DNA from: Candidatus Sungiibacteriota bacterium
GTDB lineage: Bacteria > Patescibacteriota > Minisyncoccia > Sungbacterales > SURF-37
Assembly: GCA_016203665.1 (NCBI GenBank)
Contig: JACQMJ010000004.1
Span: forward strand, 68,214-132,213
Length of the DNA stretch: 64,000 nucleotides
Direction: 5' to 3'
Positions within the stretch are counted from its first letter, which is position 1, and every line of letters begins with the position of its first letter. Made by a program: the position numbers and the translations under genes. Below are positions 1 to 64,000 of the stretch, piece by piece. Under the pieces are notes generated by a model that saw only the letters and a program-made list of their open reading frames with translations, made no database searches and was not told the origin of the DNA.

Positions 1-971
1 ACGGCCAGGAACATGCCGAGGATGCCGCCGAGCTTTGCGCCGATAAGGAGGGCCACGACTACGACGAGCGGATTCAGTCCGATGACCCGGCGCATGAGAA
101 GCGGTACCAACACGTGCGACTCCAACTGCTGGATTATGGTATAGACAACCGCCACGACCAGACCCAGGACGGGCGAGGAGATGAAAGCGAAGAATACCGC
201 CGGCACGGCCGCGAGAATGGGCCCGATCACAGGTATAAGCTCAAAAACAGCCGCGAGGAGCGCCAAAAAGAGCGCATAGCGGATGCCAAGCAGCGTCAGG
301 GCTATGAAGACAAGTATGCCGACAACGACGCCGAGAAGCGCCTGGCCGCGGAGCCACTGGCCGATTTTCGCCCGGGAACGCGACCAGAGATCAATCACGT
401 ACTCCTCCTCGCGGAGCGGCGTAACCATACGCAGGAAATGCTCAATGCCGTCCTCCTGACTGGCGAGATAGAAGGAAACCACGACCAGGATGACGACCGA
501 GAACACGCCGCCGAAGACCGAGACGAGGATGTCGAGGGCGGAGGAGCCGGCCGAGCGAAGGTCAAAGGGCGGATTCAAAATCACCGATTCCGCGCCCTCG
601 GAGAGTACGGAAAAGAAGGGTAGGTCGCGAAATGAACGGAGCTCGGAGAGGAGGATGCGCTGGTAGCGCGGAAAGGCGTCGAGGAAGGCGGAGAACTCAT
701 CAGCCAGCGCCGGCAGGACGAGCCAGATCGCGCCGGAAAGCACGGCGATGGCCACGACGTAGATGATGAGCACGGCGAGGATCCGCGGCACGCGCAGGCG
801 CTCGAACCACTTGACACCCGGTTCGATACCCGAGGCGATGACGATGGCGAAGAGGAGGGCGGCCACGATCTGCCGCAAATAGAAGAGTGCGGCCACGAGC
901 AAACCGATCGCTACGATGCGGAAGAGCGAGCGGTAGGTGATGTCGAGAGAGATAAGGCGGAGGTTGGCCAT
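1..971 (-). CDS. AI-2E family transporter (PerM/UPF0118-like permease), partial; C-terminus beyond the left edge
   Basis: It is absent from the ORF track because it has no stop in the window. My reverse-strand translation from the ATG at 971 is uninterrupted and very hydrophobic: MANLRLISLDITYRSLFRIVAIGLLVAALFYLRQ...FELIPVIGPILAAVPAVFFAF...IIQQLESHVLVPLLM. This is the typical AI-2E permease core. Confidence 0.85.
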   Translation of the reverse strand, partial: MANLRLISLDITYRSLFRIVAIGLLVAALFYLRQIVAALLFAIVIASGIEPGVKWFERLRVPRILAVLIIYVVAIAVLSGAIWLVLPALADEFSAFLDAFPRYQRILLSELRSFRDLPFFSVLSEGAESVILNPPFDLRSAGSSALDILVSVFGGVFSVVILVVVSFYLASQEDGIEHFLRMVTPLREEEYVIDLWSRSRAKIGQWLRGQALLGVVVGILVFIALTLLGIRYALFLALLAAVFELIPVIGPILAAVPAVFFAFISSPVLGLVVAVVYTIIQQLESHVLVPLLMRRVIGLNPLVVVVALLIGAKLGGILGMFLA

Positions 972-974
972 GGC

Positions 975-2243
975 TTACCGAAGCGCCAAGGGTTCTTGGA
1001 ACGGTCCGGCCTCGGTGTGCGGCCCGATGAGGGCGAGGTTCAGATGTTCATCGCGGAAGATGTCGACGGCGACGCGCTGGATGTCCGCAGCCGTAACAGT
1101 ATCAATTTTGCGATAAATCTCTTCAACGGTCAACGGTTGGCGCGTCAGCGCTTCCTCGCCGCCGACGAAGAATGCGAGGCGATCTGAACCTTCTAGAGAG
1201 AGCGCTAACCGTCCCTTCATAGCTTCTTTGGCGCGAGCCAATTCCGCCCCCGGCACCGCTTCGGCCGCGATCTTCCTGTACTCACCCAGGATAACCCTGA
1301 CGGCTTCGGCAGTGTTTGGATGCTCGACACCGGCATAGGTTTCAAATGAACCATAAGTCGTGTAGTCGTCATAGACCGTCGAAATAGCATACGCGAGTCC
1401 GCGTTTCTCCCGTACTTCCTCGAACATGCGCGACGCCATAGACCCGCCGAGGATGTACGCGAGCACGCTCGCGGCGAAACGCCGGGGATCATGGGCGCCG
1501 AATGCCCGCACACCAAGAATAAGGTGCGTCTGGTCGGTTTGCTTAGTGAAAAGCGACACCACCGGTTCCTTCTGCACCTCCACCACTGCCGGCCGTGTCC
1601 GCGGCTTGCCATGCCGTACCGCTCCGAACGCACGAGTCACATCGACGACCGCTTGTTCTTCTTGAAAGTTTCCCGCAACGACCACAATGGTATCCTCGGC
1701 GGTGTACTGATTCTGGAAGTAGCGACGGAGTTCCTCCGAATTCATACGTCCAATAGTTTCAGGAATGCCGCCGATCTCCCAACCGGCGGGCTGATCACCG
1801 TAGAGCAGCGCTGTATAGAGGTATCCTATGTGGCTCTGGGGGTCGTCATGGCGCATCCGTATCTCCTGGATGATGACACCGCGTTCCTTCTCTACTTCCC
1901 GCTGATCGAGGAGGGAATTCAAGAAAATGTCGGCGGTAAGGTCAAGCGCCTGGCCGAACTTCGCCGCCGGCACTTTCACGTAGTAGCCGGTGTACTCGTT
2001 GGACGTCATGGCGTTCGTGTAGCCGCCGAGACCGTCCACCTCTTCGCTGATGATCTTCGCCGCCGGCCGCCGCGCCGTGCCTTTAAAAAACATATGCTCG
2101 AGAAAATGCGAAATACCATTCGCCTCCTTTGTTTCATTATTCGAACCCGTGTCTACCAGCGCCAGTATGGTAACCGTGGTAACGTTCCCCATGGGGACTG
2201 TGATGAGGCGGAGGCCGCTGGAAAGCGTTATCTTTTTGAACAT
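975..2243 (-). CDS. M16 family (pitrilysin/insulinase-like) zinc peptidase
   Basis: 422-aa ORF with the inverted zinc motif HxxEH (ISHFLEHMFFKG) near the N-terminus and a two-lobed M16 length. Confidence 0.9.
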   Translation of the reverse strand: MFKKITLSSGLRLITVPMGNVTTVTILALVDTGSNNETKEANGISHFLEHMFFKGTARRPAAKIISEEVDGLGGYTNAMTSNEYTGYYVKVPAAKFGQALDLTADIFLNSLLDQREVEKERGVIIQEIRMRHDDPQSHIGYLYTALLYGDQPAGWEIGGIPETIGRMNSEELRRYFQNQYTAEDTIVVVAGNFQEEQAVVDVTRAFGAVRHGKPRTRPAVVEVQKEPVVSLFTKQTDQTHLILGVRAFGAHDPRRFAASVLAYILGGSMASRMFEEVREKRGLAYAISTVYDDYTTYGSFETYAGVEHPNTAEAVRVILGEYRKIAAEAVPGAELARAKEAMKGRLALSLEGSDRLAFFVGGEEALTRQPLTVEEIYRKIDTVTAADIQRVAVDIFRDEHLNLALIGPHTEAGPFQEPLALR

Positions 2244-2275
2244 ACCTGAAAGACCACGAAGTTAGTATCTCGTTG

Positions 2276-3574
2276 CTATCCAAGTTTCTCCTGAACGTAG
2301 GCCGCCAAATCCGCTGCGGCGACCCGCTCTTGATGCGTCGAATCCCGATCCCGCACCGTTACCGTCCCATCCTCAAGTGTCTGGAAATCAACGGTCACGC
2401 ACCAGGGCGTGCCGATCTCGTCCTGGGCGTAGTAGCGCTTGCCGATATTGCCGCGATCGTCCCAGGCGGCCGCGAAGCGGCTCTTAAGACTGCCGAAGAT
2501 CTCGCGCGCTTTTTCGACGAGCTCGGTCTTATTGGCCAGCAGCGGAAATACGGCAACTTTATACGGCGCCAGTCGGGGATGGAGTTTTAGTAAAATCCTT
2601 TCATCTTCTTCGTGGTAGGCGGAAACGAGTAGTGCGAGCACAGTTCGCTCCACGCCGAAGGTCGGCTCAATTACGTGGGGGGTGAACCGCTCCCGTTTCG
2701 TTTCGTCGTAATACTCGAGCGGCACGCCGGATGCGGCGGCGTGGTTTTTCAGGTCAAATTCGGTGCGATAGGCCAGGCCGAAGAGCTCCTCCCGGCCGAA
2801 TGGAAAATCATAGTCAAGGTCAACGGTGCGGCAGGAATAATGGGCGCGGTCTTTGGAGGGAACTTCGCGATCGCTAACCCCGCGGATCTCCAGAAATTCC
2901 AGCCAGGCGTGCATCTCCTTAAGCCAGTATCCAAAAACATCTTCCCATCCTTCGGGCCGGATAAAGTACTCAATTTCCATCTGTTCAAATTCCCGCGTGC
3001 GGAAAATGAAGTTGCCGGGGGTAATTTCGTTGCGAAAGGCTTTGCCGATCTGCGCCAAGCCGAACGGCAGCTTGGGGTGCATGGTATCCAGGATGTTTTT
3101 GAAATTCACGAACATCCCCTGGGCCGTTTCAGGGCGCAGAAACGTTTCGGCCGCCGTGTCTTCGGTCGGACCGACGTACGTCCGAAACATGGTGTTGAAC
3201 GGCCGCACCTCGGTAAAATCGTTCGCGCCGCATACGGGACAGGCCGCCGTGGTGTCTACCTTATCGGCGCGGAAGCGCGACTTGCACGCTCGGCAATCCA
3301 CCATCGGATCAATGAACGATTGAACGTGACCGGATGTTTCCCATACCTTCCTATGCATCAGGATAGAGCTCGCAATTCCAAACATATCTTCCCGCTGGAT
3401 CACAAAACGCCTCCACCACTCCTGCTTGATGTTGAATTTAAGCTCCACACCCAAGGGCCCGAAATCGTAGAATCCGGCGAGCCCGCCGTAGATCTCCGAG
3501 CCGGGAAACACGAAGCCGCGCCGCTTGGCCAGCGACACGATCTTCTCCATGGCTTTCGGGTCGTCGGTGCGCAT
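2276..3574 (-). CDS. glyQS: glycine--tRNA ligase (alpha2-type class II)
   Basis: 432-aa ORF. The N-terminus MEKIVSLAKRRGFVFPGSEIYGGLAGFYDFGPLGVELKFNI is the canonical GlyRS signature. Confidence 0.95.
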   Translation of the reverse strand: MRTDDPKAMEKIVSLAKRRGFVFPGSEIYGGLAGFYDFGPLGVELKFNIKQEWWRRFVIQREDMFGIASSILMHRKVWETSGHVQSFIDPMVDCRACKSRFRADKVDTTAACPVCGANDFTEVRPFNTMFRTYVGPTEDTAAETFLRPETAQGMFVNFKNILDTMHPKLPFGLAQIGKAFRNEITPGNFIFRTREFEQMEIEYFIRPEGWEDVFGYWLKEMHAWLEFLEIRGVSDREVPSKDRAHYSCRTVDLDYDFPFGREELFGLAYRTEFDLKNHAAASGVPLEYYDETKRERFTPHVIEPTFGVERTVLALLVSAYHEEDERILLKLHPRLAPYKVAVFPLLANKTELVEKAREIFGSLKSRFAAAWDDRGNIGKRYYAQDEIGTPWCVTVDFQTLEDGTVTVRDRDSTHQERVAAADLAAYVQEKLG

Positions 3575-3595
3575 CCGTCTCCTATTGGTACCGCA

Positions 3596-5500
3596 TTAGC
3601 GAACGACGCGCCACTCCTGCGGGCTGGAGCGGCTGTCGCCTTTTAGCTCGATAGTCAGATCGTCCGCAGCCGCGGACAGCTCCGTGCCGGTGAAGCCGTC
3701 GCGGCCGGAGGCGCTGATGGCCGTGAGGAGAGGAGGTGAGACCCCGACCTGGTTCTCTGCCGGCGTGAAGGCGATGGTGATGAACGCCGCGGCGTGCGGC
3801 CGCAGGAGGCCAGTCGCGGCCGGCACCTGCCCGACGCGCCAAGATAACTCGCGGCTGGCCGGGTTGAACTCCACGCTCCCGAGGTCGGATGAAACCACGC
3901 GGCCGAACTCTACGCCGCCGGGGAGTACGGCCCGCACCATGACGTCGCGCACGTCGTTCGTCCCGCTGCCGAGCTGGAGGAGGACGGTGTAGGTCGTGGT
4001 CTGACGAACCTTCGGCGGCAGGGGGCCGGCGGACGGCACGGGCGAGTCGTAGTAGCTCGCGCGCGCGGCCAGGCTAAGGCGCGATGATATCTGAAACTCC
4101 GCCGTGTCGCGATAGGCCAGTGACACGCCACGGAAATCCGGCGGCGGCGTCCCGGTGTCAATAGTCGTCAGGACCGGAAAGCGGAAGTTCTTGTCGGAGA
4201 AGCCGCGGATGGGCGGATTAGCCTTCAGAGTGAAGGAGAAGTTGAGCGTGTCCTCCTCGCCCGGTCCGAGCTCGGCGAGCCCGGCGACCGACGCCGGATT
4301 CCAGGTCAGGAAACGCCGCGTTACATCATAAAACCCATCCTCCACCCGCACCGTTTCGAGCTCAACGAACTGCTCGGGGATGGACACGCTCACCGTCACA
4401 TTCTGGACAGGCTGGGCAAGATTATTACGGAAGCGCACCCGGCCTTCGATGCGCGCACCGGGCGCAAGCGGCCCCCGACGGTTGCCATCAAGGGTGGTCT
4501 GTGCGAGGAGGAACGGCGAGGCCAGCGTCGGACCGGCCGAGGCCTCGGTGAGCAGGAGCCACGACTTCGTGCCGGCATCGTAGCGGCCGAGCCGCACGCG
4601 GAAGAGCTTGGGTTCCTCCGGCTCCCCGCGGAGCACACCAGTCAGCACGATCTTGGTCAAGGTGCCAGCCTCAAGATTGCCGAGCGGCCAGAGGTTCGGG
4701 GCGTCGGCCGGCGGCAGAGGTGAAGCCGACTTCAACTCAAACCCGGGCGGCGACTCGATGCCGAGCGACATCTGCGGCAGGGAAACCGAGGTTTCGGCGT
4801 CCACGCCGATGGTGACGGTTATCTCTTGGCCGCTCGAGACCCGTTCCGGCGCCTCCACGGTGATGACGAATGGCACCCGGCCGATTGGCGCGATGAAACG
4901 GGCCCGGCGGGTGAACTGGGATGCAACATTCTGCGGTCGATAGAGGAAGAGGCCAGAAATTTCGAGCGTCTCGTTGTCCCGGCCGAGGAACTGCACCCGG
5001 AGTTCGCGGCGGAACTCCCCACCAGCGGGAACACTATCAATGGTGAGCCGCTCACGGACCGGGCTGGAGGCTGGAGCCGGCTCTCCGGCGAGTATAGCGC
5101 CCGGCGGCAGGGTCAAGGTGAGCGCGCCGTCCGTCAGTGCCACTGACCCGCGGTTGGTAATGAGAACGGTGATGGTTGTGGGCTCGCCGGCGGTGATTCG
5201 ATCCGGGCCGAGGATTTCGAGGCGCACATCGGCGCGGGCGAAAAAGAGCGTGTAGCCAATGAAGGCCGCGATGCCAAGGAGCGCCAGGAGCCCGAGCATG
5301 ACCAGGGTGCGGCCCGAGAACCGCCGCTGGCGGAGCTTGGCAAGGTAGACGCGGTCCATTAGCCGCGGAGCGGCGTCCGGTTCCTCCCAGCCGGACGGCA
5401 GGGAATTCGGATGCTCCGCTCGAAGCGACCCTTCTTGCGGCTCCTCTGCCGGAGGTTCTCTCCGGTAGAGCCCTCCGCGAATATCTTCCAAACGCGACAT
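3596..5500 (-). CDS. hypothetical membrane-anchored protein with repeated beta-sandwich (CARDB/DUF11-like) segments
   Basis: 634-aa ORF. One N-terminal TM helix (TLVMLGLLALLGIAAFIGYTLFF) is followed by repetitive T/V/G/P-rich beta-type sequence. No family assignment is possible by eye. Confidence 0.7.
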   Translation of the reverse strand: MSRLEDIRGGLYRREPPAEEPQEGSLRAEHPNSLPSGWEEPDAAPRLMDRVYLAKLRQRRFSGRTLVMLGLLALLGIAAFIGYTLFFARADVRLEILGPDRITAGEPTTITVLITNRGSVALTDGALTLTLPPGAILAGEPAPASSPVRERLTIDSVPAGGEFRRELRVQFLGRDNETLEISGLFLYRPQNVASQFTRRARFIAPIGRVPFVITVEAPERVSSGQEITVTIGVDAETSVSLPQMSLGIESPPGFELKSASPLPPADAPNLWPLGNLEAGTLTKIVLTGVLRGEPEEPKLFRVRLGRYDAGTKSWLLLTEASAGPTLASPFLLAQTTLDGNRRGPLAPGARIEGRVRFRNNLAQPVQNVTVSVSIPEQFVELETVRVEDGFYDVTRRFLTWNPASVAGLAELGPGEEDTLNFSFTLKANPPIRGFSDKNFRFPVLTTIDTGTPPPDFRGVSLAYRDTAEFQISSRLSLAARASYYDSPVPSAGPLPPKVRQTTTYTVLLQLGSGTNDVRDVMVRAVLPGGVEFGRVVSSDLGSVEFNPASRELSWRVGQVPAATGLLRPHAAAFITIAFTPAENQVGVSPPLLTAISASGRDGFTGTELSAAADDLTIELKGDSRSSPQEWRVVR

Positions 5501-5506
5501 TGCTTT

Positions 5507-6136
5507 TCAGTATACCCTGTTCTGGGCCTGGATCGGAGTAAATGCGCTTCCTAATCTCCGGGTAAGCCAAGCCAGCTCCCGTTCCAGCATGACGGGTTCG
5601 GTCTCGATCGCGCCGAGGAGAGAAGGCGGGCTTACCGCGAATTCCCGGAGTGCGGAAATCGTCCCGGCCTCCGGAGAGAGCGGCGAGGGAAAGAGGCCGA
5701 GGAATATAAGGAGCCGGGCGTGAAACCATACGGCGCCGCGCCGGATGGCAGCGGAATCGCGCGCGGTTTCCAGTATAGCCAGCGCAGCCTCGGCTGTGGC
5801 CAAAAGCTCTCTGGCCTGGTCGCGCTCTTCCAGCAGATTACGATCCAGCGTTTCCAGCAGCGCTAAGAGCGCCGCAAGCTTCTCCAGAAAGTTACGGCTC
5901 TTATCCGGAAACACCTCTAGACGGGCCGTAGTCAGCCGGTAGCCATTTCTTCCGACGACGAAGGAAATTTCCGAAATCGCGCCGGGCTCAAGGTGCCCCT
6001 GGAGTTTTGCGCCGTGCTTGCGCGCTCCCTGGGCCAGGAGCCGAATTTTGCCGAAATCAGCAGAGAGGGCCGTGACGCGCCAATCCGCCTCGCCCCATGC
6101 TTCTTTTTTTAGAATAAGCGCGCGGGAGTGATGCAT
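5507..6136 (-). CDS. recO: DNA repair protein RecO
   Basis: The ORF track gives 5507..6184. I prefer the internal ATG at 6136 (MHHSRALILKKEAWGEADWRV...), which removes the 41-nt overlap with ileS. The sequence has an N-terminal OB fold and a helical RecO pattern. Confidence 0.85.
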   Translation of the reverse strand: MHHSRALILKKEAWGEADWRVTALSADFGKIRLLAQGARKHGAKLQGHLEPGAISEISFVVGRNGYRLTTARLEVFPDKSRNFLEKLAALLALLETLDRNLLEERDQARELLATAEAALAILETARDSAAIRRGAVWFHARLLIFLGLFPSPLSPEAGTISALREFAVSPPSLLGAIETEPVMLERELAWLTRRLGSAFTPIQAQNRVY

Positions 6137-6143
6137 ATTTCCG

Positions 6144-9100
6144 TCATGCCCTGCGAATGCCGAGCTTAATGGCGCCGTTGTCAAGCTCTACGTCCCGGGT
6201 AATCGCAGTACTCCATTTTCCTCCGATTTCAATACGGGCCGCGCCCGCCTCGCGCTGAATAAACGGCGACCAGCGCTCAATCAGTGCGGCGATATTTCCG
6301 GCGCCCGATATCTGCACGCGCACGAGCTCACCGGGTTTCAATCCGGCATCACGGCGCAATTCCTGGATGTTCCGCACGAGTTCACGCACCAACCCTTCCT
6401 CACGGAGCTCGGTGGTGATCGTAGTGTCGAGCTTAACTTCGTCGGCGAGGCGCGGGTCAATCACTACGGTTTTCACGTTCACCTCGTCCTGAAGGAGCGT
6501 AAGCAATCCGGGAACTTTTAACCTGGAACTTTTAACTTCCAACTTCGTCAATGGCTGGCGCACCCTAAGCCCGGCTTTCGCCCGCTCGGCCAGCGCCAAC
6601 GCCGCAAGGCGCCGCACCTCGGCCATGCCATCCAGCAAAGCTTTTAGCTTTTGGCTTTTAGCTTTTAGCTTGGCCGTCGGCTTGCTCGCCGTAGCTTTAG
6701 CGGAGGCGGGCCAGTCCCGCAGATGCACGCTCTCCTCCCTAAGTCCGAGTTTTGGCTTGAGCTTTTGGTAAATCACTTCTGAAAGAAAGGGCGTGAACGG
6801 AGCCATAAGTTCTGTGAGCTGAAGCAAAACAGCACCGTGAACAGCTGATGCGGCTTCCCTTGCGGCCGATGATTCCGGCCGCTGGAACCGCCGCCGCGAG
6901 CGGCGTACGTACCAATTTGAGAAATCCTCCACGATGAAATAGTCGAGTAGCCGCGCCGCACCAACAATGTCGTATGCATCGAGTCGTCCCGTTACTGCAG
7001 CCGTAAGTTCATCAATTCTTGCCATCACCCACCGATCCAATACGTTCGCGCTTTTAACTTTTAACTTTTGCTTGCCCGCCGTAGCCTCGGCGAAGGCGGG
7101 ACTTTTAACTTTATCCACGTACGTGTCAAAGAACACGAAGCTGTTCCAAAGCGTGGAAAGTGCACCGCGCAGGCGAAGGAGAATATCCTTCTCGTCAAAG
7201 CGCTTGGGATCGCCCGGAGCGTTTACGGTATAGAAGTACCAGCGGATAGCGTCAGTGCCGTATTTGGCGATCATTGGCAGTGGTTCAATGACATTGCCGC
7301 GGGATTTGGACATTTTCTGGCCGTTTTTATCCAGCACGTGGCCAAGTGAAATGACGTTCCGGTAGGACGTGCCGCGGCCCAGGGCCGTGGAAACTGCCAA
7401 GAGCGTATAAAACCAGCCGCGGGTCTGATCAATGGCTTCGCATATATAATCGGCGGGAAACAATAGCTTTTTACCTTTGACTTTTGACTTTCGACCTTCA
7501 GCGAAGGCGAACGGATAGTGAGCCTGAGCAAACGGCATGGCCCCGGAATCAAACCATACATCGCATACCTCCGGCGCCCTTCGCATCTTACCGGAGCACT
7601 TTCTACACCGCAGGCGGATCTCATCAGCGTACGGCCGATGCAGGTCGAGCTCTCCGGTATCATTGTACGGCCAGTTATGGAGGCGGATAGCCCGGAACTC
7701 GGCCGGTTCAAGATAAGGCGAGGATGGGTAATCCGCTTCAGGCAAACCTTCAAGCGCGGCCATGAGGACCCAAGACGGATCGCCGTGCGTCACGACAAGC
7801 GCCCGCTTGCCCGGGTGCTTCTTTTGAATGGCAAAGACTGCGGCTATCATCCGAGCCCGTACTTCACGGAGGTTTTCGGCGCCGCGGGGCCCGTCAGTGA
7901 AACGGGCGGCAAAATTTGAAAATGAAGCGCGAAATTCATCAACCGGCTGTCCCTCAAAACCTCCGATATTTATATCGGTAAGCTCGGGTAAAGTTTCTAT
8001 GCGTTTAATGCCAAGCGCCTTGGCCACGATTTTAGCCGTTTCCTGGGCGCGCAAAGAAGGCGAGGCGACAATTGCTTGAATCCCTTCTCTTTTCAGCCGC
8101 CTAGCGGCGAGAAGCGCATCGTCCTTGCCGCGAGCTGTCAAAATATTCTTGCCGTCGTTCGCCGGCGAGGGATTTACCAGGCCGTTTACATTATGAAGCG
8201 CCTCGCCGTGGCGCATAAGAATGAGTGTCGTCGGCTGCGGGTCCAGATCGTCAAGCTCCTTAAGCGAGCCGATGATGCGCACCGCATCACACTTTTCGCA
8301 CTGCCACGCCGGCAAAGGGGTGCCCCAGTAGCGCTCGCGCGAAAAGGCCCAGTCGCGCGCCTCGCGGATGAATTCACCGAAGCGACCGTGCTTTAAGTGC
8401 TCCGGCACCCAGTTGATTCTCTTGTTTTCGGCAACGAGTTCCTTCCGGAGTGCGCTCATCTTCACCCACCAGGCTTGGCGCGCATAGTAAAGGAGCGGCG
8501 TGTCGCAGCGCCAGCAAAAGGGATACTCATGCTCATACATTTCCTCGGCAAAAAGCAGGCCTCTCTGTTTCAGCGATCCGATTATGGCGTCCTCGGTTTT
8601 AGGGTCCTTTACGAACAGTCCGCCGAGGCCTTCGCCAAGATTATTTATGAAATGTCCGGTCTCATCCACGGTGTGGAATTTCGGGAGGCCGATCTTGGCG
8701 CCGAGGCGGTAGTCGTCCTCGCCGTACATCACGGCCGTATGCACCACACCCGTCCCCTCCTCCATGGCGACGAAATCGGCCGGATATACGCGGTGCGATT
8801 TTTCATTCTGCAATTCCGGCACGGAAAAAAGCGGCTCATATTCAAGACCGATGATCTTCTTTCCCCAAAACACGTCTATGTCATCAAGCATCGTCCGGTT
8901 GCGGTATTCCGGCGGGAACACGCCTTTCTCAATGAGCGCATCAAGGGTTTTATGCCCCAGCACAACCCAACGCCCTTTTGCCTCGGGATCGGGCACCGAA
9001 ACATATTCTTCTTTTGGATTAACGGCGAGGGCCACGTTCCCCGGCAGGGTCCAGGGCGTAGTTGTCCAGGAAAGAATGGAGGTATTCTGCCATTGGCGGG

Positions 9101-9752
9101 ATGCGGCTTTGATGCGGAACCGCACATAGACCGAGCGGTCTTTCACGGTCGCATAGCCGAGGCCGAGTTCGTGCGTGGAAAGCGCTGTCCCGCAGCGCGG
9201 GCACCATGGCACGACCTTGAAGTCCCGATAGAGAAGTTTTTTCTCCCAAAAGGACTTAATGATCCACCAAAGCGTTTCTATATAGGAAGGTTCGGAGGTG
9301 ATGTACGGACGCCCGAGATCCAGCCAGAAGCCGATGCGTTTCGTGAAGCCATCCCACTCGGCCTTGTAGCGCCATACTGATTCGCGGCACTTGGCGTTGA
9401 ACTTCGCGATGCCGTAGCGCTCAATGTCTTTTTTTGATTTCAGCCCGAGTTCCTTTTCCACCTGAATTTCAACCGGCAGGCCGTGGGTATCCCAGCCGGC
9501 TTTCCGCTCGACATGATACCCCCGCATGGTCTGGTAGCGCGGGATCAAATCCTTGAAGGCGCGGCTTTCAAAATGATGGATGCCGGGATTGCCGTTGGCG
9601 GTCGGCGGTCCCTCGTAAAAGACAAAACGCTTGCCGCGTTTGGTCTTGGCAAGGGTCTTCTCGAAAACCTTGTTCTCCTCCCAAAACTTGAGAACTTCCT
9701 CCTCGCGTTTCGGGAGGTTCAATTGACGCCCGTCATCGCGCATCTCGGCCAT
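6144..9752 (-). CDS. ileS: isoleucine--tRNA ligase with an inserted histidine-phosphatase domain
   Basis: 1202-aa ORF with class I motifs: PGIHH (HIGH-type), WCPRCGT, DQTRGWFY and KMSKSRGN. A ~195-aa foreign domain is inserted (listed as a separate feature). Confidence 0.95.
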   Translation of the reverse strand: MAEMRDDGRQLNLPKREEEVLKFWEENKVFEKTLAKTKRGKRFVFYEGPPTANGNPGIHHFESRAFKDLIPRYQTMRGYHVERKAGWDTHGLPVEIQVEKELGLKSKKDIERYGIAKFNAKCRESVWRYKAEWDGFTKRIGFWLDLGRPYITSEPSYIETLWWIIKSFWEKKLLYRDFKVVPWCPRCGTALSTHELGLGYATVKDRSVYVRFRIKAASRQWQNTSILSWTTTPWTLPGNVALAVNPKEEYVSVPDPEAKGRWVVLGHKTLDALIEKGVFPPEYRNRTMLDDIDVFWGKKIIGLEYEPLFSVPELQNEKSHRVYPADFVAMEEGTGVVHTAVMYGEDDYRLGAKIGLPKFHTVDETGHFINNLGEGLGGLFVKDPKTEDAIIGSLKQRGLLFAEEMYEHEYPFCWRCDTPLLYYARQAWWVKMSALRKELVAENKRINWVPEHLKHGRFGEFIREARDWAFSRERYWGTPLPAWQCEKCDAVRIIGSLKELDDLDPQPTTLILMRHGEALHNVNGLVNPSPANDGKNILTARGKDDALLAARRLKREGIQAIVASPSLRAQETAKIVAKALGIKRIETLPELTDINIGGFEGQPVDEFRASFSNFAARFTDGPRGAENLREVRARMIAAVFAIQKKHPGKRALVVTHGDPSWVLMAALEGLPEADYPSSPYLEPAEFRAIRLHNWPYNDTGELDLHRPYADEIRLRCRKCSGKMRRAPEVCDVWFDSGAMPFAQAHYPFAFAEGRKSKVKGKKLLFPADYICEAIDQTRGWFYTLLAVSTALGRGTSYRNVISLGHVLDKNGQKMSKSRGNVIEPLPMIAKYGTDAIRWYFYTVNAPGDPKRFDEKDILLRLRGALSTLWNSFVFFDTYVDKVKSPAFAEATAGKQKLKVKSANVLDRWVMARIDELTAAVTGRLDAYDIVGAARLLDYFIVEDFSNWYVRRSRRRFQRPESSAAREAASAVHGAVLLQLTELMAPFTPFLSEVIYQKLKPKLGLREESVHLRDWPASAKATASKPTAKLKAKSQKLKALLDGMAEVRRLAALALAERAKAGLRVRQPLTKLEVKSSRLKVPGLLTLLQDEVNVKTVVIDPRLADEVKLDTTITTELREEGLVRELVRNIQELRRDAGLKPGELVRVQISGAGNIAALIERWSPFIQREAGAARIEIGGKWSTAITRDVELDNGAIKLGIRRA
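7653..8244 (-). other. histidine phosphatase (PGAM/CobC-like, branch 1) domain inserted in frame within ileS
   Basis: The motifs TTLILMRHGEALHN, SPSLRAQETA, DINIGGFEGQ and ALVVTHGDPSW supply the RHG, second Arg, Glu and distal His. The insert is flanked by the conserved IleRS blocks WQCEKCDAVRIIGSLKEL and DLHRPYADEIRLRCRKCSGKMRR. Confidence 0.8.
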
Positions 9753-9912
9753 ATTAGCGCGTTTTTTGCGATAAAAAAAGCCCCGATAGCAGGGAATCGT
9801 TCGCGGGGGAGAGTAGCGGCGACGGCTTAGCCAGATCGGGACGATAACCGCGTAAGCACTCGCAACCGCCGGACTGCATCTCAGCGGCTTTCTCTTGACT
9901 GTGTATAATGTT

Positions 9913-9950
9913 TATAAGTTTTATTGGCCGACCGTTCAATAAACCTTATG
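9913..9950 (+). repeat. left copy of a 38-nt direct repeat flanking the 9961..10536 gene
   Basis: tataagttttattggccgaccgttcaataaaccttatg matches 10532..10569 at 32 of 38 positions in my hand alignment. Confidence 0.8.
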
Positions 9951-9960
9951 ATATATAAGC

Positions 9961-10536
9961 ATGCCTATCGCGAGGAGATTCATACGCGTCGTGCCGCGGG
10001 CCGTGCGGCCGAGCCTCACCCAACTGATTCTCGATAAAGTCGGCGGGGCCGGAGAGGCACTGCTCGATAGTTTCTTTCCGGCAAAATACCCCGAAGCCCG
10101 GCTCTGGCGAAAGCTACTCGGACTTGACCGGACCTATGAGTTCAAACGGCCGACCTTCATCGCCATTCTCTTCCAACTCAGGGCGCAAGGCCTGGTGGAA
10201 CGTGCGCCGAAACGCGGCCGTTGGTACTGGCGGCCCACCGCCGCGGGGCGTGCAGCACTGACCAAACGGCGGCGCAGCACACCTCCACCGGACGGACGAA
10301 AACGCCTCGTTTGTTTCGACATCCCCGAGCGGGATCGAGCAAAGCGTCAGTGGCTCCGCGGCGAACTCATCGCTGCCGGCTACCACCAGCTGCAAAAAAG
10401 CGTCTGGATCGGTACGACCCCGCTGCCGCAAGAATTAGTCGAGGCGCTCGATGCGCTCGGACTCCGCGGCCGGGTACACCTCCTACGGGTCGAGTCCGAA
10501 GGAACCCTCAACGAACGGCGGGTCGGTGATGTATAA
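9961..10536 (+). CDS. PaaX-like regulator (winged-helix N-terminus, PaaX_C/Cas2-fold-like C-terminus)
   Basis: 191-aa ORF. The C-terminal RLVCFDIPERDRAKRQWLRGELIAAGYHQLQKSVWIG pattern is typical of the PaaX C-terminal domain. Confidence 0.65.
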   Translation: MPIARRFIRVVPRAVRPSLTQLILDKVGGAGEALLDSFFPAKYPEARLWRKLLGLDRTYEFKRPTFIAILFQLRAQGLVERAPKRGRWYWRPTAAGRAALTKRRRSTPPPDGRKRLVCFDIPERDRAKRQWLRGELIAAGYHQLQKSVWIGTTPLPQELVEALDALGLRGRVHLLRVESEGTLNERRVGDV

Positions 10537-10569
10537 GGTTTATCGGCCGATCGGTCAATAAAGATTATG
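10532..10569 (+). repeat. right copy of the 38-nt direct repeat
   Basis: tataaggtttatcggccgatcggtcaataaagattatg. It starts inside the stop codon of the 9961..10536 gene. Confidence 0.8.
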
Positions 10570-10627
10570 GTCTTTGGCGCCGGTCCCAACGCAACAAAAA
10601 AACCCCGCGACTCCTCTCGGCGCGGGG

Positions 10628-11314
10628 CTACTCGGTGATGAGCTTCGGAAGCTCGGCCAGCGATCCGATTATATGGTCCTCCGGCACGCCTTCCCGGATG
10701 AACGCATGGCGCGGAAGGCCTCCTGAAAGCACCGCAACGAACGGTATGCCGGCCCGATTCGCCACTTCGATGTCGGCGTACCAGTCACCCACGTAGAACG
10801 AGTCGCCTGACTTTACACTGACATCAGCAAAAATCGGCTCGAGAATGCGCGGGTCCGGCTTTTCATAGCCGGCTCGTTCACGCGTGGCAATGGAATGAAA
10901 CCACGCAGGATCGATGCCGGCATGTTTGAGCTTTGACGCTATGGCTCGCTCATCATTCATCGTACAAAGCGCTACCATGATGCCGTTCTCACGAAGCCAG
11001 CCGATGGCCTCGATGCTTCCAGGTATCGGCGGGTAACCGATGCGCTCTTCCTCCCCCCGGAACGCCCAGTAATACGCCCTAGCGTCATTTTCCGAAAGCC
11101 ATGGCCAGAGCGATCGTACGATAATGCTGAAACGCGGATGACCGCGATTACTGCCGTCGCAGTGGCCGGCGAGATAGGCCTCGATGGGCTCGAGCGGCAA
11201 ACCCCGTAACCTCGCGGCCTGTCGGAGGATAGTGCCGTAGTTCGCCATGAGATCGACCACCACCCCATCAAAGTCAAGAATGCCGAGCCGCACTTCATTG
11301 CCAAAGAGCTTCAT
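10628..11314 (-). CDS. HAD-superfamily hydrolase (phosphoglycolate phosphatase-like)
   Basis: Start moved to the ATG at 11314 (MKLFGNEVRLGILDFDGVVVDL, DxDG motif I), which is preceded by the perfect SD AAGGAGGTGA. Motif IV is YVGDWYADIEVANRAG. Confidence 0.85.
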   Translation of the reverse strand: MKLFGNEVRLGILDFDGVVVDLMANYGTILRQAARLRGLPLEPIEAYLAGHCDGSNRGHPRFSIIVRSLWPWLSENDARAYYWAFRGEEERIGYPPIPGSIEAIGWLRENGIMVALCTMNDERAIASKLKHAGIDPAWFHSIATRERAGYEKPDPRILEPIFADVSVKSGDSFYVGDWYADIEVANRAGIPFVAVLSGGLPRHAFIREGVPEDHIIGSLAELPKLITE

Positions 11315-11436
11315 GCGGTTCACCTCCTTTCCGGACGCCACCGTATCATTTCTCACCACCCTCACACAAGCTCGGCGGCGCGCTTCTCGGGACACTCAAC
11401 TGAAGAGCGAGCTCCGGAAGCGCGCCGTCGAGCGTC

Positions 11437-13185
11437 TCACATCTCTTCCGGCGCTTCGATACCAAGAAGACCCAGACCGTTTTTCAGAGTATCCGCGATG
11501 CCGGAGACGAGCGCCAACCTAAATTCCAGCTTAGCCGCATCCGTTTCCTGCAAAACGGGATGGGAATGATAAAACTCGTTCGCAAGCTTGGCGAGACCAA
11601 AAAGGTAGCTCGCGAGTGTATTAGGAGTGTAATCCCGGAGTGCATCCTCAATCGCCTCCGGCAGCCGGAGCATGGCTGCGAGGAGCCGGTGCTCGAGCGC
11701 GTCAAACGCTGATTTCTCAATTTCTAATTTCCCAATTTCCTTTCCGTACTTTCGCAAAATGCTCCTCAATCGCGCATAGGTGTATTGGAGATAGGGCGCT
11801 GATGCCCCCTCAAGGTTCAGCATCTGATCCCACTCGAACGTGATATCCGAAAGACGATGGTGGAAGAGGTCGTAGTACTTCACTGCTCCCACGCCGACTG
11901 CCCTCGCTATCCTCGCTTTCTTTTCCTCCGGCAGCTCGGGATTCAGCCGCTCGACGACGGCGCGGCTGCGCTGGATCGCCTCTCCAAGAACTTCCACCAG
12001 CGGTATCAGTCGCCCTTCGCGGGTGGCGAACTTCTTCCCGCCCGGCCCGAGCATCATGCCGAACTTCACATGCACGAGTTGCCCCGGCTTGGCGTACCCC
12101 AAGAGTTCAGCCGAGCGAAACACCTGTTCAAGGTGGAACGTCTGCTGGTTCGCGGCGACATACAAAAGCTTGCTGGCGTTCCACTGCTGTATCCTGTGGC
12201 GAATGGCGGCAAGTTCCCGAGTGGTGTAAATCGTCGCCCCGTCTGATTTTTGAATAATCTCCGGCGTCGAGCTACTGGGAATGGGGATGACCACCGAACC
12301 ATCATCGCTCCTCTTTGCGATGCCGCGCTCGAGCGCGTCATGGATAATACCCCGCAGTTCCGGTTCGTAGAAGCTCTCCCCAATGGTGTGTTCGATCTTC
12401 ACGCCAAGGAGTTCATACACCCGGTTGAAATCCCGCAGTGACTCGTCGAGAAACCACTGCCAGAGCTTGCGATTCTCCGGATCACCGTCCTCCAGCTTCT
12501 TGAACTCCTCCCGCCCTTCCCCAAGTAGTTCAGTGTTTTCCTTCGCAGCCTGCGAGAACCGGACGTAGAGATCCAGCATCTCTTCAATGGGGTGCGCCTT
12601 AATTTTTTCAGGATCCCCCCATCGCTTGTAGCCGGCGATGAGCAGTCCGAACTGTGTGCCCCAATCGCCAGGGAAGCTCAACGACACCGCCTGGTAGCCT
12701 CCGGCCCGCAGAAGGTTCACGATCGCCTGCCCGATGATGGTCGATCGCAGGTGGTGCACGCCGAGGGGCTTGGCAATGTTCGGCGAGGAGTACTCCACAA
12801 CAACGGTCTCCCCATTCCCGAGATCGCTCCGCCACCAAATATCCGGCTCGGCGAGCGCAGCGCCGAGCGAGCCCGCGAGGAGCTCATCGGAGAGACTGAT
12901 GTTCACGAATCCGGGGGCGGCCGCCGCGGCGGCCGCCACGACTGCGGCTCCGCGGGAAGCAGAGCATTTTCCCAACCGTGCCGCGATATGTTCAGCAACT
13001 TCCAGTGGCGGGCGCCCAATGCGCTGGCCGATGATGAGGGCTGCATTCGTGGCGTAATCGCCGCGGTCGGCCTCTTCCGACGCCGTGACCGTAAACAGAG
13101 GAACATCAAATGGCGGGAGCGCCTTCTCCTGTTGCAGATCGGCAATAGCCCGCAGGATCAATGGCCGCAATTGGTTCCGAAACAT
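11437..13185 (-). CDS. argS: arginine--tRNA ligase
   Basis: 582-aa ORF with typical ArgRS N-terminal, catalytic (HHLRSTIIGQA) and DALR anticodon-binding regions. Confidence 0.93.
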   Translation of the reverse strand: MFRNQLRPLILRAIADLQQEKALPPFDVPLFTVTASEEADRGDYATNAALIIGQRIGRPPLEVAEHIAARLGKCSASRGAAVVAAAAAAAPGFVNISLSDELLAGSLGAALAEPDIWWRSDLGNGETVVVEYSSPNIAKPLGVHHLRSTIIGQAIVNLLRAGGYQAVSLSFPGDWGTQFGLLIAGYKRWGDPEKIKAHPIEEMLDLYVRFSQAAKENTELLGEGREEFKKLEDGDPENRKLWQWFLDESLRDFNRVYELLGVKIEHTIGESFYEPELRGIIHDALERGIAKRSDDGSVVIPIPSSSTPEIIQKSDGATIYTTRELAAIRHRIQQWNASKLLYVAANQQTFHLEQVFRSAELLGYAKPGQLVHVKFGMMLGPGGKKFATREGRLIPLVEVLGEAIQRSRAVVERLNPELPEEKKARIARAVGVGAVKYYDLFHHRLSDITFEWDQMLNLEGASAPYLQYTYARLRSILRKYGKEIGKLEIEKSAFDALEHRLLAAMLRLPEAIEDALRDYTPNTLASYLFGLAKLANEFYHSHPVLQETDAAKLEFRLALVSGIADTLKNGLGLLGIEAPEEM

Positions 13186-13234
13186 AATGGCTTCAATCTA
13201 ACAGAACCGGACGGAATAAAAAACGGAGCGGGCC

Positions 13235-13474
13235 CTAAGAACCGCTCCCGAACCGCGAAAAGAGCTTCCCTCCCACGTGCGCAAGAGCTGTCGCGGCGGC
13301 TCCGATCGCAATGACCGAGATCGCCCCGAGGACGCGGATCACCCAGGCCATCGTCCACCCCGCGTTGAGCGGTATGGAGTCCTCTTCTCCCGCTTCGCAG
13401 CGGCATCCGCCTTCGCGCGCGACGGAAACAACCGGGTGAGGAAGCGGGCAATTTCCGTATCCCTGACAAACCAT
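13235..13474 (-). CDS. small Cys-rich protein with a C-terminal TM helix (hypothetical)
   Basis: An internal ATG at 13474 is preceded by GGGAGA. The product is MVCQGYGNCPLPHP...AWVIRVLGAISVIAIGAAATALA. The longer track ORF would overlap smpB. Confidence 0.4.
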   Translation of the reverse strand: MVCQGYGNCPLPHPVVSVAREGGCRCEAGEEDSIPLNAGWTMAWVIRVLGAISVIAIGAAATALAHVGGKLFSRFGSGS

Positions 13475-13518
13475 CGTGTCTCCCTTTTTCGGATGTGTTA
13501 GCGTAGAAATACCACGAT

Positions 13519-13965
13519 ATGCCCGTACTAGCAACCAGCCGCCGCGCCGAATTTGACTACGAGATCCTCGAAACATATGAGGCCGGCCTTGAACTTTTCG
13601 GGTTTGAAGTTAAATCAGTGCGTGCCGACCGCATGAACTTGGCAGGAGCGTTCGTGCTCATGCGCGGCGGAGAGGCATGGCTCGTCAATGCCGCCATCCC
13701 GCCCTACCAGGCCGCCAACACCCCGGCCGGCTACGATCCGGAACGTCCGCGAAAGCTCCTCCTACATCGCCGCGAGCTAAAGGAACTTATCGGCAAATCC
13801 GCGCAAAAGGGCTTGACTTTGGTCGCTTTACGGGTGTACACTAAAGGCCCGCGGATTAAAATCGCGTTCGGGCTTGCCCGCCGGAAAAAGACGTACGACA
13901 AGCGCGAGCGCATCCGCGAACGGGAAGATCGGAAAAAAATAGAACGGACCCTGCGCGAACGCTAG
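13519..13965 (+). CDS. smpB: SsrA-binding protein SmpB
   Basis: 148-aa ORF: ATSRRAEFDYEILETYEAGLELFGFEVKSVR...KLLLHRRE. Confidence 0.95.
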   Translation: MPVLATSRRAEFDYEILETYEAGLELFGFEVKSVRADRMNLAGAFVLMRGGEAWLVNAAIPPYQAANTPAGYDPERPRKLLLHRRELKELIGKSAQKGLTLVALRVYTKGPRIKIAFGLARRKKTYDKRERIREREDRKKIERTLRER

Positions 13966-14340
13966 GGGGTGATAGGCCTCGACGAAATATTGTTCGCTCA
14001 AGGGGCAGGCCGAGGGCGCTTGGGACACCTCGCTAAAAACCCGCAACCAATAAGTGCAAACTTATTCAAAAACGCCTTTAGTCCTGCTCTTGCAGTAGCC
14101 TAACGGCGTCCCCGCTCCGGTAAGCCGGAGCGGCATCGGCGGACGGATGCTCGATACGTCCTCACCGGTGTCACTTATCGAGCTGGGCCGCGGAACTCCG
14201 GTACCGCGGCCGAGATGCACCGGAAAAGCGTTGGAGGATTTTGCCCGGTTTAACCGCCAATGCCCATACCAGCCGGGCTACGCCTGTAAACCTCATGAGC
14301 CGGCATATTCCGGACGGGAGTTCAATTCTCCCCACCTCCA
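13965..14340 (+). ncRNA. ssrA: tmRNA (SsrA)
   Basis: The 5' GGGGGUG pairs with the 3' CACCUCC, including the G3:U alanine identity pair, followed by discriminator A. The T-arm is GGGAG-UUCAAUU-CUCCC. The tag reading frame runs from GCA at 14056 to TAA at 14103 and encodes ANLFKNAFSPALAVA. Confidence 0.9.
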
Positions 14341-14347
14341 TACCATG

Positions 14348-14374
14348 AAAACCGCCCCCTGAAGGGCGGTTTTC
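14348..14374 (+). terminator. intrinsic terminator after ssrA
   Basis: aaaaccgccc-cctgaa-gggcggtttt hairpin with a T-run. Confidence 0.75.
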
Positions 14375-14447
14375 ACTCCACGCCGAAATTGACTTCTCCC
14401 CTTATTTCCGCTACCGTTCCTAGGTATCAGATGAGACTCGCTTAACA

Positions 14448-14963
14448 ATACCCGTTATCCTCCGACGCTACCGCATAAACAATCAGATCCGCGCTCCGCG
14501 CGTGCGCGCCATTGACGAGACCGGGAAAAACCTCGGCGAAATGGGGCTGGAAGACGCGTTTAAGATCGCCGAGGAGCGCCGGCTCGACGTGATCGAAATC
14601 GCGCCGACTGCCAACCCGCCGGTGGTGAAAATAATGGATTTCGGCAAGTTCAAGTACGACGAGGCGAGGAAAGAGCGCGAGCACCGGCCGAAGGAAAAGC
14701 ACGTCTCGGAGGTAAAAATGCTCCGCATCGGGTTCAAAACGGGCCGGCACGATCTTGAACTCCGCGCCAAGCAGTCCGAAGAGTTTCTGGCTGAAGGCCA
14801 CAAGGTTAAAGTAGACATGGTGCTCCGCGGCCGCGAAAAGGCTCTTCGCGACTTCGCCCGTAAGAGATTTGCCGAGTTCCTTGCGCTCATCCCTGGACAC
14901 GCGCTTGAGCAGGGCATCAAGGCCACGCCGCATGGGTTCACGGCAATCTTGAAACGGGCCTAA
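14448..14963 (+). CDS. infC: translation initiation factor IF-3
   Basis: The track ORF starts at GTG 14502, but the in-frame upstream sequence reads (I)PVILRRYRINNQIRAPRVRAIDETGKNLG, the conserved IF-3 N-terminus. A non-ATG start (ATA 14448 or ATC 14457) is therefore likely, as is usual for infC. The exact start is uncertain. Confidence 0.85.
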   Translation: MPVILRRYRINNQIRAPRVRAIDETGKNLGEMGLEDAFKIAEERRLDVIEIAPTANPPVVKIMDFGKFKYDEARKEREHRPKEKHVSEVKMLRIGFKTGRHDLELRAKQSEEFLAEGHKVKVDMVLRGREKALRDFARKRFAEFLALIPGHALEQGIKATPHGFTAILKRA

Positions 14964-15030
14964 GGCTAAAAAGACAAAGACGAACGCAGTATGCCTTTGT
15001 CTTTAGTCCTCCAACTTTCGTCCCACGAAC

Positions 15031-15213
15031 ATGGCTAAACCCAATAAATCCATCCGCAAACGCATCAAGCTGACCAAAACCGGCAAACTCATCCGTAGGG
15101 TCGCCGGCCAGAACCATTTCAACGCCAAGGAATCCGGCCGCATGCGGCGCCGAAAAGGAACAAGCGTTCCATTTCCCCGTTCGTTCCGCCGCGAAATTTT
15201 AGCTCGCCTCTAA
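15031..15213 (+). CDS. rpmI: 50S ribosomal protein L35
   Basis: MAKPNKSIRKRIKLTKTGKLIRRVAGQNHFNAKESG. Confidence 0.93.
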   Translation: MAKPNKSIRKRIKLTKTGKLIRRVAGQNHFNAKESGRMRRRKGTSVPFPRSFRREILARL

Positions 15214-15279
15214 CATCACCTAATCCGTCATCGCAGCCGCATATTTGCAGATCCGCATTCATTTGTAGATTAGCACCAT

Positions 15280-15624
15280 ATGTCCCGAGTCAAACGCGGC
15301 GTCATTGCCCACAAGCGGCGCGAGAAAACCCTCCGCTACACAAAGGGGTTCCGCTGGACGAGGAAATCCAAGGAGCGCGCAGCCAAAGACGCGCTCCTCC
15401 ACGCCTGGTCCCACGCGTTTAGCGACCGTAAGCGGAAGAAACGCGAATTCCGGCGGCTCTGGAATATCAAGATCAATGCCGGAGCGCGGCTCCATGGCCT
15501 TTCCTATTCACGCCTAATCTCTTCACTTCAAAAAAAGCAGATCGCGCTCGACCGCAAAATACTCGCCGACCTCGCTGAACACGAGCCGAAGGTGTTCGAG
15601 CGTATAGTAGCCGCGGGAAAGTAG
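15280..15624 (+). CDS. rplT: 50S ribosomal protein L20
   Basis: MSRVKRGVIAHKRREKTLRYTKGFRWTRKSKERAAKDALLHAW. Confidence 0.95.
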   Translation: MSRVKRGVIAHKRREKTLRYTKGFRWTRKSKERAAKDALLHAWSHAFSDRKRKKREFRRLWNIKINAGARLHGLSYSRLISSLQKKQIALDRKILADLAEHEPKVFERIVAAGK

Positions 15625-15632
15625 CGGAATAG

Positions 15633-15665
15633 AAAACCGCCCGGCCATTTGCCGGGCGGTTTTCT
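15633..15665. terminator. bidirectional intrinsic terminator between rplT and the ZIP gene
   Basis: aaaaccgcccggc-cattt-gccgggcggtttt hairpin, with an A-run and a T-run on its two sides. Confidence 0.8.
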
Positions 15666-15739
15666 ATAATCTCTTGCAGAGCACCGCGGGCGGCTCGCCT
15701 CGCCGAAGCTTTGGCGAAGCGCGGGAAGCCCGTGGGTAT

Positions 15740-16483
15740 CTATTCCGCGAAGTAAAGACCGAGGAAATACATCACGCCAATGCCTGCGGACATAAGGGCA
15801 AGCTGCACAATGAGATGCCACATGCCTGTCTCCTCATGCGTCTCGGGAATGAGGTCCGACATGGCGATGTAAAGGAAGTTACCGCCGATAACGGCAAGAA
15901 GATATGGCAGGAGCCAAGCAAACGATTCTCCGGCCGCATAGCCGAGGAGCGCTCCAGCAAGGGTGGTGAGCGAAATCGCGAAATTCGCCCAAAGCGCACG
16001 CGAGCGCGAATAGCCGCCGCGGATGAGTACGCCAAAATCGGCAACTTCCTGCGGCACCTCGTGGACGAGAACGGCAACGGTCGTCGCGATGCCGAGGGGT
16101 AGGGAAACTAGAAAACTCACCGCAAGTGCGATGCCATCAATGAAGTTATGGATGGCATCGCCAAAAAGGATGAGCGTGGCGAAGGGACGGATCTCGCCAT
16201 CGTGCCCGCCGTGATGATGGTGATACCAGCGGAGCGCCTTTTCGGCGGCGAAGAAAACCATTATGCCCAGGGCGACATAGCCGAAGGCCGCCTTTTCTCC
16301 GATCGCCTCCATAGCTTCGGGGATAACGTCAAAAAAGGTAACGCCGATGAGCGCGCCGATGGCAAAACCGAGCATGCGGTGGGCAAGCCACTCGGCCACG
16401 GATTTACGCATGAGGACAAAAAATCCGCCCGAAAAGGAAACAATGGATTCGGCAAGGGCGGCGAGAACAATGGGAATTAGCAT
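15740..16483 (-). CDS. ZIP family metal (zinc) transporter
   Basis: 247-aa polytopic ORF with HNFIDGIALA and HEVPQEVADFGVLI motifs. Confidence 0.88.
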   Translation of the reverse strand: MLIPIVLAALAESIVSFSGGFFVLMRKSVAEWLAHRMLGFAIGALIGVTFFDVIPEAMEAIGEKAAFGYVALGIMVFFAAEKALRWYHHHHGGHDGEIRPFATLILFGDAIHNFIDGIALAVSFLVSLPLGIATTVAVLVHEVPQEVADFGVLIRGGYSRSRALWANFAISLTTLAGALLGYAAGESFAWLLPYLLAVIGGNFLYIAMSDLIPETHEETGMWHLIVQLALMSAGIGVMYFLGLYFAE

Positions 16484-16500
16484 GAAGAAATGACAAATAA

Positions 16501-16854
16501 CTAATGACGAACGACTAATAACTTCGGCGAGTGGATGCGATAGCGAGGAAGGCTGATGCGCCCGGCCGAAATCTCTACGCCCTCCGCCAGGAGTTTTTTT
16601 ATCTTCCCAGCAGTTCCGCCGGGCAGGCCGAAGCCGCCGACCCGACCGTCCGAGCGAACCACGCGGTGGCAGGGTGTTTTGGGATCGCGGTTTTGTCCGA
16701 GAACGGTTCCGACGCGGCGCCAGGCCCGGGGACAGCCCACGGCGCAGGCAAGGTCAGCGTACGTGGCGACATGGCCGCGGGGGATGCGCCGCGTTGCGGC
16801 GTACACCCCGTACCACAACTGCTGGGATTTTGGCTTGAAACATGCTCTTGCCAT
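16501..16854 (-). CDS. ogt: methylated-DNA--protein-cysteine methyltransferase (MGMT/Ogt DNA-binding domain)
   Basis: PCHRVV active-site motif in TPCHRVVRSDGRVGGF. Short single-domain form (117 aa). Confidence 0.88.
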   Translation of the reverse strand: MARACFKPKSQQLWYGVYAATRRIPRGHVATYADLACAVGCPRAWRRVGTVLGQNRDPKTPCHRVVRSDGRVGGFGLPGGTAGKIKKLLAEGVEISAGRISLPRYRIHSPKLLVVRH

Positions 16855-16867
16855 GCGTCGCTACGGT

Positions 16868-17401
16868 TTACCTCCGCTCGCGGTGGTGAGGTGCCCGCGT
16901 TGTGGTACGGGGTAAATTTTTTTCGATAAATTCATAGGCCTGCTTCAAGATGGCCTGGGTATTCTTGTACCGCGCCACCTTCAACGCTTCGCGGTACGTG
17001 AACCAGGCAAACCCCTCATGCTCTTCGGATATGGCTATATGGCGCGTTCGCGCCTCAACGAGATAATATATGACGATCTTGAATACCTGGCCCCGCTCTG
17101 CCGCCGGCTTGGCATTAGAAGTCGCGGGCTGGGCATAGCGATCAAAAAATGTGTAGCGGTCCGTGGCGCGGAAGCCCGAGAGGACCCGCATATCCTGATG
17201 CTTTAATCCAGTTTCCTCCTCCACCTCGCGCAGAAACGCCTGGGTGGCGCGCTCGCCCTCCTCAAGCTTGCCCTTGGGAAAATTCCAGTAGTTACGGCCG
17301 TGGTAAAGAAGAAGAAACTTCAAATGCCCGCCTGCCTGCCGGTCAGGCAGGTCGCGGCCGCGGCGGAAAATTACGGCTCCGGCTGAAATAACTCGCCTCA
17401 T
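16868..17401 (-). CDS. NUDIX hydrolase
   Basis: Nudix box GKLEEGERATQAFLREVEEETGL. ATGA overlap with polX. Confidence 0.88.
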   Translation of the reverse strand: MRRVISAGAVIFRRGRDLPDRQAGGHLKFLLLYHGRNYWNFPKGKLEEGERATQAFLREVEEETGLKHQDMRVLSGFRATDRYTFFDRYAQPATSNAKPAAERGQVFKIVIYYLVEARTRHIAISEEHEGFAWFTYREALKVARYKNTQAILKQAYEFIEKNLPRTTTRAPHHRERR

Positions 17402-19113
17402 GCAATGACCCTCAAGAATTCCTTAAGCGTTTTCGTATTCAAAATATCATCCTCTTGGGCCCAGCCGCGCCGCGCCTGCGCAATGCCGAATTTCAAAAAT
17501 TGGAATCCGTACACGGAGTGGGCATCGGAATCAATAACCATTTTAACTCCCGCCCCCACGCATTTACGAATATATTCGTCTTTCATATCCAGCCGTTCGG
17601 GAGATGCATCTATTTCAAGAACGGTACCAATGCGCTTGGCGGCCTTGATGACCTCGTCCATGTCCACCTCGTAGGGCGCCCTCCGGTTAATGATGCGCCC
17701 GGTCGGATGAAAGAGGATATCCGCGTGGGAATTTTCCATCGCCCGGATGATGCGCCTGGTCATCTCGGCTTTTGGCATTTTGAAATGCGAGTGAACGGCA
17801 ACGCCGACGCAATCAAGTTTAGCAAGCGTTCTATCGGCAATATCAAGCGTGCCATCGGCCATGATATTCACCTCCGCTCCCTTCAAAATGGTGACACCCG
17901 ACAACTTCCGGTTCAGGCGGTCAATCTCGGTCATTTGCCGCTCGAGCTTTTTCTCATCCGCCCCGCCGGTCATAGCCAGCGAGCGCGTGTGGTCGGTGAT
18001 GCAGATGTATTCAAGCCCGGCCTTCTTTGCCGCGAGTGCCATCTCCTCAATGGAATTCGCGCCGTCGGTCCAATTCGTCTGCGTCTGGAGGTCGCCTTTC
18101 AGGTCGCCGTAGCCGATCGGATTTTTCGGAAGCGTGCCCCTTCTTGCGGCCTCGATCTCACCGAGATTCTCGCGAAGTTCGGGCTCGATATAACGAAGGC
18201 CGAGCGCGTGGTAGAGGTCGGTCTCATTCTTCCCCGCGATCTGCCGCTTGCCACGGAACAACCCATACTCATTCAGTTTTAGCCCTTTGTCAATCGCGAT
18301 CTTACGAAGTGCGACGTTATGGTCCTTGGAGCCGGTGAAATAGTTCAAGGCCGCACCGTAGGATTCCCGCGGCACGACGCGGATGTCGCAATCAAGACCG
18401 CTCTTAAGGCGGACGAGCGACTTTGTCGGGCCCTCGGCGTAGACATGGACGACTTCGGGCATCGAGACGAAGTAGTCCATGACCGGTTTCGGCTTCGCGG
18501 ATACGACGAGAAAGTCGGCATCGCCGATTGTTTCCTTCATGCGCCGCATGGAACCGGCGGCCACGGCTTTCTCTACGCCCGGCAGCCTTTCAAGACGCGA
18601 TTCAATGTCCTTCACCAGGCCGTAGATCTCGCCGAGAAGAAAGCGGCTGCCCGAGCGCTTTACAAATTCAATACCCTTTAAGATATTCTCTTCGGTCTTT
18701 GCGCCGAGCGATGCAATCCTGCGGATCTTGCCGGCCCGAGCCGCTTTCTCTAGGTCGCGCACGGTGCGGATCTTCAATTTCTGCCAAAGAAGTTTTATTT
18801 TCTTCGGGCCAAGCCCTTCCACGCGTTTCAGGCCCTCTAGATCCACGGGCACTCGTTTTTTCAAGCGGTCGTACTCCTTGATGCGGCGCGTTTTAAGATA
18901 CTCCTCGATGCGCTCGGCTATTCCCCGGCCTACGTCCGGAATATCCATCAGCGCCTTAAGGCCGCCCTTCTTATAAATATCGCGGATGTCTTCATCCAGG
19001 ACCTCAAGGGACTGCGAGGCTTTTTCAAAGGCCCGCGGCTTAAACTCGACGCCTTCCATTTCAAGCAGCAGCGCCATTTCAAAGAGGATTTTCGCAAGTT
19101 CCTGGTTGGTCAT
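17398..19113 (-). CDS. polX: DNA polymerase X family protein with a C-terminal PHP domain (PolX)
   Basis: 571 aa. N-terminal HhH and pol-beta-like nucleotidyltransferase regions (GSMRRMKETIGDADFLV), followed by a PHP domain (ICITDHTRS...HSHF...DSDAH). Confidence 0.92.
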   Translation of the reverse strand: MTNQELAKILFEMALLLEMEGVEFKPRAFEKASQSLEVLDEDIRDIYKKGGLKALMDIPDVGRGIAERIEEYLKTRRIKEYDRLKKRVPVDLEGLKRVEGLGPKKIKLLWQKLKIRTVRDLEKAARAGKIRRIASLGAKTEENILKGIEFVKRSGSRFLLGEIYGLVKDIESRLERLPGVEKAVAAGSMRRMKETIGDADFLVVSAKPKPVMDYFVSMPEVVHVYAEGPTKSLVRLKSGLDCDIRVVPRESYGAALNYFTGSKDHNVALRKIAIDKGLKLNEYGLFRGKRQIAGKNETDLYHALGLRYIEPELRENLGEIEAARRGTLPKNPIGYGDLKGDLQTQTNWTDGANSIEEMALAAKKAGLEYICITDHTRSLAMTGGADEKKLERQMTEIDRLNRKLSGVTILKGAEVNIMADGTLDIADRTLAKLDCVGVAVHSHFKMPKAEMTRRIIRAMENSHADILFHPTGRIINRRAPYEVDMDEVIKAAKRIGTVLEIDASPERLDMKDEYIRKCVGAGVKMVIDSDAHSVYGFQFLKFGIAQARRGWAQEDDILNTKTLKEFLRVIA

Positions 19114-19694
19114 TCTTTATAATCCTGCTGTTTGAGAAACGGCCGGAGTAATTCCTCAACACCTAGGCGCGCTCCCCATTCGCGGAGGTATGCCCGATCA
19201 AGCATGCCGCCCGATATTTTAAAGACCGACTCCGCATCCTCAAGCTGGCGGCTTGACGGCGAAGTTTTATACCAAAGCAATTTGATGAGAATCAAGTCCT
19301 CCGGCGAGCTGAAATGCACCCGCTCGCCGAGAACTTCCTTTGCCACGCGGCGCCCCAGGCGCGAACGATCAAAAGCGTCATCCTCTTTCAGTATCCAAAA
19401 ATCAACCTTCACGCCGCTCGCGCCGTCAATGAAATTAAATTCGCCCCGCGCGGCAATGGCGCGCTCCATTTGCGCAGGGTCTAAGTACCCGTCCGGAGCA
19501 AGGCCGCGGAGGGCATCGGAAAGCGCCGGCACATCTCCGGCCTTCAGCTCCACAACAATATCAATGTCGGCGGTAAACCGCGGACGGCCCCAAACGAGCA
19601 CGGCAATGCCGCCCGTAATAAGATACGAAATGCCAAGCCGATCAAGAATCTTCGTGACGGCGACGAGGAGATGCCTGGGATCGGTTGATTCCAT
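19110..19694 (-). CDS. nucleotidyltransferase-fold protein (MNT/AbiEii-like), hypothetical
   Basis: LITGGIAVLVWGRPRFTADIDIVVEL matches the GG...G.R.T.D.D minimal NTase motif. ATGA overlap with polX. Confidence 0.65.
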   Translation of the reverse strand: MESTDPRHLLVAVTKILDRLGISYLITGGIAVLVWGRPRFTADIDIVVELKAGDVPALSDALRGLAPDGYLDPAQMERAIAARGEFNFIDGASGVKVDFWILKEDDAFDRSRLGRRVAKEVLGERVHFSSPEDLILIKLLWYKTSPSSRQLEDAESVFKISGGMLDRAYLREWGARLGVEELLRPFLKQQDYKE

Positions 19695-19839
19695 GGCTGC
19701 TGATTTTTACCCCTGCAAGTTCTCTAGCGAGCCTCCAGAGACCCGACCCGACGGCAAGTTTCTTATCCGCGCTCATGCGCTTGAAAATCGCATCCTGACG
19801 TTCCTCGGCGGTTTGTACCTGGCTGTCTTCCGGGTGCAT
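19642..19839 (-). CDS. small hypothetical ORF upstream of the NTase gene
   Basis: 65-aa ORF (TAEERQDAIFKRMSADKKLAVGSGLWRLARELAG...). It overlaps the NTase start by 53 nt, and a TATAAT lies on the minus strand at 19912..19907. Weak support. Confidence 0.3.
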   Translation of the reverse strand: MHPEDSQVQTAEERQDAIFKRMSADKKLAVGSGLWRLARELAGVKISSHGINRSQASPRRRHEDS

Positions 19840-20212
19840 ACCATTATGCTAACACACTGGCCGCCAGAAGCCGTGACCTCCCGCATATTCGCCTACTGCC
19901 GGAGCCATTATACGAACAAGATGTAATGACTTCCCGTCGTGTGGTGAACGAAAAAGCCCGCTCGCTGTAAGGCCCGGAGAACATCCCGTGGCCGGAGCGC
20001 GGACAGGCGTTCGCGCATGGAACTAGAGCAAAATCCTCACCTTCTCCTTTACCGGATCAAGCTGCAGCTTACCGGAGAGTTTCCTGCAACATGCGTCCGT
20101 GATAGTTCAAATGGGGCAGTAAATCAACCACGCATCCCTCGAGCGCGGCGGTGCCGCCTCTCGGAACGCTCGATCAAGGAGCGCCACCGCCCTATGCATG
20201 CCCCTCCAAGAG

Positions 20213-20386
20213 CCCCACGCGTATATTTTTCTCCATCGGGGTCGCGGAGCGACGGGTTGCCAGTCGGCAACCCAGGGCTTTTGCGAGGGGCAAAAGGGCA
20301 GTGGGATCCCTGGGCTGAAAACCGTCCCGCGATTCGCGGGACGGTTTTCTAGAAATGGAGGCGTGAAGAAAAATATATGCGCGGGG
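20213..20386 (+). repeat. stem-closed intergenic element, family copy 1 (GGCAGTGGGA...GAGGCGT core)
   Basis: The outer arms ccccacgcgtatatttttctcca (20213-20235) and tgaagaaaaatatatgcgcgggg (20364-20386) are complementary. The core motifs are at 20297-20306 and 20358-20364. A perfect 15-bp hairpin, gaaaaccgtcccgcg-att-cgcgggacggttttc, spans 20317-20349. Confidence 0.75.
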
Positions 20387-20391
20387 TTCTC

Positions 20392-21030
20392 TTACACCCT
20401 TTTCTGTTCGATGAACACCCTCTGTGCCGGTGAGGGCACCTTTGGACGGATATAGGGCCGGAGGAAGACGAGAACAATGAGGCCGACGAGCATGAGCGTA
20501 CCGTTCACGAGGAAGAGCGGCCGGATGCCGACGAGCCCGACGAGGATGCCCGACAGCACCCCGCCGATAGCCCCGCCGGCGCCGAAAGAGAAGCTTGACT
20601 GCAATGCCCATTCAAATCCCTCCGCACCGCTGTCAATATGGCGGGTGAAGATGGCGTAGAGCGGCGGAATGGCAAAGGCATCGCCAATAGCGATCAACGC
20701 CTGAATGGCAAAGATATGCCAAAGCTCCGCGGCGAAATAGAAAAGGAAGACCCCGGTCATCGTAATGGTGATGCCGGCGAGGAGCGAATAGTAATCGTCA
20801 ATCTCGCCGTGGTTCTTGTCGAGATAGCGGGCGATGGGGAGCTGGAGGATTGATTTCATCGCCCAGTAGACAGCCGAGGCGAAGCCCACGGCCGCCGCCG
20901 CCGCGCCGATATCCCGTACGACGAAAATGGCGAAGAGCGGCGCTGACAAGCTCACCGCCATCGTAAAAATGAACTGCGCGAAGATGATTACAAGAATAAC
21001 CTGGTTCAGTTTTAGAAATGCGAACTTCAT
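20392..21030 (-). CDS. half-size (6-TM) MFS-like membrane protein
   Basis: 212-aa hydrophobic ORF with an MFS motif-A-like loop (LPIARYLDKNHGE). It is only one six-helix bundle long, and its stop lies 6 nt from repeat copy 1. Confidence 0.65.
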   Translation of the reverse strand: MKFAFLKLNQVILVIIFAQFIFTMAVSLSAPLFAIFVVRDIGAAAAAVGFASAVYWAMKSILQLPIARYLDKNHGEIDDYYSLLAGITITMTGVFLFYFAAELWHIFAIQALIAIGDAFAIPPLYAIFTRHIDSGAEGFEWALQSSFSFGAGGAIGGVLSGILVGLVGIRPLFLVNGTLMLVGLIVLVFLRPYIRPKVPSPAQRVFIEQKRV

Positions 21031-21033
21031 ACG

Positions 21034-22287
21034 CTAATTGAACAGTGACGACTGGCCGGCGGCCATATTTTTACGGTCCGCCTCATCGAAAATGCGCACC
21101 GTGCCGTACTCGCCGTCATACCCGGGCTCGACCTTGAGGCGCCCTTCCCGCACCCGCAGGACGCCTTCTGCCACTTCCGGCGGTGCCGCGGATTTAAGGT
21201 CGGATTCCGAAGCCTCAAGGAGCACGGAGAATTCCGAACCAAGCGCTGCCACGAGCCGCCGATACTCCTCCTTCACCTTTTTCGATGATACCCCCAGGTC
21301 AAAGGCCTCGCCAATGATCTCATCCAGCGGAACCATGCGCTTGAACGGTATGGCATTTATCGGCCGCGCTCCGCGAGGCCGGTCGGCGAGTTTCTCCACC
21401 CGGTTCATGACGCCCACGGTCACGGGCCGGCCGCAGGTCGGGCACATGCCGCCGGCTTTCTTGGTCTCCTCGGGCGACATCCTCACGCCGTGGGCACTAT
21501 GGCCATCATAGTGGTACTTGCCTTCCTCGGGGAAAAACTCGACCGTGAACAAAAACCGCTTGGGATCACGCGACCTGATGGCGCTCATTATGCCGCCATA
21601 AGAAAGCTCCGATTCGAAAACATTGGCTTCCCGCCCTATGCGCGGAAGCGAATGCGAGTCGGAATTAGAAATAAGCGCGACGGAATCGAGCTTGGAAAGC
21701 CGCCAGTTCATCTCCGGATCCGAAGAAAGGCCGGTCTCGATGGCAAAAATGTGCGGCGTGAATTCATCGAAGCATTCCTCCAAGGAATCGAATCCCGACA
21801 TAGAACCGAACACCGAAAACCAAGGCGTCCAGGCATGCGCCGGAACAAGAACGCAATCTGAATCAGCATTGAAAACTATTTTGGCAAGCTCCTTGGAATC
21901 AAGGCCGAGTATGGGCCGTCCGTCGGAAGCAAGATTGCCGAGCCAGCCAAGTTCCGTATTTATCTTTTCGGCTGCTGAAATGGACGGCGCAAACACGAGA
22001 TTATGGATGCGCCGCACTTTACCGCCTTTTTTATAGATGCTCGAAAGCTCGACCGTAAGGAGAAAACGCGTCGCGTTTTTACCTCCTTTCAAACGGTGGA
22101 GTCCCGGCTCGGCCGGCTCGAGCTTTTCCTTTATCTCCTTCATCCATTTGGGATGAGTGAAATCGCCCGTTCCCATTACGGTGATACCCTTCAGGGCCGC
22201 CCAGCCATCAAGATTTTCGAACGTCATATCCCGCGACACCGCGCGGGCATACGGCGAATGAATATGCAGGTCAGCGATGATGCGCAT
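21034..22287 (-). CDS. endonuclease Q-like protein (PHP-type N-terminus plus zinc finger; TIGR00375 family)
   Basis: MRIIADLHIHSPYARAVSRDMTFENLDGWAALKGITVMGTGDFTHPKWMKEIKEKL, and CPTCGRPVTVGV. Confidence 0.8.
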   Translation of the reverse strand: MRIIADLHIHSPYARAVSRDMTFENLDGWAALKGITVMGTGDFTHPKWMKEIKEKLEPAEPGLHRLKGGKNATRFLLTVELSSIYKKGGKVRRIHNLVFAPSISAAEKINTELGWLGNLASDGRPILGLDSKELAKIVFNADSDCVLVPAHAWTPWFSVFGSMSGFDSLEECFDEFTPHIFAIETGLSSDPEMNWRLSKLDSVALISNSDSHSLPRIGREANVFESELSYGGIMSAIRSRDPKRFLFTVEFFPEEGKYHYDGHSAHGVRMSPEETKKAGGMCPTCGRPVTVGVMNRVEKLADRPRGARPINAIPFKRMVPLDEIIGEAFDLGVSSKKVKEEYRRLVAALGSEFSVLLEASESDLKSAAPPEVAEGVLRVREGRLKVEPGYDGEYGTVRIFDEADRKNMAAGQSSLFN

Positions 22288-22337
22288 GGTTCGGAGGCCG
22301 TAAAAGTATCAAATGCCGTAAAAGCGAACGCGGTTTC

Positions 22338-22979
22338 TCATTTGCGACCACAAAACGTAAGTATGCGCCAGAGGAATGCTCGCCGCTCCCGATCGCGCAG
22401 CACTGTAATAACGGATGGCAAGGTCGTCACGACTATAATGCCCGTGACAATAGGCAATAGGTAACGGTCCACGTCGGGAATGACGGCGCCCAAAAAGTAG
22501 CCGGCTAGCGGCAGGAGAACGGCCCAGAGGAAGGCGCCGGCGACGTTATAGGAGAAAAAAATGCGGTAGCGCATCATGCCCACGCCGGCAAGTATCGGAA
22601 CAAAGGTACGAATGAAGGGAAGAAATCGGGCAATGACAAGGGTCTTACCGCCGTGCGCCTCGTAAAAGCGCCGCGCGCGTTCCAAATTTTGCGGATTGAA
22701 AAATAATGACTGCGGCCGCCGAAAAATCCTTGGTCCAACGCGGCGACCGAATGCATACCCAAAGTTGTCCCCAAGTACCGCCGCGACGAAACAGCCGGCG
22801 ACGAGGATGCCAATAGGGAGGTAGCCCTGCGAGGCGAGGAACCCGGCGGTAAAAAGCAGTGAGTCGCCGGGCAGAAAAAATCCTATGAACAGTCCTGATT
22901 CGGCGAAGATGATGAAAAAAATGCCGATAAGCCCGGCGGTCTGAACGAGATTGACGAGATCAAGGCCGAAAAATTCCAT
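22338..22979 (-). CDS. DedA family membrane protein
   Basis: FFLPGDSLLFTAGFLA motif; 213 aa; polytopic. Confidence 0.88.
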   Translation of the reverse strand: MEFFGLDLVNLVQTAGLIGIFFIIFAESGLFIGFFLPGDSLLFTAGFLASQGYLPIGILVAGCFVAAVLGDNFGYAFGRRVGPRIFRRPQSLFFNPQNLERARRFYEAHGGKTLVIARFLPFIRTFVPILAGVGMMRYRIFFSYNVAGAFLWAVLLPLAGYFLGAVIPDVDRYLLPIVTGIIVVTTLPSVITVLRDRERRAFLWRILTFCGRK

Positions 22980-23002
22980 TTTTTCTTATCCAGTAGACCA
23001 CC

Positions 23003-24142
23003 CTAGCCGAATACTGCGGCCAGAATGCCGGCAATGAACATTAAAATGATGACGGCGCGGAGAATGACCGGTATTTTGAGGCGAAACGATACTGCGCCGG
23101 GATGAGCCTCCTCGGCCCGGCGGTGGATCAAAAGAATCAGTATTCCATCAACGCCTATCGCCACCGCGCCGATGAGGCTGATAATAACGATAAAATCATG
23201 GAATCCTGCCGCAAAGAGGAGCGGCGGTATGGCCAAGGTGAAGAACGTGGCCAATGCCGGGCGCAGTTTAAGATCAGCGGCGAACATTCCTTCCAGCACG
23301 ATAGAGAGTGGAATAAAAGATGTAATCGTTGCTAAAAATCCGATGGCGCTGCCGAATATTCCGTAAGGCGGGCCGAGAAGCCCGGCGATGCCGCTTATGG
23401 CATCGGGCGTAGTGCCCTCCCCGGTCGTCCCGGCCACCGCGGCGGCAAAGAGGAGGTAGAGCGCTAGAGGAATGAGCGTTCCCGCGGCCACGACCGTGGC
23501 GAGCGCGCGGGGAATGCCGTTGCCGAGCGCGCGGCGTACGTCAGGAATGATGGCCGCACCGGCAAGACTGAACAGAAGCACGCCGTAGGGAATGGCCAGG
23601 CGCGAAGGATAAAACCCGCCAAGCTCGGCAGTACTAATGCCGGGCAGGAGAATGCTCCCGCCGACGACAAGGGCGGCAATGAGCCCAAGCGTGAAAAGAG
23701 CATTGGCAAAACTCTCAAAGCGTATGCCGCGGAGCACGACCGCCGCGCCGATAAGGTAAAAGGCGGCCGGCCCGATCGCCATGGGAATGCGCGGGAAGGC
23801 CGCGGCAAGGAGCGTTCCAAGAAATGCGCCGCCGAGTACGAGATAGACCAGAAGCGTTCCGGAGATGCCGAAAAGGTAGGAAAGGCGGGATACCCAGGCT
23901 CCAACCGGTCCGAGATACCGCGCGGCATACCCGGGCAGGCGGTGGATTTCCGGCGTCCTCAGCACCACTTCGGCATAGGCGAGATTCAAAACTAGGGTAA
24001 CGGCGGCCAGAATAAGAATCTCAAGAACGCCGGTCAAAAATCCCGCGCGGACGAAGACATAAGGAATGGCAAATATTCCCACTCCCACGATCGTACCGAC
24101 GAGGAGCAGTGCGGCCTGGAACGACCGCGGCAAGAGATTCAT
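23003..24142 (-). CDS. amino-acid permease-like membrane protein (APC/Trp-Tyr permease-like)
   Basis: 379 aa, about 11 TM helices. The N-terminus LLLVGTIVGVGIFAIPYVF is typical of amino-acid transporter families. Confidence 0.7.
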   Translation of the reverse strand: MNLLPRSFQAALLLVGTIVGVGIFAIPYVFVRAGFLTGVLEILILAAVTLVLNLAYAEVVLRTPEIHRLPGYAARYLGPVGAWVSRLSYLFGISGTLLVYLVLGGAFLGTLLAAAFPRIPMAIGPAAFYLIGAAVVLRGIRFESFANALFTLGLIAALVVGGSILLPGISTAELGGFYPSRLAIPYGVLLFSLAGAAIIPDVRRALGNGIPRALATVVAAGTLIPLALYLLFAAAVAGTTGEGTTPDAISGIAGLLGPPYGIFGSAIGFLATITSFIPLSIVLEGMFAADLKLRPALATFFTLAIPPLLFAAGFHDFIVIISLIGAVAIGVDGILILLIHRRAEEAHPGAVSFRLKIPVILRAVIILMFIAGILAAVFG

Positions 24143-24146
24143 GTCC

Positions 24147-24725
24147 CTATATCTTGACCAGCTTTTCCTTGCGGATGAGCTGGATCATTTTTGCAACGAG
24201 TCTTTTGGGATCGTTATCCCAAATAACTTTGCCGTTGCCGCGGTGCGCCTCGGCAATTATCTTCTTGATGATATCGTCGGTCATCCAGCCCGAACCGGTA
24301 AGGACGCCTATGGGCTTTTGGTCCTCAAAGGCGATCGTAAATTCGTTCAGCGTGCCCATGCGGCCGCAGGAGATGATGACGCCGTCGGCGCTCCGCGTAA
24401 GGAAAAGGTTCCGTCCGGAGTAGCCAAAACCCGTGTAGACGATCATGTCGTGGTAATCAAGAGGCAGGCGGTATTTTTTCACGTGTTCCACTTCGGAAGC
24501 CGCCGGCGAAAGCCCGATTACAAACCCGCCCGCATCTTTGGCGCCGATCGCCGCCCAGTAAGGCGCGCCCGTTGTGGCGCCCGTCAGGAGCACGGCGCCC
24601 TGCCGGGCGATCTCGGCGCCAAGCTCCTTGGTGAGCGGAAGCGCATTGGGGCCGCAGTGCCCGGTCTCGGCGGCGCCGGAGATGGCGATTTTGTATTTGA
24701 GATGGGTGTGGGGCGAGGGTTTCAT
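24147..24725 (-). CDS. TIGR00725/LOG-like Rossmann-fold protein
   Basis: KIAISGAAETGHCG...LLTGATTG...GGVIGLSP...ISCGRMGTLNEF pattern. Confidence 0.75.
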   Translation of the reverse strand: MKPSPHTHLKYKIAISGAAETGHCGPNALPLTKELGAEIARQGAVLLTGATTGAPYWAAIGAKDAGGFVIGLSPAASEVEHVKKYRLPLDYHDMIVYTGFGYSGRNLFLTRSADGVIISCGRMGTLNEFTIAFEDQKPIGVLTGSGWMTDDIIKKIIAEAHRGNGKVIWDNDPKRLVAKMIQLIRKEKLVKI

Positions 24726-24819
24726 GTGATGAACGTATAGCGCAGAGCGTTTAGCGGATAGCTATGAGTATAGCAAAATTGCGCTTGTTGGCTAACAGCT
24801 ATACGCTATCCCCTGCGCG

Positions 24820-26157
24820 CTAGATTTCAAACTTTTCCCCGTGCAGCGGAGCCGCAGCGGGTATGCCGAGGTGATCCTGGATCGTGGCCTGGAACCCGAG
24901 AACTGCGGCCGGCTCGCCCTGCACTACGAATACGCGCTCCAAGCTGTCCCGCATCTCGGCTACGAACGAAAAAAGCTCATCTTCGTCAGCGTGCGCCGAA
25001 TAGCCATCCACTACTCGCGTCTCGGCCGCGACCCGGACGGACTCGCCATGGATCTTGACCTCCCGGGCCTTATCCAGCAGACGCCGGCCGAGCGATCCCG
25101 CCGCCTGGTAGCCGGTGATAAAGAGAATGCTCTTCGCATCGGGCAGGTAGCGCTTCTCATGGTGCAATATGCGCCCGCCGGCGGACATGCCCGACCCGGC
25201 CAGGATGACTTTTGGCGGCGGCACGTTGTTGATGGCTTTGGATTCCTCCACGCTTTCGGTGAATTTCAGATTCTTGAACTCAAAGAGGTGGGGATGCGTT
25301 TTGGCGAGCTCCTGCACTTCCGGCCGGTAATAGCCCGGATACTTCGCAAACACGCGCGTGGCTCTGATAGCCAGGGGTGAATCCACGAATATCGGCACCT
25401 CGGGCACGCGCTTGAACTGGAGCATCTCGTTGATCTCAAAAAGTATTTCCTGCGTTCGTTCCGTAGCGAAGACTGGAAGCATTAATGTGCCTTTCTTGGC
25501 GACCACGTCTTCAATGGCCCGCTCCAGCATCAGCCGCCTGTCCTCGGTGTGCTTGTGGCGTTTGTTGCCGTAGGTCGCCTCAACAATGAGGACGCTCGTC
25601 TCAGGAAGGGACGCGCGCGGCGGAAGGAGGATGGAAGGAACGTTCCCCACGTCCCCGGTGAAAACAAAGACCTTGCCCCCGGCATCCAGGCGCACAAAGG
25701 CCGAGCCTAAAATGTGGCTTGAATTCAGGAGCCGCGCCGAGATGCCGCCCACGGCAATGTCTTCGCCATACTCCACGGATTGGAAGAGCTTTAAAGTCTC
25801 GGCGAGATCCGAGGCGGAGTAAAGCTCCTTGCCGGCGTGTAAGAACTGCATCGCATCGGCTAGCATGATGTCGGCGAGATCGCGTGTCGGCGTGGTCGCG
25901 TATATCGGCCCGCGGAAGCCCTCGCGCCAAAGCTTAGGCAGACGCCCGATATGGTCTATATGCGCATGCGTCACGAATACGGCATCAAGTTCAGCGGCTT
26001 TGAAGGGCAGGGGCTCATGCGTCCGAATATCGCAATCGTCGCATCCCTGGAACATGCCGCAGTCAACAAGAATTTTAGTGCGGCCGACTTCCAGCAAATA
26101 ACAGGCGCCGGTCACTTCCCGCGCCCCGCCCCAAAAAGAAAGGGAAAATTTCGTCAT
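24820..26157 (-). CDS. MBL-fold beta-CASP family hydrolase (RNA-metabolising, CPSF73/RNase J-like)
   Basis: Start moved to the ATG at 26157 (MTKFSLSFWGGAREVTGACYLLEV), which avoids overlap with the upstream gene. HxHxDH motif is VTHAHIDHIG. The C-terminal SAHAD motif is typical of beta-CASP. Confidence 0.85.
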   Translation of the reverse strand: MTKFSLSFWGGAREVTGACYLLEVGRTKILVDCGMFQGCDDCDIRTHEPLPFKAAELDAVFVTHAHIDHIGRLPKLWREGFRGPIYATTPTRDLADIMLADAMQFLHAGKELYSASDLAETLKLFQSVEYGEDIAVGGISARLLNSSHILGSAFVRLDAGGKVFVFTGDVGNVPSILLPPRASLPETSVLIVEATYGNKRHKHTEDRRLMLERAIEDVVAKKGTLMLPVFATERTQEILFEINEMLQFKRVPEVPIFVDSPLAIRATRVFAKYPGYYRPEVQELAKTHPHLFEFKNLKFTESVEESKAINNVPPPKVILAGSGMSAGGRILHHEKRYLPDAKSILFITGYQAAGSLGRRLLDKAREVKIHGESVRVAAETRVVDGYSAHADEDELFSFVAEMRDSLERVFVVQGEPAAVLGFQATIQDHLGIPAAAPLHGEKFEI

Positions 26158-26200
26158 CGCGCCTATTGTAGCAGACCGGTCGCCCTGCCGATACCGAGTT

Positions 26201-27127
26201 CTAGCGCGGCGCGAATTGCCGCGAAAGGAATCCGCCGATAACGCCGCCGGCCGTGCTCGCGCCAATAGCCGCTATCACATCGCTCCCGGCCAGCAAAAAT
26301 TCAGGATCGAACGAGGAAATTGACCCGAAAAGTATAGCGCCGAAAAGAAGCCCCGCCGCACCGCCCAAAACATCCTGCGGCAATTTGCGCGCGATATCGA
26401 TCAAAGCCGCCATGGCAAGCACCGATCCTATGACCAGCCATGCAGGCGGATGCGCGTGAAAAGGAACGACCGCATCCGGAACATTGCTCCAGTGGTATTG
26501 CATAGCGTGCAGCAGCGCGAAAAATGCGCCGACCATGGTGGCGCGGCCGAAACCGCCGACTAATGACTGGCTGGCAATAAAAAACCCGGCCAGGATCGCC
26601 GTAATGTATACCGCGCCCCAGGGCCCCCAAAGACGATACGGCCCCAGCGGATGGAACGGCAATACCGCGAAAACCAAAAGGACCGCGAGCGAGCTTATCG
26701 CAAGCGAACCGAAGAACTGCCGGCCCAGCCGGTCATTCTCGAGCTTGGGGAATAAAAACCAGAGCGCGGTAACGATCGCTGCGACCAGAAAAAGATGCGG
26801 CGGGCTCCAGACAGCAAGGACGCTGAAAAGGTCCTCGACCCCGAAGAGACGATGCCAAACATTATCCAAGGGCGCCCAAAGCGATATAGCCAAAAGCGCA
26901 AGCGTTATGCGGCGCCATGACCCGTCCCGGAAGCGGTAAAATGCGAGCGCGCCTGCGACTAAGGCCGCGGCCGAAGCCGCATACAATAGAAGATGCGGCG
27001 GCTCAATGAACGAATCGCGCCCGAATGCGCCATGCCACCACACGTCCCAAGAGCCGGCGGCGACAACGATGAAAAGCGCGGCAAATATAAAACGCACTAA
27101 TCCGACTGAAGAAGGAGCTTTAGCCAT
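26201..27127 (-). CDS. hypothetical polytopic membrane protein
   Basis: 308-aa ORF with about 9 hydrophobic helices and several W/H-rich loops. No family recognised. Confidence 0.65.
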   Translation of the reverse strand: MAKAPSSVGLVRFIFAALFIVVAAGSWDVWWHGAFGRDSFIEPPHLLLYAASAAALVAGALAFYRFRDGSWRRITLALLAISLWAPLDNVWHRLFGVEDLFSVLAVWSPPHLFLVAAIVTALWFLFPKLENDRLGRQFFGSLAISSLAVLLVFAVLPFHPLGPYRLWGPWGAVYITAILAGFFIASQSLVGGFGRATMVGAFFALLHAMQYHWSNVPDAVVPFHAHPPAWLVIGSVLAMAALIDIARKLPQDVLGGAAGLLFGAILFGSISSFDPEFLLAGSDVIAAIGASTAGGVIGGFLSRQFAPR

Positions 27128-27198
27128 TCCTCTATTTTATACTAACCCTCCCTTGCGCAAAATAAAGATATTCAGTGTGGCAGGATTTGATTGTGATG

Positions 27199-27271
27199 CG
27201 TCCCCGAGAGGATTTGAACCTCTGGCCTCTTCCTTCGGAGGGAAGCGCTCTATCCGCTGAGCTACGGGGAC
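27199..27271 (-). tRNA. tRNA-Arg (anticodon CCG)
   Basis: Hand-folded 73-nt cloverleaf: GTCCCCG TA GCTC AGCGGATA GAGC G CTTCC CTCCGAA GGAAG AGGCC AGAGG TTCAAAT CCTCT CGGGGAC G. CCA is not encoded. Confidence 0.92.
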
Positions 27272-27276
27272 AACCG

Positions 27277-29064
27277 CTATTTCAATCCGATCTGAAGCTC
27301 GTAGAGCTTACGGTACACCCCGTTGGGGATCTGAATCAACTCCTCGTGCTTGCCGCGCTCGACGATGCGGCCCTTTTCGAGAACTAAAATCGTATCCGCC
27401 CGTCGGACGGTTGAAAGCCGGTGCGCGATAATGAACGTCGTCCGGCCAGCCATGAGCTCGGCCAGGGATTCCTGAATGAGCGCCTCGGATTTCGCATCCA
27501 GGGCCGAGGTCGGCTCGTCAAGAATCAGGATGCGGGGATTCCGCAAAATGGCCCGCGCGATGGCGATCCTCTGCTTCTGCCCGACCGAAAGCTTGATGCC
27601 GCGCTCGCCAACGAGCTGGCGGTACTTCCGCGAAAAGCGCTGGATAAAATCGTCGGCATGCGCCCGCTTGGCCGCCTCGAGAACCTTGGCATCCGATGCA
27701 CCGAAACTTCCGTAGCGGATATTGTTCTGGATCGTATCGTTGAAGAGCAATAGTTCCTGCGGCACGACCGCGACTTTGGAGCGGAGAAATTTCAAATCCA
27801 GCCGCGACACCTCATGGCCGTCAATAAATATTTTCCCTTTCTTGGGACGGTAATATCCGGAGATAAGATCAACCAGCGTGGACTTGCCCACCCCCGATTC
27901 GCCGACCAGGGCAAGGCTCTGGCCGGCTTTGGCCTCAAACGAAATGTCCTCAAGCACGTATTTGCGCCGCCCGCCGTAGGAAAAAGAGACGCCGCGAAAT
28001 TCAACGCTTCCGGCGAACTCCTTCGGGATGATGGCCCGCTCCGGCACATAAACCTCGGGCAGACGCTCGATAATCTTCTCGGCGCGATCCACGGCGGCCA
28101 GGCCGTTTTGCACTATATCCCAGTTATTGGCAATGATGGCAAGCGGCCGGAAGACGATGGCCGCATAGGCGTTGAAAGCCACAAGCCCGCCCGGCGTCAG
28201 GGCGCCCGCGCGGACGAGATAAAAAGAGTAGATGAAAATGCCGAGCTGCATCAGGGTGACGATAGCCCGCTGGTAGAAGGAGAGGCCCTGCCAGATGCGC
28301 ATGTAGTCCGACCACAACCGCGCAGCCTTTAGGCGGAAGAAGCGGAAAAGCTGGCGGCGCTCGTGGCCTTCGGCCGTGGCCTGCTTCACACCGTGCACGT
28401 TCATCATGATGTCCGAGGAGTAGCCAAAGGCCCAGGAATAGGCCTTATTCATCTTGTAGGAGATGGCCGAGAGGCCGGGCGCGGTGCGAATGAGCATGAC
28501 AAGGTAGAGGCCCATCGCGGCCACCACGACCAGGGCGAGCTTCGGCTGGATCAAAAAGACGATGACGAAGGTGAGGATGACCGAAAGGAAATCGGGCAGG
28601 AGGTCGACGAGCACGCGGTTAGTAATGGACTCCAGGCGATCCGAGCCGCGCTGGATGCGGCTGATAATCTCGCCCACGCGGTGCGACTTATGGAAGGAGA
28701 GCGGCAGTTCCAGCACGCGGGAGAACGCGGCGATGAGGTAGTCGGCATGAACGTCGGCCCCGAAGCGTTCCTGCCGAATGCTCTTCTGCCAGCCGGCAAT
28801 ATCGCCGCAGATGCGGATAACGAACCAGACGCCGATTAACGCCAATGCCGCCGGCACGATGCCGAGGAAAGGTACGGCCGCACTTCGCGGCTGGATGAGC
28901 GCATCAAAAATCTTCCCGGCGAGGAGCGGGACAAGGGCGTTGGCGCCGGCGTCGGCCAAACTGAATACGCTGATGACTATGAGCGCGGAGCGGTAGGGCT
29001 TCAGGTACTTCACAAAGATGGCGATGCCGCGCCGGAGCTTGGTTGTCTGGATTTTCTTGGGCAT
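27277..29064 (-). CDS. ABC exporter, fused permease/ATPase (MsbA-like type I exporter)
   Basis: Six N-terminal TM helices, then Walker A GESGVGKST, signature LSVGQKQR and Walker B LILDEPTSALD. The track start at 29076 is TTG; the ATG at 29064 is preferred. Confidence 0.9.
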   Translation of the reverse strand: MPKKIQTTKLRRGIAIFVKYLKPYRSALIVISVFSLADAGANALVPLLAGKIFDALIQPRSAAVPFLGIVPAALALIGVWFVIRICGDIAGWQKSIRQERFGADVHADYLIAAFSRVLELPLSFHKSHRVGEIISRIQRGSDRLESITNRVLVDLLPDFLSVILTFVIVFLIQPKLALVVVAAMGLYLVMLIRTAPGLSAISYKMNKAYSWAFGYSSDIMMNVHGVKQATAEGHERRQLFRFFRLKAARLWSDYMRIWQGLSFYQRAIVTLMQLGIFIYSFYLVRAGALTPGGLVAFNAYAAIVFRPLAIIANNWDIVQNGLAAVDRAEKIIERLPEVYVPERAIIPKEFAGSVEFRGVSFSYGGRRKYVLEDISFEAKAGQSLALVGESGVGKSTLVDLISGYYRPKKGKIFIDGHEVSRLDLKFLRSKVAVVPQELLLFNDTIQNNIRYGSFGASDAKVLEAAKRAHADDFIQRFSRKYRQLVGERGIKLSVGQKQRIAIARAILRNPRILILDEPTSALDAKSEALIQESLAELMAGRTTFIIAHRLSTVRRADTILVLEKGRIVERGKHEELIQIPNGVYRKLYELQIGLK

Positions 29065-29094
29065 AAAAACGAACAACCTAGTTTATCGTGAAAC

Positions 29095-29124
29095 ACAACG
29101 CCGCACCAGATGGTGCGGCGTTGT
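29095..29124 (-). terminator. 13-bp GC-rich hairpin (terminator, attenuator or processing site) just upstream of the ABC start
   Basis: acaacgccgcacc-agat-ggtgcggcgttgt is a perfect stem. The U-tract is weak on both strands, so its function is uncertain. Confidence 0.5.
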
Positions 29125-29128
29125 TTAT

Positions 29129-30056
29129 GAAAACATATCCGTTGTTCGCCCTCTAGGACCCCATAGTCACAAGTGTGTTGTAAGGTGCTGACACTGCTAT
29201 GGGATCTTAGAGGACGGAGGAGTGAGGTCGGCCGGGAGATCGCTACTGCTGAACCCCGGACACTGTTACACTCCTCGTCGTCCCGGTTTGCTTGGCGGGC
29301 CTACATCGCAGGATCGGCACAGTAGGACAGCTCTCGACTGCCGCTGGCTTAGCCGCGAAAGGGATCCGCCTGCCCGGCGCCGCACGGGCGCCTTTTGGCC
29401 ACTACGGGACGAAAACTTCGTAAAGAGAGCTACAGCTCTGCACCTCTGGTACGGAACAGCCAACGGCAACGCGCCATGGGCTCCCCCTCAGCGTTCGCAG
29501 ATGAGAGTTGTCGCCGAGGCAAGATTCGCGCGCCCCAGCGAACGGTGAACTGCCGTACGGGCATCCCCTGCGAGCCTGTCGGGGTTCAGGGATGCCTCAT
29601 AGCTGGAAACTACATCCGGCTTCCGCACGAATACCCTCCCCGGCCACACGATGACGATAAGCGCCTCTCATGTCCGGAGTCAGCTATCCACACGGCATGG
29701 GCCCGACTGCTCGCAAACCCACCCCCACGCTCGCCGGCCCTGGGCACGGGCTCAACCCCGCCCGCGTAACAGTGCGGCACGAAGTGGACCATAGTCACCT
29801 CCTTTCCCGCCGTTTTACCTTTCGATATTTCCTTCCCGAACCTGAGGCCTTTTAGCCGCTCCCGCACCCATCGCGGCAATACTTCTAGCCAGTCGTGCTT
29901 TGCCGGACAGCCGTTACTAAAGCATGTGCTGAAATAATCTAGAAATCTAGCGGATATACGCGCTTGCTGCGATCGGTGCGAAAGCGAGCCGGATTTTTGA
30001 GGAGGGTCAAAAACCCTTTATCAAAGCCCCAGATCTGGGAAGGAAATTTTCAAGAC
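29129..30056 (-). ncRNA. candidate large non-coding transcript, or giant 5' leader of the ABC gene
   Basis: No credible ORF in six frames across ~0.93 kb, despite coding-like GC richness. A near-consensus promoter points into it and a hairpin sits at its end. See findings. Confidence 0.4.
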
Positions 30057-30062
30057 AATTAT

Positions 30063-30090
30063 ATTATACACCCATAACCTATTTTGTCAA
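30063..30090 (-). promoter_or_regulatory. near-consensus sigma70-type promoter, TTGACA-16 nt-TATAAT
   Basis: On the reverse strand, TTGACA is at 30090-30085 and TATAAT at 30068-30063. An extra TTGACT is at 30104-30099. Confidence 0.7.
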
Positions 30091-30121
30091 GTCCATATAG
30101 TCAACTAACTTCTTAGTAACT

Positions 30122-30155
30122 CCCATACATGATTACGATCGTAATCATGTATGGG
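30122..30155. repeat. perfect 34-nt palindrome
   Basis: cccatacatgattacgatcgtaatcatgtatggg is its own reverse complement, centred on cgatcg. Confidence 0.95.
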
Positions 30156-30233
30156 GCTTGCAGACAAAAGACAAAAGAGAAAAACGGGCCTTGGCCCGCG
30201 TAAGCGTGGCTTTTAGTTTTCAACTTTTAGATC

Positions 30234-30725
30234 CTATGTATGGAGGTCGGCTACCTGCGAGGCGCCGAAAGAGCCGGGCTTGATCACTGCCGCAAACCCG
30301 AAGCCCTTCACCATGCCGACCACCTGGTCAATTAAATCCCGCGTCGGGCCGTTCACGCCGACGTCAATGTGCACTTCAATCTTGCCGTCCCACAAAAACT
30401 CCTCGCCGAGTTTTTCCCGTAGGCCGGAGCGGATTTCCTGGGCCAGGGTAATGGATTGCAGTGCCTCTCCGGTAATGCGGTCGCGGAGGGTATGAAAGCT
30501 CTTCTTCTCCGATGTGACCCAGAAATGCACCGCGCCGTTGCCGATCCGCCGTACGGTTACGGCCGTGACGAGCGGCACGGGATTTCGAGCCGCCGAGTCC
30601 GAGCCGACGATGATCTGGTAGGAGCGCTCCGGCTGGGAGCGAATATAGGCCGTAATTTCCTCGAAGACCCGCCCGAGCGTGAGTGTGCCTTTGGACCAGC
30701 TATGGAATTGTGTCATTTCAGCCAT
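30234..30725 (-). CDS. YkuK-like protein (DUF458, RNase H-like fold)
   Basis: The 163-aa ORF matches, along its length, the B. subtilis YkuK pattern as I recall it: ...YQIIVGSDSA...VTAVTVRRIGNGA...HIDVG.NG.TRDLI...V.G.GF...IKP..F.AS..A... Confidence 0.8.
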   Translation of the reverse strand: MAEMTQFHSWSKGTLTLGRVFEEITAYIRSQPERSYQIIVGSDSAARNPVPLVTAVTVRRIGNGAVHFWVTSEKKSFHTLRDRITGEALQSITLAQEIRSGLREKLGEEFLWDGKIEVHIDVGVNGPTRDLIDQVVGMVKGFGFAAVIKPGSFGASQVADLHT

Positions 30726-30727
30726 GG

Positions 30728-31537
30728 TTACGTCCTGAACAGCGATTGCGCCACCGGCCGCGGCTGCACGGCCTCGTCGAGCAGCCGGGCAGCGACAATG
30801 CGGCCGATGCGGAAGTTCCGCACATCCTGTCGAAGATGGTCAAAGGCCTCAATGTCATCACCTCTTATACCCCGGATCTCGATCTTCCGCTTTTTTAAGA
30901 AGCCCTCGCCGGCATTCTCGCGCGAAACGTAGTCAATTTCAAGGACGCGCTGTTCTGCCCGCGCTTGCTCTATAAGCTTCACGACATCGGCCTCGTCAGC
31001 CATGCCCCAAGACACGGGCACTGATACGGTCTTACCGTCCACGAACGACTCAAAGAGCAGGTGACCGCGGTCGCGGCCGTAATGGTAGAGGTCGCGCGTT
31101 AATCGCACGTCCTGGGTGCAGTAGGCCTCGAGCTTCTCCCAGTTCCCCTCCTGATACCAGCGCACGGCATCCAAGCCGTGGCCGCCCTTCTCGGCATTCA
31201 GGGTGGCCTTGGCTAAACTTGCGAGCGAGACGCGGTGGCCGAGCTTGGCCGTGACGTCATCAAAGATATCAAGCACCGGCAGATTCCGGAGATCGAAATC
31301 CATATAGGGCTGGAGCACCGGCAAATCGAATTTGGTAATGAAAAAGCCGATGACTCGATCGGCGTTTTTCAGGAGCGCTCCAAGCTCGGCGAAATGTGAT
31401 TCCCTAAATACCCGAAACCGATCACCTGCGGAATTCCAGGTGCCGACTACTGAAATGCCGACCGAGGCGAGATCGCGCTCACCCCAGTTGGATGGCGCCT
31501 TCTTTGTTTCTAAATCCAGTACAATTTCGTTACGCAT
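30728..31537 (-). CDS. DEDDy-type 3'-5' exonuclease (RNase H-like) fused to a C-terminal WYL domain
   Basis: The exonuclease motifs are Exo I VLDLET, Exo II ITKFDLPVL and Exo III YCTQDVRLTRDLY. The C-terminal sequence VLEIDYVS...KKRKIEIRGIRGDDIEAFDHLRQDVRNFRIGRIVAARLL fits the WYL consensus. Confidence 0.75.
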   Translation of the reverse strand: MRNEIVLDLETKKAPSNWGERDLASVGISVVGTWNSAGDRFRVFRESHFAELGALLKNADRVIGFFITKFDLPVLQPYMDFDLRNLPVLDIFDDVTAKLGHRVSLASLAKATLNAEKGGHGLDAVRWYQEGNWEKLEAYCTQDVRLTRDLYHYGRDRGHLLFESFVDGKTVSVPVSWGMADEADVVKLIEQARAEQRVLEIDYVSRENAGEGFLKKRKIEIRGIRGDDIEAFDHLRQDVRNFRIGRIVAARLLDEAVQPRPVAQSLFRT

Positions 31538-31539
31538 GG

Positions 31540-31657
31540 GTGAACCCCGTTACAACCCGGCCTAAAGGCCGGGGCCTCCAATGAGGCAGTGGAACTCTCC
31601 ATTCCTCCCCGCCCTGAAGGGTGAGGCGTCCAGGTTGTAACGGGGTGAATAGTTCAC
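31540..31657 (+). repeat. stem-closed intergenic element, family copy 3 (GGCAGTGGAA...GAGGCGT)
   Basis: The outer stem is gtgaaccccgttacaacc (31540-31557) paired with ggttgtaacgggg[tgaatag]ttcac (31633-31657). The inner hairpins are cccggcc-taaa-ggccggg and gcctc-caat-gaggc. The core motifs are at 31585-31594 and 31623-31629. Confidence 0.7.
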
Positions 31658-32133
31658 GGTAGCAGAATCTTGACGCGCTGTCCAATGCCAAGCCCGAGTT
31701 CGGAGGCGCGGCCGGCGCGAATTTCTATCACACTATCCACCGGCTCGGGTGACGTGAAGCGCGGGAGCTCGGCATCCGGAATCCCCGGCGGGGGCGGCTC
31801 GATCCCTGCTGTGACGGCGCGGATGACGCCGCCTGAAAGCCAAACGATATCAATGGGAATCCGCATGCCCTTCATCCAGAACGAATGCGGGGCAGTAATG
31901 TCAAAACGGAAGAGCATACCCTCGTTCGCGCCGAGCTCGGTGCGGCCGGCCAGGCCCCGGGCACGCCCTTCAGGTGTGGCGGCAATTTCAAGCCGGAATT
32001 CCTCTCCCGCGAGACGTACGAGCAGAGCGCCTTCCTCCACCGGCGGGGTACGGACCGAAACCAGGCCCACGGCAACGAGCGTCGCGAACGCGGCGATGAG
32101 CCCGCCCGCGAGCAGGAGCCAGCCCGCCGACAT
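31654..32133 (-). CDS. DUF192 domain protein with an N-terminal membrane anchor
   Basis: Start moved to the ATG at 32133 (MSAGWLLLAGGLIAAFATLVAV), just after the DoxX stop. The DUF192 core is GMLFRFD...FWMKGMRIPIDIVWL. Confidence 0.82.
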   Translation of the reverse strand: MSAGWLLLAGGLIAAFATLVAVGLVSVRTPPVEEGALLVRLAGEEFRLEIAATPEGRARGLAGRTELGANEGMLFRFDITAPHSFWMKGMRIPIDIVWLSGGVIRAVTAGIEPPPPGIPDAELPRFTSPEPVDSVIEIRAGRASELGLGIGQRVKILLP

Positions 32134-32137
32134 AGCG

Positions 32138-32551
32138 CTACCAACCGAAAGCGTAGGCGCCGGGGCCGAGGAAGACAAGGGCGAGCGCGGCGGCGAAGTA
32201 GATGAGATCAAGCTCCCAGCCCATGCGTTCAAGATCGACATAGCGCGATTTACCCCACTTCGCCTTGGCCATGGCAACCAGCATGTTGATGGCGATCAGG
32301 AAGGCGGCGAACTGGGTGAAGACGCCCGCGATCAAAGCGATGCCGCCGAAAAACTCAACCACCCCGACCACGAGCGCCCAGAAGCGGCCGGGACGGATAC
32401 CGATGGAGTCAAGCCATCCGGCGAACCCGGCATACATCTTGAAAAGCTTCGGATAGCCGTGGGCGACAAAGGCCCCGCCAAGCGCTACGCGTAGGATGAG
32501 CGGCCCCCATTCAGGATAGGTGAGAAGATAATCAAAGATGAACATAATCAA
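32138..32551 (-). CDS. DoxX family membrane protein
   Basis: 137 aa, 4 TM helices; LRVALGGAFVAHGYPKLF motif. Confidence 0.85.
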   Translation of the reverse strand: MIMFIFDYLLTYPEWGPLILRVALGGAFVAHGYPKLFKMYAGFAGWLDSIGIRPGRFWALVVGVVEFFGGIALIAGVFTQFAAFLIAINMLVAMAKAKWGKSRYVDLERMGWELDLIYFAAALALVFLGPGAYAFGW

Positions 32552-32619
32552 AACGATAAAACGATCAAAACGACAAAACCGTTTTCATCAAGTGGAACGA
32601 TCGATCGAATTCATCGAAC

Positions 32620-33300
32620 TCAAATATTTCGACCTTTGACGCCATCGTACCGCACATCAAGCCAGGTAGCGACGGTTCGCATGAATTCCGGCTGGCGTTC
32701 AAATATAGTCGTACCGTGGCCGGCGGTATCAAAAAGTTTAACATCCTTCTCCACGCCGGCCGGCGTTATTGCCATAAGACGTAAAATCGCATCGGCGGAG
32801 GCCTTGTCATCACGCGAGGCGACGTAGTAAACCGCCTGGCCGGGCCTCAGCGACGGCGCCGCCGGCTCGGCCGCCACGCCGCGGTAGTTTAAACCCGGCG
32901 ACAAGAGGAATGCGGCTTTGGCTTCGGGATGGCCGGCAAGGAATTGGAGGGCCAGGTTTGCGCCGATGGATGCGCCGCCGAGCGAAAATGCCGATACGCC
33001 TCGAGATTTCAGAAACTCGACCCCAACCCCGACATCAAACTTCGAGGCCTGATGTTCGGCATCGCCAAACTGCTTATAGCCGTCGGGGCCGCCCGCAGAT
33101 TCGCCGTGGCCGCGGAGGTCAATGGCGAGCACGTGCCAGCCGTCGGCCTGCATCTTTTCCGCGAATGCCTTCCAGCTCTGGCGCGTAACCGACATCATGT
33201 GCAGGAGCAGGAGCCCCTTGGCCGATTGATTCGCCGGCGCGTAATAGTCGCCAATAATGGCGACGTCATCGCTGGTTTTGATCTCTATCCGCTCGGGCAT
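32620..33300 (-). CDS. alpha/beta hydrolase
   Basis: LLLLHMM...AIDLRGHGES, nucleophile elbow GASIG, C-terminal AGHG. Confidence 0.82.
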   Translation of the reverse strand: MPERIEIKTSDDVAIIGDYYAPANQSAKGLLLLHMMSVTRQSWKAFAEKMQADGWHVLAIDLRGHGESAGGPDGYKQFGDAEHQASKFDVGVGVEFLKSRGVSAFSLGGASIGANLALQFLAGHPEAKAAFLLSPGLNYRGVAAEPAAPSLRPGQAVYYVASRDDKASADAILRLMAITPAGVEKDVKLFDTAGHGTTIFERQPEFMRTVATWLDVRYDGVKGRNI

Positions 33301-33302
33301 TT

Positions 33303-34256
33303 TTATCTCAGCACCGGTTTTCCTATCCGGTAGAGTTCAGGATCAATCGTCCGCGTAAAGCAGGTGCTGCCTTCGCCGTGCGCCCAGGATTCGGGCGTGC
33401 GGCCGTCGGTAACTGGCGCATACAAAACCATGGCTTTCTCCTGCGCGCGGCTCTCGGCATTGAATACGGCACAGAGTTCAAACTGCAAAGACGAGAGCGG
33501 ACGGTACTCGTAGGCAACGCCTGTTTCCGGGTCGCGCGGCGGGATGAAGCCGGATATGTCATCCCGGAGCTCTGCAATGGATTGCGGCAGGCGGTCTTTT
33601 TTCTGCCAGTAATTAATGAGCTGCCATTGGATGGCCTGAAGGTCCGAAACCCGCCGATCATCAAATCTCCGCATGCGCTCGGCGAATGGAGAGCCGGCCA
33701 GTATAAATCCGCCGATGGCAGCGGCGGCGACAACGCCAATAACGCCAAAGACAAAAACCCGCATGCGGGGGTCGGCCGTGGCCATGGTCTCGCGCCGCAG
33801 ATACCAGAGATAGTAGGCAAAGATGACCGTGGCGATGAAAAAGACCGCCGCGATCTTCAGAATGAAACGCGTGGTGAGATCCCCGTTCAGAAAGTTATAT
33901 ACCAGCACCACGAGGTCGCCGATGATGACGGCGGCGGCGGCAAAAACAGTGAAATAATAAAGCCATCTCCGCGAACGGAGATGGCGCAGCGCGGGCTCGC
34001 GAACGACCGCCCGGGCATTGGCCCAGGAGACCCAGACGTAGACCGGGAATACGATGACCAGCGCCGAGAGCGCCCAGCGCAGCGGCCCGGCGTTCAGACC
34101 CGCCGGAAAAGCAAGGGGATCGGGAAACCAGCGCTCAATGAACGAAAAAACGACCATGCCGAAACTCACCGCCGAGAAATAAAGCGTTATCATGGCGAGG
34201 AGATGCCGGAACACATCTCCCGGCGTGGCTTTGATAACCCGCTCTGGGGTGTCCAT
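33303..34256 (-). CDS. DUF5671-like membrane protein
   Basis: The N-terminal TM bundle starts GDVFRHLLAMITLYFSAVSFGMVVF, followed by a C-terminal soluble region. Confidence 0.7.
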   Translation of the reverse strand: MDTPERVIKATPGDVFRHLLAMITLYFSAVSFGMVVFSFIERWFPDPLAFPAGLNAGPLRWALSALVIVFPVYVWVSWANARAVVREPALRHLRSRRWLYYFTVFAAAAVIIGDLVVLVYNFLNGDLTTRFILKIAAVFFIATVIFAYYLWYLRRETMATADPRMRVFVFGVIGVVAAAAIGGFILAGSPFAERMRRFDDRRVSDLQAIQWQLINYWQKKDRLPQSIAELRDDISGFIPPRDPETGVAYEYRPLSSLQFELCAVFNAESRAQEKAMVLYAPVTDGRTPESWAHGEGSTCFTRTIDPELYRIGKPVLR

Positions 34257-34260
34257 AAAA

Positions 34261-35073
34261 TTATTTCAGCTCGTACGTAATATTGACGCTCACCACGACC
34301 TCGTTTTCCCCGGGCTGGACCGAAGGCCCGCCGCCTCCGCCTTTACCAAAAGCTTCTTGGCCGTAGATGATCGGCGGCGGCACGCCGCCTCCCTCGCTGA
34401 AAGCAATAATCCTCCCGAGGCGCTTATTCAAATCGCGCGCGAGTTCTTCGGCTTTGAGGCGGGCATCGGCAATGGCCTTGCGCCGCGCCTCGACTTTAAG
34501 CTCATCGGGCTGGTCTATGACAAAGGCTATGCCGCCGACTTCATTCACTCCGGCTGCAACAATGCCGGCCAGGATGGCGTTGGCCTTACCGAGATCCCTT
34601 ACGGTGATTTCATAAGTGTTCCGAATCTGATAGCCGATGATACGGGGGCGCTGGCTATCAAGGGGGCAAATTCCTCCCTGGCACGGCCCGGGGTAATAGT
34701 ACTGCGGAAAGATGTTATAGCCGACAGTTTTTACATCTTTCTCTGCCACCCCCTGCTGCTCCAAGTAGGCCGTAACGGCATTGGACTTCTTGGCGTTCTC
34801 ATCCTGGGCGCGGCTAAGCGTATCTGATTCAGAGAGCACCGTTGCGGTAATCTTTGCGACATCCGGCCGGCCGGTAACTTTACCCTCCCCGGCCACGCTT
34901 ACTTGAAGCTGCTTGTCAGCGCCGAATAGTCCCTTCCCCTCGCGCCAAGCGGCGAAACCATAGGACGCTGCGAGTACCAATAGAAATGCATTCAGGAGCA
35001 GCAGGAACAAGAGCGCGAGGCTTCGGGCGGCGCGTTTCTCTCTTGGAGCGAGATCGCTATAGAAAGCAAGCAT
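34261..35073 (-). CDS. SIMPL (DUF541) domain protein with an N-terminal anchor
   Basis: Start placed at the ATG at 35073 (MLAFYSDLAPREKRAARSLALLFLLLL). VSVAGEGKVTGRPDVA...VSVNITYEL matches the SIMPL pattern. Confidence 0.8.
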   Translation of the reverse strand: MLAFYSDLAPREKRAARSLALLFLLLLNAFLLVLAASYGFAAWREGKGLFGADKQLQVSVAGEGKVTGRPDVAKITATVLSESDTLSRAQDENAKKSNAVTAYLEQQGVAEKDVKTVGYNIFPQYYYPGPCQGGICPLDSQRPRIIGYQIRNTYEITVRDLGKANAILAGIVAAGVNEVGGIAFVIDQPDELKVEARRKAIADARLKAEELARDLNKRLGRIIAFSEGGGVPPPIIYGQEAFGKGGGGGPSVQPGENEVVVSVNITYELK

Positions 35074-35074
35074 A

Positions 35075-35230
35075 TTACTTTTCGCTCCCAGTATACTGCC
35101 GCCGAATCCCGGCGACAAGTTCGCTTATTTTCCGCTCCGATTCCTGGGCAGACAAAAATTGCCGACGAATCTCGGCTTTCTTCCTGCGCAGAAATTTCCG
35201 CAGTGAGCGCGGAATCCGTTTCCTTGGCAC
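35075..35230 (-). CDS. small basic protein (hypothetical, GTG start)
   Basis: 51 codons: (M)PRKRIPRSLRKFLRRKKAEIRRQFLSAQESERKISELVAGIRRQYTGSEK. It fills the gap between the PHP gene stop and the SIMPL start, and its stop is 1 nt from the SIMPL ATG. It is below the track's size cutoff except as an extension overlapping the PHP gene. Confidence 0.35.
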   Translation of the reverse strand: MPRKRIPRSLRKFLRRKKAEIRRQFLSAQESERKISELVAGIRRQYTGSEK

Positions 35231-35249
35231 CAGCCAAGGGTACCCGAAA

Positions 35250-36179
35250 CTAAGAGCTCTGTCGAGCTCTGCGCTCGGCGATGCGGGCATCCAGTGCGGC
35301 AATCATTGCGTCGGCATCCAGCGTTCGGCCGAAGGTGGGGAATTCGCCGATGGCGGCGGCGGAGCGCGGCCAGCCGGCGCCGGCCGGATCGTAAGCCTCG
35401 TGGAAATCCGAACCGGCGGTGATGATGAGGCGGTAGCGTCGGGCGAGCGCTTCCAGGCAGGCCATATCGGCCTCGGTCAGGAACGGGCCGAAAAGCTCAA
35501 TGCCATCAAGGTTATGAGTAATCAATTCTTTCAGGAACGCTTCAAGCCCGCCGCAGTCGCCGACGAAATCCGGAATGGGCGGATGCGACCAGACCGCAAC
35601 GCCCCCGGCACCCTGCACGAGCTGGATGGCTTCGGCCGGGGAGAACGTACTCGCGCGGACATAGTAGGGGCCGGTATCCTGGAAAAACTTTTGAAAAAAA
35701 TCGTGTTTCGTTGCAATGCCCTCCAGCCGCGCCTTGTTCTCGGGGCGCTTCATGATGGCCGAGACGATGAGCGGACGGGTAACAACCGCGGCGCCGGCTC
35801 CTTCGCGAAGCACGTCCTCCCACTCCACCGTCCATCCATCCTTCTGGAATTTTTTGACCATCTCTCTGGCGGCGGCCAGGCGGTTGCCTGCGGCGCGCTC
35901 AAGTGCGGCGCCGAGCGCGGGATCATCCGGGTCAATGCCCAGACCGAGGAGATGCATGCCGTGCTCCTGGATGGAAATTTCAATGCCGGGGATTACGCGC
36001 ACGCCAAGCTCATTACCGGCGGCCGCGGCCTCGACAATGCCAGCCACGGTATCGTGGTCAGTAATCGCCAGAACGAAAACACCGTTGGCCTTGGCCATGC
36101 GAACACATTCGGCCGGCGTGTGCCTGCCGTCCGAAGCGGTTGTCTGTATCTGGAAATCTATAGGATAGATATCACGCAT
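35250..36179 (-). CDS. PHP domain phosphoesterase (TrpH/YciV-like)
   Basis: Start moved to the ATG at 36179 (MRDIYPIDFQIQTTASDGRHTP...ITDHDTVAG). PHP His/Asp motifs occur throughout. Confidence 0.85.
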   Translation of the reverse strand: MRDIYPIDFQIQTTASDGRHTPAECVRMAKANGVFVLAITDHDTVAGIVEAAAAGNELGVRVIPGIEISIQEHGMHLLGLGIDPDDPALGAALERAAGNRLAAAREMVKKFQKDGWTVEWEDVLREGAGAAVVTRPLIVSAIMKRPENKARLEGIATKHDFFQKFFQDTGPYYVRASTFSPAEAIQLVQGAGGVAVWSHPPIPDFVGDCGGLEAFLKELITHNLDGIELFGPFLTEADMACLEALARRYRLIITAGSDFHEAYDPAGAGWPRSAAAIGEFPTFGRTLDADAMIAALDARIAERRARQSS

Positions 36180-37434
36180 GGCGAAGTGCTGAAAGCTCTT
36201 CCCGCACCACCTTCCGATCATCCCATGGAATTTTCTTGCCGCCGATAACAAGCCAGGGCTGAGCGCCCATACCGGTAATGATAACCGTATCTCCCGGCCG
36301 CGCCGAGGCGAGCGCCGCGCGGATAGCTAGACGCCGATCGGGGATGAATTCCGTTGCGGCTAGTTTTGCGGCCGCTAAGCCCGAACGTATGGCATCGGCA
36401 ATGCGGGCCGGGTCCTCCTCATCAGGATCATCGCTCGTCAGGAATATCGCTCGGCAAAACTCGGCGGCGATCTTCCCGAGTTCCGGCCGCTTCCAGGTAT
36501 CGCGCCCGCCGCCCGGCGCTCCGAAGACGCAAATGAGGTCTCGCCCCAATGCGCGATAAAGCGCGCGGTAGGCCGCTGGGGTATTCGCGTAGTCCACGAC
36601 CACCGCAAAGGGCTCCTCCTGAACGTACTCCAGCCGGCCGGCAATGGCGCACGCTCGGACAAGCGCCGATGCGATCGCCGAGAGCGAGACGCCGAGCGCT
36701 AGCGCGGCGGCGGCGGCGGCGAGGACGTTCATGACGTTGAATTCCCCGCCGAGGCCGGCCTCAATAAGCCGGCCGTCAATTTCCAGGACCAGGCGGTGGG
36801 GAGAGACAGTGTGCATCCGCACCGGATGACCAACGTGCCCTACTTCGATCTCGGAGCGGCTGTACCACGAAATTTCAGCGGGCGCGGCCGCGGCAAAGTA
36901 CTCCGCCGAGGGATCCTCGCGGTTAAGCACAGCCGTTCCGTCCGGCGCCAAGCGGCGGAAGAGTTCGGCCTTGGCGGCGCGGTAGCGCTCAAACCCGCCA
37001 TGGGCTTCGATGTGCTCGGGCGTGACGTTCGTCAGAATGGCCGCGCCAAAGCGGATAAAGCGGTGACGCGACTGGGCGATACCCTGCGAGGTTACCTCAA
37101 TGACGGCGTAGCGGCATCCGGCCGCGCGACACTCGGCCAGGAAGCGCTGCAGCCTGAAGCGGCCGGGCATAGTCATCTTTAAGAGGTTCGGCTCCTCTTT
37201 TTCGCCGATCTTGAAGCGGAGCGAGGAGAGCGAACCGACTGCAGCGCCTGATGCGGCGAGCATGTCATGGAGGAGGTGGACGACGGTCGTCTTGCCGTCC
37301 GTGCCCGTGACGCCGATGACGAGCATACGGCGGGAGGGAAAGCCGTAGACGAAAGCGGCCAGGAGCGCCAGTGTAAAATGGTAGCGCTCAAGGAGCGTCC
37401 GCGGCAAAAGGCGCTTTAAGGCTGCCGGGATCAT
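36172..37434 (-). CDS. Mur ligase family protein (MurE-like)
   Basis: Start moved to the ATG at 37434 (MIPAALKRLLP...). P-loop is VIGVTGTDGKTT. Central and C-terminal Mur ligase domains are present; substrate specificity cannot be determined. Confidence 0.8.
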   Translation of the reverse strand: MIPAALKRLLPRTLLERYHFTLALLAAFVYGFPSRRMLVIGVTGTDGKTTVVHLLHDMLAASGAAVGSLSSLRFKIGEKEEPNLLKMTMPGRFRLQRFLAECRAAGCRYAVIEVTSQGIAQSRHRFIRFGAAILTNVTPEHIEAHGGFERYRAAKAELFRRLAPDGTAVLNREDPSAEYFAAAAPAEISWYSRSEIEVGHVGHPVRMHTVSPHRLVLEIDGRLIEAGLGGEFNVMNVLAAAAAALALGVSLSAIASALVRACAIAGRLEYVQEEPFAVVVDYANTPAAYRALYRALGRDLICVFGAPGGGRDTWKRPELGKIAAEFCRAIFLTSDDPDEEDPARIADAIRSGLAAAKLAATEFIPDRRLAIRAALASARPGDTVIITGMGAQPWLVIGGKKIPWDDRKVVREELSALRHA

Positions 37435-37435
37435 A

Positions 37436-37831
37436 TCAGGGCCGATGGATGCGCGAGCCGAGAAAAATAATGAATGAAGCCAGGCTGTTTGAGATGATAA
37501 GGTGGTAGACCGGGTCAAAGCGATAGGTCGCTGTGAATGCCACAGCCAGCGTGGTCACGGCCAAGAGGATGAGCCAGGCCGCGACGAAGTGTTCGCCGCG
37601 GTGAAGCGGCGGCACGCCGCGGCGCTTGCGGAGCTCCTTCAGGACCACGTAAGTTGCAAGCGCTCCGAGGTAGGGTTCCGAGAGCGCATCGAGGAGGCGC
37701 TCCGCCTCCGGGTAGGCGGCGTGCAGGTGTGCGAAGAACTCCACCGCAGCCGCGATGAGATAGAGACTCGTGAAGTAGCCGAGCCAGCGGTAAATGTGAT
37801 CTACAGTATTGGCGCCAAATCGCGCGCTCAT
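37436..37831 (-). CDS. hypothetical 4-TM membrane protein
   Basis: The start at 37831 (MSARFGANTV...) has an ATGA overlap with the FemAB-like stop. Confidence 0.6.
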   Translation of the reverse strand: MSARFGANTVDHIYRWLGYFTSLYLIAAAVEFFAHLHAAYPEAERLLDALSEPYLGALATYVVLKELRKRRGVPPLHRGEHFVAAWLILLAVTTLAVAFTATYRFDPVYHLIISNSLASFIIFLGSRIHRP

Positions 37832-38721
37832 GGTGAGAGCCGCCGCAGCCGGCGCGCCAGGCGATAGAGCAGATAGGACGGCCGGCGAAAGACGTAATCG
37901 GCTGATGGCGGGAAGTGATGAGCCCGACCGCCGAAGCTGGCCTTGAAACGGGTCACCCCGGGCCAAAGCTTATCATCAATGCCGCCCAAGTCGTACCGGC
38001 CGAGGCCGCCGGCGGCGCGGACGTGCTGTATAATCCGCCACTGGAGGAGATGCGGGGCCATGAGGCTGCGGTGCGGGCGGCTGGATGCGCCGTGAAGGTA
38101 TGTTGCGGTTCCGGAAGGAAGGTAGCAGTTCACGATGGCTGCGCCAATCGGCTGGCCGCCAAACTCGGCCAGGAAAAGCACATTTGAGAACTGGCCGCTC
38201 CGGAGGTCGAGGAGAATGCGGTAATGGGCGGGGGGATGCGGGGCGAAGCCGTCGCGGCGGGCGGTATCGCGGAGAAGCTGTAAGAATGCCGCGAGCGTCC
38301 CTTCGTCCACCGGGGCAGACACGGAGCGTACCGTAATGCCGTGACGCTCCGCCAGCCGGATATTATAGCGGGTCTTGGGGTGCATAGCGGCGAGAAGCGC
38401 TTCGTCCAGCAAGCCGCAATCAATATATATAGTAGCCGCCGGCTGCAAGGAGCGGCCGGGACGGTATGGAAACCCGGACGGCAGGGGTAGTGCTGGATCA
38501 ATCTTGAGCAAGAGCGCGCCGGAGCTGCGGCTATGGGCGAGGAGTTCGCCGAGCGTTCCGGCATCGAGCGCCGGCCGCGGCGCGTACCAGTAATGGTAAC
38601 CCAACGGCAGGTCATGGCGGATCATGAGCGCCCCCTTGAGGCGCGCGGTGGAACGGCCCATGCGCTCCTGGACCTCCTGCCATTCTGCGGACTGGAGGAA
38701 CGACGGAGCACTAGCCGGCAT
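37828..38721 (-). CDS. FemAB-family peptidyltransferase-like protein (peptidoglycan interpeptide bridge formation)
   Basis: SFLQSAEWQEVQERMGR N-terminus and GNAT-like C-terminal half (YLHGASS). Confidence 0.75.
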   Translation of the reverse strand: MPASAPSFLQSAEWQEVQERMGRSTARLKGALMIRHDLPLGYHYWYAPRPALDAGTLGELLAHSRSSGALLLKIDPALPLPSGFPYRPGRSLQPAATIYIDCGLLDEALLAAMHPKTRYNIRLAERHGITVRSVSAPVDEGTLAAFLQLLRDTARRDGFAPHPPAHYRILLDLRSGQFSNVLFLAEFGGQPIGAAIVNCYLPSGTATYLHGASSRPHRSLMAPHLLQWRIIQHVRAAGGLGRYDLGGIDDKLWPGVTRFKASFGGRAHHFPPSADYVFRRPSYLLYRLARRLRRLSP

Positions 38722-39304
38722 TGACTTGGCCGAGGCGCTTCAGGGCTTCCCGGACGCGGGCTGACGCACCGCGCACGTCCGGCGGCACCGCCGAGAGCGC
38801 ATCGCGCGCCTCGCGCTGGCTGTAGCCGAGAGTCACGAGAGCATCAAGGGCATCCGACTCGTCTTTTAATTCCGGCGTTCCGACGACCGAGGCGCTCGCA
38901 CCCGCCAGCTTTTCACGAAGTTCCAAGATAATCTTTTCTGCGGTCTTGCGTCCGATGCCGGATACTTTGGTGAGATACGAAGTGTCGCCGGCGGCAATGG
39001 CTTTCTTCAAAGTATCCAGCGATGCCACGGCCATTATGCCAAGCCCGGACTTCGGGCCAATGCCCGGAATCTGAATGAGGAGCTCAAAAAAATCAAGCTC
39101 GGCGGGATAGAGGAAGCCGTAGAGCTCAACCGTATCTTCGCGCTGGTAAAGATGTGTCCAAAGCTTGATTTTCTGCGATTTTTTTGGTATTTTCCGGAGT
39201 GTTTCCGCGCTCGCAAAGATGCGGTACGAAATGCCGCCGCCCGCGGCGATAACGGCATAGCGTTGCCCTTTCAGCTCAACAATCCCTTCAACCGCATTGA
39301 TCAT
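38711..39304 (-). CDS. ruvA: Holliday junction branch migration protein RuvA
   Basis: MINAVEGIVELKGQRYAVIAAGG...IPGIGPKSGLGI...VSGIGRKTAEKII (two HhH motifs). Confidence 0.93.
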   Translation of the reverse strand: MINAVEGIVELKGQRYAVIAAGGGISYRIFASAETLRKIPKKSQKIKLWTHLYQREDTVELYGFLYPAELDFFELLIQIPGIGPKSGLGIMAVASLDTLKKAIAAGDTSYLTKVSGIGRKTAEKIILELREKLAGASASVVGTPELKDESDALDALVTLGYSQREARDALSAVPPDVRGASARVREALKRLGQVNAG

Positions 39305-39380
39305 CGTAGGCCCATCCTAACCCCGGGGGGTGCGGCCGGAAAGACCTTTTCTCGGGCGAGCCGGCGTCGGCGATCACATC

Positions 39381-41348
39381 ATGCAATTCAACCTTACCAG
39401 CGCCTACAAACCAACCGGAGACCAGCCGCGGGCCATTCGGGAACTCGCGGCTGGTTTTCACGCCGGTGCGGCCTCGCAGACGCTCCTTGGCGTGACGGGT
39501 TCGGGTAAAACTTTCACCATGGCCAATGTCATCGCCGGGCTCGGCCGGCCCGCGCTCGTCATCTCGCATAATAAAGTCCTTGCCGCCCAGCTCTACCAGG
39601 AATTTAAAGAATTTTTCCCGGCGGGTGCGGTCCACTACTTCGTCTCCTACTACGACTACTACCAGCCCGAGGCCTACCTGCCGTCCAGCGACACCTATAT
39701 TGAAAAGGACGCGAAAATCAACAACCTCATTGATTCGCTCCGCCATGCCGCAACCGCCTCGCTCCTCACCCGCGACGATGTCATCATCGTGGCCTCGGTC
39801 TCCTGCATCTACGGCATCGGCGACCCCGAGGAGTATGAAAAGGCGGCGGCCGAGTTGAAGGTTGGGGAGCCGATATCGCTCCGAAACCTGGCGCGGCGGC
39901 TCGTCGCCCTGCAGTACGCGCGGAACAGCATAGATCCCCGCCAGGGGAATTTCCGCATGCGCGGCGACACGGTCGAGGTGTTCCTGCCCTCGGGCGAGGA
40001 GAAGCTCGTCCTCACCATTGAGCGGGGAAAAATCGCGTCCCTGGCCCTCCAGAAAATCAGCCTTGGCCCTGCTCCCTATCCCCCAACTTCCATCCCCTTG
40101 TATAAGCTCTTCCCGGCCAAACACTTTGTCACGCCCCGGGCCAAGCTCAAACTCGCCATTGCCAACATCCGGCAGGAGCTCAAAGAACAGCGCGAAAAGT
40201 TCAAACATGAAGGCAAATTACTCGAGGCCCAACGCCTGGGCGAGCGCACTAACTTCGATATGGAAATGCTGGAATCCACCGGCTACGTGAGCGGCATTGA
40301 GAACTACTCGCGCCAGCTCTCCTTCCGCCCACCGGGCTCGCCGCCCTTCACTCTCGTTGATTATTTCCGCTACCGCTTCGGCGACAACTTCCTCACCATC
40401 ATTGACGAATCGCACGTTTCCCTGCCGCAGCTCCGCGGCATGTACTATGGAGATCGCAGCCGCAAGGAGACGCTGGTTGAATACGGCTTCCGCCTGCCCT
40501 CGGCCGTGGACAACCGGCCGCTCAAATTTGAGGAGTTCAATGCCAAGGCCGGGCGCATCCTCTTTGTCTCGGCCACGCCGTCACCCTATGAACTCCTGAA
40601 ATCAAAGCCGCACGTCGTGGAACAGCTCATCCGCCCCACCGGCGTGCTTGATCCGAAAATTGATGTGCGGCCGACCTCAAACCAGATCCGGGATGTCATC
40701 GCCGAAGTAAAAAAACGTATTGCCAAGGGCGAGCGTTCGCTGGTCATGGCCCTGACCAAGCGCCTGGCCGAGGATATCGCCGAATACCTCCGGGGTGCCG
40801 GCATCAAATCCGAGTACATCCATTCCGAGGTCAAGACGCTCGACCGGCCGGATATTTTAAAGCGGCTGCGCGAGGGCGAGCATGACGTTCTCGTCGGCAT
40901 CAATCTCCTCCGGGAGGGATTGGATATCCCCGAAGTTTCATTCATCGCCATCCTGGACGCCGACAAAGAAGGCTACCTTCGGAACGAGACGACGCTTCTT
41001 CAAATCATCGGCCGCGCCGCGCGCCACACCGGCGGCACGGTCATCCTCTACGCCGACAGCGTCACCGCATCCATGCGAAAGGCCATGGACGAAACGGCGC
41101 GCCGCCGGAAAATCCAGGAACAGTATAACCGCGAGCACGGCATCACGCCGGAAACCATAAAAAAGGAGATCCGAAAATCCCTTCTTGAAGAACTTTCTCC
41201 AAAGTCAGAGGAAGAAATATTTTTGCCGGCCGGCATACCGCGGGAAATGGTGAGCGCGCTTGAGAAGGAGATGAAACGCGCCGCGAAAGAAATGAATTTT
41301 GAACTTGCGGCAAAAATACGCGACCGGATCAGGAAGCACCGCAAATGA
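39381..41348 (+). CDS. uvrB: excinuclease ABC subunit B
   Basis: ATG at 39381 (MQFNLTSAYKPTGDQPRAIRELAAG...GVTGSGKTFT). The C-terminal UVR motif is FELAAKIRDRI. The track start at 39330 is GTG. Confidence 0.95.
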   Translation: MQFNLTSAYKPTGDQPRAIRELAAGFHAGAASQTLLGVTGSGKTFTMANVIAGLGRPALVISHNKVLAAQLYQEFKEFFPAGAVHYFVSYYDYYQPEAYLPSSDTYIEKDAKINNLIDSLRHAATASLLTRDDVIIVASVSCIYGIGDPEEYEKAAAELKVGEPISLRNLARRLVALQYARNSIDPRQGNFRMRGDTVEVFLPSGEEKLVLTIERGKIASLALQKISLGPAPYPPTSIPLYKLFPAKHFVTPRAKLKLAIANIRQELKEQREKFKHEGKLLEAQRLGERTNFDMEMLESTGYVSGIENYSRQLSFRPPGSPPFTLVDYFRYRFGDNFLTIIDESHVSLPQLRGMYYGDRSRKETLVEYGFRLPSAVDNRPLKFEEFNAKAGRILFVSATPSPYELLKSKPHVVEQLIRPTGVLDPKIDVRPTSNQIRDVIAEVKKRIAKGERSLVMALTKRLAEDIAEYLRGAGIKSEYIHSEVKTLDRPDILKRLREGEHDVLVGINLLREGLDIPEVSFIAILDADKEGYLRNETTLLQIIGRAARHTGGTVILYADSVTASMRKAMDETARRRKIQEQYNREHGITPETIKKEIRKSLLEELSPKSEEEIFLPAGIPREMVSALEKEMKRAAKEMNFELAAKIRDRIRKHRK

Positions 41349-41422
41349 TTGACAATACGAATATAAGACTGTAAATACTGTAAATATGGTAGTTACTCGT
41401 TTAACTCGTAAACAAAATTGAC

Positions 41423-41695
41423 ATGCCCATCACCAAATCCGCAAAAAAGGCGCTTCGCCAGTCAAAACGCCGCGCCGCCCAAAACCTCCGCCGCAAGAAC
41501 GCATATAAGAAGCTTTTGAAACAAATTCAAAACCTTGCCGCCGCAGGAAAGACAAAGGAAGCCGAGGCCATTGCCCCGCAGGCCTATAAAGCCCTGGATA
41601 AGGCGGCAAAAAACGGCGTCCTGAAGCCGAACGCCGCCAGCCGCTATAAATCCCGGCTCATGACTTGGATCCGCAAATCCAAAAGCGCTGCCTAG
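41423..41695 (+). CDS. rpsT: 30S ribosomal protein S20
   Basis: MPITKSAKKALRQSKRRAAQNLRRKNAYKKLLK. Confidence 0.93.
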   Translation: MPITKSAKKALRQSKRRAAQNLRRKNAYKKLLKQIQNLAAAGKTKEAEAIAPQAYKALDKAAKNGVLKPNAASRYKSRLMTWIRKSKSAA

Positions 41696-41714
41696 GCAGC
41701 GCTTTTGGATTTGC
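41673..41714. terminator. 42-nt perfect palindrome shared by the convergent 3' ends of rpsT and holA
   Basis: gcaaatccaaaagcgctgcctaggcagcgcttttggatttgc. The stop codons of both genes lie in its centre. Confidence 0.7.
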
Positions 41715-42609
41715 GTTCCAGTACCAGTTTCACCAACGTCAGAGACGAGGGCAGGCGGCCGATTTTAAGCTCGGTATCCGCCCGGATGAGCTCGCCGAAC
41801 CGCCGGCCGAGAGACGCCGCATCGAGGCTTCTCGTGAGTTCTATGTTCTTACGCACCGCGAAGGGATGCAATCGCCCGGCGAGCGATTCAAGCGTGCCGC
41901 TTTGAACGCCCTTCCATACGAGCGCTGCGGTCCGCAGCGCACCGCCGAGCGAAGCGAGCAAGTAGACGGCATCGAATCCGCCAGCGAGCAGCCGCGCCAG
42001 CGGCGCATACGCGCTCCGGCGGTGCCGGAGGAATGCATCGGTGAAATCCCAGACTTCGGTTGCCGTGCGCTCCATGGTCCGGAGCGACCAACCGTCTCGA
42101 ATCTTCTCGAGCTCGCTTACGAGCGCCCAGAGATCCGAGCCGTGGACTCTAAGGAGCAACCGCTTCTCCTCGGCCGGCAGTTTCAGTCCGCGCCGGGCCG
42201 CCTCCGCCTCAAGCCATCGCATAGCTGCGGCCGGGGCGAGCGGCTTGAACTCCTGCGCCTTTTCCGCGTGCGCCATGAGGACGGCTGCCAGAGGTGATTT
42301 TGCCGGAAGTTCCTCTTCCCAAAATACGAACGTTATGTCCGAATCCTTGGCCCAACGGCCGATCTCGCGCGTGAGGTGGGCGGTGACCTCGGCCGGAGTC
42401 CGCGACGCCCGTTCAAGTACAATGAGCTCTTTTTCGGAGAAGAGCGACGCGGTCCGGCCAACAGCCAAAACCGCCTGCGGGTCCTCGGCGGCGTCAATGC
42501 GGGTCAGCGCCGTAGCGGGCGCTCCGGCCTTCTCTCGGAACGCTTTAATGATCTCACGCATTTTGGCGCGGCTGCGGTATGTATCGGGACCGTGGAGAAA
42601 ATAAATCAC
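41692..42609 (-). CDS. holA: DNA polymerase III delta subunit
   Basis: MIYFLHGPDTYRSRAKMREIIKAF; 305 aa; typical compact HolA. Confidence 0.8.
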   Translation of the reverse strand: MIYFLHGPDTYRSRAKMREIIKAFREKAGAPATALTRIDAAEDPQAVLAVGRTASLFSEKELIVLERASRTPAEVTAHLTREIGRWAKDSDITFVFWEEELPAKSPLAAVLMAHAEKAQEFKPLAPAAAMRWLEAEAARRGLKLPAEEKRLLLRVHGSDLWALVSELEKIRDGWSLRTMERTATEVWDFTDAFLRHRRSAYAPLARLLAGGFDAVYLLASLGGALRTAALVWKGVQSGTLESLAGRLHPFAVRKNIELTRSLDAASLGRRFGELIRADTELKIGRLPSSLTLVKLVLERKSKSAA

Positions 42610-42728
42610 GGAAGTGATGAACTTGGTGAAACGGTCAATCGTTTCGGCTGCGCCGAAACTTGGTGAAGTCGCACAATTTTACCAAACACAGTGATTGAAC
42701 AAGCAAGCGGTTCATTAATTTTACCACT

Positions 42729-45323
42729 CTATTCAAGCGCGCCCCAGTTCGGGCCCTGCTTCACCTCGACCCGCATCGGTACCGTGCCAGCCCAGGCGCC
42801 TTCCATGATGCGCCGAATCTCCGGCATGACCCCCACAATTCGTTCCTTCCGAATCTCAAACATCAGCTCGTCATGAATTTGGAGAAGCAAGCGCACGTCT
42901 TCACTCAGGCCGCGCGCGCGGATGAACCGGTCAACTTCAATCATGGCCTTCCGCATTATATCAGCCTCTGTTCCCTGGATGGGATGGTTCACCGCCATGC
43001 GTTCGGCCTCACGCTGAAGACGGAAGCTTGAGGCGGCCAGGTCCGTAAAAAAACGCTTGCGGCCGAAGGCTGTTCTCGTGAAGCCGCGCTCGTGGGCCAT
43101 GGCTTTCGTCTCGGCGATGAAGCGCGCGATGCCTTGGAAATCTGTGAAGTATTCCTCGATGAAGTGCTCGGCCTCGTCGCGGGAAATGCCGGCCGATTCG
43201 GCGAACGCGCGCGCCCCCATGCCGTAGAGGACGCCGAAGTTCAAGGCCTTGGCCCGGTAGCGCAGCTCCGGTGTGACCGCCTCAAGCGGCAGGTTATTCA
43301 CTTCCGCCGCGGTGAGGCGATGAATATCAATGCCTTGCCGGAAAGCATCCCTCATTTTATCATCCGCGGCCATGTCGGCGGCGATACGGAGTTCAAGCTG
43401 GGAGTAATCAAAGGCCGCCAGCAGGAACCCGGGTGCTGCGACAAAGGCCTTTCGGATCGCGCGGCCGCGCTCGCTCCGGATGGGGATGTTCTGGAGATTG
43501 GGATTGGCTGATGCGAGCCGCCCGGTGGCCGTACCCATTTGGTTCCAGGTCGTATGAATCCGGCCGTCCGGCGCGACAAGTTTGGGCAGCGCATCCACAT
43601 ACGTGGATTTTAATTTGGCAAGTTCGCGGTAGGCGAGCACGTCGGCAATGATAGGGTGCAGGCGCTTCAGCTTTAGAAGCTCGGCTTCGCTCATGGAGTA
43701 GGCGCCGGTCTTCTCCGTCCGGCGAATGCCCTTTTCTGCGAGGCCGAGTTTTCCAAAAAGAACTTCAGAAAGCTGGCGGGGCGACAAAATATTAAACGGC
43801 CCTCCGGCGACACGATGGATCTGGACCTCAAGCCTGCCGAGCTCGCGGCCCATCGCCCGCGAAAGCGCCGCCAGCGGCTTGGCATTAAAGGCGATGCCGC
43901 GCTCCTCCATGGCCGCGAGAATGGGCAGGAGCGGCGCATCCAAATCATCGTAGACGCCGGCAAGCTCCTCGCGCTTTAGCCGCTCTTCAAGGCGCGGGGC
44001 GAGTTCGAGGAGACGCGTGGCAACTTCGTGAACGCTTGTCGGCGGAGGCGCGCCGCGAAATTCCCTTGCAATGAGCGCCGCGGGGTCGTAATCCCTCCGG
44101 CCGGGCTCGAGCAGATACCACATAAGGGCAAAATCGCGCATGCGTGCCGGATCGTAGGACAGGCCGCGGCGGACCAGGGGTTTGGCATCAAAAAAGTATG
44201 TCCGGCCCTTAGCTAACCAGCGCTTTGAGGCCGGATCATTGAGGCCGGCCGCGGGAACTTCATAAACCTCGCGTTCCGACACGGCTGCGGCCAAACCGCC
44301 GCCGGCATCGGCCAGAAGAACGGCCGCGCCGCGGCGGCGAATATCCGATAGGCGTCCGGTTCGACTCACCCGCACTCTGGCCTGCGGCGCGGCGGCCGGC
44401 ACTCCGGCCGCGGCCGGTGCTATCGGGACGGCAGGAGCTGATCCGCCCGCCATGCGCTTCAAAAGACTCTCAAAGCCGAAACGGGCCAGCGCGGCGCGGC
44501 TGGACTCCTGCACTGTTTCTGATTTGCGGAGCCGCGCGAATTCCAGCACGAAGGAAATGGGCACGTTCTTATCAATGGTGGCAAGGGTTTTGGAGAAGAG
44601 CGCGTCGGCCTCGTGGGCTTTCAGTGCGGCGGCAACGCCGGGCTTTGCGGAGAGCCGGTCCTGCTTCAGAGCGCGGTAGACGTCTTCGATCGTACCGTAG
44701 CGCACCAGGAGCTCGCTGGCGGTCTTCTCGCCGATACCCTTAACGCCGGGAATGTTGTCCGACGGGTCTCCGCGAAGCCCCTTGAAGTCCGCGAGCTGGC
44801 GCGGGACAAGGCCGTAGCGCTCGCGCACCGCCGCAAGGTCGTATAGAACGGCGTCGGTTACGCCGCGGCGCATGGTATAGACCTTGGTCCGCCGGTCCAC
44901 CAGCTGCAGCGTGTCAAGGTCGCCGGTGGCGATGATGGTTTCCACGCCGGGGTGGCGCTTCGAAACCTGTAAGGCGATCGTGCCGATGAGATCATCAGCC
45001 TCGAAGCCCTGCTGCTCGACCACCGGGATGCCGAAGGCGGCCACGAGCTCCTTAACGAGCGGAATCTGCCGGTAGAGGGCGTCGGGAGCCTTGGCGCGCG
45101 TGGCCTTGTAGCGTTCAAAGGCTACGTGCCGGAAGGTCGGTCCGGGCGCATCAAAAACCGCGACGATATAGTCGGGCTTGAGCTCGCGGAGGAGCTTCAA
45201 GAACATGGCGGCAAAGCCGTAGACCGCGGCCACCGGCTCGCCCGCCGGGCCCGTAAGCGGCGGCAGGGCATGGAAGGCACGGTGGATGATGGCGTGCGAA
45301 TCAATGAGGACGAGGCGTTTCAT
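42729..45323 (-). CDS. polA: DNA polymerase I (5' nuclease, degenerate 3'-5' exo region, polymerase)
   Basis: Start moved to the ATG at 45323 (MKRLVLIDSHAIIHRAFHAL). The polymerase motifs are DYSQLELRI, RRAKALNFGVLYGM and QIHDEL. The central region lacks a DxE exo motif. Confidence 0.93.
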   Translation of the reverse strand: MKRLVLIDSHAIIHRAFHALPPLTGPAGEPVAAVYGFAAMFLKLLRELKPDYIVAVFDAPGPTFRHVAFERYKATRAKAPDALYRQIPLVKELVAAFGIPVVEQQGFEADDLIGTIALQVSKRHPGVETIIATGDLDTLQLVDRRTKVYTMRRGVTDAVLYDLAAVRERYGLVPRQLADFKGLRGDPSDNIPGVKGIGEKTASELLVRYGTIEDVYRALKQDRLSAKPGVAAALKAHEADALFSKTLATIDKNVPISFVLEFARLRKSETVQESSRAALARFGFESLLKRMAGGSAPAVPIAPAAAGVPAAAPQARVRVSRTGRLSDIRRRGAAVLLADAGGGLAAAVSEREVYEVPAAGLNDPASKRWLAKGRTYFFDAKPLVRRGLSYDPARMRDFALMWYLLEPGRRDYDPAALIAREFRGAPPPTSVHEVATRLLELAPRLEERLKREELAGVYDDLDAPLLPILAAMEERGIAFNAKPLAALSRAMGRELGRLEVQIHRVAGGPFNILSPRQLSEVLFGKLGLAEKGIRRTEKTGAYSMSEAELLKLKRLHPIIADVLAYRELAKLKSTYVDALPKLVAPDGRIHTTWNQMGTATGRLASANPNLQNIPIRSERGRAIRKAFVAAPGFLLAAFDYSQLELRIAADMAADDKMRDAFRQGIDIHRLTAAEVNNLPLEAVTPELRYRAKALNFGVLYGMGARAFAESAGISRDEAEHFIEEYFTDFQGIARFIAETKAMAHERGFTRTAFGRKRFFTDLAASSFRLQREAERMAVNHPIQGTEADIMRKAMIEVDRFIRARGLSEDVRLLLQIHDELMFEIRKERIVGVMPEIRRIMEGAWAGTVPMRVEVKQGPNWGALE

Positions 45324-45771
45324 AAGAAATGGTCCGTGACGTCGGCGTGCGGTGCCGAAAGCGGATCCAAATCGCATTTTGCGGGATGAGTTTCTTAATC
45401 CTATCGGCCCACTCCACAACGGCGATGGCATCGGGATCCTGGATTGCCGAGTGGATGCCAAGACGTCGTCCTTCGGCAGACGACTCAATTCTATAGGCAT
45501 CAGCGTGAACAAAATAGCGATACGGCAAGGCGCGTTTCCGTCTTCGGGGAATGCGATACCATTTTACCAGCACGAACGTCGGGCTCTGTATCCTACCAAG
45601 GACGCCGAGCGAACGCGCAAGCCCCCGGATAAACGTCGTTTTGCCCGCCCCAAGTCCTCCCTCGAGCGCAAGGACAAGCGGGCGGCGGTGCTTGAATGTT
45701 CGGAGCAATCGCACCGCGAAGCGGCGCGTCATGGCTTCGCTCCGGCTGACGAATTTTACCATTTTTGCCAT
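45301..45771 (-). CDS. tsaE: tRNA t6A biosynthesis protein TsaE
   Basis: P-loop LEGGLGAGKTTFIRGLARSLG and HADAYR. Confidence 0.88.
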   Translation of the reverse strand: MAKMVKFVSRSEAMTRRFAVRLLRTFKHRRPLVLALEGGLGAGKTTFIRGLARSLGVLGRIQSPTFVLVKWYRIPRRRKRALPYRYFVHADAYRIESSAEGRRLGIHSAIQDPDAIAVVEWADRIKKLIPQNAIWIRFRHRTPTSRTISYETPRPH

Positions 45772-45801
45772 GGCTCAACGGTAGCAGAACGCCCTGAAAT
45801 G

Positions 45802-45854
45802 AAAAACGCCCGGAGGAGCGAGGGCTCAAGGCTTTGAGCTCTGCTCCTCCGGGG
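45802..45854 (-). terminator. intrinsic terminator after the lipoprotein gene
   Basis: On the reverse strand, ccccggaggagc...gctcctccggg is a long hairpin followed by cgttttt. Confidence 0.7.
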
Positions 45855-45863
45855 TTGCCCTGT

Positions 45864-46490
45864 TTAGTGGAGAGCCCAGACCGCGTTCTTCGCGGCCGAG
45901 CGAAGGGCCTCCACCCGGTAGTCCCCGGTGTAGCCGCCGTAGCCGAATCGGACGGCCGCACTGCCGATCGCCCTCACCTGGCGCGATGACGAATCGAGAA
46001 CGCGGATATCCATCACCACCGCCCCCGCCTTCTCGATCGCCGAGGCTTCGGCGATGAAGTCCGTCGCGACCGCATCCTGACCCCGGGGATAGTACTGCGG
46101 CCCGGGGTTGTCAACCACGACAGCCCCGCGCCGACGCAGCTGGTCCTCGATCACGGGGCGGCTCACGTCCACCCCGTAACCATAGGATCGAGCACCCACC
46201 ACCTGGATGCTTTTCCCGGAGAGCCACGGCAGCGGCTGCGGCTCCTGGAAGACCGTCTTGGCCTCCCCCGAACCGACGGCGGCACCGACGGCCGCGCCGC
46301 CGAGTCCGCCGATCAGCGCTCCGGCGGCAGCACCCTTGCCGCCGCCGATCAGGCCGCCGACAGCCGCGCCGCCCATGGCGCCGAGAACCGCACCCTGGGT
46401 CGCGCGCTGACCGACCGGGCCCGTGGCGCACGCCGCGAGAAACGGCACCAGGATGATCAGAAGAACGATGGCGAATCGCTTGGTGGCCAT
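45864..46490 (-). CDS. lipoprotein with a glycine-zipper region
   Basis: The start at 46490 follows a GGAGG SD. The signal peptide and lipobox are MATKRFAIVLLIILVPFLAAC. It then has GAMGGAAVGGLIGGGKGAAAGALIGGLGGAAVGAAVG. Confidence 0.8.
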   Translation of the reverse strand: MATKRFAIVLLIILVPFLAACATGPVGQRATQGAVLGAMGGAAVGGLIGGGKGAAAGALIGGLGGAAVGAAVGSGEAKTVFQEPQPLPWLSGKSIQVVGARSYGYGVDVSRPVIEDQLRRRGAVVVDNPGPQYYPRGQDAVATDFIAEASAIEKAGAVVMDIRVLDSSSRQVRAIGSAAVRFGYGGYTGDYRVEALRSAAKNAVWALH

Positions 46491-46652
46491 GATACCCTCC
46501 TCTTCCTCTGGTAGTAGTCTAACTAACTTCTCGGCGTGGTATCGCAACGCGAACTTCGCGTGTGGAATCTTGCAGAATCTATGGTTGTGAATCTAGCCAT
46601 ATTATACAAATAAATCAATATAAAGTCAATAGTACTCATAAAATGCCTATTT

Positions 46653-47819
46653 ATGCACATTTCCATTGACTTGCCGGGTAGGCGCGCTACCAATGGCCCT
46701 ATGCCAAACGAGCCGCTCCAAGGCATAAGCGTATCCCCCGCCGAGGCCGCCAAACGCATCGCCGCAAGCGCTACCATCGCCGTTGTTCTGCCGGAAACGG
46801 CAGGACTTGAAATCATCGGCTCCGCAGCGGCTCTTGTTTTCGGTCTCAAATCGCTCGGCAAAGCCGTTTCCGTATTTGCGCCGTCGGCGGCATACGGCGC
46901 GCTAGCGCTCCTGCCCGGCGCGCTCGGCGCCGACGAGGAGCCGCTCCGCGAATTCATCATCTCCTTTGATCTCACCCGCTCGCCCATCAAGGAACTGAAG
47001 TACGAACGCGCCGACAACCGCCTGGATATAATCCTCTCCCCTACGGGCCGCATCCGGCGCGAGGACGTTATTTTCCGCTGGGGCGAGCTCCGCTACGACC
47101 TCGTCATCACCATCGGCGCGCAATCACCCGATGCCATTGGCACAGCCATAAGATCCGCACCCGAGCTCATCCACGAAAAGCCGCTCTTGAACATTGACAT
47201 CGATCAGGAGAATCGCCGCTTCGGCGACCTGAACCTGGTGCCGCCGGCCGCAGCACTGGAGCCGCCGACGCTCGCGGAAATGACCGCGGGCCTCCTCACC
47301 GCCCTTGGCGTGACGCATGACGCCGAGCGCGCGACCGCACTTTTTGCCGCACTGGCATCGGCAACGAACAATTTCCGGCCGCAGCGAACTAGCGCCAGCG
47401 CCTTCCGCCTCGCCGGCGAACTCAAGGCTGCCGGCGCCGATACCATGGCCTCAAGGCTCACGGCTCCGCCCGAGGCGCAGGCCGGCCGGATGCGGCTTAG
47501 CGGCCGGGCCATGGCGCGCTCGCGCCTTGAGCCGGAACTCGATCTTCTCTGGGCGCTCCTCACCGCCGAGGATTTCTCCAAGACCGCAACCGGCCCCGAA
47601 GACACCGCCGCCGTGCTCGAACAACTCCTTCTCGCCTTTCCCGGCGTGGGCCGCGCCGTGCTCCTCTGGCAGGAAGAGACCGATGGCGCCATTCGCGTGC
47701 ACGCGACAACGGCTGACAACGCCGAACCACTGCCGCTGGCCAAGGATGTATTCCCGTCGTTCCCGGCCGCAGAGGAGCATATCCGCCGATTGCTCGGGGA
47801 AGGCAGTACGGTAGAATGA
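46653..47819 (+). CDS. NrnA/DHH-DHHA1-like protein with degenerate catalytic motifs
   Basis: The architecture follows NrnA: IAVVLPE.., DLVITIG, NIDIDQENRRFGD in place of IDHH.N..FG, and ALASATNNFR in place of G..tDTg.F. The DHH metal ligands are replaced. The start could instead be the ATG at 46701. Confidence 0.55.
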   Translation: MHISIDLPGRRATNGPMPNEPLQGISVSPAEAAKRIAASATIAVVLPETAGLEIIGSAAALVFGLKSLGKAVSVFAPSAAYGALALLPGALGADEEPLREFIISFDLTRSPIKELKYERADNRLDIILSPTGRIRREDVIFRWGELRYDLVITIGAQSPDAIGTAIRSAPELIHEKPLLNIDIDQENRRFGDLNLVPPAAALEPPTLAEMTAGLLTALGVTHDAERATALFAALASATNNFRPQRTSASAFRLAGELKAAGADTMASRLTAPPEAQAGRMRLSGRAMARSRLEPELDLLWALLTAEDFSKTATGPEDTAAVLEQLLLAFPGVGRAVLLWQEETDGAIRVHATTADNAEPLPLAKDVFPSFPAAEEHIRRLLGEGSTVE

Positions 47820-47829
47820 GCCTACGCCC

Positions 47830-49494
47830 ATGGTTACCTTTGAGGAGGGAAAGCAGCAGGAGCAACTCCTAAAGCTCCGACGGAAGGAGGAAGAGGACAC
47901 GGTGAAGCTCCTCGCCGAGAAGTACCGCCTGCCCTACGCTGACCTCTCGGCAATGCCCATCAATGTAGATGCACTGGCACTCGTCCGGGAGGATGACGCC
48001 CGGGCGGCAGAGCTTGCCGTCGTCCAGAAGACTGGACAACGCCTCGAGATCGGCGTCCGGAACCCCGAACACCCGAAGACAAAGGCCATCCTCGAGGACC
48101 TCGCCGGCCGGCGCTACACGCCGGACCTCTTCCTCGTATCCAAGACAAGCCTCGAAAAGGCCTGGGCGGTCTATACGAACGTCACTCGCCGCGCCCGCGT
48201 CATTTCGGGCGAAGTGGAAGTTTCCGCCGAGCGCCTTGCCCAATTCCGGAGCAAGGTCAAGGCACTTCCCGACATAGCATCGCTCCTGGGTTCCGTAGAG
48301 ACGAAACGCGCCACGGACATTCTGGAAATCATCCTTGCCGGGGCGCTGGCCGTTGACGCCTCGGACGTCCACCTCGAACCGCAGTCCGAGGCCGTACGCC
48401 TCCGCTACCGCCTCGATGGCGTGCTGGCCGACGCCGCAAGCCTGCCCAAGGAGAGCTACCGCTTCATTCTCTCCCGCATCAAACTTATCGCCGAAATGAA
48501 GCTGAACGTTCAGACGCGGGGCCAGGATGGGCGCTTCACCATCCGCGCCGAGGGCGCGGATATGGAGGTGCGCGCCTCAACCCTGCCCGGGCCCTACGGC
48601 GAGAACATCGTGCTGCGGGTGCTGAACCCCAAGGCCATTGCCATCACCTTTGCCGAGCTCGGCATGCAGCCTTGGATCGGACGGGCCATGACGGAGGAGC
48701 TTTTAAAGCCTAATGGCATGATACTGACCACCGGGCCGACGGGCTCCGGCAAGACCACAACGCTCTACGCCTTTGTCCGCGAGGTGTCGAAACCCGGCAT
48801 CAAAATTATCACCCTCGAGGATCCCATCGAATACCGCCTGGCCGGCATCGAGCAGACGCAGGTTGAACCCGCCGCAGGCTACGATTTCGCCTCCGGCCTC
48901 CGCTCCATCCTGCGCCAAGACCCGGACGTCATCCTGGTCGGCGAAATCCGAGACCTGGAAACGGCGCAAACGGCCATGCATGCCGCGCTGACCGGCCATC
49001 TTGTCTTCTCCACGCTGCATACCAATAACGCCGCCGGCACCATCCCGCGGCTCCTGGACCTCGGCGTGGATCCGGCCATCATGGCCCCGGCCATCAACGT
49101 GGCCATGGCCCAGCGGCTCGTCCGCAAACTCTGTCCGAAGTGCAAGCAGGAATACCAGGCGACGAAAGACGAACGACAAACGCTAAAAGCCGAAAATGAA
49201 ACCCTGCCCGCTGGCGTCGAAAAACCGGCGCTGCCAGAACCGCTTACGCTCTGGAAAGCAGCCGGCTGCGGCGAATGCAACAACACCGGCTACAAGGGCC
49301 GGATTGGAGTTTTTGAAATCATCCTAATAAACGACACCCTTGAAGAGCTCGTTTTCCGGCGGCCGTCGGAGGTGGAAATAAAAGAAGCCGCCCGAAGTCA
49401 GGGACAGATCACCATGCGCCAGGACGCCATCCTGAAGGTACTGGCCGGCATCACCGACCTGCCCGAGGTCGAACGGGTGGTGGGAGCGGGATGA
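47830..49494 (+). CDS. pilB: type II/IV secretion system ATPase (PilB/GspE family)
   Basis: Walker A GPTGSGKTTTLYA, Asp box, Walker B ILVGEIRD, His box, and the tetracysteine CPKC...CGEC. Confidence 0.92.
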   Translation: MVTFEEGKQQEQLLKLRRKEEEDTVKLLAEKYRLPYADLSAMPINVDALALVREDDARAAELAVVQKTGQRLEIGVRNPEHPKTKAILEDLAGRRYTPDLFLVSKTSLEKAWAVYTNVTRRARVISGEVEVSAERLAQFRSKVKALPDIASLLGSVETKRATDILEIILAGALAVDASDVHLEPQSEAVRLRYRLDGVLADAASLPKESYRFILSRIKLIAEMKLNVQTRGQDGRFTIRAEGADMEVRASTLPGPYGENIVLRVLNPKAIAITFAELGMQPWIGRAMTEELLKPNGMILTTGPTGSGKTTTLYAFVREVSKPGIKIITLEDPIEYRLAGIEQTQVEPAAGYDFASGLRSILRQDPDVILVGEIRDLETAQTAMHAALTGHLVFSTLHTNNAAGTIPRLLDLGVDPAIMAPAINVAMAQRLVRKLCPKCKQEYQATKDERQTLKAENETLPAGVEKPALPEPLTLWKAAGCGECNNTGYKGRIGVFEIILINDTLEELVFRRPSEVEIKEAARSQGQITMRQDAILKVLAGITDLPEVERVVGAG

Positions 49495-49579
49495 GTTTAA
49501 TCAGTTTAAGGAGTTTAATGAGTCGGTGGATTTAAAAAAGGGGGGAAAGAAAAAACTCCCAAAATTTCCATCTAAGCGA

Positions 49580-49683
49580 GGCCGCCTAGGTTTTTGTCCA
49601 TCGGGTTGGCAGTGGGATCCCTGGGCCGAAAATCGCTTCGCGATTTTCTAAAAATAGAGGCGTGGACAAAAACCTAGGCGGCC
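49580..49683 (+). repeat. stem-closed intergenic element, family copy 2 (GGCAGTGGGA...GAGGCGT core)
   Basis: The outer arms ggccgcctaggtttttgtcca (49580-49600) and tggacaaaaacctaggcggcc (49663-49683) form a perfect 21-bp complement. The core motifs are at 49608-49617 and 49657-49663. The inner hairpin is gaaaatcgc-ttc-gcgattttc. Confidence 0.8.
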
Positions 49684-49692
49684 GAGCGCTTA

Positions 49693-49862
49693 CCTCCCCG
49701 GGCTGTGGGCAATTCTCCGGCTTGGGAGCGCGGAGGTCAGGACTGACGATTCGGGTACCCCAGTCGAACCCGCGACAAGGCGGAAACCAGGGTGCCGGGT
49801 AAGAGAAAGTCCCCATTCAGGCCAACGCGAATTGTACCTGAATTGCCCACAGCCCGGAGAGG
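49693..49862. repeat. 170-nt element bounded by 23-nt inverted repeats
   Basis: cctccccgggctgtgggcaattc (49693-49715) matches the reverse complement of gaattgcccacagcccggagagg (49840-49862) at 22 of 23 positions. Confidence 0.8.
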
Positions 49863-49989
49863 CCTACCGGCCGACCGGAAAGCAACGAGAAAGAGGGCTC
49901 GCGCCCTCCTCATTTCCTAAAAAATTCCAACCGGTTACTGCCTTAATTATATCAATTCTACATAGGTCTGTCAACTTACTTCCTGTCCC

Positions 49990-51000
49990 ATGCTTACCGA
50001 GCCCAAAGCTAAACGCGAGGACCAGGCGCTGGATCAAACGCTGCGGCCGCAGCGGTGGGATGAATTCATTGGCCAGGATCCGGTGAAGGATAACCTTAAA
50101 ATCCTGATCGCCGCGGCGAAAAAACGCGCCGAGTCCATTGAGCACGTGCTCCTCTACGGCCCGGCGGGCCTTGGCAAGACCTCGCTCGCCCATTTGATCG
50201 CCCGCGAGCTGAATACCAACATCCGCATCACCTCCGGCCCGGCCGTGGAACGCGTCGGCGATCTCGCCTCCATCCTGACGAACCTTCTGCCCGGGGACGT
50301 CCTTTTCATTGATGAGGCGCACCGCCTTAATAAACTGATCGAGGAAGTGCTCTACCCGGCTATGGAATCGCGCACGCTCGACATCATCATCGGCAAGGGG
50401 CCCTCGGCCCGCACCATTCAGTTGGAACTTCCGCCCTTCACGCTCATTGCCGCGACCACCCGTATAGGCATGCTCTCCGGGCCGCTGCGCTCGCGCTTCG
50501 GCGTCACCTTTCGGCTGGACTTCTATTCCACGCGCGACATCGAGCGGATTCTGGAGCGCTCCTGCCAACTCCTCGGGGTATCGGCCGACCCGGATGCCAT
50601 CGCGGCCACGGCCGCGGCGGCGCGCCAGACCCCCCGCGTGGCCAATCGCCTCTTAAAGCGCGTGCGCGACTACGCCACAGTCCACGGCAACGGACGGCTC
50701 ACGGCCGATGCGGCCCGGCGGGCGCTCGTACTCCTGGAAATAGATGCGCTTGGCCTTGAGCCGACTGACCGGCGCATCCTGGACGCGATCATCAGAAAAT
50801 TCCAGGGCGGACCGGTTGGACTCTCCGCGCTCGCGGCGGCCACGGCCGAGGAAGAAGACACCATCGAGGAAGTCTATGAACCCTATCTCATGCAGTTGGG
50901 ATTCCTGGAGCGGACCGCGCGCGGCCGCGTGGCCACGCGACTGGCCTTTGAGCACCTCGGAATCACGCCGCGCAACCAGCAACCGCTCCTTGAGGCCTAG
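49990..51000 (+). CDS. ruvB: Holliday junction DNA helicase RuvB
   Basis: [23 protein letters not shown]...[14 protein letters not shown]... Confidence 0.96.
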
Positions 51001-51004
51001 CACA

Positions 51005-51196
51005 ATGTTTTTCACACTTCTTTCATTCTTCATCGCATTCACCGCAGCCCACGCATTTTTTTCGGCTGCTGCCATCTATCATCTCCGGTCCTACACCCTC
51101 CCCGGCTGGTCCGCTCCGAAAATTGTTATTCCGGCATACCTCGCCCTATCGCTCCTCTTTCTCGGCTTGGCGCTCGCCGCATTATTCAGCCTATGA
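51005..51196 (+). CDS. small 2-TM membrane protein (hypothetical)
   Basis: MFFTLLSFFIAFTAAHAFFSAAAIYHLRSYTLPGWSAPKIVIPAYLALSLLFLGLALAALFSL. ATGA overlap with the next gene. Confidence 0.55.
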   Translation: MFFTLLSFFIAFTAAHAFFSAAAIYHLRSYTLPGWSAPKIVIPAYLALSLLFLGLALAALFSL

Positions 51197-51744
51197 ATAA
51201 ATCCATGCTGACGCTTGCTCCCGGCGAATCCATTCTCCTCACCATGCGGCGCCACTGGATCGTCTTTGCCGGCCCGACCATGACTTTCACGTTCCTCCTC
51301 GCCATTCCGCCGCTTCTGGTCCTCATCGCCCGCAACGTTCTGCCGCTTTTCAGTATCCCCGCCGTAGAGTCGGTTGCGGATTTTTTCCTTGCCCTCTACC
51401 TCGCCGGGCTCATCGCTTATCTCTTCGTGCGCTGGCTCTCCTACTACCTTGATGTCTGGATTATCACCACCGAGCGCATTATAGACATTGAGCAAAAAAC
51501 GCTCTTCCACCGCGAGATATCAGAGATGCCGTTGGATCGCATCCAGAACGTGACCGTGGAGATCCCGGGGTTCGTCGCCACCATGCTGAAGTTCGGGGAC
51601 ATGCGTATCCAAACCGCCGGCGCGGGGGAATTTACCATATCGTCGGTCACGGATTTTGAGCGCGCCAAAGACCTCATCCTGAAGCACTCCCGACAGCAGG
51701 CGGCGGCGCCGGCGACGGAGCCTCCGCCACGCGCTACCCCCTGA
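51193..51744 (+). CDS. bacterial PH domain (bPH_2/YdbT-like, DUF304) membrane protein
   Basis: LAPGESILLTMRRHWIVFAGP, two TM helices, then a PH-like domain (ITTERIIDIEQKTLFHREISEMPLDRIQNVTVE). Confidence 0.75.
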   Translation: MNKSMLTLAPGESILLTMRRHWIVFAGPTMTFTFLLAIPPLLVLIARNVLPLFSIPAVESVADFFLALYLAGLIAYLFVRWLSYYLDVWIITTERIIDIEQKTLFHREISEMPLDRIQNVTVEIPGFVATMLKFGDMRIQTAGAGEFTISSVTDFERAKDLILKHSRQQAAAPATEPPPRATP

Positions 51745-51822
51745 ATCTGGAAGCGGGAGCCGAAAAGCAAGCTGCGATGAATCTTGCATAATTCGTGATC
51801 CCTGCTTCATGCTTCCTAGCGT

Positions 51823-52542
51823 ATGGCCGGCCATTCCCGTTGGGCTCAAGTTAAACATAAAAAAGCAGGCGCGGACGCCAGACGCAGCGCCCTCTTTTCC
51901 AAGCTCGGCCGCTTGATTGCCGCCGCGGCGCGCGAAGGCGGTGCGGATCCGGCTGCCAACGCAAAACTCCGTGCCGCCGTGGACCAGGCGCGCTCGGCCG
52001 GCCTGCCCAAGGACAACATTGATCGCGCCATTGCCCGGGCGGACGGTGCCAACGCTGCGGCGCTCGTCAGCCGCGACTATGAAGCCTACGGCCCGGGCGG
52101 GAGCGCCTTCCTAATCCAGACGGTCACAGACAACCCGAACCGCACGACGAACGACCTGAAAGCGATTCTCACTGACCATGGCGGCAAGCTTGCCGCCGCC
52201 GGGAGCGTGGCGTGGCAGTTTGAACGCGCCAGCATCGCCGCTTATCCACTGCCCGCGCCGGAAGAGCAAGATGCGGCAACAATGGCGCTCATTGATGCCG
52301 GTGCAACGGATATTGACGCCAGCGGGAAAGACCTCTTGGCCCGCGTCCCGCCGGAATCGCTTGAGGCCTTCCTCCGGGCCGCGGCCCGCGCGGGGCTGGT
52401 TCCGGAACACACCGAAACGCTCATGGCAGCACGCTCAACCGTAGCGCTTGATGCGGCGGCACTCGGCAAGGCGCGGGCCCTCATGGACGCCCTAGAAGAT
52501 CACCCTGATGTCACGACGGTCTATAATAATATCCAACCCTAA
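51823..52542 (+). CDS. yebC: YebC/PmpR family DNA-binding regulator
   Basis: MAGHSRWAQVKHKKAGADARRSALFSKLGRLI. Confidence 0.93.
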   Translation: MAGHSRWAQVKHKKAGADARRSALFSKLGRLIAAAAREGGADPAANAKLRAAVDQARSAGLPKDNIDRAIARADGANAAALVSRDYEAYGPGGSAFLIQTVTDNPNRTTNDLKAILTDHGGKLAAAGSVAWQFERASIAAYPLPAPEEQDAATMALIDAGATDIDASGKDLLARVPPESLEAFLRAAARAGLVPEHTETLMAARSTVALDAAALGKARALMDALEDHPDVTTVYNNIQP

Positions 52543-53030
52543 TGGCGCCGCTTACCGTTGCCGGCATTGATCCCGGCACGACCCGTATTGGGTATGCCCT
52601 GGTCCGGCGGGACGCCAACGGCGCATCGCTCCTTTGCGCCGAAACCATTGCCGTGCCGGGGCTCGGCGGAGCGGGCGAACGCCTGGCATATCTTTCGCGC
52701 TCTCTTGGCAAGCGGTTGCGGCGCGATCGGCCGAATGCCGTCGCCGTCGAGAAGCTCTACTTCTCCAGGAACGCAAAAACGGCGCTGGCCGTGGCCGAGG
52801 CGCGGGGGATAATTCTCTTGACAGCGCATAAGCTCGTCCCTAGCATTTGGGAATATGCGCCGCTCACGGTGAAGCTTGCCGTGACCGGATACGGCCGCGC
52901 CGACAAGGCCCATGTGCACCGGGCGGTACGCCTAGCCCTACCGGGCGCGCGCTTGCCGAATGGCGACGACGCCATTGACGCCATCGCCATCGCACTCACG
53001 GCCATCCACACCAGGCGCATCACCGCATAG
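52542..53030 (+). CDS. ruvC: crossover junction endodeoxyribonuclease RuvC
   Basis: VAGIDPGTTRIGYALV...AVEKLYF...GYGRADKAHV...DAIDAIAIAL. Confidence 0.92.
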   Translation: MAPLTVAGIDPGTTRIGYALVRRDANGASLLCAETIAVPGLGGAGERLAYLSRSLGKRLRRDRPNAVAVEKLYFSRNAKTALAVAEARGIILLTAHKLVPSIWEYAPLTVKLAVTGYGRADKAHVHRAVRLALPGARLPNGDDAIDAIAIALTAIHTRRITA

Positions 53031-53107
53031 GCGCACTATCCACTGTAAATCGAGTTAATAAAAAGGTCGAAAGATTGAAGGGAACCTAATATCGGTATGA
53101 CCCGACC

Positions 53108-53257
53108 ATGACGCTCCTGTTGGATGATGCACTGCGCTCCCCGATCGTAGCCCAGGATGAGGAAAGCGACGCGGACGAGGAAGTGATCGAACCCGAAGAG
53201 GAAGACGGGGAAGAAGGACTGGAAGCGGCGGGCGAGGACGAGAGCGACGAAATGTAA
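53108..53257 (+). CDS. small highly acidic ORF (hypothetical)
   Basis: 49 aa: MTLLLDDALRSPIVAQDEESDADEEVIEPEEEDGEEGLEAAGEDESDEM. It is below the track's size cutoff, has no clear SD, and is followed by a terminator. Confidence 0.3.
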   Translation: MTLLLDDALRSPIVAQDEESDADEEVIEPEEEDGEEGLEAAGEDESDEM

Positions 53258-53265
53258 GTTATCTT

Positions 53266-53299
53266 AAAAAGCCCCGGCGCGCCTGCGCGCCGGGGCTTT
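53266..53299. terminator. bidirectional intrinsic terminator (end of tyrS and of the acidic ORF)
   Basis: gccccggcgcg-cctg-cgcgccggggc is an 11-bp stem with an A-run and a T-run flanking it. Confidence 0.8.
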
Positions 53300-53323
53300 C
53301 AATACGCCGCGAACCGAGGGCGC

Positions 53324-54508
53324 CTAGCGCACTCGGAAAAACCTCCTCTTGCCGAGGCGTATAATACTCCCCGGGCGCAGGTGCGCCGTCTCGGCCGCAC
53401 TCTTGAGCTTATGCCCGTCCACCTCCACTGCACCCTGCATAAGGAGCCGCCGCGCCGCGGAGCGGGATGGTGCCCCGGGAAGCGCGGTTACCAAATCAAG
53501 CCCGCGGTGCATTCCCGGCTTGAGGCCTAGGACAGGCAGGCCGGCGCCGGCCTCGCGCCGGGAAAAGAGACGTATAAAGGATTCCCGGGCGACCCGGGCG
53601 GTCCCGGCGCCGTGGTAGCGCCTGACCACGGCCTCGGCAACATCGAGCTTGATGTCGCGCGGGTTCTCGCGGCGCGCCATCCGCCGGCGTATCGCGCCCA
53701 GCGCCGGCGCTGACAGCCAAGCGGCCAGCTCGGCGTAGTTTGGGATAAGGCGGTCGGGAATGGCCATGATTTTGCCGAACACGTCTTCGGCGCTGTCATT
53801 CAAGTTGATGGTGTTGCCGGCGGTTTTGGACATCTTCTGCGTCCCATCAAGACCGATGAGGTAGGGCAGGAGCACGAGGTCCTGGGGGATGCGGCCGAGC
53901 TTCGAGTGCAGCTCGCGGCCGGCGAGGAGGTTCAGCTTCTGGTCCAGCGACCCGAGCTCGACGTCGGCGCGCACCACAACGGAATCGTACGCCTGGAGCA
54001 CGGGGTACATGGCCTCATGGAGCCCGACGCCCTTCCCGGCGCGGAGGCGTTTTTGAAAATCCTCGCGCTCAATGGCCGCGCGGAGCGGGAAGTGCATCAA
54101 AATATTCAGGAATTCACCGAGCCGCATCTTTGAGAACCACTCACTGTTGTGGCGCACTTCGGCCCGCTTGAGGTCAAGGATGCGCCCGATCTGACGGCGG
54201 TAGGTGCGCTCGTTGGCCTTGGCTTCGGCCGGCGTCATGGCGCGGCGCGCGGCGGACTTGCCCGCGGGGTCGCCGATCCGGGCGGTGAAATCGCCGATGA
54301 TGAGCACGGCGCGATGGCCGGCATCCTGGAAGGCGCGCAGCATCAGGAGCGGCACGACGTGGCCGAGGTGGAGGTCGGGCGTGGTCGGATCAATGCCCAA
54401 CTTCACGCGGAGATTCTGACGCCGGGCGAGCTTTCCCCGCAGGCTCGCCGCATCAATGATCTCCGCACTCCGCGAACGCACCAAGGCGAAAATATTCTGG
54501 GACGGCAT
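53324..54508 (-). CDS. tyrS: tyrosine--tRNA ligase
   Basis: HIGH region DLHLGHVVPL, KMSKS as KMSKTAGN, and a C-terminal S4-like domain. Confidence 0.94.
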   Translation of the reverse strand: MPSQNIFALVRSRSAEIIDAASLRGKLARRQNLRVKLGIDPTTPDLHLGHVVPLLMLRAFQDAGHRAVLIIGDFTARIGDPAGKSAARRAMTPAEAKANERTYRRQIGRILDLKRAEVRHNSEWFSKMRLGEFLNILMHFPLRAAIEREDFQKRLRAGKGVGLHEAMYPVLQAYDSVVVRADVELGSLDQKLNLLAGRELHSKLGRIPQDLVLLPYLIGLDGTQKMSKTAGNTINLNDSAEDVFGKIMAIPDRLIPNYAELAAWLSAPALGAIRRRMARRENPRDIKLDVAEAVVRRYHGAGTARVARESFIRLFSRREAGAGLPVLGLKPGMHRGLDLVTALPGAPSRSAARRLLMQGAVEVDGHKLKSAAETAHLRPGSIIRLGKRRFFRVR

Positions 54509-54537
54509 GAGGCGACGATAGCACGAGCGCGGCCGGG

Positions 54538-54566
54538 TTCCAACCGGCCGGAGGCCGTGGTATACT
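54538..54566 (+). promoter_or_regulatory. promoter-like TTCCAA-17 nt-TATACT, 10 nt upstream of the PBP start codon
   Basis: TTCCAA at 54538-54543 and TATACT at 54561-54566. No SD lies before the GTG at 54577. Confidence 0.45.
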
Positions 54567-54576
54567 CCCGGCTACC

Positions 54577-57117
54577 GTGCGCGATTTCTCGAAGCACCCG
54601 CGTCGTCCCCGCACCACCACCCTGCGACGGCTCTTCCGGCTCGCCGTTTTTGTCTTCATCTTCGGAGCGGCGGGCGCGGGTGCGTTCGCCGCCCTCACCC
54701 TTCGTTCTCTGCCCTCACCCGATGAATTCTTCGCCCGCCGCGTCGTGCAGTCGACGAAAATCTACGACCGCTCAGGGAGCGTACTCCTCTACGAGGTCCG
54801 CGGCGAGGAGCGGCGCACCGTCGTGCCGTTCGGCGAGATACCGGCGGCGGTGAAGAACGCGACCGTCGCGGCCGAGGATGCGAACTTTTACCGGCACGCC
54901 GGCGTGGACCTCCGCGGCATCCTCCGCGCTTTCCTCACCGACCTTATTACCCGCGACTTCCGCCAGGGCGGCTCGACCATTACCCAACAGCTTGTTAAAA
55001 ACGCCCTGCTCGGCCGCGAGCGCACCATCACCCGTAAGCTCCGCGAGGCCGTCTACGCCATCGCGCTCGAATCACGGCTGCCCAAGGACGACATCCTGAA
55101 TCTCTACCTGAATCAGATCCCCTACGGCTCCAACGCCTACGGCGTCGAGGCCGCGGCCCAGATCTACTTCGGGAAGCACGCCCGCGACCTCACGCTCCGC
55201 GAGTCAAGCCTGCTCGCCGCCCTGCCGGTCGCGCCCTCCTACTACTCACCCTACGGCCCGCACCGCGACGAACTGCTCCGCCGCGCCGACTATATCCTCG
55301 GCCGCATGGCCGAGCTCGGCTATGTGAGCGCATCCGAGTCGGCCGCGGCGCGGAGCGATAAGCTCGCACTCCTCCCCGCTGCGAAGAACATCCGCGCTCC
55401 GCACTTTGTCATGCTCGTGCGCGACTACCTCGCGGCGCGCTACGGCGAAGAGGAGGTCGAGTCGGGCGGGCTTGTCGTCACCACCACCCTTGACTGGGGA
55501 CTCCAGGAGAAGGCCGAGGAGATCGTCCGCGACTACGCCGAGCAAAACGAGCGCACTATCAAAAGCGCCAACATGGCCCTTGTCGCTCTTGACCCCAAAA
55601 CCGGCCAGATCCTGGCCTTGGTCGGCTCGCGCGGCTGGACAAGCGCCGGACTCGAGGATCCGCTCCCCGCCGGCTGCACGCCCGGCAAAAACTGCCGCCT
55701 TGACCCGTACGTCAATGCCGCGATCAGCCTGCGCCAGCCGGGCTCGGCCTTCAAGCCTTTTGTCTACGCCACGGCCTTTGCCAAGGGCCTCCAACCGGAA
55801 ACCGCACTCTTTGACGTACCGACGGAATTCAATCCCGCCTGCCCGGCCGACGGCTCGGGTGTTGCCCCGCCCTGCTACCACCCCGGCAACTATGACGAGA
55901 GTTTCCGCGGGCCGGTGACCCTCCGCCAGGCGCTGGCCCAGTCACTGAATGTGCCCTCGGTGAAGGTGCTCTACCTCGCCGGAATCAACGACTCCATTGC
56001 CACGGCCCAAGCCGCCGGCATCACCACGCTCACTGCCCCTGACCGCTACGGACTATCGCTCGTGCTCGGCGGCGCCGAGGTAAAGCTCCTTGAACTCACG
56101 AGCGCCTATGGCGTACTCGCGGCCGACGGCGTCAAAAACGCCCCAACCCCCGTCCTTGCGGTCAAGGACGCCTCCGGCCAGACGCTCGAGGAGTTTAAGG
56201 GCCAAGCGCAGCCGGCCGTTGACCCGGAGATTGCCCGGCTTGTCTCCGACGTCCTCTCCGACAACGAGGCCCGCATCCCGCTGTTCCAGCCGCGCTCCTC
56301 GCTCTATTTCGAGGGCCGCCGCGTGGCCGCGAAGACCGGCACGACCCAGGACTTCCGCGACGCCTGGACCGTCGGCTACACGCCCGCCATTGTCGTGGGC
56401 GTGTGGGCCGGCAACAACGATAACTCCGAGATCCGCCAGAAGGGCTCGGGCGTGCTCGCCGCCGCGCCGGCCTGGCACGCCTTCATGGAATTTGCTTTAG
56501 CGGCGTTTCCGCCGGAGGAACTCCCTATACCGGCCCCGCGCGACGTCACCAAACCGGTCCTGGCCGGAGTGTGGCAGGGCGATAGCGTAATCGCCGTTGA
56601 CAGCGTGTCGGGCAAACGCGCCACCGACCTTACCCCGCCCGAAACAAGGCGCTTGGTCGGCTTTGGCACGCCGCATGACCCGCTCTACTGGATCGACCGC
56701 GCCGACATCACCGGCCCGCCGCCGGCCGACCCGTCATCCGACCCGCAATACCGGAACTGGGAGGCGGCCTTCGGGCGCTGGCTGGCTTCATCAGGCTTCC
56801 AGCCGCGCAATCCCTCAAGCGCCCCGGCCGGCACGGACGACGTGCATATCCCCGAAAAGCGGCCGCGCCTCACTGTTGAGAAAAAATCGCAAAGCGCCGA
56901 CGCCCTCACTCTCGAGGTCGCGGTGGATGCGCCCTTCGGCCTGCGTGAGGTTTCCCTCCTTTCGGGCGAGCGCGTGCTGGAATCACGCCGCCAGCCGTCC
57001 TCGCCGCTATACTTCAGCCTGCCCCTCAGCGGGACCGCTGCGCCGAGCGGCGCAGTTGAAGTGCGCGCCTACGATCTTGTCGGCAACATCGGCAGCGCCA
57101 TCGTACCGCTGCCTTGA
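54577..57117 (+). CDS. class A penicillin-binding protein (glycosyltransferase and transpeptidase)
   Basis: GT51 motifs are VAAEDANFYRHAGVD and GGSTITQQLVKN. Transpeptidase motifs are SAFKP, SLN and KTGT. It has an N-terminal TM anchor and a GTG start. Confidence 0.93.
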   Translation: MRDFSKHPRRPRTTTLRRLFRLAVFVFIFGAAGAGAFAALTLRSLPSPDEFFARRVVQSTKIYDRSGSVLLYEVRGEERRTVVPFGEIPAAVKNATVAAEDANFYRHAGVDLRGILRAFLTDLITRDFRQGGSTITQQLVKNALLGRERTITRKLREAVYAIALESRLPKDDILNLYLNQIPYGSNAYGVEAAAQIYFGKHARDLTLRESSLLAALPVAPSYYSPYGPHRDELLRRADYILGRMAELGYVSASESAAARSDKLALLPAAKNIRAPHFVMLVRDYLAARYGEEEVESGGLVVTTTLDWGLQEKAEEIVRDYAEQNERTIKSANMALVALDPKTGQILALVGSRGWTSAGLEDPLPAGCTPGKNCRLDPYVNAAISLRQPGSAFKPFVYATAFAKGLQPETALFDVPTEFNPACPADGSGVAPPCYHPGNYDESFRGPVTLRQALAQSLNVPSVKVLYLAGINDSIATAQAAGITTLTAPDRYGLSLVLGGAEVKLLELTSAYGVLAADGVKNAPTPVLAVKDASGQTLEEFKGQAQPAVDPEIARLVSDVLSDNEARIPLFQPRSSLYFEGRRVAAKTGTTQDFRDAWTVGYTPAIVVGVWAGNNDNSEIRQKGSGVLAAAPAWHAFMEFALAAFPPEELPIPAPRDVTKPVLAGVWQGDSVIAVDSVSGKRATDLTPPETRRLVGFGTPHDPLYWIDRADITGPPPADPSSDPQYRNWEAAFGRWLASSGFQPRNPSSAPAGTDDVHIPEKRPRLTVEKKSQSADALTLEVAVDAPFGLREVSLLSGERVLESRRQPSSPLYFSLPLSGTAAPSGAVEVRAYDLVGNIGSAIVPLP

Positions 57118-57153
57118 AAATTCCAAATCACAAATCACAAAACACAAAACAGT

Positions 57154-58254
57154 TCATACCGACCGGATCGGCATCACTAGGTAGCGATAGGAGCTGTCGC
57201 CGGGGTTTGAGATGAGCGTGGGGCCGGAGACGCCGTTCAGGGAAAGGAGGATGTTCTCGCCGCCGGCCGCCGCGAGGCCGTCGGAGAAGTAGCGGTAATT
57301 GAATACAGCCGAACCTGAAGCTCCGCGCCCCTTGACCGGGAGGCGGGCGCGGGTACTGCCGGTTTCAGCATTGTCGGTCGCGACCTCCAGTTCGGTGGGT
57401 GAGAAGCGGAGCGTGACGTCGTTCAGGCGACTTGAGAAAACCGCGGCCATGCGGATCTTCTCCATGAGATCAATGCGGCTCACGAGAAGCGTAGTTTCGT
57501 AGGCGGCGGGAATGATGGCGCGGTAGGGCGGGTAGGTGCCGTCAACGAGCCGCGATAGGATCCGCGTGCCGCCCCACTCGAACACCGCCTGATGCTCGCC
57601 GATGCTCACCCGGACATCGCCGCCCTCCTCTGCGGCGAGGCTGCGGAAAAGTTCCTGGGTCGTGCGCAAGGGAACGATACAGGCGAGTTCCTCCCGGATA
57701 CCCGGGTGATCGGTCATAGTCTGCTCGGCGAGACGGAAGGAATCCGTTGCCGCGAGAGTGAGGGTGGCTGGCGCAGTTGAGAGAAGCACGCCTGAAAGCT
57801 CGGGTTTTAGGTCGGAAGTTGCGGCTGCCGGCAAAACTCGCTCCAAAGCTCCAGTGAATTCCTGGGCTGGCACGGAGAATGTATATTCACGCTTTATTAC
57901 AGGGAGAGTTGGAAAATCATTATGATTCAAGCTCACTATGGTTACATCTGCTGTCGGCGTGTGGAGAATAATTTGCTGTGCCCTCGCCTCTAAAGTGATA
58001 GTATCGTCGCGGATGGTGGTAAGAAGTTGGGTGAATGGTTTTGCGGGGATGACGGCCGCACCGGCTTTCTGCACCTTGCCGGGCACGTGGCGTTCAATAC
58101 CGATCTCAAGGTTTGTTGCGGTAAAAATAATTTTCTTATCATCAGCTCGACAAAGAATATAAGACAAAATAGGGAGGGTAATGTGCCGCCCGGTAAACCT
58201 TTCCACAACCGCAACCACTGATCGGAGATTTTCTGTTGTACACGTAATTTTCAT
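57154..58254 (-). CDS. dnaN: DNA polymerase III beta subunit (sliding clamp)
   Basis: 366 aa, three-domain clamp pattern, positioned directly downstream of dnaA. Confidence 0.92.
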   Translation of the reverse strand: MKITCTTENLRSVVAVVERFTGRHITLPILSYILCRADDKKIIFTATNLEIGIERHVPGKVQKAGAAVIPAKPFTQLLTTIRDDTITLEARAQQIILHTPTADVTIVSLNHNDFPTLPVIKREYTFSVPAQEFTGALERVLPAAATSDLKPELSGVLLSTAPATLTLAATDSFRLAEQTMTDHPGIREELACIVPLRTTQELFRSLAAEEGGDVRVSIGEHQAVFEWGGTRILSRLVDGTYPPYRAIIPAAYETTLLVSRIDLMEKIRMAAVFSSRLNDVTLRFSPTELEVATDNAETGSTRARLPVKGRGASGSAVFNYRYFSDGLAAAGGENILLSLNGVSGPTLISNPGDSSYRYLVMPIRSV

Positions 58255-58461
58255 AATAAGTTGAATATAGTTGTTGTTATTGGGTTGCGGAATGTGTGTA
58301 AAAGCCTTAAAAGTATTTGTTATTTAATATTTTTTTCTCTATAGCGGGTGGTGTTGTTATGGAATGAAAAGTGGATAGGTATGGAGTAAAGAGTAATGAA
58401 TTTTTAAGTAGGATATTTTATTTACATCCTGTGCTTTGGAAATAAGCTTTTTATCCACACG
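58255..58461. other. candidate oriC segment (AT-rich unwinding region plus DnaA boxes) between dnaA and dnaN
   Basis: This is the most AT-rich stretch in the window. A perfect DnaA box TTATCCACA is at 58451-58459, and a 7/9 box (agtggatag) is at 58370-58379. A further 7/9 box, tgtggagat, lies upstream of dnaA at 59961-59969. Confidence 0.7.
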
Positions 58462-59877
58462 CTATACCGGTGGTGTATATATTTTTTCTTTAAGTGTTTT
58501 TAGTTCACCGTCGAGTTCGGGGTGGGCGATAAGGTCGGCGGTGATTTTTTTATAGGCGTGGATGGCGGTCGTGTGATCCTTTTTGCCGAGCTTCTCACCA
58601 ATGAACGGGAAGGAGCACTTAAGCTCCTCCCGGAGGAGGTACATGGCTATCTGGCGGGGTTTTACAATCTCCTTGCGGCGGCTGCGGTTGATGATATCTT
58701 TCTCGGTGACGTCATAGAATTCAGCTACGGTGCGGATGATCTTCTTCGGTGAGATGAAGCGCCGCGGCGCGCCGGACACTTGTGATAGGATGCGCTTCGT
58801 TTCTTCGACGTCGGGCGGGGCAGCGGCCATGGTGGTGCGCAGCAGCAGGCGGTTCAGCGCCCCCTCGAGTTCGCGGATGTTTGATTTTACAGTCCTGGCG
58901 ACGTACTCAAGCACGTCATCGGGAAGGGTGAGATTCTTTCCCTTAAGCTTGGATTTTAGGATGGCGAGGCGCGTCTCGAAGTCCGGCTCGCCGATGTCGG
59001 CGATCATGCCGCCCTCGAAGCGTGAGCGCAGGCGCTGTTCGAGCGTCGGGATGGCCGCCGGCGGCTTGTCGGAGGAGATAATGATCTGCTTGTTGCGCTC
59101 GTAGAGGGCATTGAAGGCATAGAAGAATTCCTCCTGCATCTTCTCGGTGCGGGCGATGAACTGGATGTCGTCCATAATAAGGAGGTCGACGCTGCGGTAG
59201 CGCTCCTTTAGTTGGTTCATGGTCTTAGTGTTGATGGCGTCGACGATCTCTCCCATAAACTTCTCGGAAGGTACGTAGCGCACCTTCGCCTCCGGTCGCT
59301 GCTTTAACACCTCATTGCCGATGGCCTGGATGAGGTGCGTTTTGCCGAGCCCCACGCCGCCGTAGATGAAGAGGGGGTTATAGGTGAGGCCGGGGTTCTT
59401 CACCACTGCCTGGGCCGCGACTGCGGCGAGTTCATTGAACGAGCCGACGACGAAGCTCTCGAAGAGGTAGCGCGGGTTCAGCCCGCTCTCCGGGTCGGCC
59501 GCCCCCTCACGGAGCTCAAGGCGCTCCTGCGGTTCGAGGAACGCCGGCCGCGGGTTCAGCCGGGCCTTGGGCCGCGCCGCCGCGGGTCGGTCAAGCGCAC
59601 CGACGACGTAGTTCACATCACGGGTCTCGACGAGGAGGTTCCGGAGGCAGCGCAGGATCACGCGGTGGTACTTGTCCTGCAGCCAGTTCTTAGCAAATCC
59701 GTTCGGAACCGAGACGGTGACCACGCCGTCCGCAATGTCGGCGATGGCCGTTTCCTGGAACCAAGTAACAAAGCTCGCCCGTGAGGTGGTGAGCTCGATC
59801 TCCGCGAGCACGCTCTTCCAGACCTCGGCCCGGTCGAGGAGGGAGTTGGCGCGGACAGGTTCGTTGGGTGGCGGCAT
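58462..59877 (-). CDS. dnaA: chromosomal replication initiator protein DnaA
   Basis: AAA+ core is NPLFIYGGVGLGKTHL. The C-terminal DNA-binding domain is ...IAMYLLREELKCSFPFIGEKLGKKDHTTAIHAYKKI. Confidence 0.97.
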   Translation of the reverse strand: MPPPNEPVRANSLLDRAEVWKSVLAEIELTTSRASFVTWFQETAIADIADGVVTVSVPNGFAKNWLQDKYHRVILRCLRNLLVETRDVNYVVGALDRPAAARPKARLNPRPAFLEPQERLELREGAADPESGLNPRYLFESFVVGSFNELAAVAAQAVVKNPGLTYNPLFIYGGVGLGKTHLIQAIGNEVLKQRPEAKVRYVPSEKFMGEIVDAINTKTMNQLKERYRSVDLLIMDDIQFIARTEKMQEEFFYAFNALYERNKQIIISSDKPPAAIPTLEQRLRSRFEGGMIADIGEPDFETRLAILKSKLKGKNLTLPDDVLEYVARTVKSNIRELEGALNRLLLRTTMAAAPPDVEETKRILSQVSGAPRRFISPKKIIRTVAEFYDVTEKDIINRSRRKEIVKPRQIAMYLLREELKCSFPFIGEKLGKKDHTTAIHAYKKITADLIAHPELDGELKTLKEKIYTPPV

Positions 59878-60043
59878 AGAGGAAGGAGTTCGGACTTTAC
59901 TATAGCGAGCACTGCGACAGCCGCAAAAGGAGCGCTGAAGTTAAAAACATGTTAAGAACCTGTGGAGATGATTTTTTCCTCCGGCCGGCGGTTGCGGCAA
60001 CGATGTGAGCGGGTATACTAACGGGGTAAGCAGCGTTAAAACC

Positions 60044-60178
60044 ATGAAACAGACCTATCAACCAAAGCGTCGGCGGCGGGCGCGGGTGCACGGCTTCCGT
60101 CGAAGGTCGGCCACGCCCTCCGGCCGGAGAGTGCTGGCCCGCCGGCGCGCCAAGGGCCGCCGTCGCCTTACGGTGTGA
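60044..60178 (+). CDS. rpmH: 50S ribosomal protein L34
   Basis: 44 aa, [44 protein letters not shown]. Not in the track because it is under 60 aa. Confidence 0.93.
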
Positions 60179-60179
60179 C

Positions 60180-60539
60180 ATGACGCTTCCCCGGACAATG
60201 CGCTTCTCCGGCCGGTCGGAGGTGCGTGCGCTGGCGCGCCGAGGCCGCCGCTTTGAAACGGAGCTCGGCAAGATTGTCTGGGGCCGCACGTCCAGTCCAG
60301 CGGCGGCCCGCCTACTCTTTATTATCTCCACCCGCGTGGCCAAACGCAGTACCGAGCGTAACCGCATCCGGAGGCAGCTAGGCGAGTCCTTCCGGCGCGA
60401 GTGGGCCGCTGTGCCGTTTCCGGCGGCGGTCATGGTATACGTGCATCCGGCCGTTGTCGCAATGCCGGGATCCCAGCGCCGGGCACTGGCCGCAGCACTC
60501 GCCCAGCGCCTGCGCCGCGTTTGTTTGTCTAGCGTATGA
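60180..60539 (+). CDS. rnpA: ribonuclease P protein component
   Basis: Basic 119-aa ORF directly after rpmH, with the RNR-type motif KRSTERNRIRRQL. Confidence 0.88.
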   Translation: MTLPRTMRFSGRSEVRALARRGRRFETELGKIVWGRTSSPAAARLLFIISTRVAKRSTERNRIRRQLGESFRREWAAVPFPAAVMVYVHPAVVAMPGSQRRALAAALAQRLRRVCLSSV

Positions 60540-60627
60540 TGCCACCACTACCCGTCAATCTAGACTCCGGCAGTGTTTCGTGGTGCTCCTGTCCCAGCCT
60601 TTTCTGCGCCGGCCGTATCACTCGCCT

Positions 60628-61392
60628 ATGAGCGTACTTTCGTTCGTATACCGGGAGCTTATCACCCGGCCGCTTTTAAACGGCCTCGTCGCTATTTACC
60701 TCATTCTTCCATACCATGATCTTGGTTTGGCTATTATTGTTCTTACCCTTATAGTCCGCATCCTCCTCCACTCCTCCATTCGTCAGACCATCCATTCCCA
60801 GCGCGCCATGGCGGCGATCCAGCCGAAGCTCCGTCAGGTCCAGGAACGCTTTAAAAATGATAAGGAAGCGCTCGGCCGTGAGACCATGGCGCTTTACCGC
60901 GCCCAAGGCATCCATCCGCTTTCGGGTTTCACGCCGCTCTTGATCCAGTTACCCGTGCTCATCGGCCTCTATCGGCTTTTTTGGAAAGGCCTGGCCGTGA
61001 CTAATCGCTCTCTCCTCTATCCATTCTTTTCACAATTTGCAGCATTCAATCCGGTTGCGTTCGGCTTGTTCGATCTTACCCAGCCGTCCATTGCGCTCGC
61101 GCTCGCCGCGGGCGCATCACAATTCCTGCAGTCCTACACCATGCCGAAGGTTCCGGTTTCTTCATCCCGGCCCGGCGATTTCGCGACGGCCATGCAGTGG
61201 CAGGCGCGCTATGTCTTTCCCATTATCATCGCCGCCATCTCCTGGTCGCTGCCTTCAGCCCTGGCCTTTTACTGGACAGTCTTCAACATCTTTGCTATGC
61301 TCCAGCAGCAAATTATAGAGCGTAGCATGTCCTATGGGCGCGACGAGCGAACGCATCACCCAAATTCTCGCCAAGATGGGCATCCGGGCTGA
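60628..61392 (+). CDS. yidC: membrane protein insertase YidC (short Oxa1-type)
   Basis: ATG at 60628 (MSVLSFVYRELITRPLLNGLVAIY...). Conserved sequence MAAIQPKLRQVQERFKNDKEALGRETMALYRAQGIHPLSGFTPLLIQLPVLIGLY. Confidence 0.9.
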   Translation: MSVLSFVYRELITRPLLNGLVAIYLILPYHDLGLAIIVLTLIVRILLHSSIRQTIHSQRAMAAIQPKLRQVQERFKNDKEALGRETMALYRAQGIHPLSGFTPLLIQLPVLIGLYRLFWKGLAVTNRSLLYPFFSQFAAFNPVAFGLFDLTQPSIALALAAGASQFLQSYTMPKVPVSSSRPGDFATAMQWQARYVFPIIIAAISWSLPSALAFYWTVFNIFAMLQQQIIERSMSYGRDERTHHPNSRQDGHPG

Positions 61393-61780
61393 CGTTGAGG
61401 AGCGATCCATTGCCGAAATTTCCATCCCCTATATCAATATTGCAACCGACGAGGCGCGCTTTCTTATCGGCGCGCAGGCCCGGAACCTCTGGGCGTTAGA
61501 ATATCTTTCCAAGCGCATCATTGAGCGCGAGTACCCCGATGTCAGAGGGTTTTTTCTTGATGTTAACGGCTACCGTCTCCATTACCTGGAGGAGTTGAAA
61601 GCCGAGGCCAAAACCGTGGCCAAGCGGGTGCGGCTCTACCGCACCGAGCTCATGTTAAAGCCCATGCCGCCCTTTGAGCGCAGGATCGTGCACATGGCGC
61701 TGGCCGAATATCCGGATATCACCACCCAGTCCGTCGGCGAGGGCGAGGCCCGGCGCGTGGTTGTGAAGCCGTACCCATAA
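61334..61780 (+). CDS. jag: Jag/KhpB-like RNA-binding protein (KH and R3H domains)
   Basis: The R3H motif is LKPMPPFERRIVHMALAEYPDITTQSVGEGEARRVVVKP. The start is uncertain because it overlaps the yidC 3' end. Confidence 0.85.
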   Translation: MGATSERITQILAKMGIRADVEERSIAEISIPYINIATDEARFLIGAQARNLWALEYLSKRIIEREYPDVRGFFLDVNGYRLHYLEELKAEAKTVAKRVRLYRTELMLKPMPPFERRIVHMALAEYPDITTQSVGEGEARRVVVKPYP

Positions 61781-61791
61781 AGGCATACACG

Positions 61792-61824
61792 AAAATCCGG
61801 ACGCCAAGCGCGTCCGGATTTTTT
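61792..61824 (+). terminator. intrinsic terminator after jag
   Basis: tccggacgc-caagc-gcgtccgga followed by tttttt. Confidence 0.85.
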
Positions 61825-61834
61825 AGTTTTAATT

Positions 61835-61863
61835 TTGACATTTTATCTATTTTTTTGTATACT
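61835..61863 (+). promoter_or_regulatory. near-consensus promoter TTGACA-17 nt-TATACT
   Basis: TTGACA at 61835-61840, a T-rich 17-nt spacer, and TATACT at 61858-61863. Confidence 0.7.
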
Positions 61864-61922
61864 ATTTACTGGCTTGTTGTACGTTAATAACAAAGGAATC
61901 AACAACCAAAAGGAGGGCCTGA

Positions 61923-62641
61923 TGGCCAAATCCAGCATAGGCTTCATTGGAGGAGGGCTGGGTCAGGTGCGGCTCACTCTTGAACTCACCCCCCAGCCAA
62001 GCTTAACCGGTGGCGACATCCTCGCCGTCGCGATACTCACCTCCGAGCGGCGCGATGTGCCGATCTCGGGTCAGGCAGTTACGTTTTACCTTGGTCCGGA
62101 CGAAATAGTTACCCCGAACACCGAGGATGACGGCCGTGCGGCATACACCTTCACCGGCCTCGGCTTCGGGACTCATGCGGTTTCCATCCAGGTGGCCGGC
62201 GTGCACGTGACCGATCGCCACACCTTCAGCGCTTCTGCAGAGAGGGTGAAGCGCATCGCCCCTCCGCTCGTTCGGGCGGAAGGCGATGAGGGAAAGTACG
62301 TCATCTCGGTTGCGGTGATGCTGGCCGAGGGCGGACCGGGCCGCGACATTCCAGTCCGGCTCATCATCTCGCCGCTCGGAGCCGCACCACGGATCGTGGA
62401 CAAGGTCACTGATGCCAACGGTTTCCTCCGGGAGGACCTTGTCTTTGACGAGGATGAGTGCGATGTGACCATTCAGATTCTCGGCCACGAGGTAAGGATC
62501 GAGAACCTCTACGGCAAGTCGCACCTCCCGAAACCCAGGCGCTACCAGCGGCCGGATGATGCTGAACTCGGCAGCGGATCTCTTTGGGGCGTCATCGGTC
62601 GGGCCTGGCGGCGCGGGCGCGAAGATACGAAGGGAGTGTGA
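61923..62641 (+). CDS. hypothetical soluble protein with two Ig-like/beta-sandwich segments
   Basis: The ATG at 61923 follows the SD AAAGGAGGG. Beta-sandwich-type segments include GQAVTFYLGPDE...DGRAAYTFTG and VTDANGFLREDLVF. No signal peptide is visible. The track start at 61835 lies in the promoter. Confidence 0.7.
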
Positions 62642-62644
62642 CGC

Positions 62645-63364
62645 ATGCGTAGGACTCTTGTCCGGCTTCTCGGATCGGTTCGCGCACTTCGCGATCGGAG
62701 CAGGATCCGTGTTTGGATGATTTACGAGGCAGTACTCGCGTTTTACTGGCGCGTCGCCGCACCGATCGCCGCCTTAGCTTACGTACTGCGCGAAAGGGGC
62801 GTGATCCCCGTGAGGGCATTCCTTGACTGGTTTTTCAACCGCTTCCGCGCCAGCAACAACTTCCGTCTGGCAGTCTCATGGGCGCTTACGGTTGTCATAC
62901 TAGTAGTCAACCTCGTCATTTTCGGCTTCGGGCCGGCGTTGGTATTCGGCCAGTCCGAAGAGGCGCAGAGAAACTACAACCTTTTCTTCCGCGGCCAGTT
63001 CGCTACGGATGCCGAGCTTGCCTCATGGGGTGATGGTATCGCGAGCATCTGGACGTGGTTCTGGGGATGGGTACGGTGGTTGGCCTGGAGTGGATGGTTT
63101 GTCCTGCTTCTGTTCAGCCTCGTGTACACCCCCGTAGCGCTTCGGGATGAGTTTGGCCGCGCTTGGCGGACCGTCAACCGGCGGCTGCGCGAACGCCGCG
63201 GCGCGGCTGTGCCAGCAGTCCGGCCGACTGCGGCGCCCACTGGCGCCGCTCCGCCGCCGGGTGCCGGCGGACAGCCGATTACCTTCTGGCAGTACCTTAC
63301 TGCCGAGTTTATCGGCGACTTTCTCCAGGAACTCATAGCCCATCTTACTATCGGAAGGAGATAG
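62645..63364 (+). CDS. hypothetical Trp-rich 3-TM membrane protein with a Pro/Ala-rich tail
   Basis: The SD GAAGGGAG precedes the ATG, which is 3 nt after the upstream stop. TM segments include IWTWFWGWVRWLAWSGWFVLLLFSLV. Confidence 0.7.
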   Translation: MRRTLVRLLGSVRALRDRSRIRVWMIYEAVLAFYWRVAAPIAALAYVLRERGVIPVRAFLDWFFNRFRASNNFRLAVSWALTVVILVVNLVIFGFGPALVFGQSEEAQRNYNLFFRGQFATDAELASWGDGIASIWTWFWGWVRWLAWSGWFVLLLFSLVYTPVALRDEFGRAWRTVNRRLRERRGAAVPAVRPTAAPTGAAPPPGAGGQPITFWQYLTAEFIGDFLQELIAHLTIGRR

Positions 63365-63367
63365 GTG

Positions 63368-64000
63368 ATGCCTACTGGGGCGCAGATCGTGCTCGCCATC
63401 ATCGCGCTCGTCTTCATGCGGTGGGGCGGCCTCATCAGCAGTCTCTGGACCGGCCTGGGACTACTAGGGTTCATCGTTATCCTGGCCCTCCTGCAGTATC
63501 TTCCGGCCTTCAAGCGCTTCGCAGCAGCAGCGTTCGTCCTTTGGGTCGTGTTCTCCTTCGGGCTGCCGGCGCTCGGCGCGGCATTTCGCGCGGACTGGCC
63601 CATTCTCGGCGAGGCGTTGACCGATGCGGCCGTCAGCTCCGAGCTCACGGCGGCCGAACGGAATGATCCGGCGGCGCTGCAGGCACGTCTCGGCGCACGA
63701 AGGTTCTGCCGCGATCTGGACCGCCTGCAGGGAGTATGGTTGAGCCAGCGCTTCAGCGAGCTGCAAAACGAGGTCACATCGGCCGTGCGTGCGTCAAGCG
63801 GGTCGCTAAAACTGCCCGAGCCGTCAGGGGCGCGCAGGAATCAGCTGCTCAAGTGGATTGACACCATTGAAGAGCAGCGACTGCAGTGCCGCGCCGCCAT
63901 CCTCCGCGATAGCGGCGAGGAAAAAGGAGCCACCGTTCTGTATAAGTGGCTTACGGCCGGCCAGCGGCTGCTGCTCATGTTTCTGGCGTTGGGGCTCGTT
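63368..64000 (+). CDS. hypothetical membrane protein (3 N-terminal TM helices, then a helical soluble region), partial; continues beyond the right edge
   Basis: Not in the track because it has no stop in the window. The ATG at 63368 follows the SD GGAAGGAGA. My translation, MPTGAQIVLAIIALVFMRWGGLISSLWTGLGLLGFIVILALLQ...RNQLLKWIDTIEEQRLQCRAAILRD..., stays open to position 64000. Confidence 0.7.
   Translation, partial: MPTGAQIVLAIIALVFMRWGGLISSLWTGLGLLGFIVILALLQYLPAFKRFAAAAFVLWVVFSFGLPALGAAFRADWPILGEALTDAAVSSELTAAERNDPAALQARLGARRFCRDLDRLQGVWLSQRFSELQNEVTSAVRASSGSLKLPEPSGARRNQLLKWIDTIEEQRLQCRAAILRDSGEEKGATVLYKWLTAGQRLLLMFLALGLV

Follow-up and report, generated by a model that had tools for sequence, protein, structure and literature searches.

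The Correia elements of Neisseria, the enterobacterial ERIC/IRU elements and the pneumococcal RUP/BOX elements are transcribed palindromic MITEs. As far as general knowledge of these systems goes, they resemble the element described here in being intergenic, 100-170 bp in length and closed by long inverted repeats, in their co-transcription with flanking genes (predicted in our case), to which they can supply terminators or RNase III sites, and in occurring as full-length and internally deleted forms that are present in some strains and absent from others. Their own features are conserved terminal repeats, copy numbers in the tens to hundreds and, in Correia elements, a TA duplication. Helices of roughly 20 bp and above, in which any sequence will do provided that the strands pair, are also familiar from the RNase III stems of rRNA operons and of phage T7 intergenic regions, but as generally understood these are fixed features of single loci, whereas the element is found as dispersed paralogous cassettes.

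Integron attC sites are alike in that they work through an imperfect hairpin rather than through the sequence of its arms and are variable in length; however, they conserve the outer R''/R' boxes and vary centrally, which is the opposite of what we found. REPIN/REP sequences are likewise short intergenic long hairpins with compensated arms and without a classical target-site duplication, which persist vertically and have a low impact, and compensated changes between the hairpin arms are common in REPINs (PMC3116915). A REPIN carries two inverted conserved REP 16-mers at its ends around a variable spacer and goes along with tens to hundreds of copies and a RAYT gene, whereas the element studied here conserves its centre and inner stem, varies at its outer ends, was found twice in ~80 kb of its genome and has no GTAG-type REP head, and no RAYT gene was seen in ~100 kb of annotated sequence.

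CPR/Patescibacteria genomes are tiny and gene-dense, and we know of little work on their non-coding DNA. The window analysed here is a stretch of 64,000 nucleotides with a GC content of ~58%; contigs of the NCBI assembly GCA_964559385.1 match it, and the MFS protein encoded there is labelled as coming from a Candidatus Sungbacteria MAG (CPR/Patescibacteria). An initial annotation of the window had proposed a family of three structured intergenic elements, which we refer to as copies 1 to 3.

Anatomy of copies 1 and 2 and variation of the closing stem

Copies 1 and 2 are true homologues, each with a closing stem of 21-23 bp and a common core. The element is an intergenic unit of 100-175 bases, in which the conserved core lies inside a long, compensated closing hairpin. 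Its parts are as follows, the plus strand being the one that carries the shared motifs; scores refer to the covariance model R1.

20213..20386, plus: copy 1, full-length form, 174 nt (188.5 bits)
20213..20235, plus: 5' arm of the closing stem of copy 1, CCCCACGCGTATATTTTTCTCCA
20241..20296, plus: segment of three small hairpins of copy 1 (20241-20253, 20254-20273 and 20278-20296)
20297..20315, plus: core 19-mer of copy 1, GGCAGTGGGATCCCTGGGC
20317..20349, plus: internal perfect hairpin of copy 1 with A-tract and T-tract (-28.7 kcal/mol)
20358..20364, plus: GAGGCGT box of copy 1, adjoining the 3' arm
20364..20386, plus: 3' arm of the closing stem of copy 1, TGAAGAAAAATATATGCGCGGGG, 5 nt from the MFS stop codon
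49580..49683, plus: copy 2, short form without the three small hairpins, 104 nt (75.5 bits)
49608..49626, plus: core 19-mer of copy 2
49628..49648, plus: internal 9-bp hairpin of copy 2, GAAAATCGC/GCGATTTTC, weak and AU-rich (-10.4 kcal/mol)

R1 was built from copies 1 and 2 and from L036e, the orthologue of copy 2 in the relative L036 (GCA_030697585.1), and comprises 174 positions and 43 pairs; L036e itself scores 218.6 bits. Copies 1 and 2 have in common TTTTTSTCCATCGG, the 19-mer, GAGGCGTGRASAAAAA and, adjoining the 3' arm, GAGGCGTG. The 19-mer is the same at 19/19 positions in copy 1, copy 2 and L001, a further copy treated below, and has one mismatch in L036. The arms of copy 2 (49580-49600 and 49663-49683) are complementary at 21/21 positions, the 23-nt arms of copy 1 are complementary as well, and the closing stems are almost wholly Watson-Crick across at least 21 bp. 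The initial annotation was therefore right about the internal complementarity of both closing stems, and equally about the shared core motifs and a GAAAA...TTTTC hairpin that is present in both copies with a stem of different length (15-16 bp in copy 1, 9 bp in copy 2). Compared with shuffled sequences, both copies fold strongly on either strand, with -95.8 and -93.5 kcal/mol for copy 1 (z-scores of -7.5 and -10.7) and -58.6 and -56.5 kcal/mol for copy 2 (-7.9 and -9.9). A full-length unit of ~160-175 nt is thus composed of the closing inverted repeat, the three small hairpins, the near-invariant 19-nt core, an internal terminator-shaped hairpin and a GGAGGCGTG box. The left arm of the closing repeat consists of a GC-rich block and T5, the right arm of A5 and a GC-rich block; this arrangement of A- and T-tracts is the reverse of that in the internal terminator-like hairpin.

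In the alignment of copies 1 and 2 with L036e, 13/18 stem pairs are invariant, 4/18 have changed on both sides and 1/18 is a mismatch, namely a C-A in copy 1. The stems of copies 1 and 2 differ outright only in the outermost 3-5 bp, where they are unalignable, and the claim that the closing stems are unrelated in sequence is consequently wrong for these two copies. A fourth copy, L060e, was found at the orthologous site in the relative L060. When it was added in an alignment fitted to the covariance model, which leans towards structure, 11/18 stem pairs showed changes in both partners, single-sided changes were absent, and 98.6% of the stem cells were paired; 0/500 shuffles matched these values, and shifted registers paired only ~50%. 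The original proposal of a real family, in which core motifs are conserved and the closing helix changes in a compensated manner, is supported.

The three-hairpin segment (20241-20296) is also present in L036e, i.e. at the copy-2 site. L036e agrees with copy 2 in its closing stem and its short internal hairpin and in addition carries the three-hairpin segment of copy 1. Within this segment, L036e and copy 1 differ by a single compensated change (CTTTTGC/GCAAAAG against CTTTCGC/GCGAAAG) and a single G-U change. Since the orthologous site carries the segment, copy 2 is a deletion derivative. The polarity of what had been described as an insertion of ~55 nt in copy 1 (20242-20296) is hence reversed: the segment is ancestral, was lost from copy 2 and is retained by L036e.

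Copy 2 and L036e differ at 4/107 aligned positions, two of which lie at the deletion junction. Their identity amounts to 96-98%, compared with ~85% for the coding flanks and 45-60% for the unstructured spacer, and copy 1 and L036e are 84% identical. Sliding windows gave 90-97% for the element, 82-100% (per 60 nt) for an adjacent RNA described below, ~80-90% for the coding flanks and 45-60% for the spacer. Judged from these comparisons, the high conservation of the element could be due to selection or to a recently shared copy. Relative to the closing stem of copy 2, L036e is the same at 21/21 positions, but L060e only at 10/21, at a similar host distance. Because of this contrast steady compensatory drift does not fit, and the comparison suggests replacement events.

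The arms were compared with foreign and with host DNA. An origin as spacer-like copies of foreign DNA was rejected, as three arm sequences were without a match in IMG/VR. The arm of copy 1 agrees at 19/23 positions with PolX coding DNA from two relatives, a value reached by 2/300 shuffles, and at only 16/23 with the PolX gene of the window itself; copying from nearby host DNA was also rejected, the likeness being probably due to chance. The strand signal of the mismatches is mixed, with plus-strand G-U in hairpin 2 of L036e and in the stem of L060e and a G-U versus A-C pattern favouring the minus strand in the closing stem of copy 1. Strand assignment on this basis was dropped, since the counts are too few and point in both directions.

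Genomic context and related hairpin elements

Copy 2 is located in the spacer between ruvB and the plus-strand gene pilB. Three lineages have this site filled (the window, L036 and L060), and three others have it empty (L046/47/48, L038 and L041). RuvB identity to the window is 87% and 88% for the filled-site relatives L036 and L060 and 86%, 82% and 83% for the empty-site relatives L046/47/48, L038 and L041, respectively; the identities of filled and empty lineages all fall within 79-88%. In comparison to the empty site of L046 (TTTCCAT / TGTTATCTCCCC), the filled sites additionally contain CYAAGCRA, the hairpin unit and (C)GAG, and no direct repeat is seen. L060e is 83 nt long, has lost the internal terminator-like hairpin as well as the three small ones, and retains CATCGGG, GGTGGGGTCC and GAGGCGTG. 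Its 21-bp stem differs from that of copy 2 at 11/21 positions, all of which are compensated (one as U-G). The left flank of L060e, ATTTCCATCYAAGCGA, is the same as in the window at 17/18 positions, and its right flank, CGAGTGTTCTCTCCCC, is identical to L036. Next to copy 2, two further features were identified.

49693..49862, minus: conserved structured RNA, 170 nt, with a 21-bp closing stem and a four-way junction (9 covarying pairs)
49946..49974, minus: sigma-70-type promoter TTGACA-17-TATAAT with a TG before it, predicted to drive the structured RNA

On the minus strand, copy 2 lies 9 nt downstream of this RNA; the relatives have a small ORF (51-192 aa) next after the RNA on the same strand. 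The promoter matches the consensus at 12/12 positions, and its hexamers are near-invariant in five relatives, L041 showing one A-to-G change before the -10 hexamer. Within the element no promoter was found in copy 1 and only a weak 9/12 match in copy 2.

Copy 1 lies 5 nt beyond the stop codon of a minus-strand MFS gene. This gene had been regarded as half-size; however, its 212 aa do not indicate a truncation, as at least 120 homologues among the matches listed have 192-251 aa, most of them 210-216 aa. A history of decay in the adjacent non-coding DNA is not borne out either, given that no pseudogene remnant was detected within 19695-20212, and decay of a neighbouring gene was rejected after tblastn with the spacer genes of relatives found no remnant. 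Of the MFS 3' sites compared, only that of the window's own genome is filled. In L033 and L045 the site is empty and occupied by unrelated sequence, and in L035 it holds a different hairpin-closed element, whose ends, ACCCCGCACTAATTTTGC, resemble the arm of copy 1 on the MFS strand, ACCCCGCGCATATATTTTT. Population polymorphism was rejected, since copy 1 is identical in five Logan assemblies and in a same-species NCBI contig.

The internal hairpin of copy 1 is shaped like the bidirectional intrinsic terminators of this genome and resembles 15629-15667 and 14326-14380, the latter lying after the tmRNA gene. TTTTC follows it, and its distance from the MFS stop codon, downstream of which it is situated on the minus strand, is 42 nt; a consensus terminator scan flagged the internal hairpin of neither copy 1 nor copy 2. 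Loop-less palindromes of A-tract, stem and T-tract are also found at convergent gene ends (41672-41715; L038:496-531; L041:13184-13221). If the internal hairpin terminates transcription, the 3' arm would rarely be transcribed, and this would speak against the closing complementarity being purely a matter of RNA.

The ordered pair GGCAGTGGRA-N25-55-GAGGCGT, on which the proposal of three copies had been based, was confirmed at three sites of the window, and 100 shuffles did not yield it once. Of the three-copy family itself, the relationship between copies 1 and 2 stands, but copy 3 (31540-31657) was not reported by R1 at E<=10 and shows no BLAST similarity to copies 1 and 2, with which it has only the two short motifs in common. 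It is better described as a different element with its own relative in the window.

31544..31646, no strand assigned: copy 3, a different hairpin-closed element with the ends ACCCCGTTACAACC...GGTTGTAACGGGGT
16805..16913, no strand assigned: nearest relative of copy 3 in the window, with the ends ACCCCGTACCACAAC...GTTGTGGTACGGGGT

The two align through ACCCCGT..ACAAC ends and a 3' block GGTGAGGYGYCC..GTTGT..ACGGGGT. Copy 3 sits between two minus-strand genes and folds with -60.3 kcal/mol on both strands (z-scores of -5.4 and -4.9). As the motif pair is not expected by chance, a distant link between copy 3 and the other copies may still exist.

Inverted-repeat scans of the window and its relatives revealed many intergenic elements of 90-190 nt with closing stems of 14-24 bp, several of which start with ACCCCG(T/C) and end with CGGGGT. 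Termini recur across loci and genomes, i.e. ACCCCGCRC.AATTTTGC in L035 and L038 and ATGCCCGGT..TACAACTT in L033 and L038; L035:10497-10643 resembles L038:4696-4879, and L033:5421-5529 resembles L038:14572-14680. The overlap of the genes yebC and ruvC is intact in the window and in L038. In L041 it is split by a hairpin element of 105 nt, which provides a stop codon for the upstream and a start codon for the downstream gene, and in L036 by two tandem hairpin elements with a total of 233 nt. Because families recur at different loci and the yebC/ruvC junction is split in these two relatives, we conclude that the insertion of hairpin cassettes is ongoing in the lineage.

Distribution of the family and comparison with known families

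A search with R1 over ~285 kb of this genome and its relatives, redundant assemblies counted, returned five copies only: copy 1, copy 2, L036e (assembled also as L037), L060e and the L001 fragment, with 56-219 bits and E-values of 1e-10 to 1e-46 over the family copies. The copy number is low, with two copies in ~80 kb of this genome and none in ~100 kb of distinct sequence of six relatives, and in 81 kb of viral loci the model gave one isolated 20-nt hairpin match only. The exact 18-mer core had 9 matches in 185,579 species genomes, among which only L001 is homologous; the element is interrupted there by the end of the contig, which is labelled Saccharibacteria, although the best matches of the neighbouring protein are Sungbacteria. 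A wide distribution was rejected, as none of 12 JGI metagenome matches to the 18-mer was homologous and most had coding-like flanks. There were no matches to the exact 18-mer in IMG/VR viral contigs, and an origin from phages or plasmids was dismissed after BLAST against phages had found nothing. A single viral match to the 18-nt hairpin-2 sequence is isolated and attributed to chance, and ten viral matches to GAGGCGTGGACAAAAA are not family members. The family has so far been seen only in Sungbacteria-like genomes.

In the comparison with Rfam, a potential challenge to the novelty of the family, copies 1 and 2 matched no family. At gathering thresholds, Rfam 15 reported only the tmRNA and one tRNA in the window, and permissive searches (E<=10 over 20100-20500, E<=1 for the whole window) yielded nothing relevant. 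A known RNA or ribozyme was rejected based on the missing Rfam match and on hammerhead and twister cores, which did not fit when compared by eye. A full-text literature search retrieved no description of these hairpin elements; we thus found no description of the family, yet the kind of element is already known.

Mobile cassette, structured RNA or DNA site

The best explanation, whose probability we consider evenly balanced, is that the element is a MITE/REPIN-like palindromic cassette, which carries a terminator-like hairpin and possibly also acts as RNA. The unit is gained and lost as a block at the 3' ends of genes and within short spacers, internal deletions are tolerated (of the three hairpins in copy 2, and of these plus the terminator-like hairpin in L060e), and its two arms remain complementary irrespective of their sequence. 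The cassette reading is based on the patchy filling of the orthologous pilB-ruvB and MFS 3' sites among close relatives and on the presence of related copies at three unrelated loci, without a fixed orientation relative to the neighbouring genes. It is further in line with the L001 contig, which stops inside the element as assemblies do at repeats, with the richness of the same genomes in hairpin-closed elements with shared termini and clear insertions, with the similarity of the internal hairpin of copy 1 to bona fide terminators of this genome, with the lack of a matching Rfam family and with the compensation between the arms, which is documented for mobile REPINs (PMC3116915). In such a cassette, the match between the arms would be maintained by the need of the unit to form a hairpin, in single-stranded DNA or in a transcript, in order to propagate or be retained; alternatively, one arm may be repaired from the other by template switching. 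At its landing site the unit would supply or replace the terminator of the upstream gene, and it would be co-transcribed with the neighbouring genes.

Several observations weaken the cassette reading. No direct target-site duplication was seen in copies 1 and 2 or in the comparison of filled (L036, L060) with empty (L046) sites, and the flanks are inverted rather than direct, continuing the symmetry of the stem (AAGAG / CTCTT in copy 1, TAAGCG / CGCTTA in copy 2). Pfam annotations of ~100 kb of this genome included no transposase or RAYT-like (Y1) gene, and the copy number is low. Moreover, the identity between copy 2 and L036e has the appearance of purifying selection, unless the copy they have in common is a recent one, the core motifs persist even in the degenerate L060e, and conservation is higher in the centre than at the outermost ends, unlike in MITEs and REPINs. 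Although it behaves like both, being present or absent at orthologous sites and scattered as paralogues over three unrelated loci, the element departs from classical MITEs and REPINs. The initial annotation had set a structured RNA against a MITE, for which conserved termini and target-site duplications were to be expected: the termini are partly conserved, in that 13/18 stem pairs are identical in copies 1, 2 and L036e while the outermost 3-5 bp differ, and duplications were not observed. What holds of its interpretation is a family with a covarying helix that is not in Rfam; the exclusion of mobility does not follow, since the arms of REPINs are compensated too (PMC3116915), the sites are patchily filled and other hairpin elements with conserved ends occur in these genomes.

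A selected cis-acting structured RNA module, transcribed with its neighbours, is the main alternative, which we hold with clearly less confidence and which is not exclusive of the cassette reading. Copy 1 would then belong to the 3' UTR of the MFS gene and copy 2 to the region downstream of the conserved minus-strand RNA, the helix of at least 21 bp could act as an RNase III or stability element, the junction core could bind a protein or RNA, and gains and losses would be ordinary indels. RNase III needs roughly two helical turns, a length that stems of 21-23 bp match. The identity of 96-98% between copy 2 and L036e, above that of the spacer and of the adjacent bona fide RNA (~82-100% per 60-nt window), argues for this explanation, as do the both-side changes in the closing stem and in hairpin 3 and the retention of CATCGGG, GGTGGG.TCC and GAGGCGTG in the stripped-down L060e. 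L060e also folds better on the plus than on the minus strand (-51.2 vs -43.3 kcal/mol), several mismatches are plus-strand G-U (L036e hairpin 2, L060e stem), and the neighbouring promoter-driven RNA has a similar architecture with a long closing stem. However, the mismatch pattern in the closing stem of copy 1 favours the minus strand, which makes the strand signal inconsistent overall, the orientation relative to transcription varies among loci, and the internal terminator-like hairpin would end the transcript before the 3' arm. The patchy distribution among close relatives also speaks against an RNA module, and so does the orthologous stem, 21/21 the same in L036e and 11/21 different in L060e, to which steady compensatory drift is ill-fitting.

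It is rather unlikely, but worth considering, that the elements represent a new class of CPR hairpin module, in which a junction core (CATCGGG ... GGCAGTGGGATCCC ... GAGGCGTG) is combined with a helix of at least 21 bp that outpaces the turnover of the flanks and stays paired. Such a module could be a small RNA that RNase III releases from a transcript shared with the conserved promoter-driven RNA, or it could be a self-templating hairpin element, which moves without target-site duplication and re-creates its arms. We regard as improbable a structure-specific DNA site, i.e. a single-stranded hairpin for a recombinase or an HUH/Y1 enzyme in the manner of attC or IS200/IS605, for which the near-palindromic core TGGGATCCC would be a candidate protein-binding site. 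This idea draws on the missing target-site duplication and the nearly palindromic core, and a sequence-specific insertion is hinted at by TTCTCT, which adjoins the right end at each of the two independent loci, and by CCAAG(C)RA at the left end of four or five copies; these flank similarities are, however, short and were noticed post hoc. The ends (CCCCACG..., GGCCGCC... and AGCTACC...) are without the RYYYAAC...GTTRRRY boxes of attC sites, they pair mutually without separate subterminal hairpins, and the annotated neighbourhoods contained no integrase, no Y1 transposase and no cassette array. A chance likeness among ordinary terminator hairpins, finally, could appeal to the internal hairpin of copy 1, which resembles ordinary terminators found in the genome. 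Such a chance likeness is refuted for copies 1 and 2 by the 19/19 core with ordered flanking motifs in copies 1, 2 and L001 (one core mismatch in L036), by the R1 scores of 56-219 bits (E 1e-10 to 1e-46) and by the motif pair that was absent from all 100 shuffles; it would apply only to the link with copy 3, and as an explanation it is highly improbable.

The spacers of Sungbacteria hold hairpin-closed cassettes that are gained and lost between close relatives, some of which provide terminator-like hairpins and others stop and start codons, and in one family half of the positions of the closing stem can be replaced while the pairing is kept. If this stem replacement is an active process, it bears on the maintenance of palindromic DNA and on the exchange of terminators in reduced genomes; if it is not, the family adds one more neat example to a type of selfish or domesticated repeat that is already known.

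Hairpin-closed elements in the window and related genomes

Hairpin-closed intergenic elements of 90-190 nt each form a population across the window and the related Sungbacteria loci (prefixed L):

16805-16913 and 31544-31646, window, the latter first taken as a third copy of the family of copies 1 and 2
5421-5529, L033
10497-10643, L035
12618-12850, L036, two tandem elements
4696-4879 and 14572-14680, L038
12401-12507 and 20571-20663, L041
29827-30047, window, in addition to this population: an element whose ends form a 25-nt inverted repeat with 80% complementarity

Several of the hairpin-closed elements have related ends, ACCCCG(T/C)...CGGGGT, and families of them reappear in different genomes at different loci. 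At the yebC/ruvC junction, stop and start codons overlap without interruption in the window (52539-52545) and in L038, but inserted hairpin elements break the overlap in L041 (12396-12512) and L036 (12615-12850); in L041 the insertion provides yebC with a new stop codon and ruvC with a new start codon. Element 29827-30047 lies within the 29770-30233 spacer and adjoins two genes with RNase H-like Pfam matches.

Surroundings and 5' arm of copy 1

20392-21030, "half-size" MFS protein, 212 aa

The length of this MFS protein family is consistent in Sungbacteria and other Patescibacteria (192-251 aa, mostly 210-216 aa, among the homologues listed, at least 120), and two 6-TM halves may dimerise to give the working protein. 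Copy 1 (20213-20386), located near the 3' end of this gene, also has next to it a 40-nt block (20141-20180; GATCGAGCG..GGCGG..CCGCC..CGCTC) with a small hairpin, which is 90% identical to L033:10746-10785, while the spacer around it is unalignable.

The 5' arm of copy 1 (20213-20235) matches the PolX coding sequence at the HADILFH motif in L033 (12797) and L035 (12721) at 19 of 23 positions. Such matches occurred in 2 of 300 shuffles. The window's own PolX reaches only 16/23, and the likeness may be due to chance.

A promoter-driven RNA at 49693-49862

49693-49862, minus strand, conserved ~170-nt RNA that has a four-way junction and is closed by a 21-bp stem
49946-49974, minus strand, its consensus sigma-70-type promoter (TTGACA-17-TATAAT, TG ahead)

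Nine covarying pairs among the five Sungbacteria compared support the structure of this RNA, which had no match in Rfam, and the promoter hexamers are almost invariant. Since its counterpart in relatives is followed on the same strand by a small ORF (51-192 aa), which the window lacks, the RNA may represent a leader or riboswitch-like RNA.

Assembly, RNA genes and palindromes

In assembly GCA_964559385.1 the window is split over two contigs, CAZLFX010000001 and CAZLFX010000003 (break 15690/15691); therefore, the window comes from a less fragmented version of that genome.

13965-14343, tmRNA gene (134.6 bits)
27199-27271, one tRNA gene
41672-41715 and 30122-30155, window, loop-less palindromes
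496-531, L038, loop-less palindrome
13184-13221 and 17015-17048, L041, loop-less palindromes

The terminator after the tmRNA gene resembles the internal hairpin of copy 1. The perfect palindromes without a loop (34-44 bp, with an A-tract and a T-tract) are located at convergent gene ends, e.g. that of rpsT. Their probable role is that of long bidirectional terminators, of a kind characteristic of this lineage.

Follow-up and report, generated by a model that had tools for sequence, protein, structure and literature searches.

The locus lies in a 64-kb window (the whole stretch of DNA that was analysed), between the stop codon of a YkuK-like gene (30234) and the start codon of an ABC exporter gene (29064). 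As the first-pass annotation of this DNA had noted, the gap is free of genes, the ORFs inside it being no longer than 124 aa, and at ~1157 nt it is the widest in the window when the spurious 124-aa ORF is left aside (median intergenic gap ~50 nt). The GC-rich character ascribed to much of the gap is borne out, with a GC content of 0.56-0.65 across about 29100-29900 that falls to 0.40-0.43 across 29900-30200. Two RNase H-like genes had been pointed out as neighbours; they do lie close by, and no significance is attached to this closeness.

Predicted boundaries of the transcription unit

A sigma-70-type promoter is present on the minus strand at 30063-30090, made up of TTGACA (30090-30085), a 16-nt spacer and TATAAT (30068-30063). 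The match, described earlier as near consensus, is complete (12/12), and shuffles of the region yield a mean of 0.9 promoter-like sites. The additional TTGACT is likewise present, at 30104-30099. Among the relatives (syntenic loci from related Patescibacteria, "Ca. Sungbacteria"), TTGACA-N17-TATA(A/C)T occupies the homologous position in at least 11 loci (L025, L005, L007, L004, L010, L012, L008, L035, L034, L038 and L032). From these features we infer a transcription start near 30056, as well as the transcript ends of the unit. A scan of the plus strand across 28900-30400, which weak promoters would escape, turned up no consensus promoter for an antisense RNA of the type I toxin-antitoxin kind.

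The GC-rich hairpin that closes the unit (29095-29124, minus strand) is perfect, as had been claimed, with arms of 13-14 bp that are 100% complementary (29095-29108 versus 29111-29124). This hairpin is probably an intrinsic terminator, although the U-tract on its 3' side is weak (GUUUCAC, with only 3 U residues following the hairpin); having too few U residues, it was passed over by the consensus terminator scan. A hairpin of differing sequence occupies the same position in 13/13 aligned loci. Such a weak U-tract may let some transcripts run on into the exporter. Outside the unit, the exporter has a -10-like box and start codon of its own on the minus strand (29062-29085; TAAACT at 29085-29080, ATG at 29064-29062), with no Shine-Dalgarno (SD) sequence between the two. 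An invariant TA..(A)T precedes the exporter ATG by 13-20 nt in 13 loci, and the box reads TATAAT in 9/13.

Modular structure of the RNA

The folding energy of the stretch corresponds to a z of -8.2 for the minus and of -5.0 for the plus strand, and a re-run gave z = -7.3 for the ~930-nt stretch, versus z = -1.0 to +0.7 for coding controls (five equally long segments taken from the window). On this comparative evidence, the ~930-nt minus-strand stretch is a structured RNA under selection behind a conserved promoter, and its predicted architecture is a chain of four modules (5' domain, mid-A, mid-B and 3' module), not a monolithic ~900-nt fold. The modules are gained and lost independently among related genomes. 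Compensatory pairs number 18/32 in the 5' domain, 10/30 in the 3' module and 15/52 in mid-B, and 0/500 shuffles reach each of these counts. The homologous loci were checked for covariation, as the first-pass annotation had proposed, and covarying helices were found; each module is backed by 5-8 sequences that are related to one another, which are too few for an R-scape-grade test. The structure is strand-specific owing to its G-U pairs, and models of the 3' module (R1) and of the 5' domain (R2) score the antisense strand at under half of the sense scores.

Between the conserved blocks lie indels whose lengths are not divisible by three, and conservation is equal across frames. Over the interval, the window is 0.64-0.66 identical to L003 or L025, compared with 0.58-0.59 at 4-fold sites of the neighbouring gene; as this is only slightly above the 4-fold-site level, selection acts on islands rather than along the full interval. 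Of three internal signals listed earlier, a 17-bp hairpin and an 11-nt complement are upheld by covariation. The third, a twofold ggacc(cc)atagtcac, is attributed to chance, as the exact repeat is only 10 nt long and is not kept in L003 or L025 (by our own estimate, chance alone would give ~0.5 such 10-nt repeats in 1.2 kb). The repeated GTGACTATGG motif and a 10-nt complement (29249-29258 with 29580-29589) are both window-specific and at chance level, and both were dropped.

The 5' domain is present in its long form (29827-30047, minus strand), which is predicted to contain a 24-bp closing stem (P1-P2), a three-way junction, P3 and an extended P4 arm. The 11-nt complement (29827-29837 with 30037-30047) is real and forms the base of this closing stem, which covaries in relatives. 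Across the domain 94% of cells are paired, compared with 36-62% in slid controls, and the long-form P4 arm is kept in 5 loci with 13/65 pairs compensatory. R2, which was built from short forms of the domain, finds a single copy in the 64-kb window, at this locus, and at its best locus (L005) scores 98 bits sense versus 39 bits antisense. The P3 hairpin (29994-30013, minus strand) has the stem UUUUUGA/UCAAAAA, which covaries as UUUUGA/UCAAAA, UCCGA/UCGGA and CUCUAA/UUAGAG, and a C-rich loop, CCCUCC (30006-30001), that resembles an anti-Shine-Dalgarno sequence. The loop is CCCUCC in most loci and deviates in 3 of about 12 (CCAUCC in L025, CCACU in L038, CCCAUU in L039), which weakens a strict anti-SD role. 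A hint of pairing between this loop and the SD-like site of mid-A comes from one double change, in L025 alone, that needs a 1-nt register shift, and a pseudoknot is not claimed. In L012 the 5' domain directly adjoins a tRNA, so that RNase P would free it as an ~85-nt RNA.

Mid-A (29545-29826, minus strand) contains the conserved blocks UAAAACGGCG, AAAGGAGGUGA, GGGUUGAGCCC and GCCGYGUGGAU and a terminal hairpin (29594-29586 with 29570-29561), and has homologues in L003, L025, L035, L038 and L008. Of its predicted pairs, 9/40 are compensatory, and three consecutive pairs of the terminal hairpin are changed in L038 and L008. The module also carries a conserved SD-like site with a start codon (29790-29802, minus strand; GGAGG at 29802-29798, ATG at 29792-29790). 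The ORFs that follow this GGAGG in six loci have 60, 7, 13, 7, 2 and 33 codons and unrelated sequences; the SD and start are thus kept while the ORF content varies. TGTGGATAG in mid-A was considered by eye as a DnaA box or an origin, which was rejected as the motif is not retained in relatives.

Mid-B (29279-29500, minus strand) is a multi-helix module in which CGUCCCG (29411-29405) pairs with CGGGACG (29285-29279). In six loci its 52 pairs include the 15 compensatory ones, and 92% of cells are paired compared with 36-48% in slid controls. Within it lies a candidate micro-ORF of 15 codons, MARCRWLFRTRGAEL (29430-29477, minus strand), behind GAGGGGGAG, whose SD and AUG sit within a conserved hairpin. 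An SD, an AUG and an Arg-rich ORF of 11-22 codons occur at the same place in 7 loci (the window, L003, L025, L032, L034, L035 and L038). Length differences ahead of a conserved UUC-CGC are -6, 0 and +3 nt, Arg codons change from CGU to AGA, and 4/10 and 4/9 changed codons are synonymous in frame 0 compared with 0/13 and 0/10 in frame 2. The Arg-rich micro-ORF (29477-29430) is rated as a candidate only, because the sample is small.

The 3' module (29142-29279, minus strand) consists of two predicted helices, stem A and stem B, with the conserved loop motif AGCACCUU. In stem A, GAGGAGUG (29276-29269) pairs with CACUCCUC in a GAGGAG/CUCCUC helix. Stem B is 20 bp long and pairs 29213-29197 with 29166-29150; the 17-bp hairpin reported at 29150-29166 and 29197-29213 is therefore real and belongs to a conserved two-helix module, in which 93.7% of cells are paired. 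R1 finds a single copy in the window, with 93.3 bits on the minus strand versus 28.4 bits on the plus strand. Wherever an R1 match and the exporter coincide (13/13 fetched loci), the module is directly upstream of the exporter, at a distance of 60-230 nt. L032, L034, L038, L005 and L007 have a second, internal copy. A dispersed repeat of the REP, BOX or MITE type was not found, as R1 and R2 each match once in the 64-kb window, and in the fetched loci that were searched neither model matches away from this locus.

Related loci and distribution

The full ORF-free form of the unit is found in 3 loci only (the window, L003 and L025). Most relatives carry small ORFs between the same modules, which encode mostly membrane peptides. 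This cargo comprises 37-61-aa hydrophobic peptides, a family of 88-93-aa membrane proteins, further small membrane proteins (128 and 147 aa) and soluble proteins of 77-95 aa. Small hydrophobic ORFs are found in L034, L008, L012 and L035. In L032 and L038 the gene of a small multi-pass membrane protein shares its unit with the RNA scaffold, L040 has that gene with the 3' module alone, and L034 has an unrelated 128-aa membrane ORF at the corresponding place. The best reading of the window copy is that of an ORF-depleted variant of a structured small-ORF transcript, as would also apply to L003 and L025. The earlier proposal of an independent ~900-nt ncRNA holds as far as a structured minus-strand RNA is concerned, but neither as a single fold nor, across relatives, as a purely non-coding one. 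The label "ncRNA" fits only this lineage's variant, and even here SD and start-codon sites and the conserved candidate 15-codon ORF are retained. Since presence and absence vary among close relatives, the unit is dispensable.

The search of all Rfam models that had been suggested places the structured RNA outside the families of Rfam 15, among them OLE, GOLLD, ROOL, HEARO, raiA, RNase P, group I and II introns and riboswitches. At gathering thresholds the window gave only tmRNA and one tRNA, with no match to the unit; at E <= 10, the interval 28800-30500 gave only chance hairpins of miRNA models (mir-28, 31.5 bits versus a gathering threshold of 64); and the homologous units of seven relatives gave no match. 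The RNA is a structured family absent from Rfam and lineage-specific to Sungbacteria-like Patescibacteria. Searches with blastn against phage and plasmid collections found no similar DNA, and the 3' hairpin pattern had 0 matches in viral contigs. The 5' domain pattern had 2 matches in viral contigs, both within a phage coding region and attributed to chance. A metagenome scan with a 26-position 3' pattern gave 3 matches only, so that either the RNA family is rare or the pattern is too strict. So far the RNA is confined to a narrow clade, and a literature search found no account of such an RNA in Patescibacteria.

Interpretation and comparison with known RNAs

The reading that we prefer, at a probability of about one half, is that of an independent minus-strand unit with a promoter, a modular RNA scaffold and a hairpin terminator, in which structure is proposed to govern ribosome access. 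Structure would govern both the access of ribosomes and the stability of the RNA. SD-like purine tracts (GGAGG, GAGGAG) would be held within helices, or would pair with C-rich tracts such as the P3 loop (CCCUCC) and CUCCUC of stem A. The long stems of 20-24 bp may be processing or stabilising elements, and the C-rich loop could act in trans on other SD sequences, as in RNAIII. A more tentative proposal, to which we give appreciably less weight, is that of a new class of ~0.9-kb modular RNA in ultra-small Patescibacteria, which would combine a mimic of the 16S rRNA 3' end with decoy SD sequences, would be a regulator aimed at ribosomes or mRNAs, or else a scaffold for a ribonucleoprotein, instead of being a small-ORF mRNA remnant, and would encode an Arg-rich micro-peptide.

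Recent gene decay, which the first-pass annotation had offered as one source of the GC-rich look, would make the unit a decayed coding region with pseudogenised small ORFs and incidental structure. This explanation is largely refuted and is now extremely improbable, although small ORFs are present in the relatives' copies of the unit, mid-A of L008 is open for 33 codons with one frame faintly like the window (AxAxWIA), and overall identity is near the neutral level. For the 124-aa (longest) and 89-aa ORFs, phmmer returned 0 matches in 1.84 billion representatives and a word-indexed search of 5.8 billion sequences returned 0 candidates; Pfam returned 0 matches, and tblastn of the relatives' small proteins against the window revealed no remnant. 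Conservation in tblastx is the same in all three frames, and these checks for a pseudogene found no decayed protein gene. Moreover, indels shift the frame, compensatory changes far exceed shuffled and slid controls, and the folding z of -7 to -8 compares with about 0 for true coding DNA; covarying helices are found in place of frame-specific conservation. An element acting at the DNA level, with hairpin modules as recombination sites that bound cassettes like integron attC sites, would explain variable cargo between conserved ends. The cargo between modules does differ among close relatives, the window resembles a deletion between two module copies, and modules that are imperfect palindromes of about 75 nt would suit such an element. 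This too is very unlikely: the modules are strand-specific by their G-U pairs, with antisense scores less than half of sense, three of them (5' domain, mid-A, mid-B) do not consist of palindromic repeats, inspection by eye of the module sequences read showed no attC core sites (RYYYAAC/GTTRRRY), integrase domains are absent among the called neighbours, and there is no plasmid or phage similarity.

The possibility of a giant leader that regulates the exporter had also been raised, and is considered here together with that of an attenuator. In this reading a transcript from the strong promoter would pass the weak terminator, with the 3' module and hairpin as an expression platform, consistent with the 3' module being 60-230 nt upstream of the exporter in 13 loci, with the weak U-tract of the hairpin in the window's clade and with an exporter -10 box that has no recognisable -35. 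We regard this as unlikely because a -10 box of its own and the lack of an SD set the exporter apart. The intervening hairpin, followed by the conserved TA..(A)T box 13-20 nt before an SD-less ATG, agrees with a separate mRNA that has a short leader; on a read-through transcript the AUG would be internal and, for want of an SD, poorly translated. The unit and exporter are also separable, as L005 and L007 have the unit without the exporter downstream and L049 has the exporter without the unit (a gap of just 113 nt), and the small ORFs that follow internal copies of the module are unrelated. A purely non-coding large RNA, trans-acting or a ribonucleoprotein scaffold similar to OLE, is a less doubtful alternative, though still a minority view. 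Such an RNA may act with membrane proteins or with the neighbouring exporter, and the SD-like sites and micro-ORF would be by-products of GC-rich helices. Its large, multi-domain build, conserved loops (AGCACCUU, GUAACGGCUAUCCGGCAG) that look like sites of binding or tertiary contact, a membrane protein gene beside the scaffold (L032, L038; with the 3' module alone in L040, and replaced by the unrelated membrane ORF in L034), and predicted release of the 5' domain by RNase P at its tRNA junction in L012 all favour it. There is no homology to OLE or other Rfam families, the membrane protein gene is missing from the window, and independent gain and loss of modules, up to loss of the whole unit in L049, is unusual for an RNP of fixed architecture.

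Patescibacteria have tiny genomes with tightly packed genes, and the use of more than 1 kb of such a compact genome for a strongly promoted, structurally conserved RNA therefore implies a real function. To our knowledge, very few bacterial RNAs this large have a structure supported by covariation, and no RNA of this size class is described for the Patescibacteria radiation in Rfam 15. The shuffling of RNA modules and small ORFs on a common scaffold is evolutionarily unusual, and the natural series from ORF-rich to ORF-free forms may reveal how structured mRNAs become non-coding RNAs, or the reverse. Additionally, the family supplies three motifs ready for covariance models (5' domain, mid-B and 3' module) and a candidate Arg-rich micro-peptide.

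Several known systems offer partial parallels. OLE (RF01071), GOLLD (RF01998), ROOL (RF03087) and HEARO (RF02033) share the size class of 0.6-0.9 kb, many conserved helices and functions that are, at best, only now emerging. OLE RNA is paired with a membrane-protein gene in ole-oapA, a parallel to the arrangement in L032 and L038, and small membrane-protein genes are neighbours here as well; tRNA neighbours (L012, L010, L007) recall GOLLD and ROOL. Unlike these RNAs, the unit has no covariance-model match at E <= 10, is not phage-borne and is modular, not of fixed architecture. Type I toxin mRNAs (hok, aapA1) are structured and stable, with SD sequences sequestered by anti-SD tracts. The 37-61-aa hydrophobic peptides of relatives, with their basic tails, and the variation in presence and absence are similar, but the unit is several times longer and relatives also carry ORFs that are not toxin-like; no small hydrophobic toxin ORF was found in the window's unit. 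RNAIII of Staphylococcus aureus is a long dual-function regulatory RNA with C-rich apical loops and an embedded peptide ORF. Judged by its sequence, the unit would resemble it as a multi-hairpin RNA of more than 0.5 kb with a strong promoter of its own, an SD-complementary C-rich loop and a candidate small ORF. It differs from RNAIII in phylum, in its ~930-nt length, in its modules that are gained and lost and in a C-rich loop that is not invariant, and the two share no homology of sequence or structure. Finally, the RNase III sites of phage T7 early mRNA are intercistronic processing hairpins, and the stems of 20-24 bp that recur between small cistrons and at transcript ends (L005, L007, L032, L034 and L038) are similar to them, whereas the modules described here have, in addition, conserved loop sequences and the second helix GAGGAG/CUCCUC.

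An ORF-free gap and its RNA modules

The ~1.16-kb gap between the stop codon of the YkuK-like gene (30234; RNase H fold, PF04308) and the start of the ABC exporter gene (29064) is the largest in the window once a spurious 124-aa ORF is discounted; the median spacer is ~50 nt, as estimated from a crude gene call. The picture drawn of this gap in the first-pass annotation holds overall. Its longest ORF is 124 aa, and the GC-rich look of the segment is seen in a GC content of 0.56-0.65 over 29100-29900 and 0.40-0.43 over 29900-30200. The near-consensus promoter (TTGACA-16-TATAAT, 30090-30063, minus strand) scores 12/12, and the closing hairpin, a perfect 13-14 bp (29124-29095), does end the segment. 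A repeat, ggacc..atagtcac, fell away, being a 10-nt match at chance level that is not conserved. Upstream of the unit, at 30199-30184, the YkuK-like gene ends in a terminator of its own. A 34-bp perfect palindrome, CCCATACATGATTACGA followed by TCGTAATCATGTATGGG, lies at 30122-30155, 32 nt upstream of the -35 box of the unit, and may serve as an operator or form a terminator-like hairpin. At the equivalent position, locus L007 has a palindrome sharing the core TACGATCGTA, and other relatives have palindromes of differing sequence.

The gap segment folds with a z-score of -8.2 on the minus strand and -5.0 on the plus strand. In a control run the target had a z of -7.3 vs -1.0 to +0.7 for five coding segments of 971 nt each from the same window. 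Read from the 5' end on the minus strand, the unit consists of a 5' domain, mid-A, mid-B and a 3' module. The 5' domain (30047-29827) has a 24-bp closing stem, the base of which is the 11-nt long-range complement noted earlier, leading to a three-way junction with hairpin P3 (loop CCCUCC) and a variable P4 arm, the long form of which is itself conserved in the clade of the window. Across seven loci, compensatory changes occur at 18 of 32 pairs, with 94% of cells paired; none of 500 shuffles reaches the observed covariation, and slid partners give 36-62% pairing. A model of this domain (R2) has a single match in each locus and none elsewhere in the window.

Mid-A (~29826-29545, minus strand) is common to the window, L003, L025, L035, L038 and L008. 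It contains covarying hairpins, and a start codon follows its conserved SD-like AAAGGAGGUGA; the ORFs opened by this codon extend for 60, 7, 13, 7, 2 or 33 codons and are unrelated in sequence. Its terminal-hairpin loop carries a motif, GAGCCCC/GAACCCC, that is conserved across loci. This loop (CUGAACCCCG) is also a perfect 10-nt complement of CGGGGUUCAG, in the apical portion of the 3'-module stem A (29249-29258/29580-29589); L003 and L025 lack the match, and its length is roughly what chance would yield in 1.2 kb. Mid-B (~29500-29279, minus strand; six loci) has 52 pairs, 15 of them compensatory, with 92% of cells paired, while slid partners give 36-48% and 0/500 shuffles reach the observed value. 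The 3' module (29279-29142, minus strand) combines stem A (GAGGAG../..CUCCUC) with the 20-bp stem B, previously described as a 17-bp hairpin, and a conserved loop motif, AGCACCUU. Ten of its 30 pairs are compensatory, a value reached by none of 500 shuffles. The model of this module (R1) scores 93 bits in the sense orientation and 28 in the antisense, indicating that the structure is strand-specific, as an RNA should be. The covariation sought among homologous loci takes the form of compensatory pairs in the 5' domain, mid-B and the 3' module and covarying hairpins in mid-A. Identity over the interval is 0.64-0.66 vs 0.58-0.59 at the 4-fold sites of the neighbouring gene; with so slight an excess, selection bears on islands rather than on every base.

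The unit is a strand-specific, covariation-supported, modular structured RNA, and we put the probability that this RNA is genuine at about 0.9. No Rfam 15 family matched the modules in the window and seven relatives, nothing similar to them was found in phage and plasmid collections or viral contigs, and a 26-position pattern of the 3' module matched only three metagenome contigs. Consequently, the family is new to that library and so far narrow. A sub-threshold SAM-I riboswitch match in the flank of a relative (L035:8068-8176, minus strand; 41.5 bits, gathering score 44.4, E = 4.5e-6) is unrelated to the unit. Elsewhere in the window, a tmRNA gene lies at 13965-14343 (tag peptide ANLFKNAFSPALAVA). 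A second ORF-free, strongly structured gap (49495-49989) separates a GspE/PilB-like ATPase gene from a RuvB-like gene; it has folding z-scores of -5.3 (plus strand) and -5.95 (minus strand), two long near-perfect inverted repeats (~17-21 bp) and a minus-strand TTGACA-N17-TATAAT promoter near 49973-49945. It is matched by no Rfam family, even at E <= 10, and by neither R1 nor R2.

Variable cargo in related loci

The loci compared comprise 24 from Patescibacteria collected via the YkuK-like protein and 19 more via exporter homologues (71-88% identity); the exporter protein of the window is 100% identical to one annotated in a 'Candidatus Sungbacteria' MAG. The gene order DoxX, DUF192, DEDDh exonuclease-WYL, YkuK-like, gap, ABC exporter is conserved, and the gap ranges from 113 nt (L049) to ~1.6 kb (L035). 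Comparison of these sequences indicates that the promoter and modules are a scaffold whose cargo differs between genomes. The unit of L008 runs from the 5' domain through a 61-aa membrane peptide and part of mid-A to the 3' module. In L034, L032 and L038 the scaffold includes two 3' modules, one of them internal, with an 88-128-aa membrane protein encoded between them and a terminator at the end. Three small ORFs accompany mid-A and a reduced mid-B in L035, where the 5' domain is missing; in L004 the promoter, a 77-aa ORF and the module are all there is. In L005 and L007 several modules alternate with an ORF of ~82-90 aa, and no exporter follows. Of the scaffold, L010 and L012 (exporter identity 55-58%) retain the promoter and 5' domain alone, with tRNAs and small ORFs behind them. 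In L049 (2873-2987; exporter 76% identical) the YkuK-like gene is separated from the exporter by just those 113 nt and the whole RNA unit is absent, which makes it dispensable and marks the site as a variable hotspot. The wholly ORF-free form is found in the window, L003 and L025 variants; set against L034, its closest relative (88% exporter identity), the window resembles the product of a deletion between two copies of the 3' module.

Multi-pass membrane proteins of 88-93 aa with 36-61% mutual identity (L032:3527-3793, L038:3318-3599, L040:3356-3625) are encoded between internal and terminal 3' modules; no Pfam entry is on record for this conserved family, and the window lacks a copy of it. 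Single-span hydrophobic peptides of 37-61 aa with a basic tail (L034:1604-1717, L008:9517-9702, L012:2281-2415, L035:2569-2694) are encoded within the unit behind strong SD sequences. Transfer RNAs lie within the unit or directly after it in L010 and L007. In L012 the 5' domain (R2 match 2084-2166) abuts the 5' end of a tRNA gene (2165-2237), so RNase P processing would free the domain as an RNA of ~85 nt.

Coding potential and relation to the exporter

The coding-like GC content had left room for a recently decayed gene. This reading is strongly disfavored, as protein searches were empty and conservation is frame-neutral. A Pfam scan of three gap ORFs (124, 108 and 89 aa) gave no matches, none of 1.84 billion representative proteins is related to the 124-aa ORF, and a 5.8-billion-sequence search with the sense-strand 89-aa ORF was likewise empty. 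Among the window, L003 and L025, conservation is equal in all three frames and falls in blocks separated by frame-breaking indels, and tblastn found no trace in the window of the small proteins of the relatives. An intact protein gene was rejected on these same grounds. The other alternative, a giant leader of the exporter, is countered by the layout upstream of that gene. In 13 aligned loci the 3' module is followed by the GC hairpin (pairing kept, sequence varying), a T-rich stretch, an invariant TA..(A)T box (TATAAT in nine), 13-20 nt and the ATG, with no GGAGG between box and ATG, unlike the small ORFs of the unit, which have a very strong SD. This layout argues against a giant leader, as do L005 and L007, which have modules and no exporter, and L049, which has an exporter and no unit. 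Some read-through is possible given the weak U-tract in the clade of the window. Judged from these alignments, the unit appears independent of the exporter, and the arrangement fits a separate, short-leader exporter mRNA. A tRNA-Arg(CCG) gene (27198-27271) begins 5 nt past the exporter stop codon.

The proposal of a ~900-nt noncoding RNA therefore stands as to structure, covariation and independence from the exporter, and is modified in that the unit is modular, contains a candidate micro-ORF and hosts small ORFs in relatives. In mid-B of seven loci, an SD (GGAGG or GGAGGA), a 3-9-nt spacer and an AUG precede an Arg-rich ORF of 11-22 codons: MARCRWLFRTRGAEL in the window (29477-29430, minus strand), MVKHRRPFRIRSFWITR in L025, MTRRRRPFRIRSFGIER in L032, MARRRRWQFRSKHTWVMR in L038, MRRWRFRGRATEI in L034, MVTRPRRIRFWP in L035 and MVRHRRPFRCRSFWIQQQLFGG in L003. 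Length differences ahead of a conserved UUC-CGC are -6, 0 and +3 nt, Arg codons change with the residue kept (CGU to AGA, CGG to AGG), and frame 0 is enriched in synonymous changes. The SD and AUG lie inside a conserved hairpin of mid-B. The case for this candidate is suggestive but thin.

Possible modes of action

A recurring feature is that purine SD-like tracts (GGAGG, GAGGAG) pair with C-rich ones or match them by complementarity (the P3 loop and the CUCCUC of stem A), and 20-24-bp stems occur at transcript ends and between cistrons. Together, these features suggest a structured small-ORF transcript, the fold of which may gate ribosome access and may protect or process the RNA. The window copy would be the form depleted of ORFs; its present role may be mainly that of an RNA, and it may still encode the micro-peptide. 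An altered P3 loop in L025, L038 and L039, and the single possible co-change that links this loop to the SD-like site, weigh against a strict anti-SD role. We give an SD-gating or dual-function mechanism an even chance at best. The hydrophobic peptides of the relatives recall type I toxins. The C-rich loop of the window RNA might act in trans, on the model of the in-trans use of such a loop by RNAIII.

Follow-up and report, generated by a model that had tools for sequence, protein, structure and literature searches.

A probable small mobile cassette bounded by long inverted repeats in the pilB–ruvB spacer of a Candidatus Sungiibacteriota genome

The stem-closed sequence between pilB and ruvB in a 64,000-nt stretch of Candidatus Sungiibacteriota DNA (the whole of which is referred to here as the window) is probably the short form of a non-coding, inverted-repeat-bounded, MITE/IVS-like mobile cassette, designated E1. 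A first-pass annotation had taken this sequence for the minimal copy of a stem-closed element family; the description put in its place, to which we give somewhat better than even chances, is that of a small mobile cassette with interchangeable cargo, which comes in long and short forms and which lies, at this site, within a conserved minus-strand RNA unit. The "closing stem" is most likely the terminal inverted repeat of E1 and not a P1 helix such as an RNA gene would have, and E1 is best read as an ORF-less member or hitch-hiker of a GIY-YIG cassette family that carries the same ends, comparable to a MITE or an intervening sequence.

CPR (Patescibacteria) genomes are small and tightly packed, and it therefore matters what can still invade them. 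If the above reading is true, there exists a family of very small mobile cassettes with long-stem ends, situated between the genes of essential operons and in some cases carrying a minimal GIY-YIG nuclease, and the puzzling non-intron GIY-YIG insertions of CPR rRNA genes would be linked to a general mechanism. For annotation, it would mean that stem-closed conserved cores of this kind, which resemble novel RNA genes, are better read as mobile DNA.

The 104-nt sequence at 49580–49683, copy 2 of the family, is real, and its interior reads exactly as first annotated. The stem sequence is CCGCCTAGGTTTTTGTCC: a perfect 21-nt inverted repeat with no strand of its own, whose left arm (GGCCGCCTAGGTTTTTGTCCA, 49580–49600) and right arm (TGGACAAAAACCTAGGCGGCC, 49663–49683) are 100% complementary and spaced 62 nt apart, the right arm being identical to the one at 9684–9704 in a related locus, L006. 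Next to the left arm is the plus-strand junction TCGGGTT (49601–49607), at which the long form, as aligned with L006 9547–9704, has approximately 54 extra nt comprising two hairpins. This is followed by an invariant 19-nt core, GGCAGTGGGATCCCTGGGC (49608–49626, plus strand), which is identical in copy 1 (20297–20315) and in a more distant locus, L001, and is one base off in L006. A single C separates the core from a symmetric 9-bp inner hairpin, again without strand, GAAAATCGC-TTC-GCGATTTTC (49628–49648), whose build is that of the bidirectional terminators of this genome. The hairpin is followed by TAAAAATA and then by a conserved GAGGCGT (49657–49663, plus strand), which abuts the right arm, a position that it keeps in all three copies and in L006.

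Folded as RNA, copy 2 reaches −58.6 kcal/mol on the plus strand (z = −7.9) and −56.5 kcal/mol on the minus strand (z = −9.9), with 0 of 200 shuffles as good in either case; folding energies are very low across the E1 copies, with z ranging from −7.5 to −10.7. The flanking genes are confirmed by Pfam as pilB (47830–49494) and ruvB (49990–51000).

E1 copies in the window

Copy 2 had been assigned to a repeated family, and this assignment holds: further copies are located at 20213–20386 and 31544–31646, and what they have in common exceeds a shared terminator style. The window has two matches to the 19-nt core where chance predicts 0.00, and the looser pattern GGCAGTGG-N30-55-GAGGCGT occurs three times, always on the plus strand, again against 0.00 expected. 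E1 copies measure 103–174 nt, with three in 64 kb, and there is no GIY-YIG or other coding signal in them.

Copy 1 (20213–20386, plus strand) is a long form of 174 nt, positioned 5 nt downstream of the stop of a minus-strand MFS gene, and shares 80% identity over 164 nt with the L006 copy. Its terminal repeat is approximately 22 bp with 3 mismatches, and its arms are unlike those of copy 2 yet complementary to one another. Seven compensatory pairs distinguish copy 1 from the L006 copy; the terminal repeat accounts for six and an inner hairpin for the seventh. The terminator-style hairpin is kept by a compensatory C:G to T:A change relative to copy 1 (GAAAACCG/CGGTTTTC versus GAAAATCG/CGATTTTC), and another inner hairpin also has a compensatory change (CTTTTGC/GCAAAAG versus CTTTCGC/GCGAAAG).

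Copy 3 (31544–31646, plus strand, 103 nt) is diverged and tentative. The spacer that it fills has a minus-strand DUF192 gene on one side and a minus-strand WYL/RNase H-like gene on the other. Copy 3 is bounded by an ACCCCGT...ACGGGGT repeat of 14–17 bp, which has no match to the CCGCCTA-type repeat of the cassettes described below, and it escapes detection by an HMM of the other copies. Its tentative status as a distant relative of E1 is based on three features: the stem, the pair of motifs, and where these motifs lie relative to the stem. The ACCCCGT...ACGGGGT class of repeat also bounds heterogeneous inserts at 16805–16913 in the window, in the yebC/ruvC spacers of L006 and of a further relative, L010, and in the rnpA/yidC spacer of L010. 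The insert at 16805–16913 was considered as a fourth copy and rejected, having only the ACCCCGT repeat class in common with copy 3 and no core.

Copy 2 had been described as the shortest copy and as the one that defines the family core. Neither statement survives comparison: copy 3 is 103 nt against the 104 nt of copy 2, and the L006 ortholog of copy 2 is a 158-nt long form possessing the same two extra hairpins as copy 1. Relative to the long form, copy 2 is without 16 and 38 nt. Long and short forms of E1 coexist. The bases flanking the element are GA/GA for copy 2, AA/GA for L006, and TC/TC for copy 3, with none for copy 1, and are too short to tell from chance.

A number of other identities were considered for the element and set aside. 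A protein-coding core was rejected because frames are not kept between copies and neither tblastn nor an HMM finds GIY-YIG similarity. On inspection of the sequence, copy 1 is at odds with a sigma-54 promoter (TGGCA-N7-TTGC), the R''/R' boxes of an integron attC site give no fit (the context consists of housekeeping genes), and the order of motifs is inconsistent with a twister-like ribozyme.

The pilB–ruvB spacer in related genomes

The RuvB protein of the window is 100% identical to that of a Candidatus Sungbacteria MAG (CPR), and RuvB homologues were used to retrieve the pilB–ruvB locus of six related genomes. The order pilB–spacer–ruvB is kept in L006, L008, L010, L012, L015, and L017. Among the relatives examined, E1 is present at the orthologous site only in L006/L007 (GCA_030697585.1; 9547–9704, 158 nt) and is absent from that site in L012, L008, L010, L015, and L017. 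L012, without E1, is as close a relative as L006: E2, a structured RNA adjacent to E1, is 93% identical between L012 and the window and 98% identical between L012 and L006.

Over their common part, copy 2 and the L006 copy are identical at 102 of 104 positions, with 21 of 21 in the arms, whereas the neighbouring ruvB DNA of the window and L006 is 79% identical and E2 93% identical. E1 is thus either much younger than the split between the window and L006 or has been exchanged between them. This near-identity in a diverged background, with one relative filled and the others empty, points to a young insertion and not to a conserved RNA gene. E1 is in the same site in the window and in L006, as would be expected, by analogy, of homing-type elements. 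The exact ends of the insertion are not readable from filled versus empty sites, as the spacers are too diverged.

Five E1 copies are known in total, an apparently low copy number; HMM, BLAST, and motif searches of around 400 kb of related CPR loci returned no others. The fifth lies at the contig end of a Saccharibacteria MAG (L001), where the identical 19-mer is accompanied by the same short-form junction, CCA-CTCGGGCT-GGCAG, suggesting that the short form is a circulating variant and that E1 crosses CPR lineages. Exact 19-mer scans covered genome, metagenome, and viral collections. The genome collection yielded one true relative (L001) and two chance coding matches, the metagenome collection two chance coding matches, and the viral collection none. 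The exact pattern is too strict, since the L006 copy is one base off; in the viral collection, a degenerate core and the paired-repeat pattern given below were likewise without match. Collections of phages and plasmids contained no BLAST match to copy 1, and with the gathering score as cutoff Rfam 15 gave no E1 match, either in the window or in three relatives. At E ≤ 10, the surroundings of copies 1 and 2 and the cargo of the L027 cassettes (see below) returned chance matches only (mir-609, STnc350, PrrB/RsmZ at 12.8 bits, and similar). No published description of E1 was found in the literature searched.

The relatives have a long pilB–ruvB spacer, and all contain the same minus-strand transcription unit. 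Transcription of this unit is driven by a sigma-70-type promoter with an extended −10, TTGACA-17-(TG)TATAAT (49946–49974, minus strand, 12/12 match), which is divergent from ruvB and upstream of both E2 and E1. The position of the promoter beside the ruvB start is kept in all relatives, in perfect or near-perfect form, and the sequence surrounding it varies.

E2 (49693–49862, minus strand) is a conserved structured RNA of approximately 170 nt with a 23-nt closing stem, located next to E1 and present in all seven relatives; it is outside the E1 family and in the same minus-strand transcription unit. RNAalifold, applied to seven sequences, predicts 63 pairs, of which 15 have compensatory changes. 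Compared with the plus strand, the minus strand has more pairs and a lower energy; it also has several invariant G-U pairs, which on the plus strand would be A-C. E2 has no Rfam match; RNase P and 6S RNA were rejected as identities, there being no model match and the fold being predicted as a four-way junction. As a candidate for a new regulatory RNA, E2 is preferable to E1.

In the relatives, the unit also contains a short hairpin, which ends in a U-rich tail, and a gene for a small membrane protein of 73–192 aa, beginning ATGGAAAG. The protein has no secure Pfam match, the L012 protein giving only a sub-threshold match to Colicin_V (E = 0.006). In this genome, the membrane-protein gene has been deleted: what is left of it, at 49533–49571 on the minus strand, consists of ATGGAAA (49571–49565) and a terminator-like hairpin with a T-run (49560–49533, with the terminator-like site itself placed at 49560–49543), and is probably the 3′ end of the minus-strand unit containing E1. 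Copy 2 sits between E2 and the start of this remnant; hence, it is inside the minus-strand unit, with its core antisense to that unit. The orientation of the core had been thought to differ among copies. GGCAGTGG...GAGGCGT is, however, antisense to local transcription in all three, as the pilB–ruvB spacer has a minus-strand unit, copy 1 follows the minus-strand MFS gene, and copy 3 lies between minus-strand DUF192 and WYL genes.

Terminal repeats shared with GIY-YIG cassettes

The ortholog of the spacer filled by copy 3 holds, in locus L019, the gene for a predicted 87-aa GIY-YIG nuclease instead. The arms of this cassette (L019 cassette 1) are CCCGCCTAAATTTTTGTCC and GGACAAAAACTTAGGCGGG; its junction, TTTTTGTCCAT, is the same as that of E1, and the left junction reads TTTTTGTCC-AT in both. 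A second cassette, located 0.8 kb away and downstream in L019, contains a frameshifted GIY-YIG gene and has covarying arms (GCCC/GGGC). Homologous GIY-YIG genes with the same architecture are present in L023 before divIC, in L025 between two transketolase halves, and in L027 between rplB and rpsS.

The outer repeat of these cassettes is conserved (CCCGCCTAAATTTTT ... AAAAACTTAGGCGGG), and the repeat consensus is CCGCCTA(R)(R)TTTTT...AAAAA(Y)(Y)TAGGCGG. Inward of this, the repeat is extended by covarying bases, which across the GIY cassettes read GTCC/GGAC, GCACTT/AAGTGC, GCAT/ATGC, or ACAC/GTGT. In L027, the same repeats also bound two ORF-less, highly structured cargo copies of approximately 255 nt, situated in the S10/L3 and L5/S14 spacers of the ribosomal-protein operon; this cargo has no Rfam match and no GIY-YIG remnant.

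Cassette ends can be described as a pair of repeats, CCGCCTARRTTTTT-N(60-300)-AAAAAYYTAGGCGG. The 15-mer CCGCCTARRTTTTTG occurs in the retrieved loci only as inverted pairs bounding a cassette, and in the window it occurs twice, only at the copy 2 arms, against 0.05 expected. Both copy 2 and the L006 copy match the cassette 15-mer exactly. Copy 1 matches the cassette repeat only in the inner TTTTTnTCCA, with an outer part that is different but complementary. Given the distribution of the 15-mer and the existence of cassettes with the same repeats, the "closing stem" of copy 2 is read as the terminal repeat of a cassette family with interchangeable cargo.

E1 does not reproduce every feature of the cassettes. 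In the GIY cassettes, the stop codon of the ORF is within the right arm and the ATG of the downstream gene comes directly after it, usually with (T)ATG on the left flank too; both sides have it in L019 cassette 1, L023, L025, and the second ORF-less copy of L027 (copy B). E1 lacks this gene-start feature: the remnant ATG at copy 2 is 8 nt off, with none on the other side, and the ATG in L006 is 17 nt off. Copy 2 also lacks the constant A/G asymmetry at repeat position 10 of the cassettes (TAAATTTTT versus AAAAACTTA), its arms being perfectly symmetric with a CCTAGG centre. No GIY-YIG gene or remnant was found by tblastn or by six-frame HMM search in the 64-kb window or in any E1 copy. Viral GIY-YIG relatives (≤47% identity) are without bounding repeats, and a literature search of incomplete coverage turned up no account, from CPR or from operons, of GIY-YIG genes with such repeats at their ends.

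Mobility, comparable systems, and rival readings

As a mobile cassette, E1 would have inserted between the E2 RNA and the start of the membrane-protein gene, which would have been lost afterwards in this genome. E1 would move as DNA, probably in trans via the nuclease of a GIY-YIG cassette or by homing-like recombination into the same site. In transcripts, which at this site would be of the minus strand and would prolong E2 at its 3′ end, the 21-bp stem of E1 would close the insert off, which makes the transcribed E1 a plausible substrate for RNase III. The inner A-tract/stem/U-tract hairpin may serve as a bidirectional transcription stop, and would then incidentally part pilB read-through from the E2 unit.

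The MITE features seen in E1 are terminal repeats, small size, a lack of coding capacity, multiple copies, and presence/absence polymorphism at orthologous sites. Of the two roles that the first-pass annotation had offered, the DNA-level one is favoured by this polymorphism and by the repeat common to the cassettes; an independently transcribed small RNA is disfavoured by the lack of a promoter common to the copies, by the insertion polymorphism, and by a stem that is common to protein-coding cassettes. Counted against a mobile cassette is the absence of a mobilising enzyme gene (GIY-YIG) within the 64-kb window, and GIY-YIG enzymes are not known to act as transposases. The small number of known copies also counts against it. 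There is, furthermore, no clear target-site duplication, with at most a 2-bp GA at copy 2. Copies 1 and 2 do not have the same outer half of the repeat, and the repeat of copy 3 is unrelated; in classical MITEs, repeats are conserved between copies. The evidence from G-U pairs as to strand is mixed. Finally, the invariant 19-nt core and the compensatory changes of the inner hairpins suggest selection on a folded molecule, which selfish DNA alone does not require.

Free-standing GIY-YIG homing genes, such as seg of phage T4, are located between conserved genes, and their presence varies among close relatives at the same site. E1 shares this same-site presence/absence, and its near-identical copies in diverged backgrounds fit homing-like copying; unlike the homing genes, it has no ORF. 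The homing genes are not bounded by 19–25-bp inverted repeats, unlike the cassettes, whose 87-aa proteins are predicted nucleases. Unlike MITEs, the only partner with which E1 shares its repeat encodes a GIY-YIG nuclease and not a transposase.

In the rRNA genes of CPR bacteria, GIY-YIG genes are reported only from non-intron insertions, which belong to neither group I nor group II and of which many are <200 bp and ORF-less; flanking stems and RNase III are proposed to allow the removal of these inserts from the RNA, or their toleration in it (PMC11270868). They have in common with E1 and the cassettes the bacterial group, the shortness of the inserts, and the link to GIY-YIG. E1 and the cassettes, however, lie between protein-coding genes rather than in rRNA, and the comparison is one of published description. 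By this analogy, the cassettes may be the protein-operon counterpart of the CPR rRNA insertions.

Among known systems, MITEs come nearest to E1, in particular the Correia repeat enclosed elements of Neisseria (CREE/NEMIS), which resemble E1 in that they are small, non-coding, intergenic, and multi-copy, with terminal repeats around a core. Both come in two size classes, 153–157 and 104–108 bp for CREE (PMC2649163) and 158–174 and 104 bp for E1. CREE encode no transposase, their long hairpins can be cut by RNase III when transcribed, and they are associated with gene loss (PMC2649163; PMC10969869). For E1 too, position varies between related genomes, there is a link to gene loss, and no transposase is encoded. 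CREE duplicate TA, whereas E1 is without clear target duplication; E1 also differs in an outer repeat that varies between copies (with another repeat altogether in copy 3), in its tiny known copy number, and in having no sequence similarity to CREE.

A bolder proposal, which is tentative and somewhat doubtful, is that E1, the 87-aa GIY-YIG cassettes, and the ORF-less cassettes form one undescribed class of CPR hairpin-bounded, "operon-safe" mini-cassettes, which insert at or next to gene starts, including those of ribosomal-protein operons. The 19–25-bp stem would be selected to re-join the upstream stop/ribosome-binding context with the downstream start codon or, alternatively, would let RNase III cut the insert out; by either route, the insert would do hardly any harm. 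Mobility in this class would depend on the tiny GIY-YIG protein as its enzyme, with E1 as non-coding cargo on the same ends, spreading between CPR lineages.

The inner hairpin lends itself to a different explanation, one that we regard as unlikely: that the host has selected E1 as a cis element where transcription units end, acting as a bidirectional terminator or insulator (the pilB terminator included) or as an RNase III module. The hairpin does resemble, as had been pointed out, other A-tract/stem/T-tract hairpins of this genome, namely those at 14348–14374, directly after the tmRNA 3′ end, and at 15629–15667, to which copy 1 is 82% identical over 38 nt. Its A-tract, G+C stem, and T-tract are those of bidirectional intrinsic terminators, it is kept by compensatory change, and the locations would suit such a function, copy 1 starting 5 nt after the MFS stop codon and copy 2 lying between convergent pilB and E2 transcription. 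However, relatives without E1 serve the same spacer with other hairpins, and in L006, E1 is upstream of an intact membrane-protein gene that is transcribed in the same direction. Copy 3 is within an operon and has no terminator-style hairpin. The U-tract is only 4 nt; the hairpin ends in UUUUC, pairing with GAAAA, and is not called by a consensus terminator scan, which also misses the reference hairpins (tmRNA, 15629–15667). E1 further departs from bidirectional terminators in its extra conserved core and in its 21-bp outer stem, which a terminator does not need.

Less likely again is a stand-alone family of structured small RNAs, in which the core would serve for binding or catalysis and the stem would be a covarying P1. 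The very low folding energies (z = −7.5 to −10.7) are in keeping with this, as are the compensatory changes in P1 and the inner hairpins, the invariant core in common with a Saccharibacteria MAG, and a long-form GUCGCG for which the 5′ arm of the inner hairpin is a possible alternative pairing partner. The copies, however, have no common promoter and no terminator outside the stem, with copy 2 lying within the unit of the E2 promoter, and all are antisense to local transcription. The stem is common to protein-coding cassettes, there is no Rfam relative, and E1 is absent from the orthologous site in most close relatives and from around 400 kb of related sequence. The balance of G-U against A-C pairs gives no consistent strand, P2a favouring the plus strand and the copy 1 stem the minus strand. 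Very improbable, lastly, is a decayed relic of a GIY-YIG cassette between intact repeats. E1 does have the repeat and the left junction (TTTTTGTCC-AT) of L019 cassette 1, and a frameshifted GIY cassette exists in L019. Against this, the interior of E1 is conserved (19/19, and hairpins with compensatory changes) and not decaying, a six-frame search with the GIY-YIG HMM gives no match in any E1 copy or in the window, and unrelated ORF-less cargo exists within the same repeats.

As to the placement of the three copies in the window, the hairpin-bearing copies 1 and 2 are found at transcription-unit ends, and copy 3, which is in an operon, is without the hairpin.

Inverted-repeat cassettes and their cargo in related genomes

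Cassettes with terminal inverted repeats carry a GIY-YIG nuclease gene at five sites in related genomes: two in L019 (1527–1814 and 2639–2927), the ortholog of the DUF192/WYL spacer that holds tentative copy 3 of the ORF-less, repeat-bounded element E1, and one each in L023 (9980–10269), L025 (9982–10269), and L027 (9978–10272). The genes encode 87–88 aa and are bounded by inverted repeats of 19–25 bp (CCCGCCTAAATTTTT...AAAAACTTAGGCGGG), with a constant A/G asymmetry at repeat position 10. Insertion sites lie between operon genes, rplB/rpsS among them, and (T)ATG is frequently present on both flanks; the GIY-YIG ORF stop falls within the right repeat arm, and this arm is directly followed by the ATG of the next gene.

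The same repeats also enclose ORF-less cargo of approximately 255 nt, of which L027 has two copies within its ribosomal-protein operon, one in the S10/L3 spacer (~6826–7081) and the other in the L5/S14 spacer (~14507–14763). This cargo is highly structured (z = -6.1), and an Rfam search with it returned no match. A solo right repeat is located at L027 14976–14990. Upstream of the WYL gene in two further relatives (L020 ~2700–2750 and L021 ~600–660), GGCGTGGACAAAG / GGCAGTGGACAAGC resemble the right junction of E1, GAGGCGTGGACAAAAAC, and may represent what is left of a cassette end after decay, or else a -35-like box.

A second class of stem-closed inserts

Repeats of the ACCCCGT...ACGGGGT type, which E1 copy 3 also has, bound another class of stem-closed intergenic inserts; their interiors, of 65–89 nt, are unrelated. 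Such inserts occur in the window (16805–16913) and in three relatives, at L006 12734–12850, L010 12396–12512 and 20571–20663, and L008 14575–14677; they often fit operon spacers exactly (yebC/ruvC, rnpA/yidC), overlapping the downstream start codon.

A conserved RNA and a lost gene between pilB and ruvB

Adjoining E1 copy 2 on the minus strand of the pilB-ruvB spacer is E2, a stem-closed RNA of ~170 nt (49693–49862) with a perfect sigma-70-type promoter of its own (49974–49946, minus strand) and a leader hairpin (49908–49893, minus strand). E2 is kept in all seven Sungbacteria loci examined, its fold fits the minus strand better than the plus strand, and 15 of the 63 predicted pairs show compensatory changes. 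An Rfam search of E2 gave no match, and it is a candidate for a new riboswitch-like leader or sRNA. In relatives, a small membrane-protein gene lies downstream of E2; the 3' stem arm of E2 in L012 contains GGGGAG, 6 nt upstream of the ATG.

Present in the pilB-ruvB spacer of every relative, the membrane-protein gene (73–192 aa) is deleted in the window, where only its ATGGAAA start, a terminator-like hairpin, and a T-run are left (49533–49571, minus strand), adjoining the E1 insertion. Three 9-nt tandem units (GAGTTTAAT / CAGTTTAAG / GAGTTTAAT; 49493–49528) stand directly 3' of the pilB stop codon; relatives also have short tandem units at this position, but different ones.

Other features of the window

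On the minus strand, E1 copy 1 is immediately followed by a strong Shine-Dalgarno-like GGAGGGG, an ATG, and a 35-codon ORF (20100–20212), within a 286-nt unannotated spacer; this may be a gene remnant, as at copy 2. Two perfect loop-less palindromes are present, one with 17-nt arms (30122–30155) and one with 22-nt arms (CGCAAATCCAAAAGCGCTGCCT/...; 41672–41715) at a convergent gene junction, the latter sharing its CCTAGG centre with the E1 copy 2 arm. The window also encodes a tmRNA (13965–14343; 134.6 bits; tag ANLFKNAFSPALAVA) and tRNA-Arg(CCG) (27198–27271).
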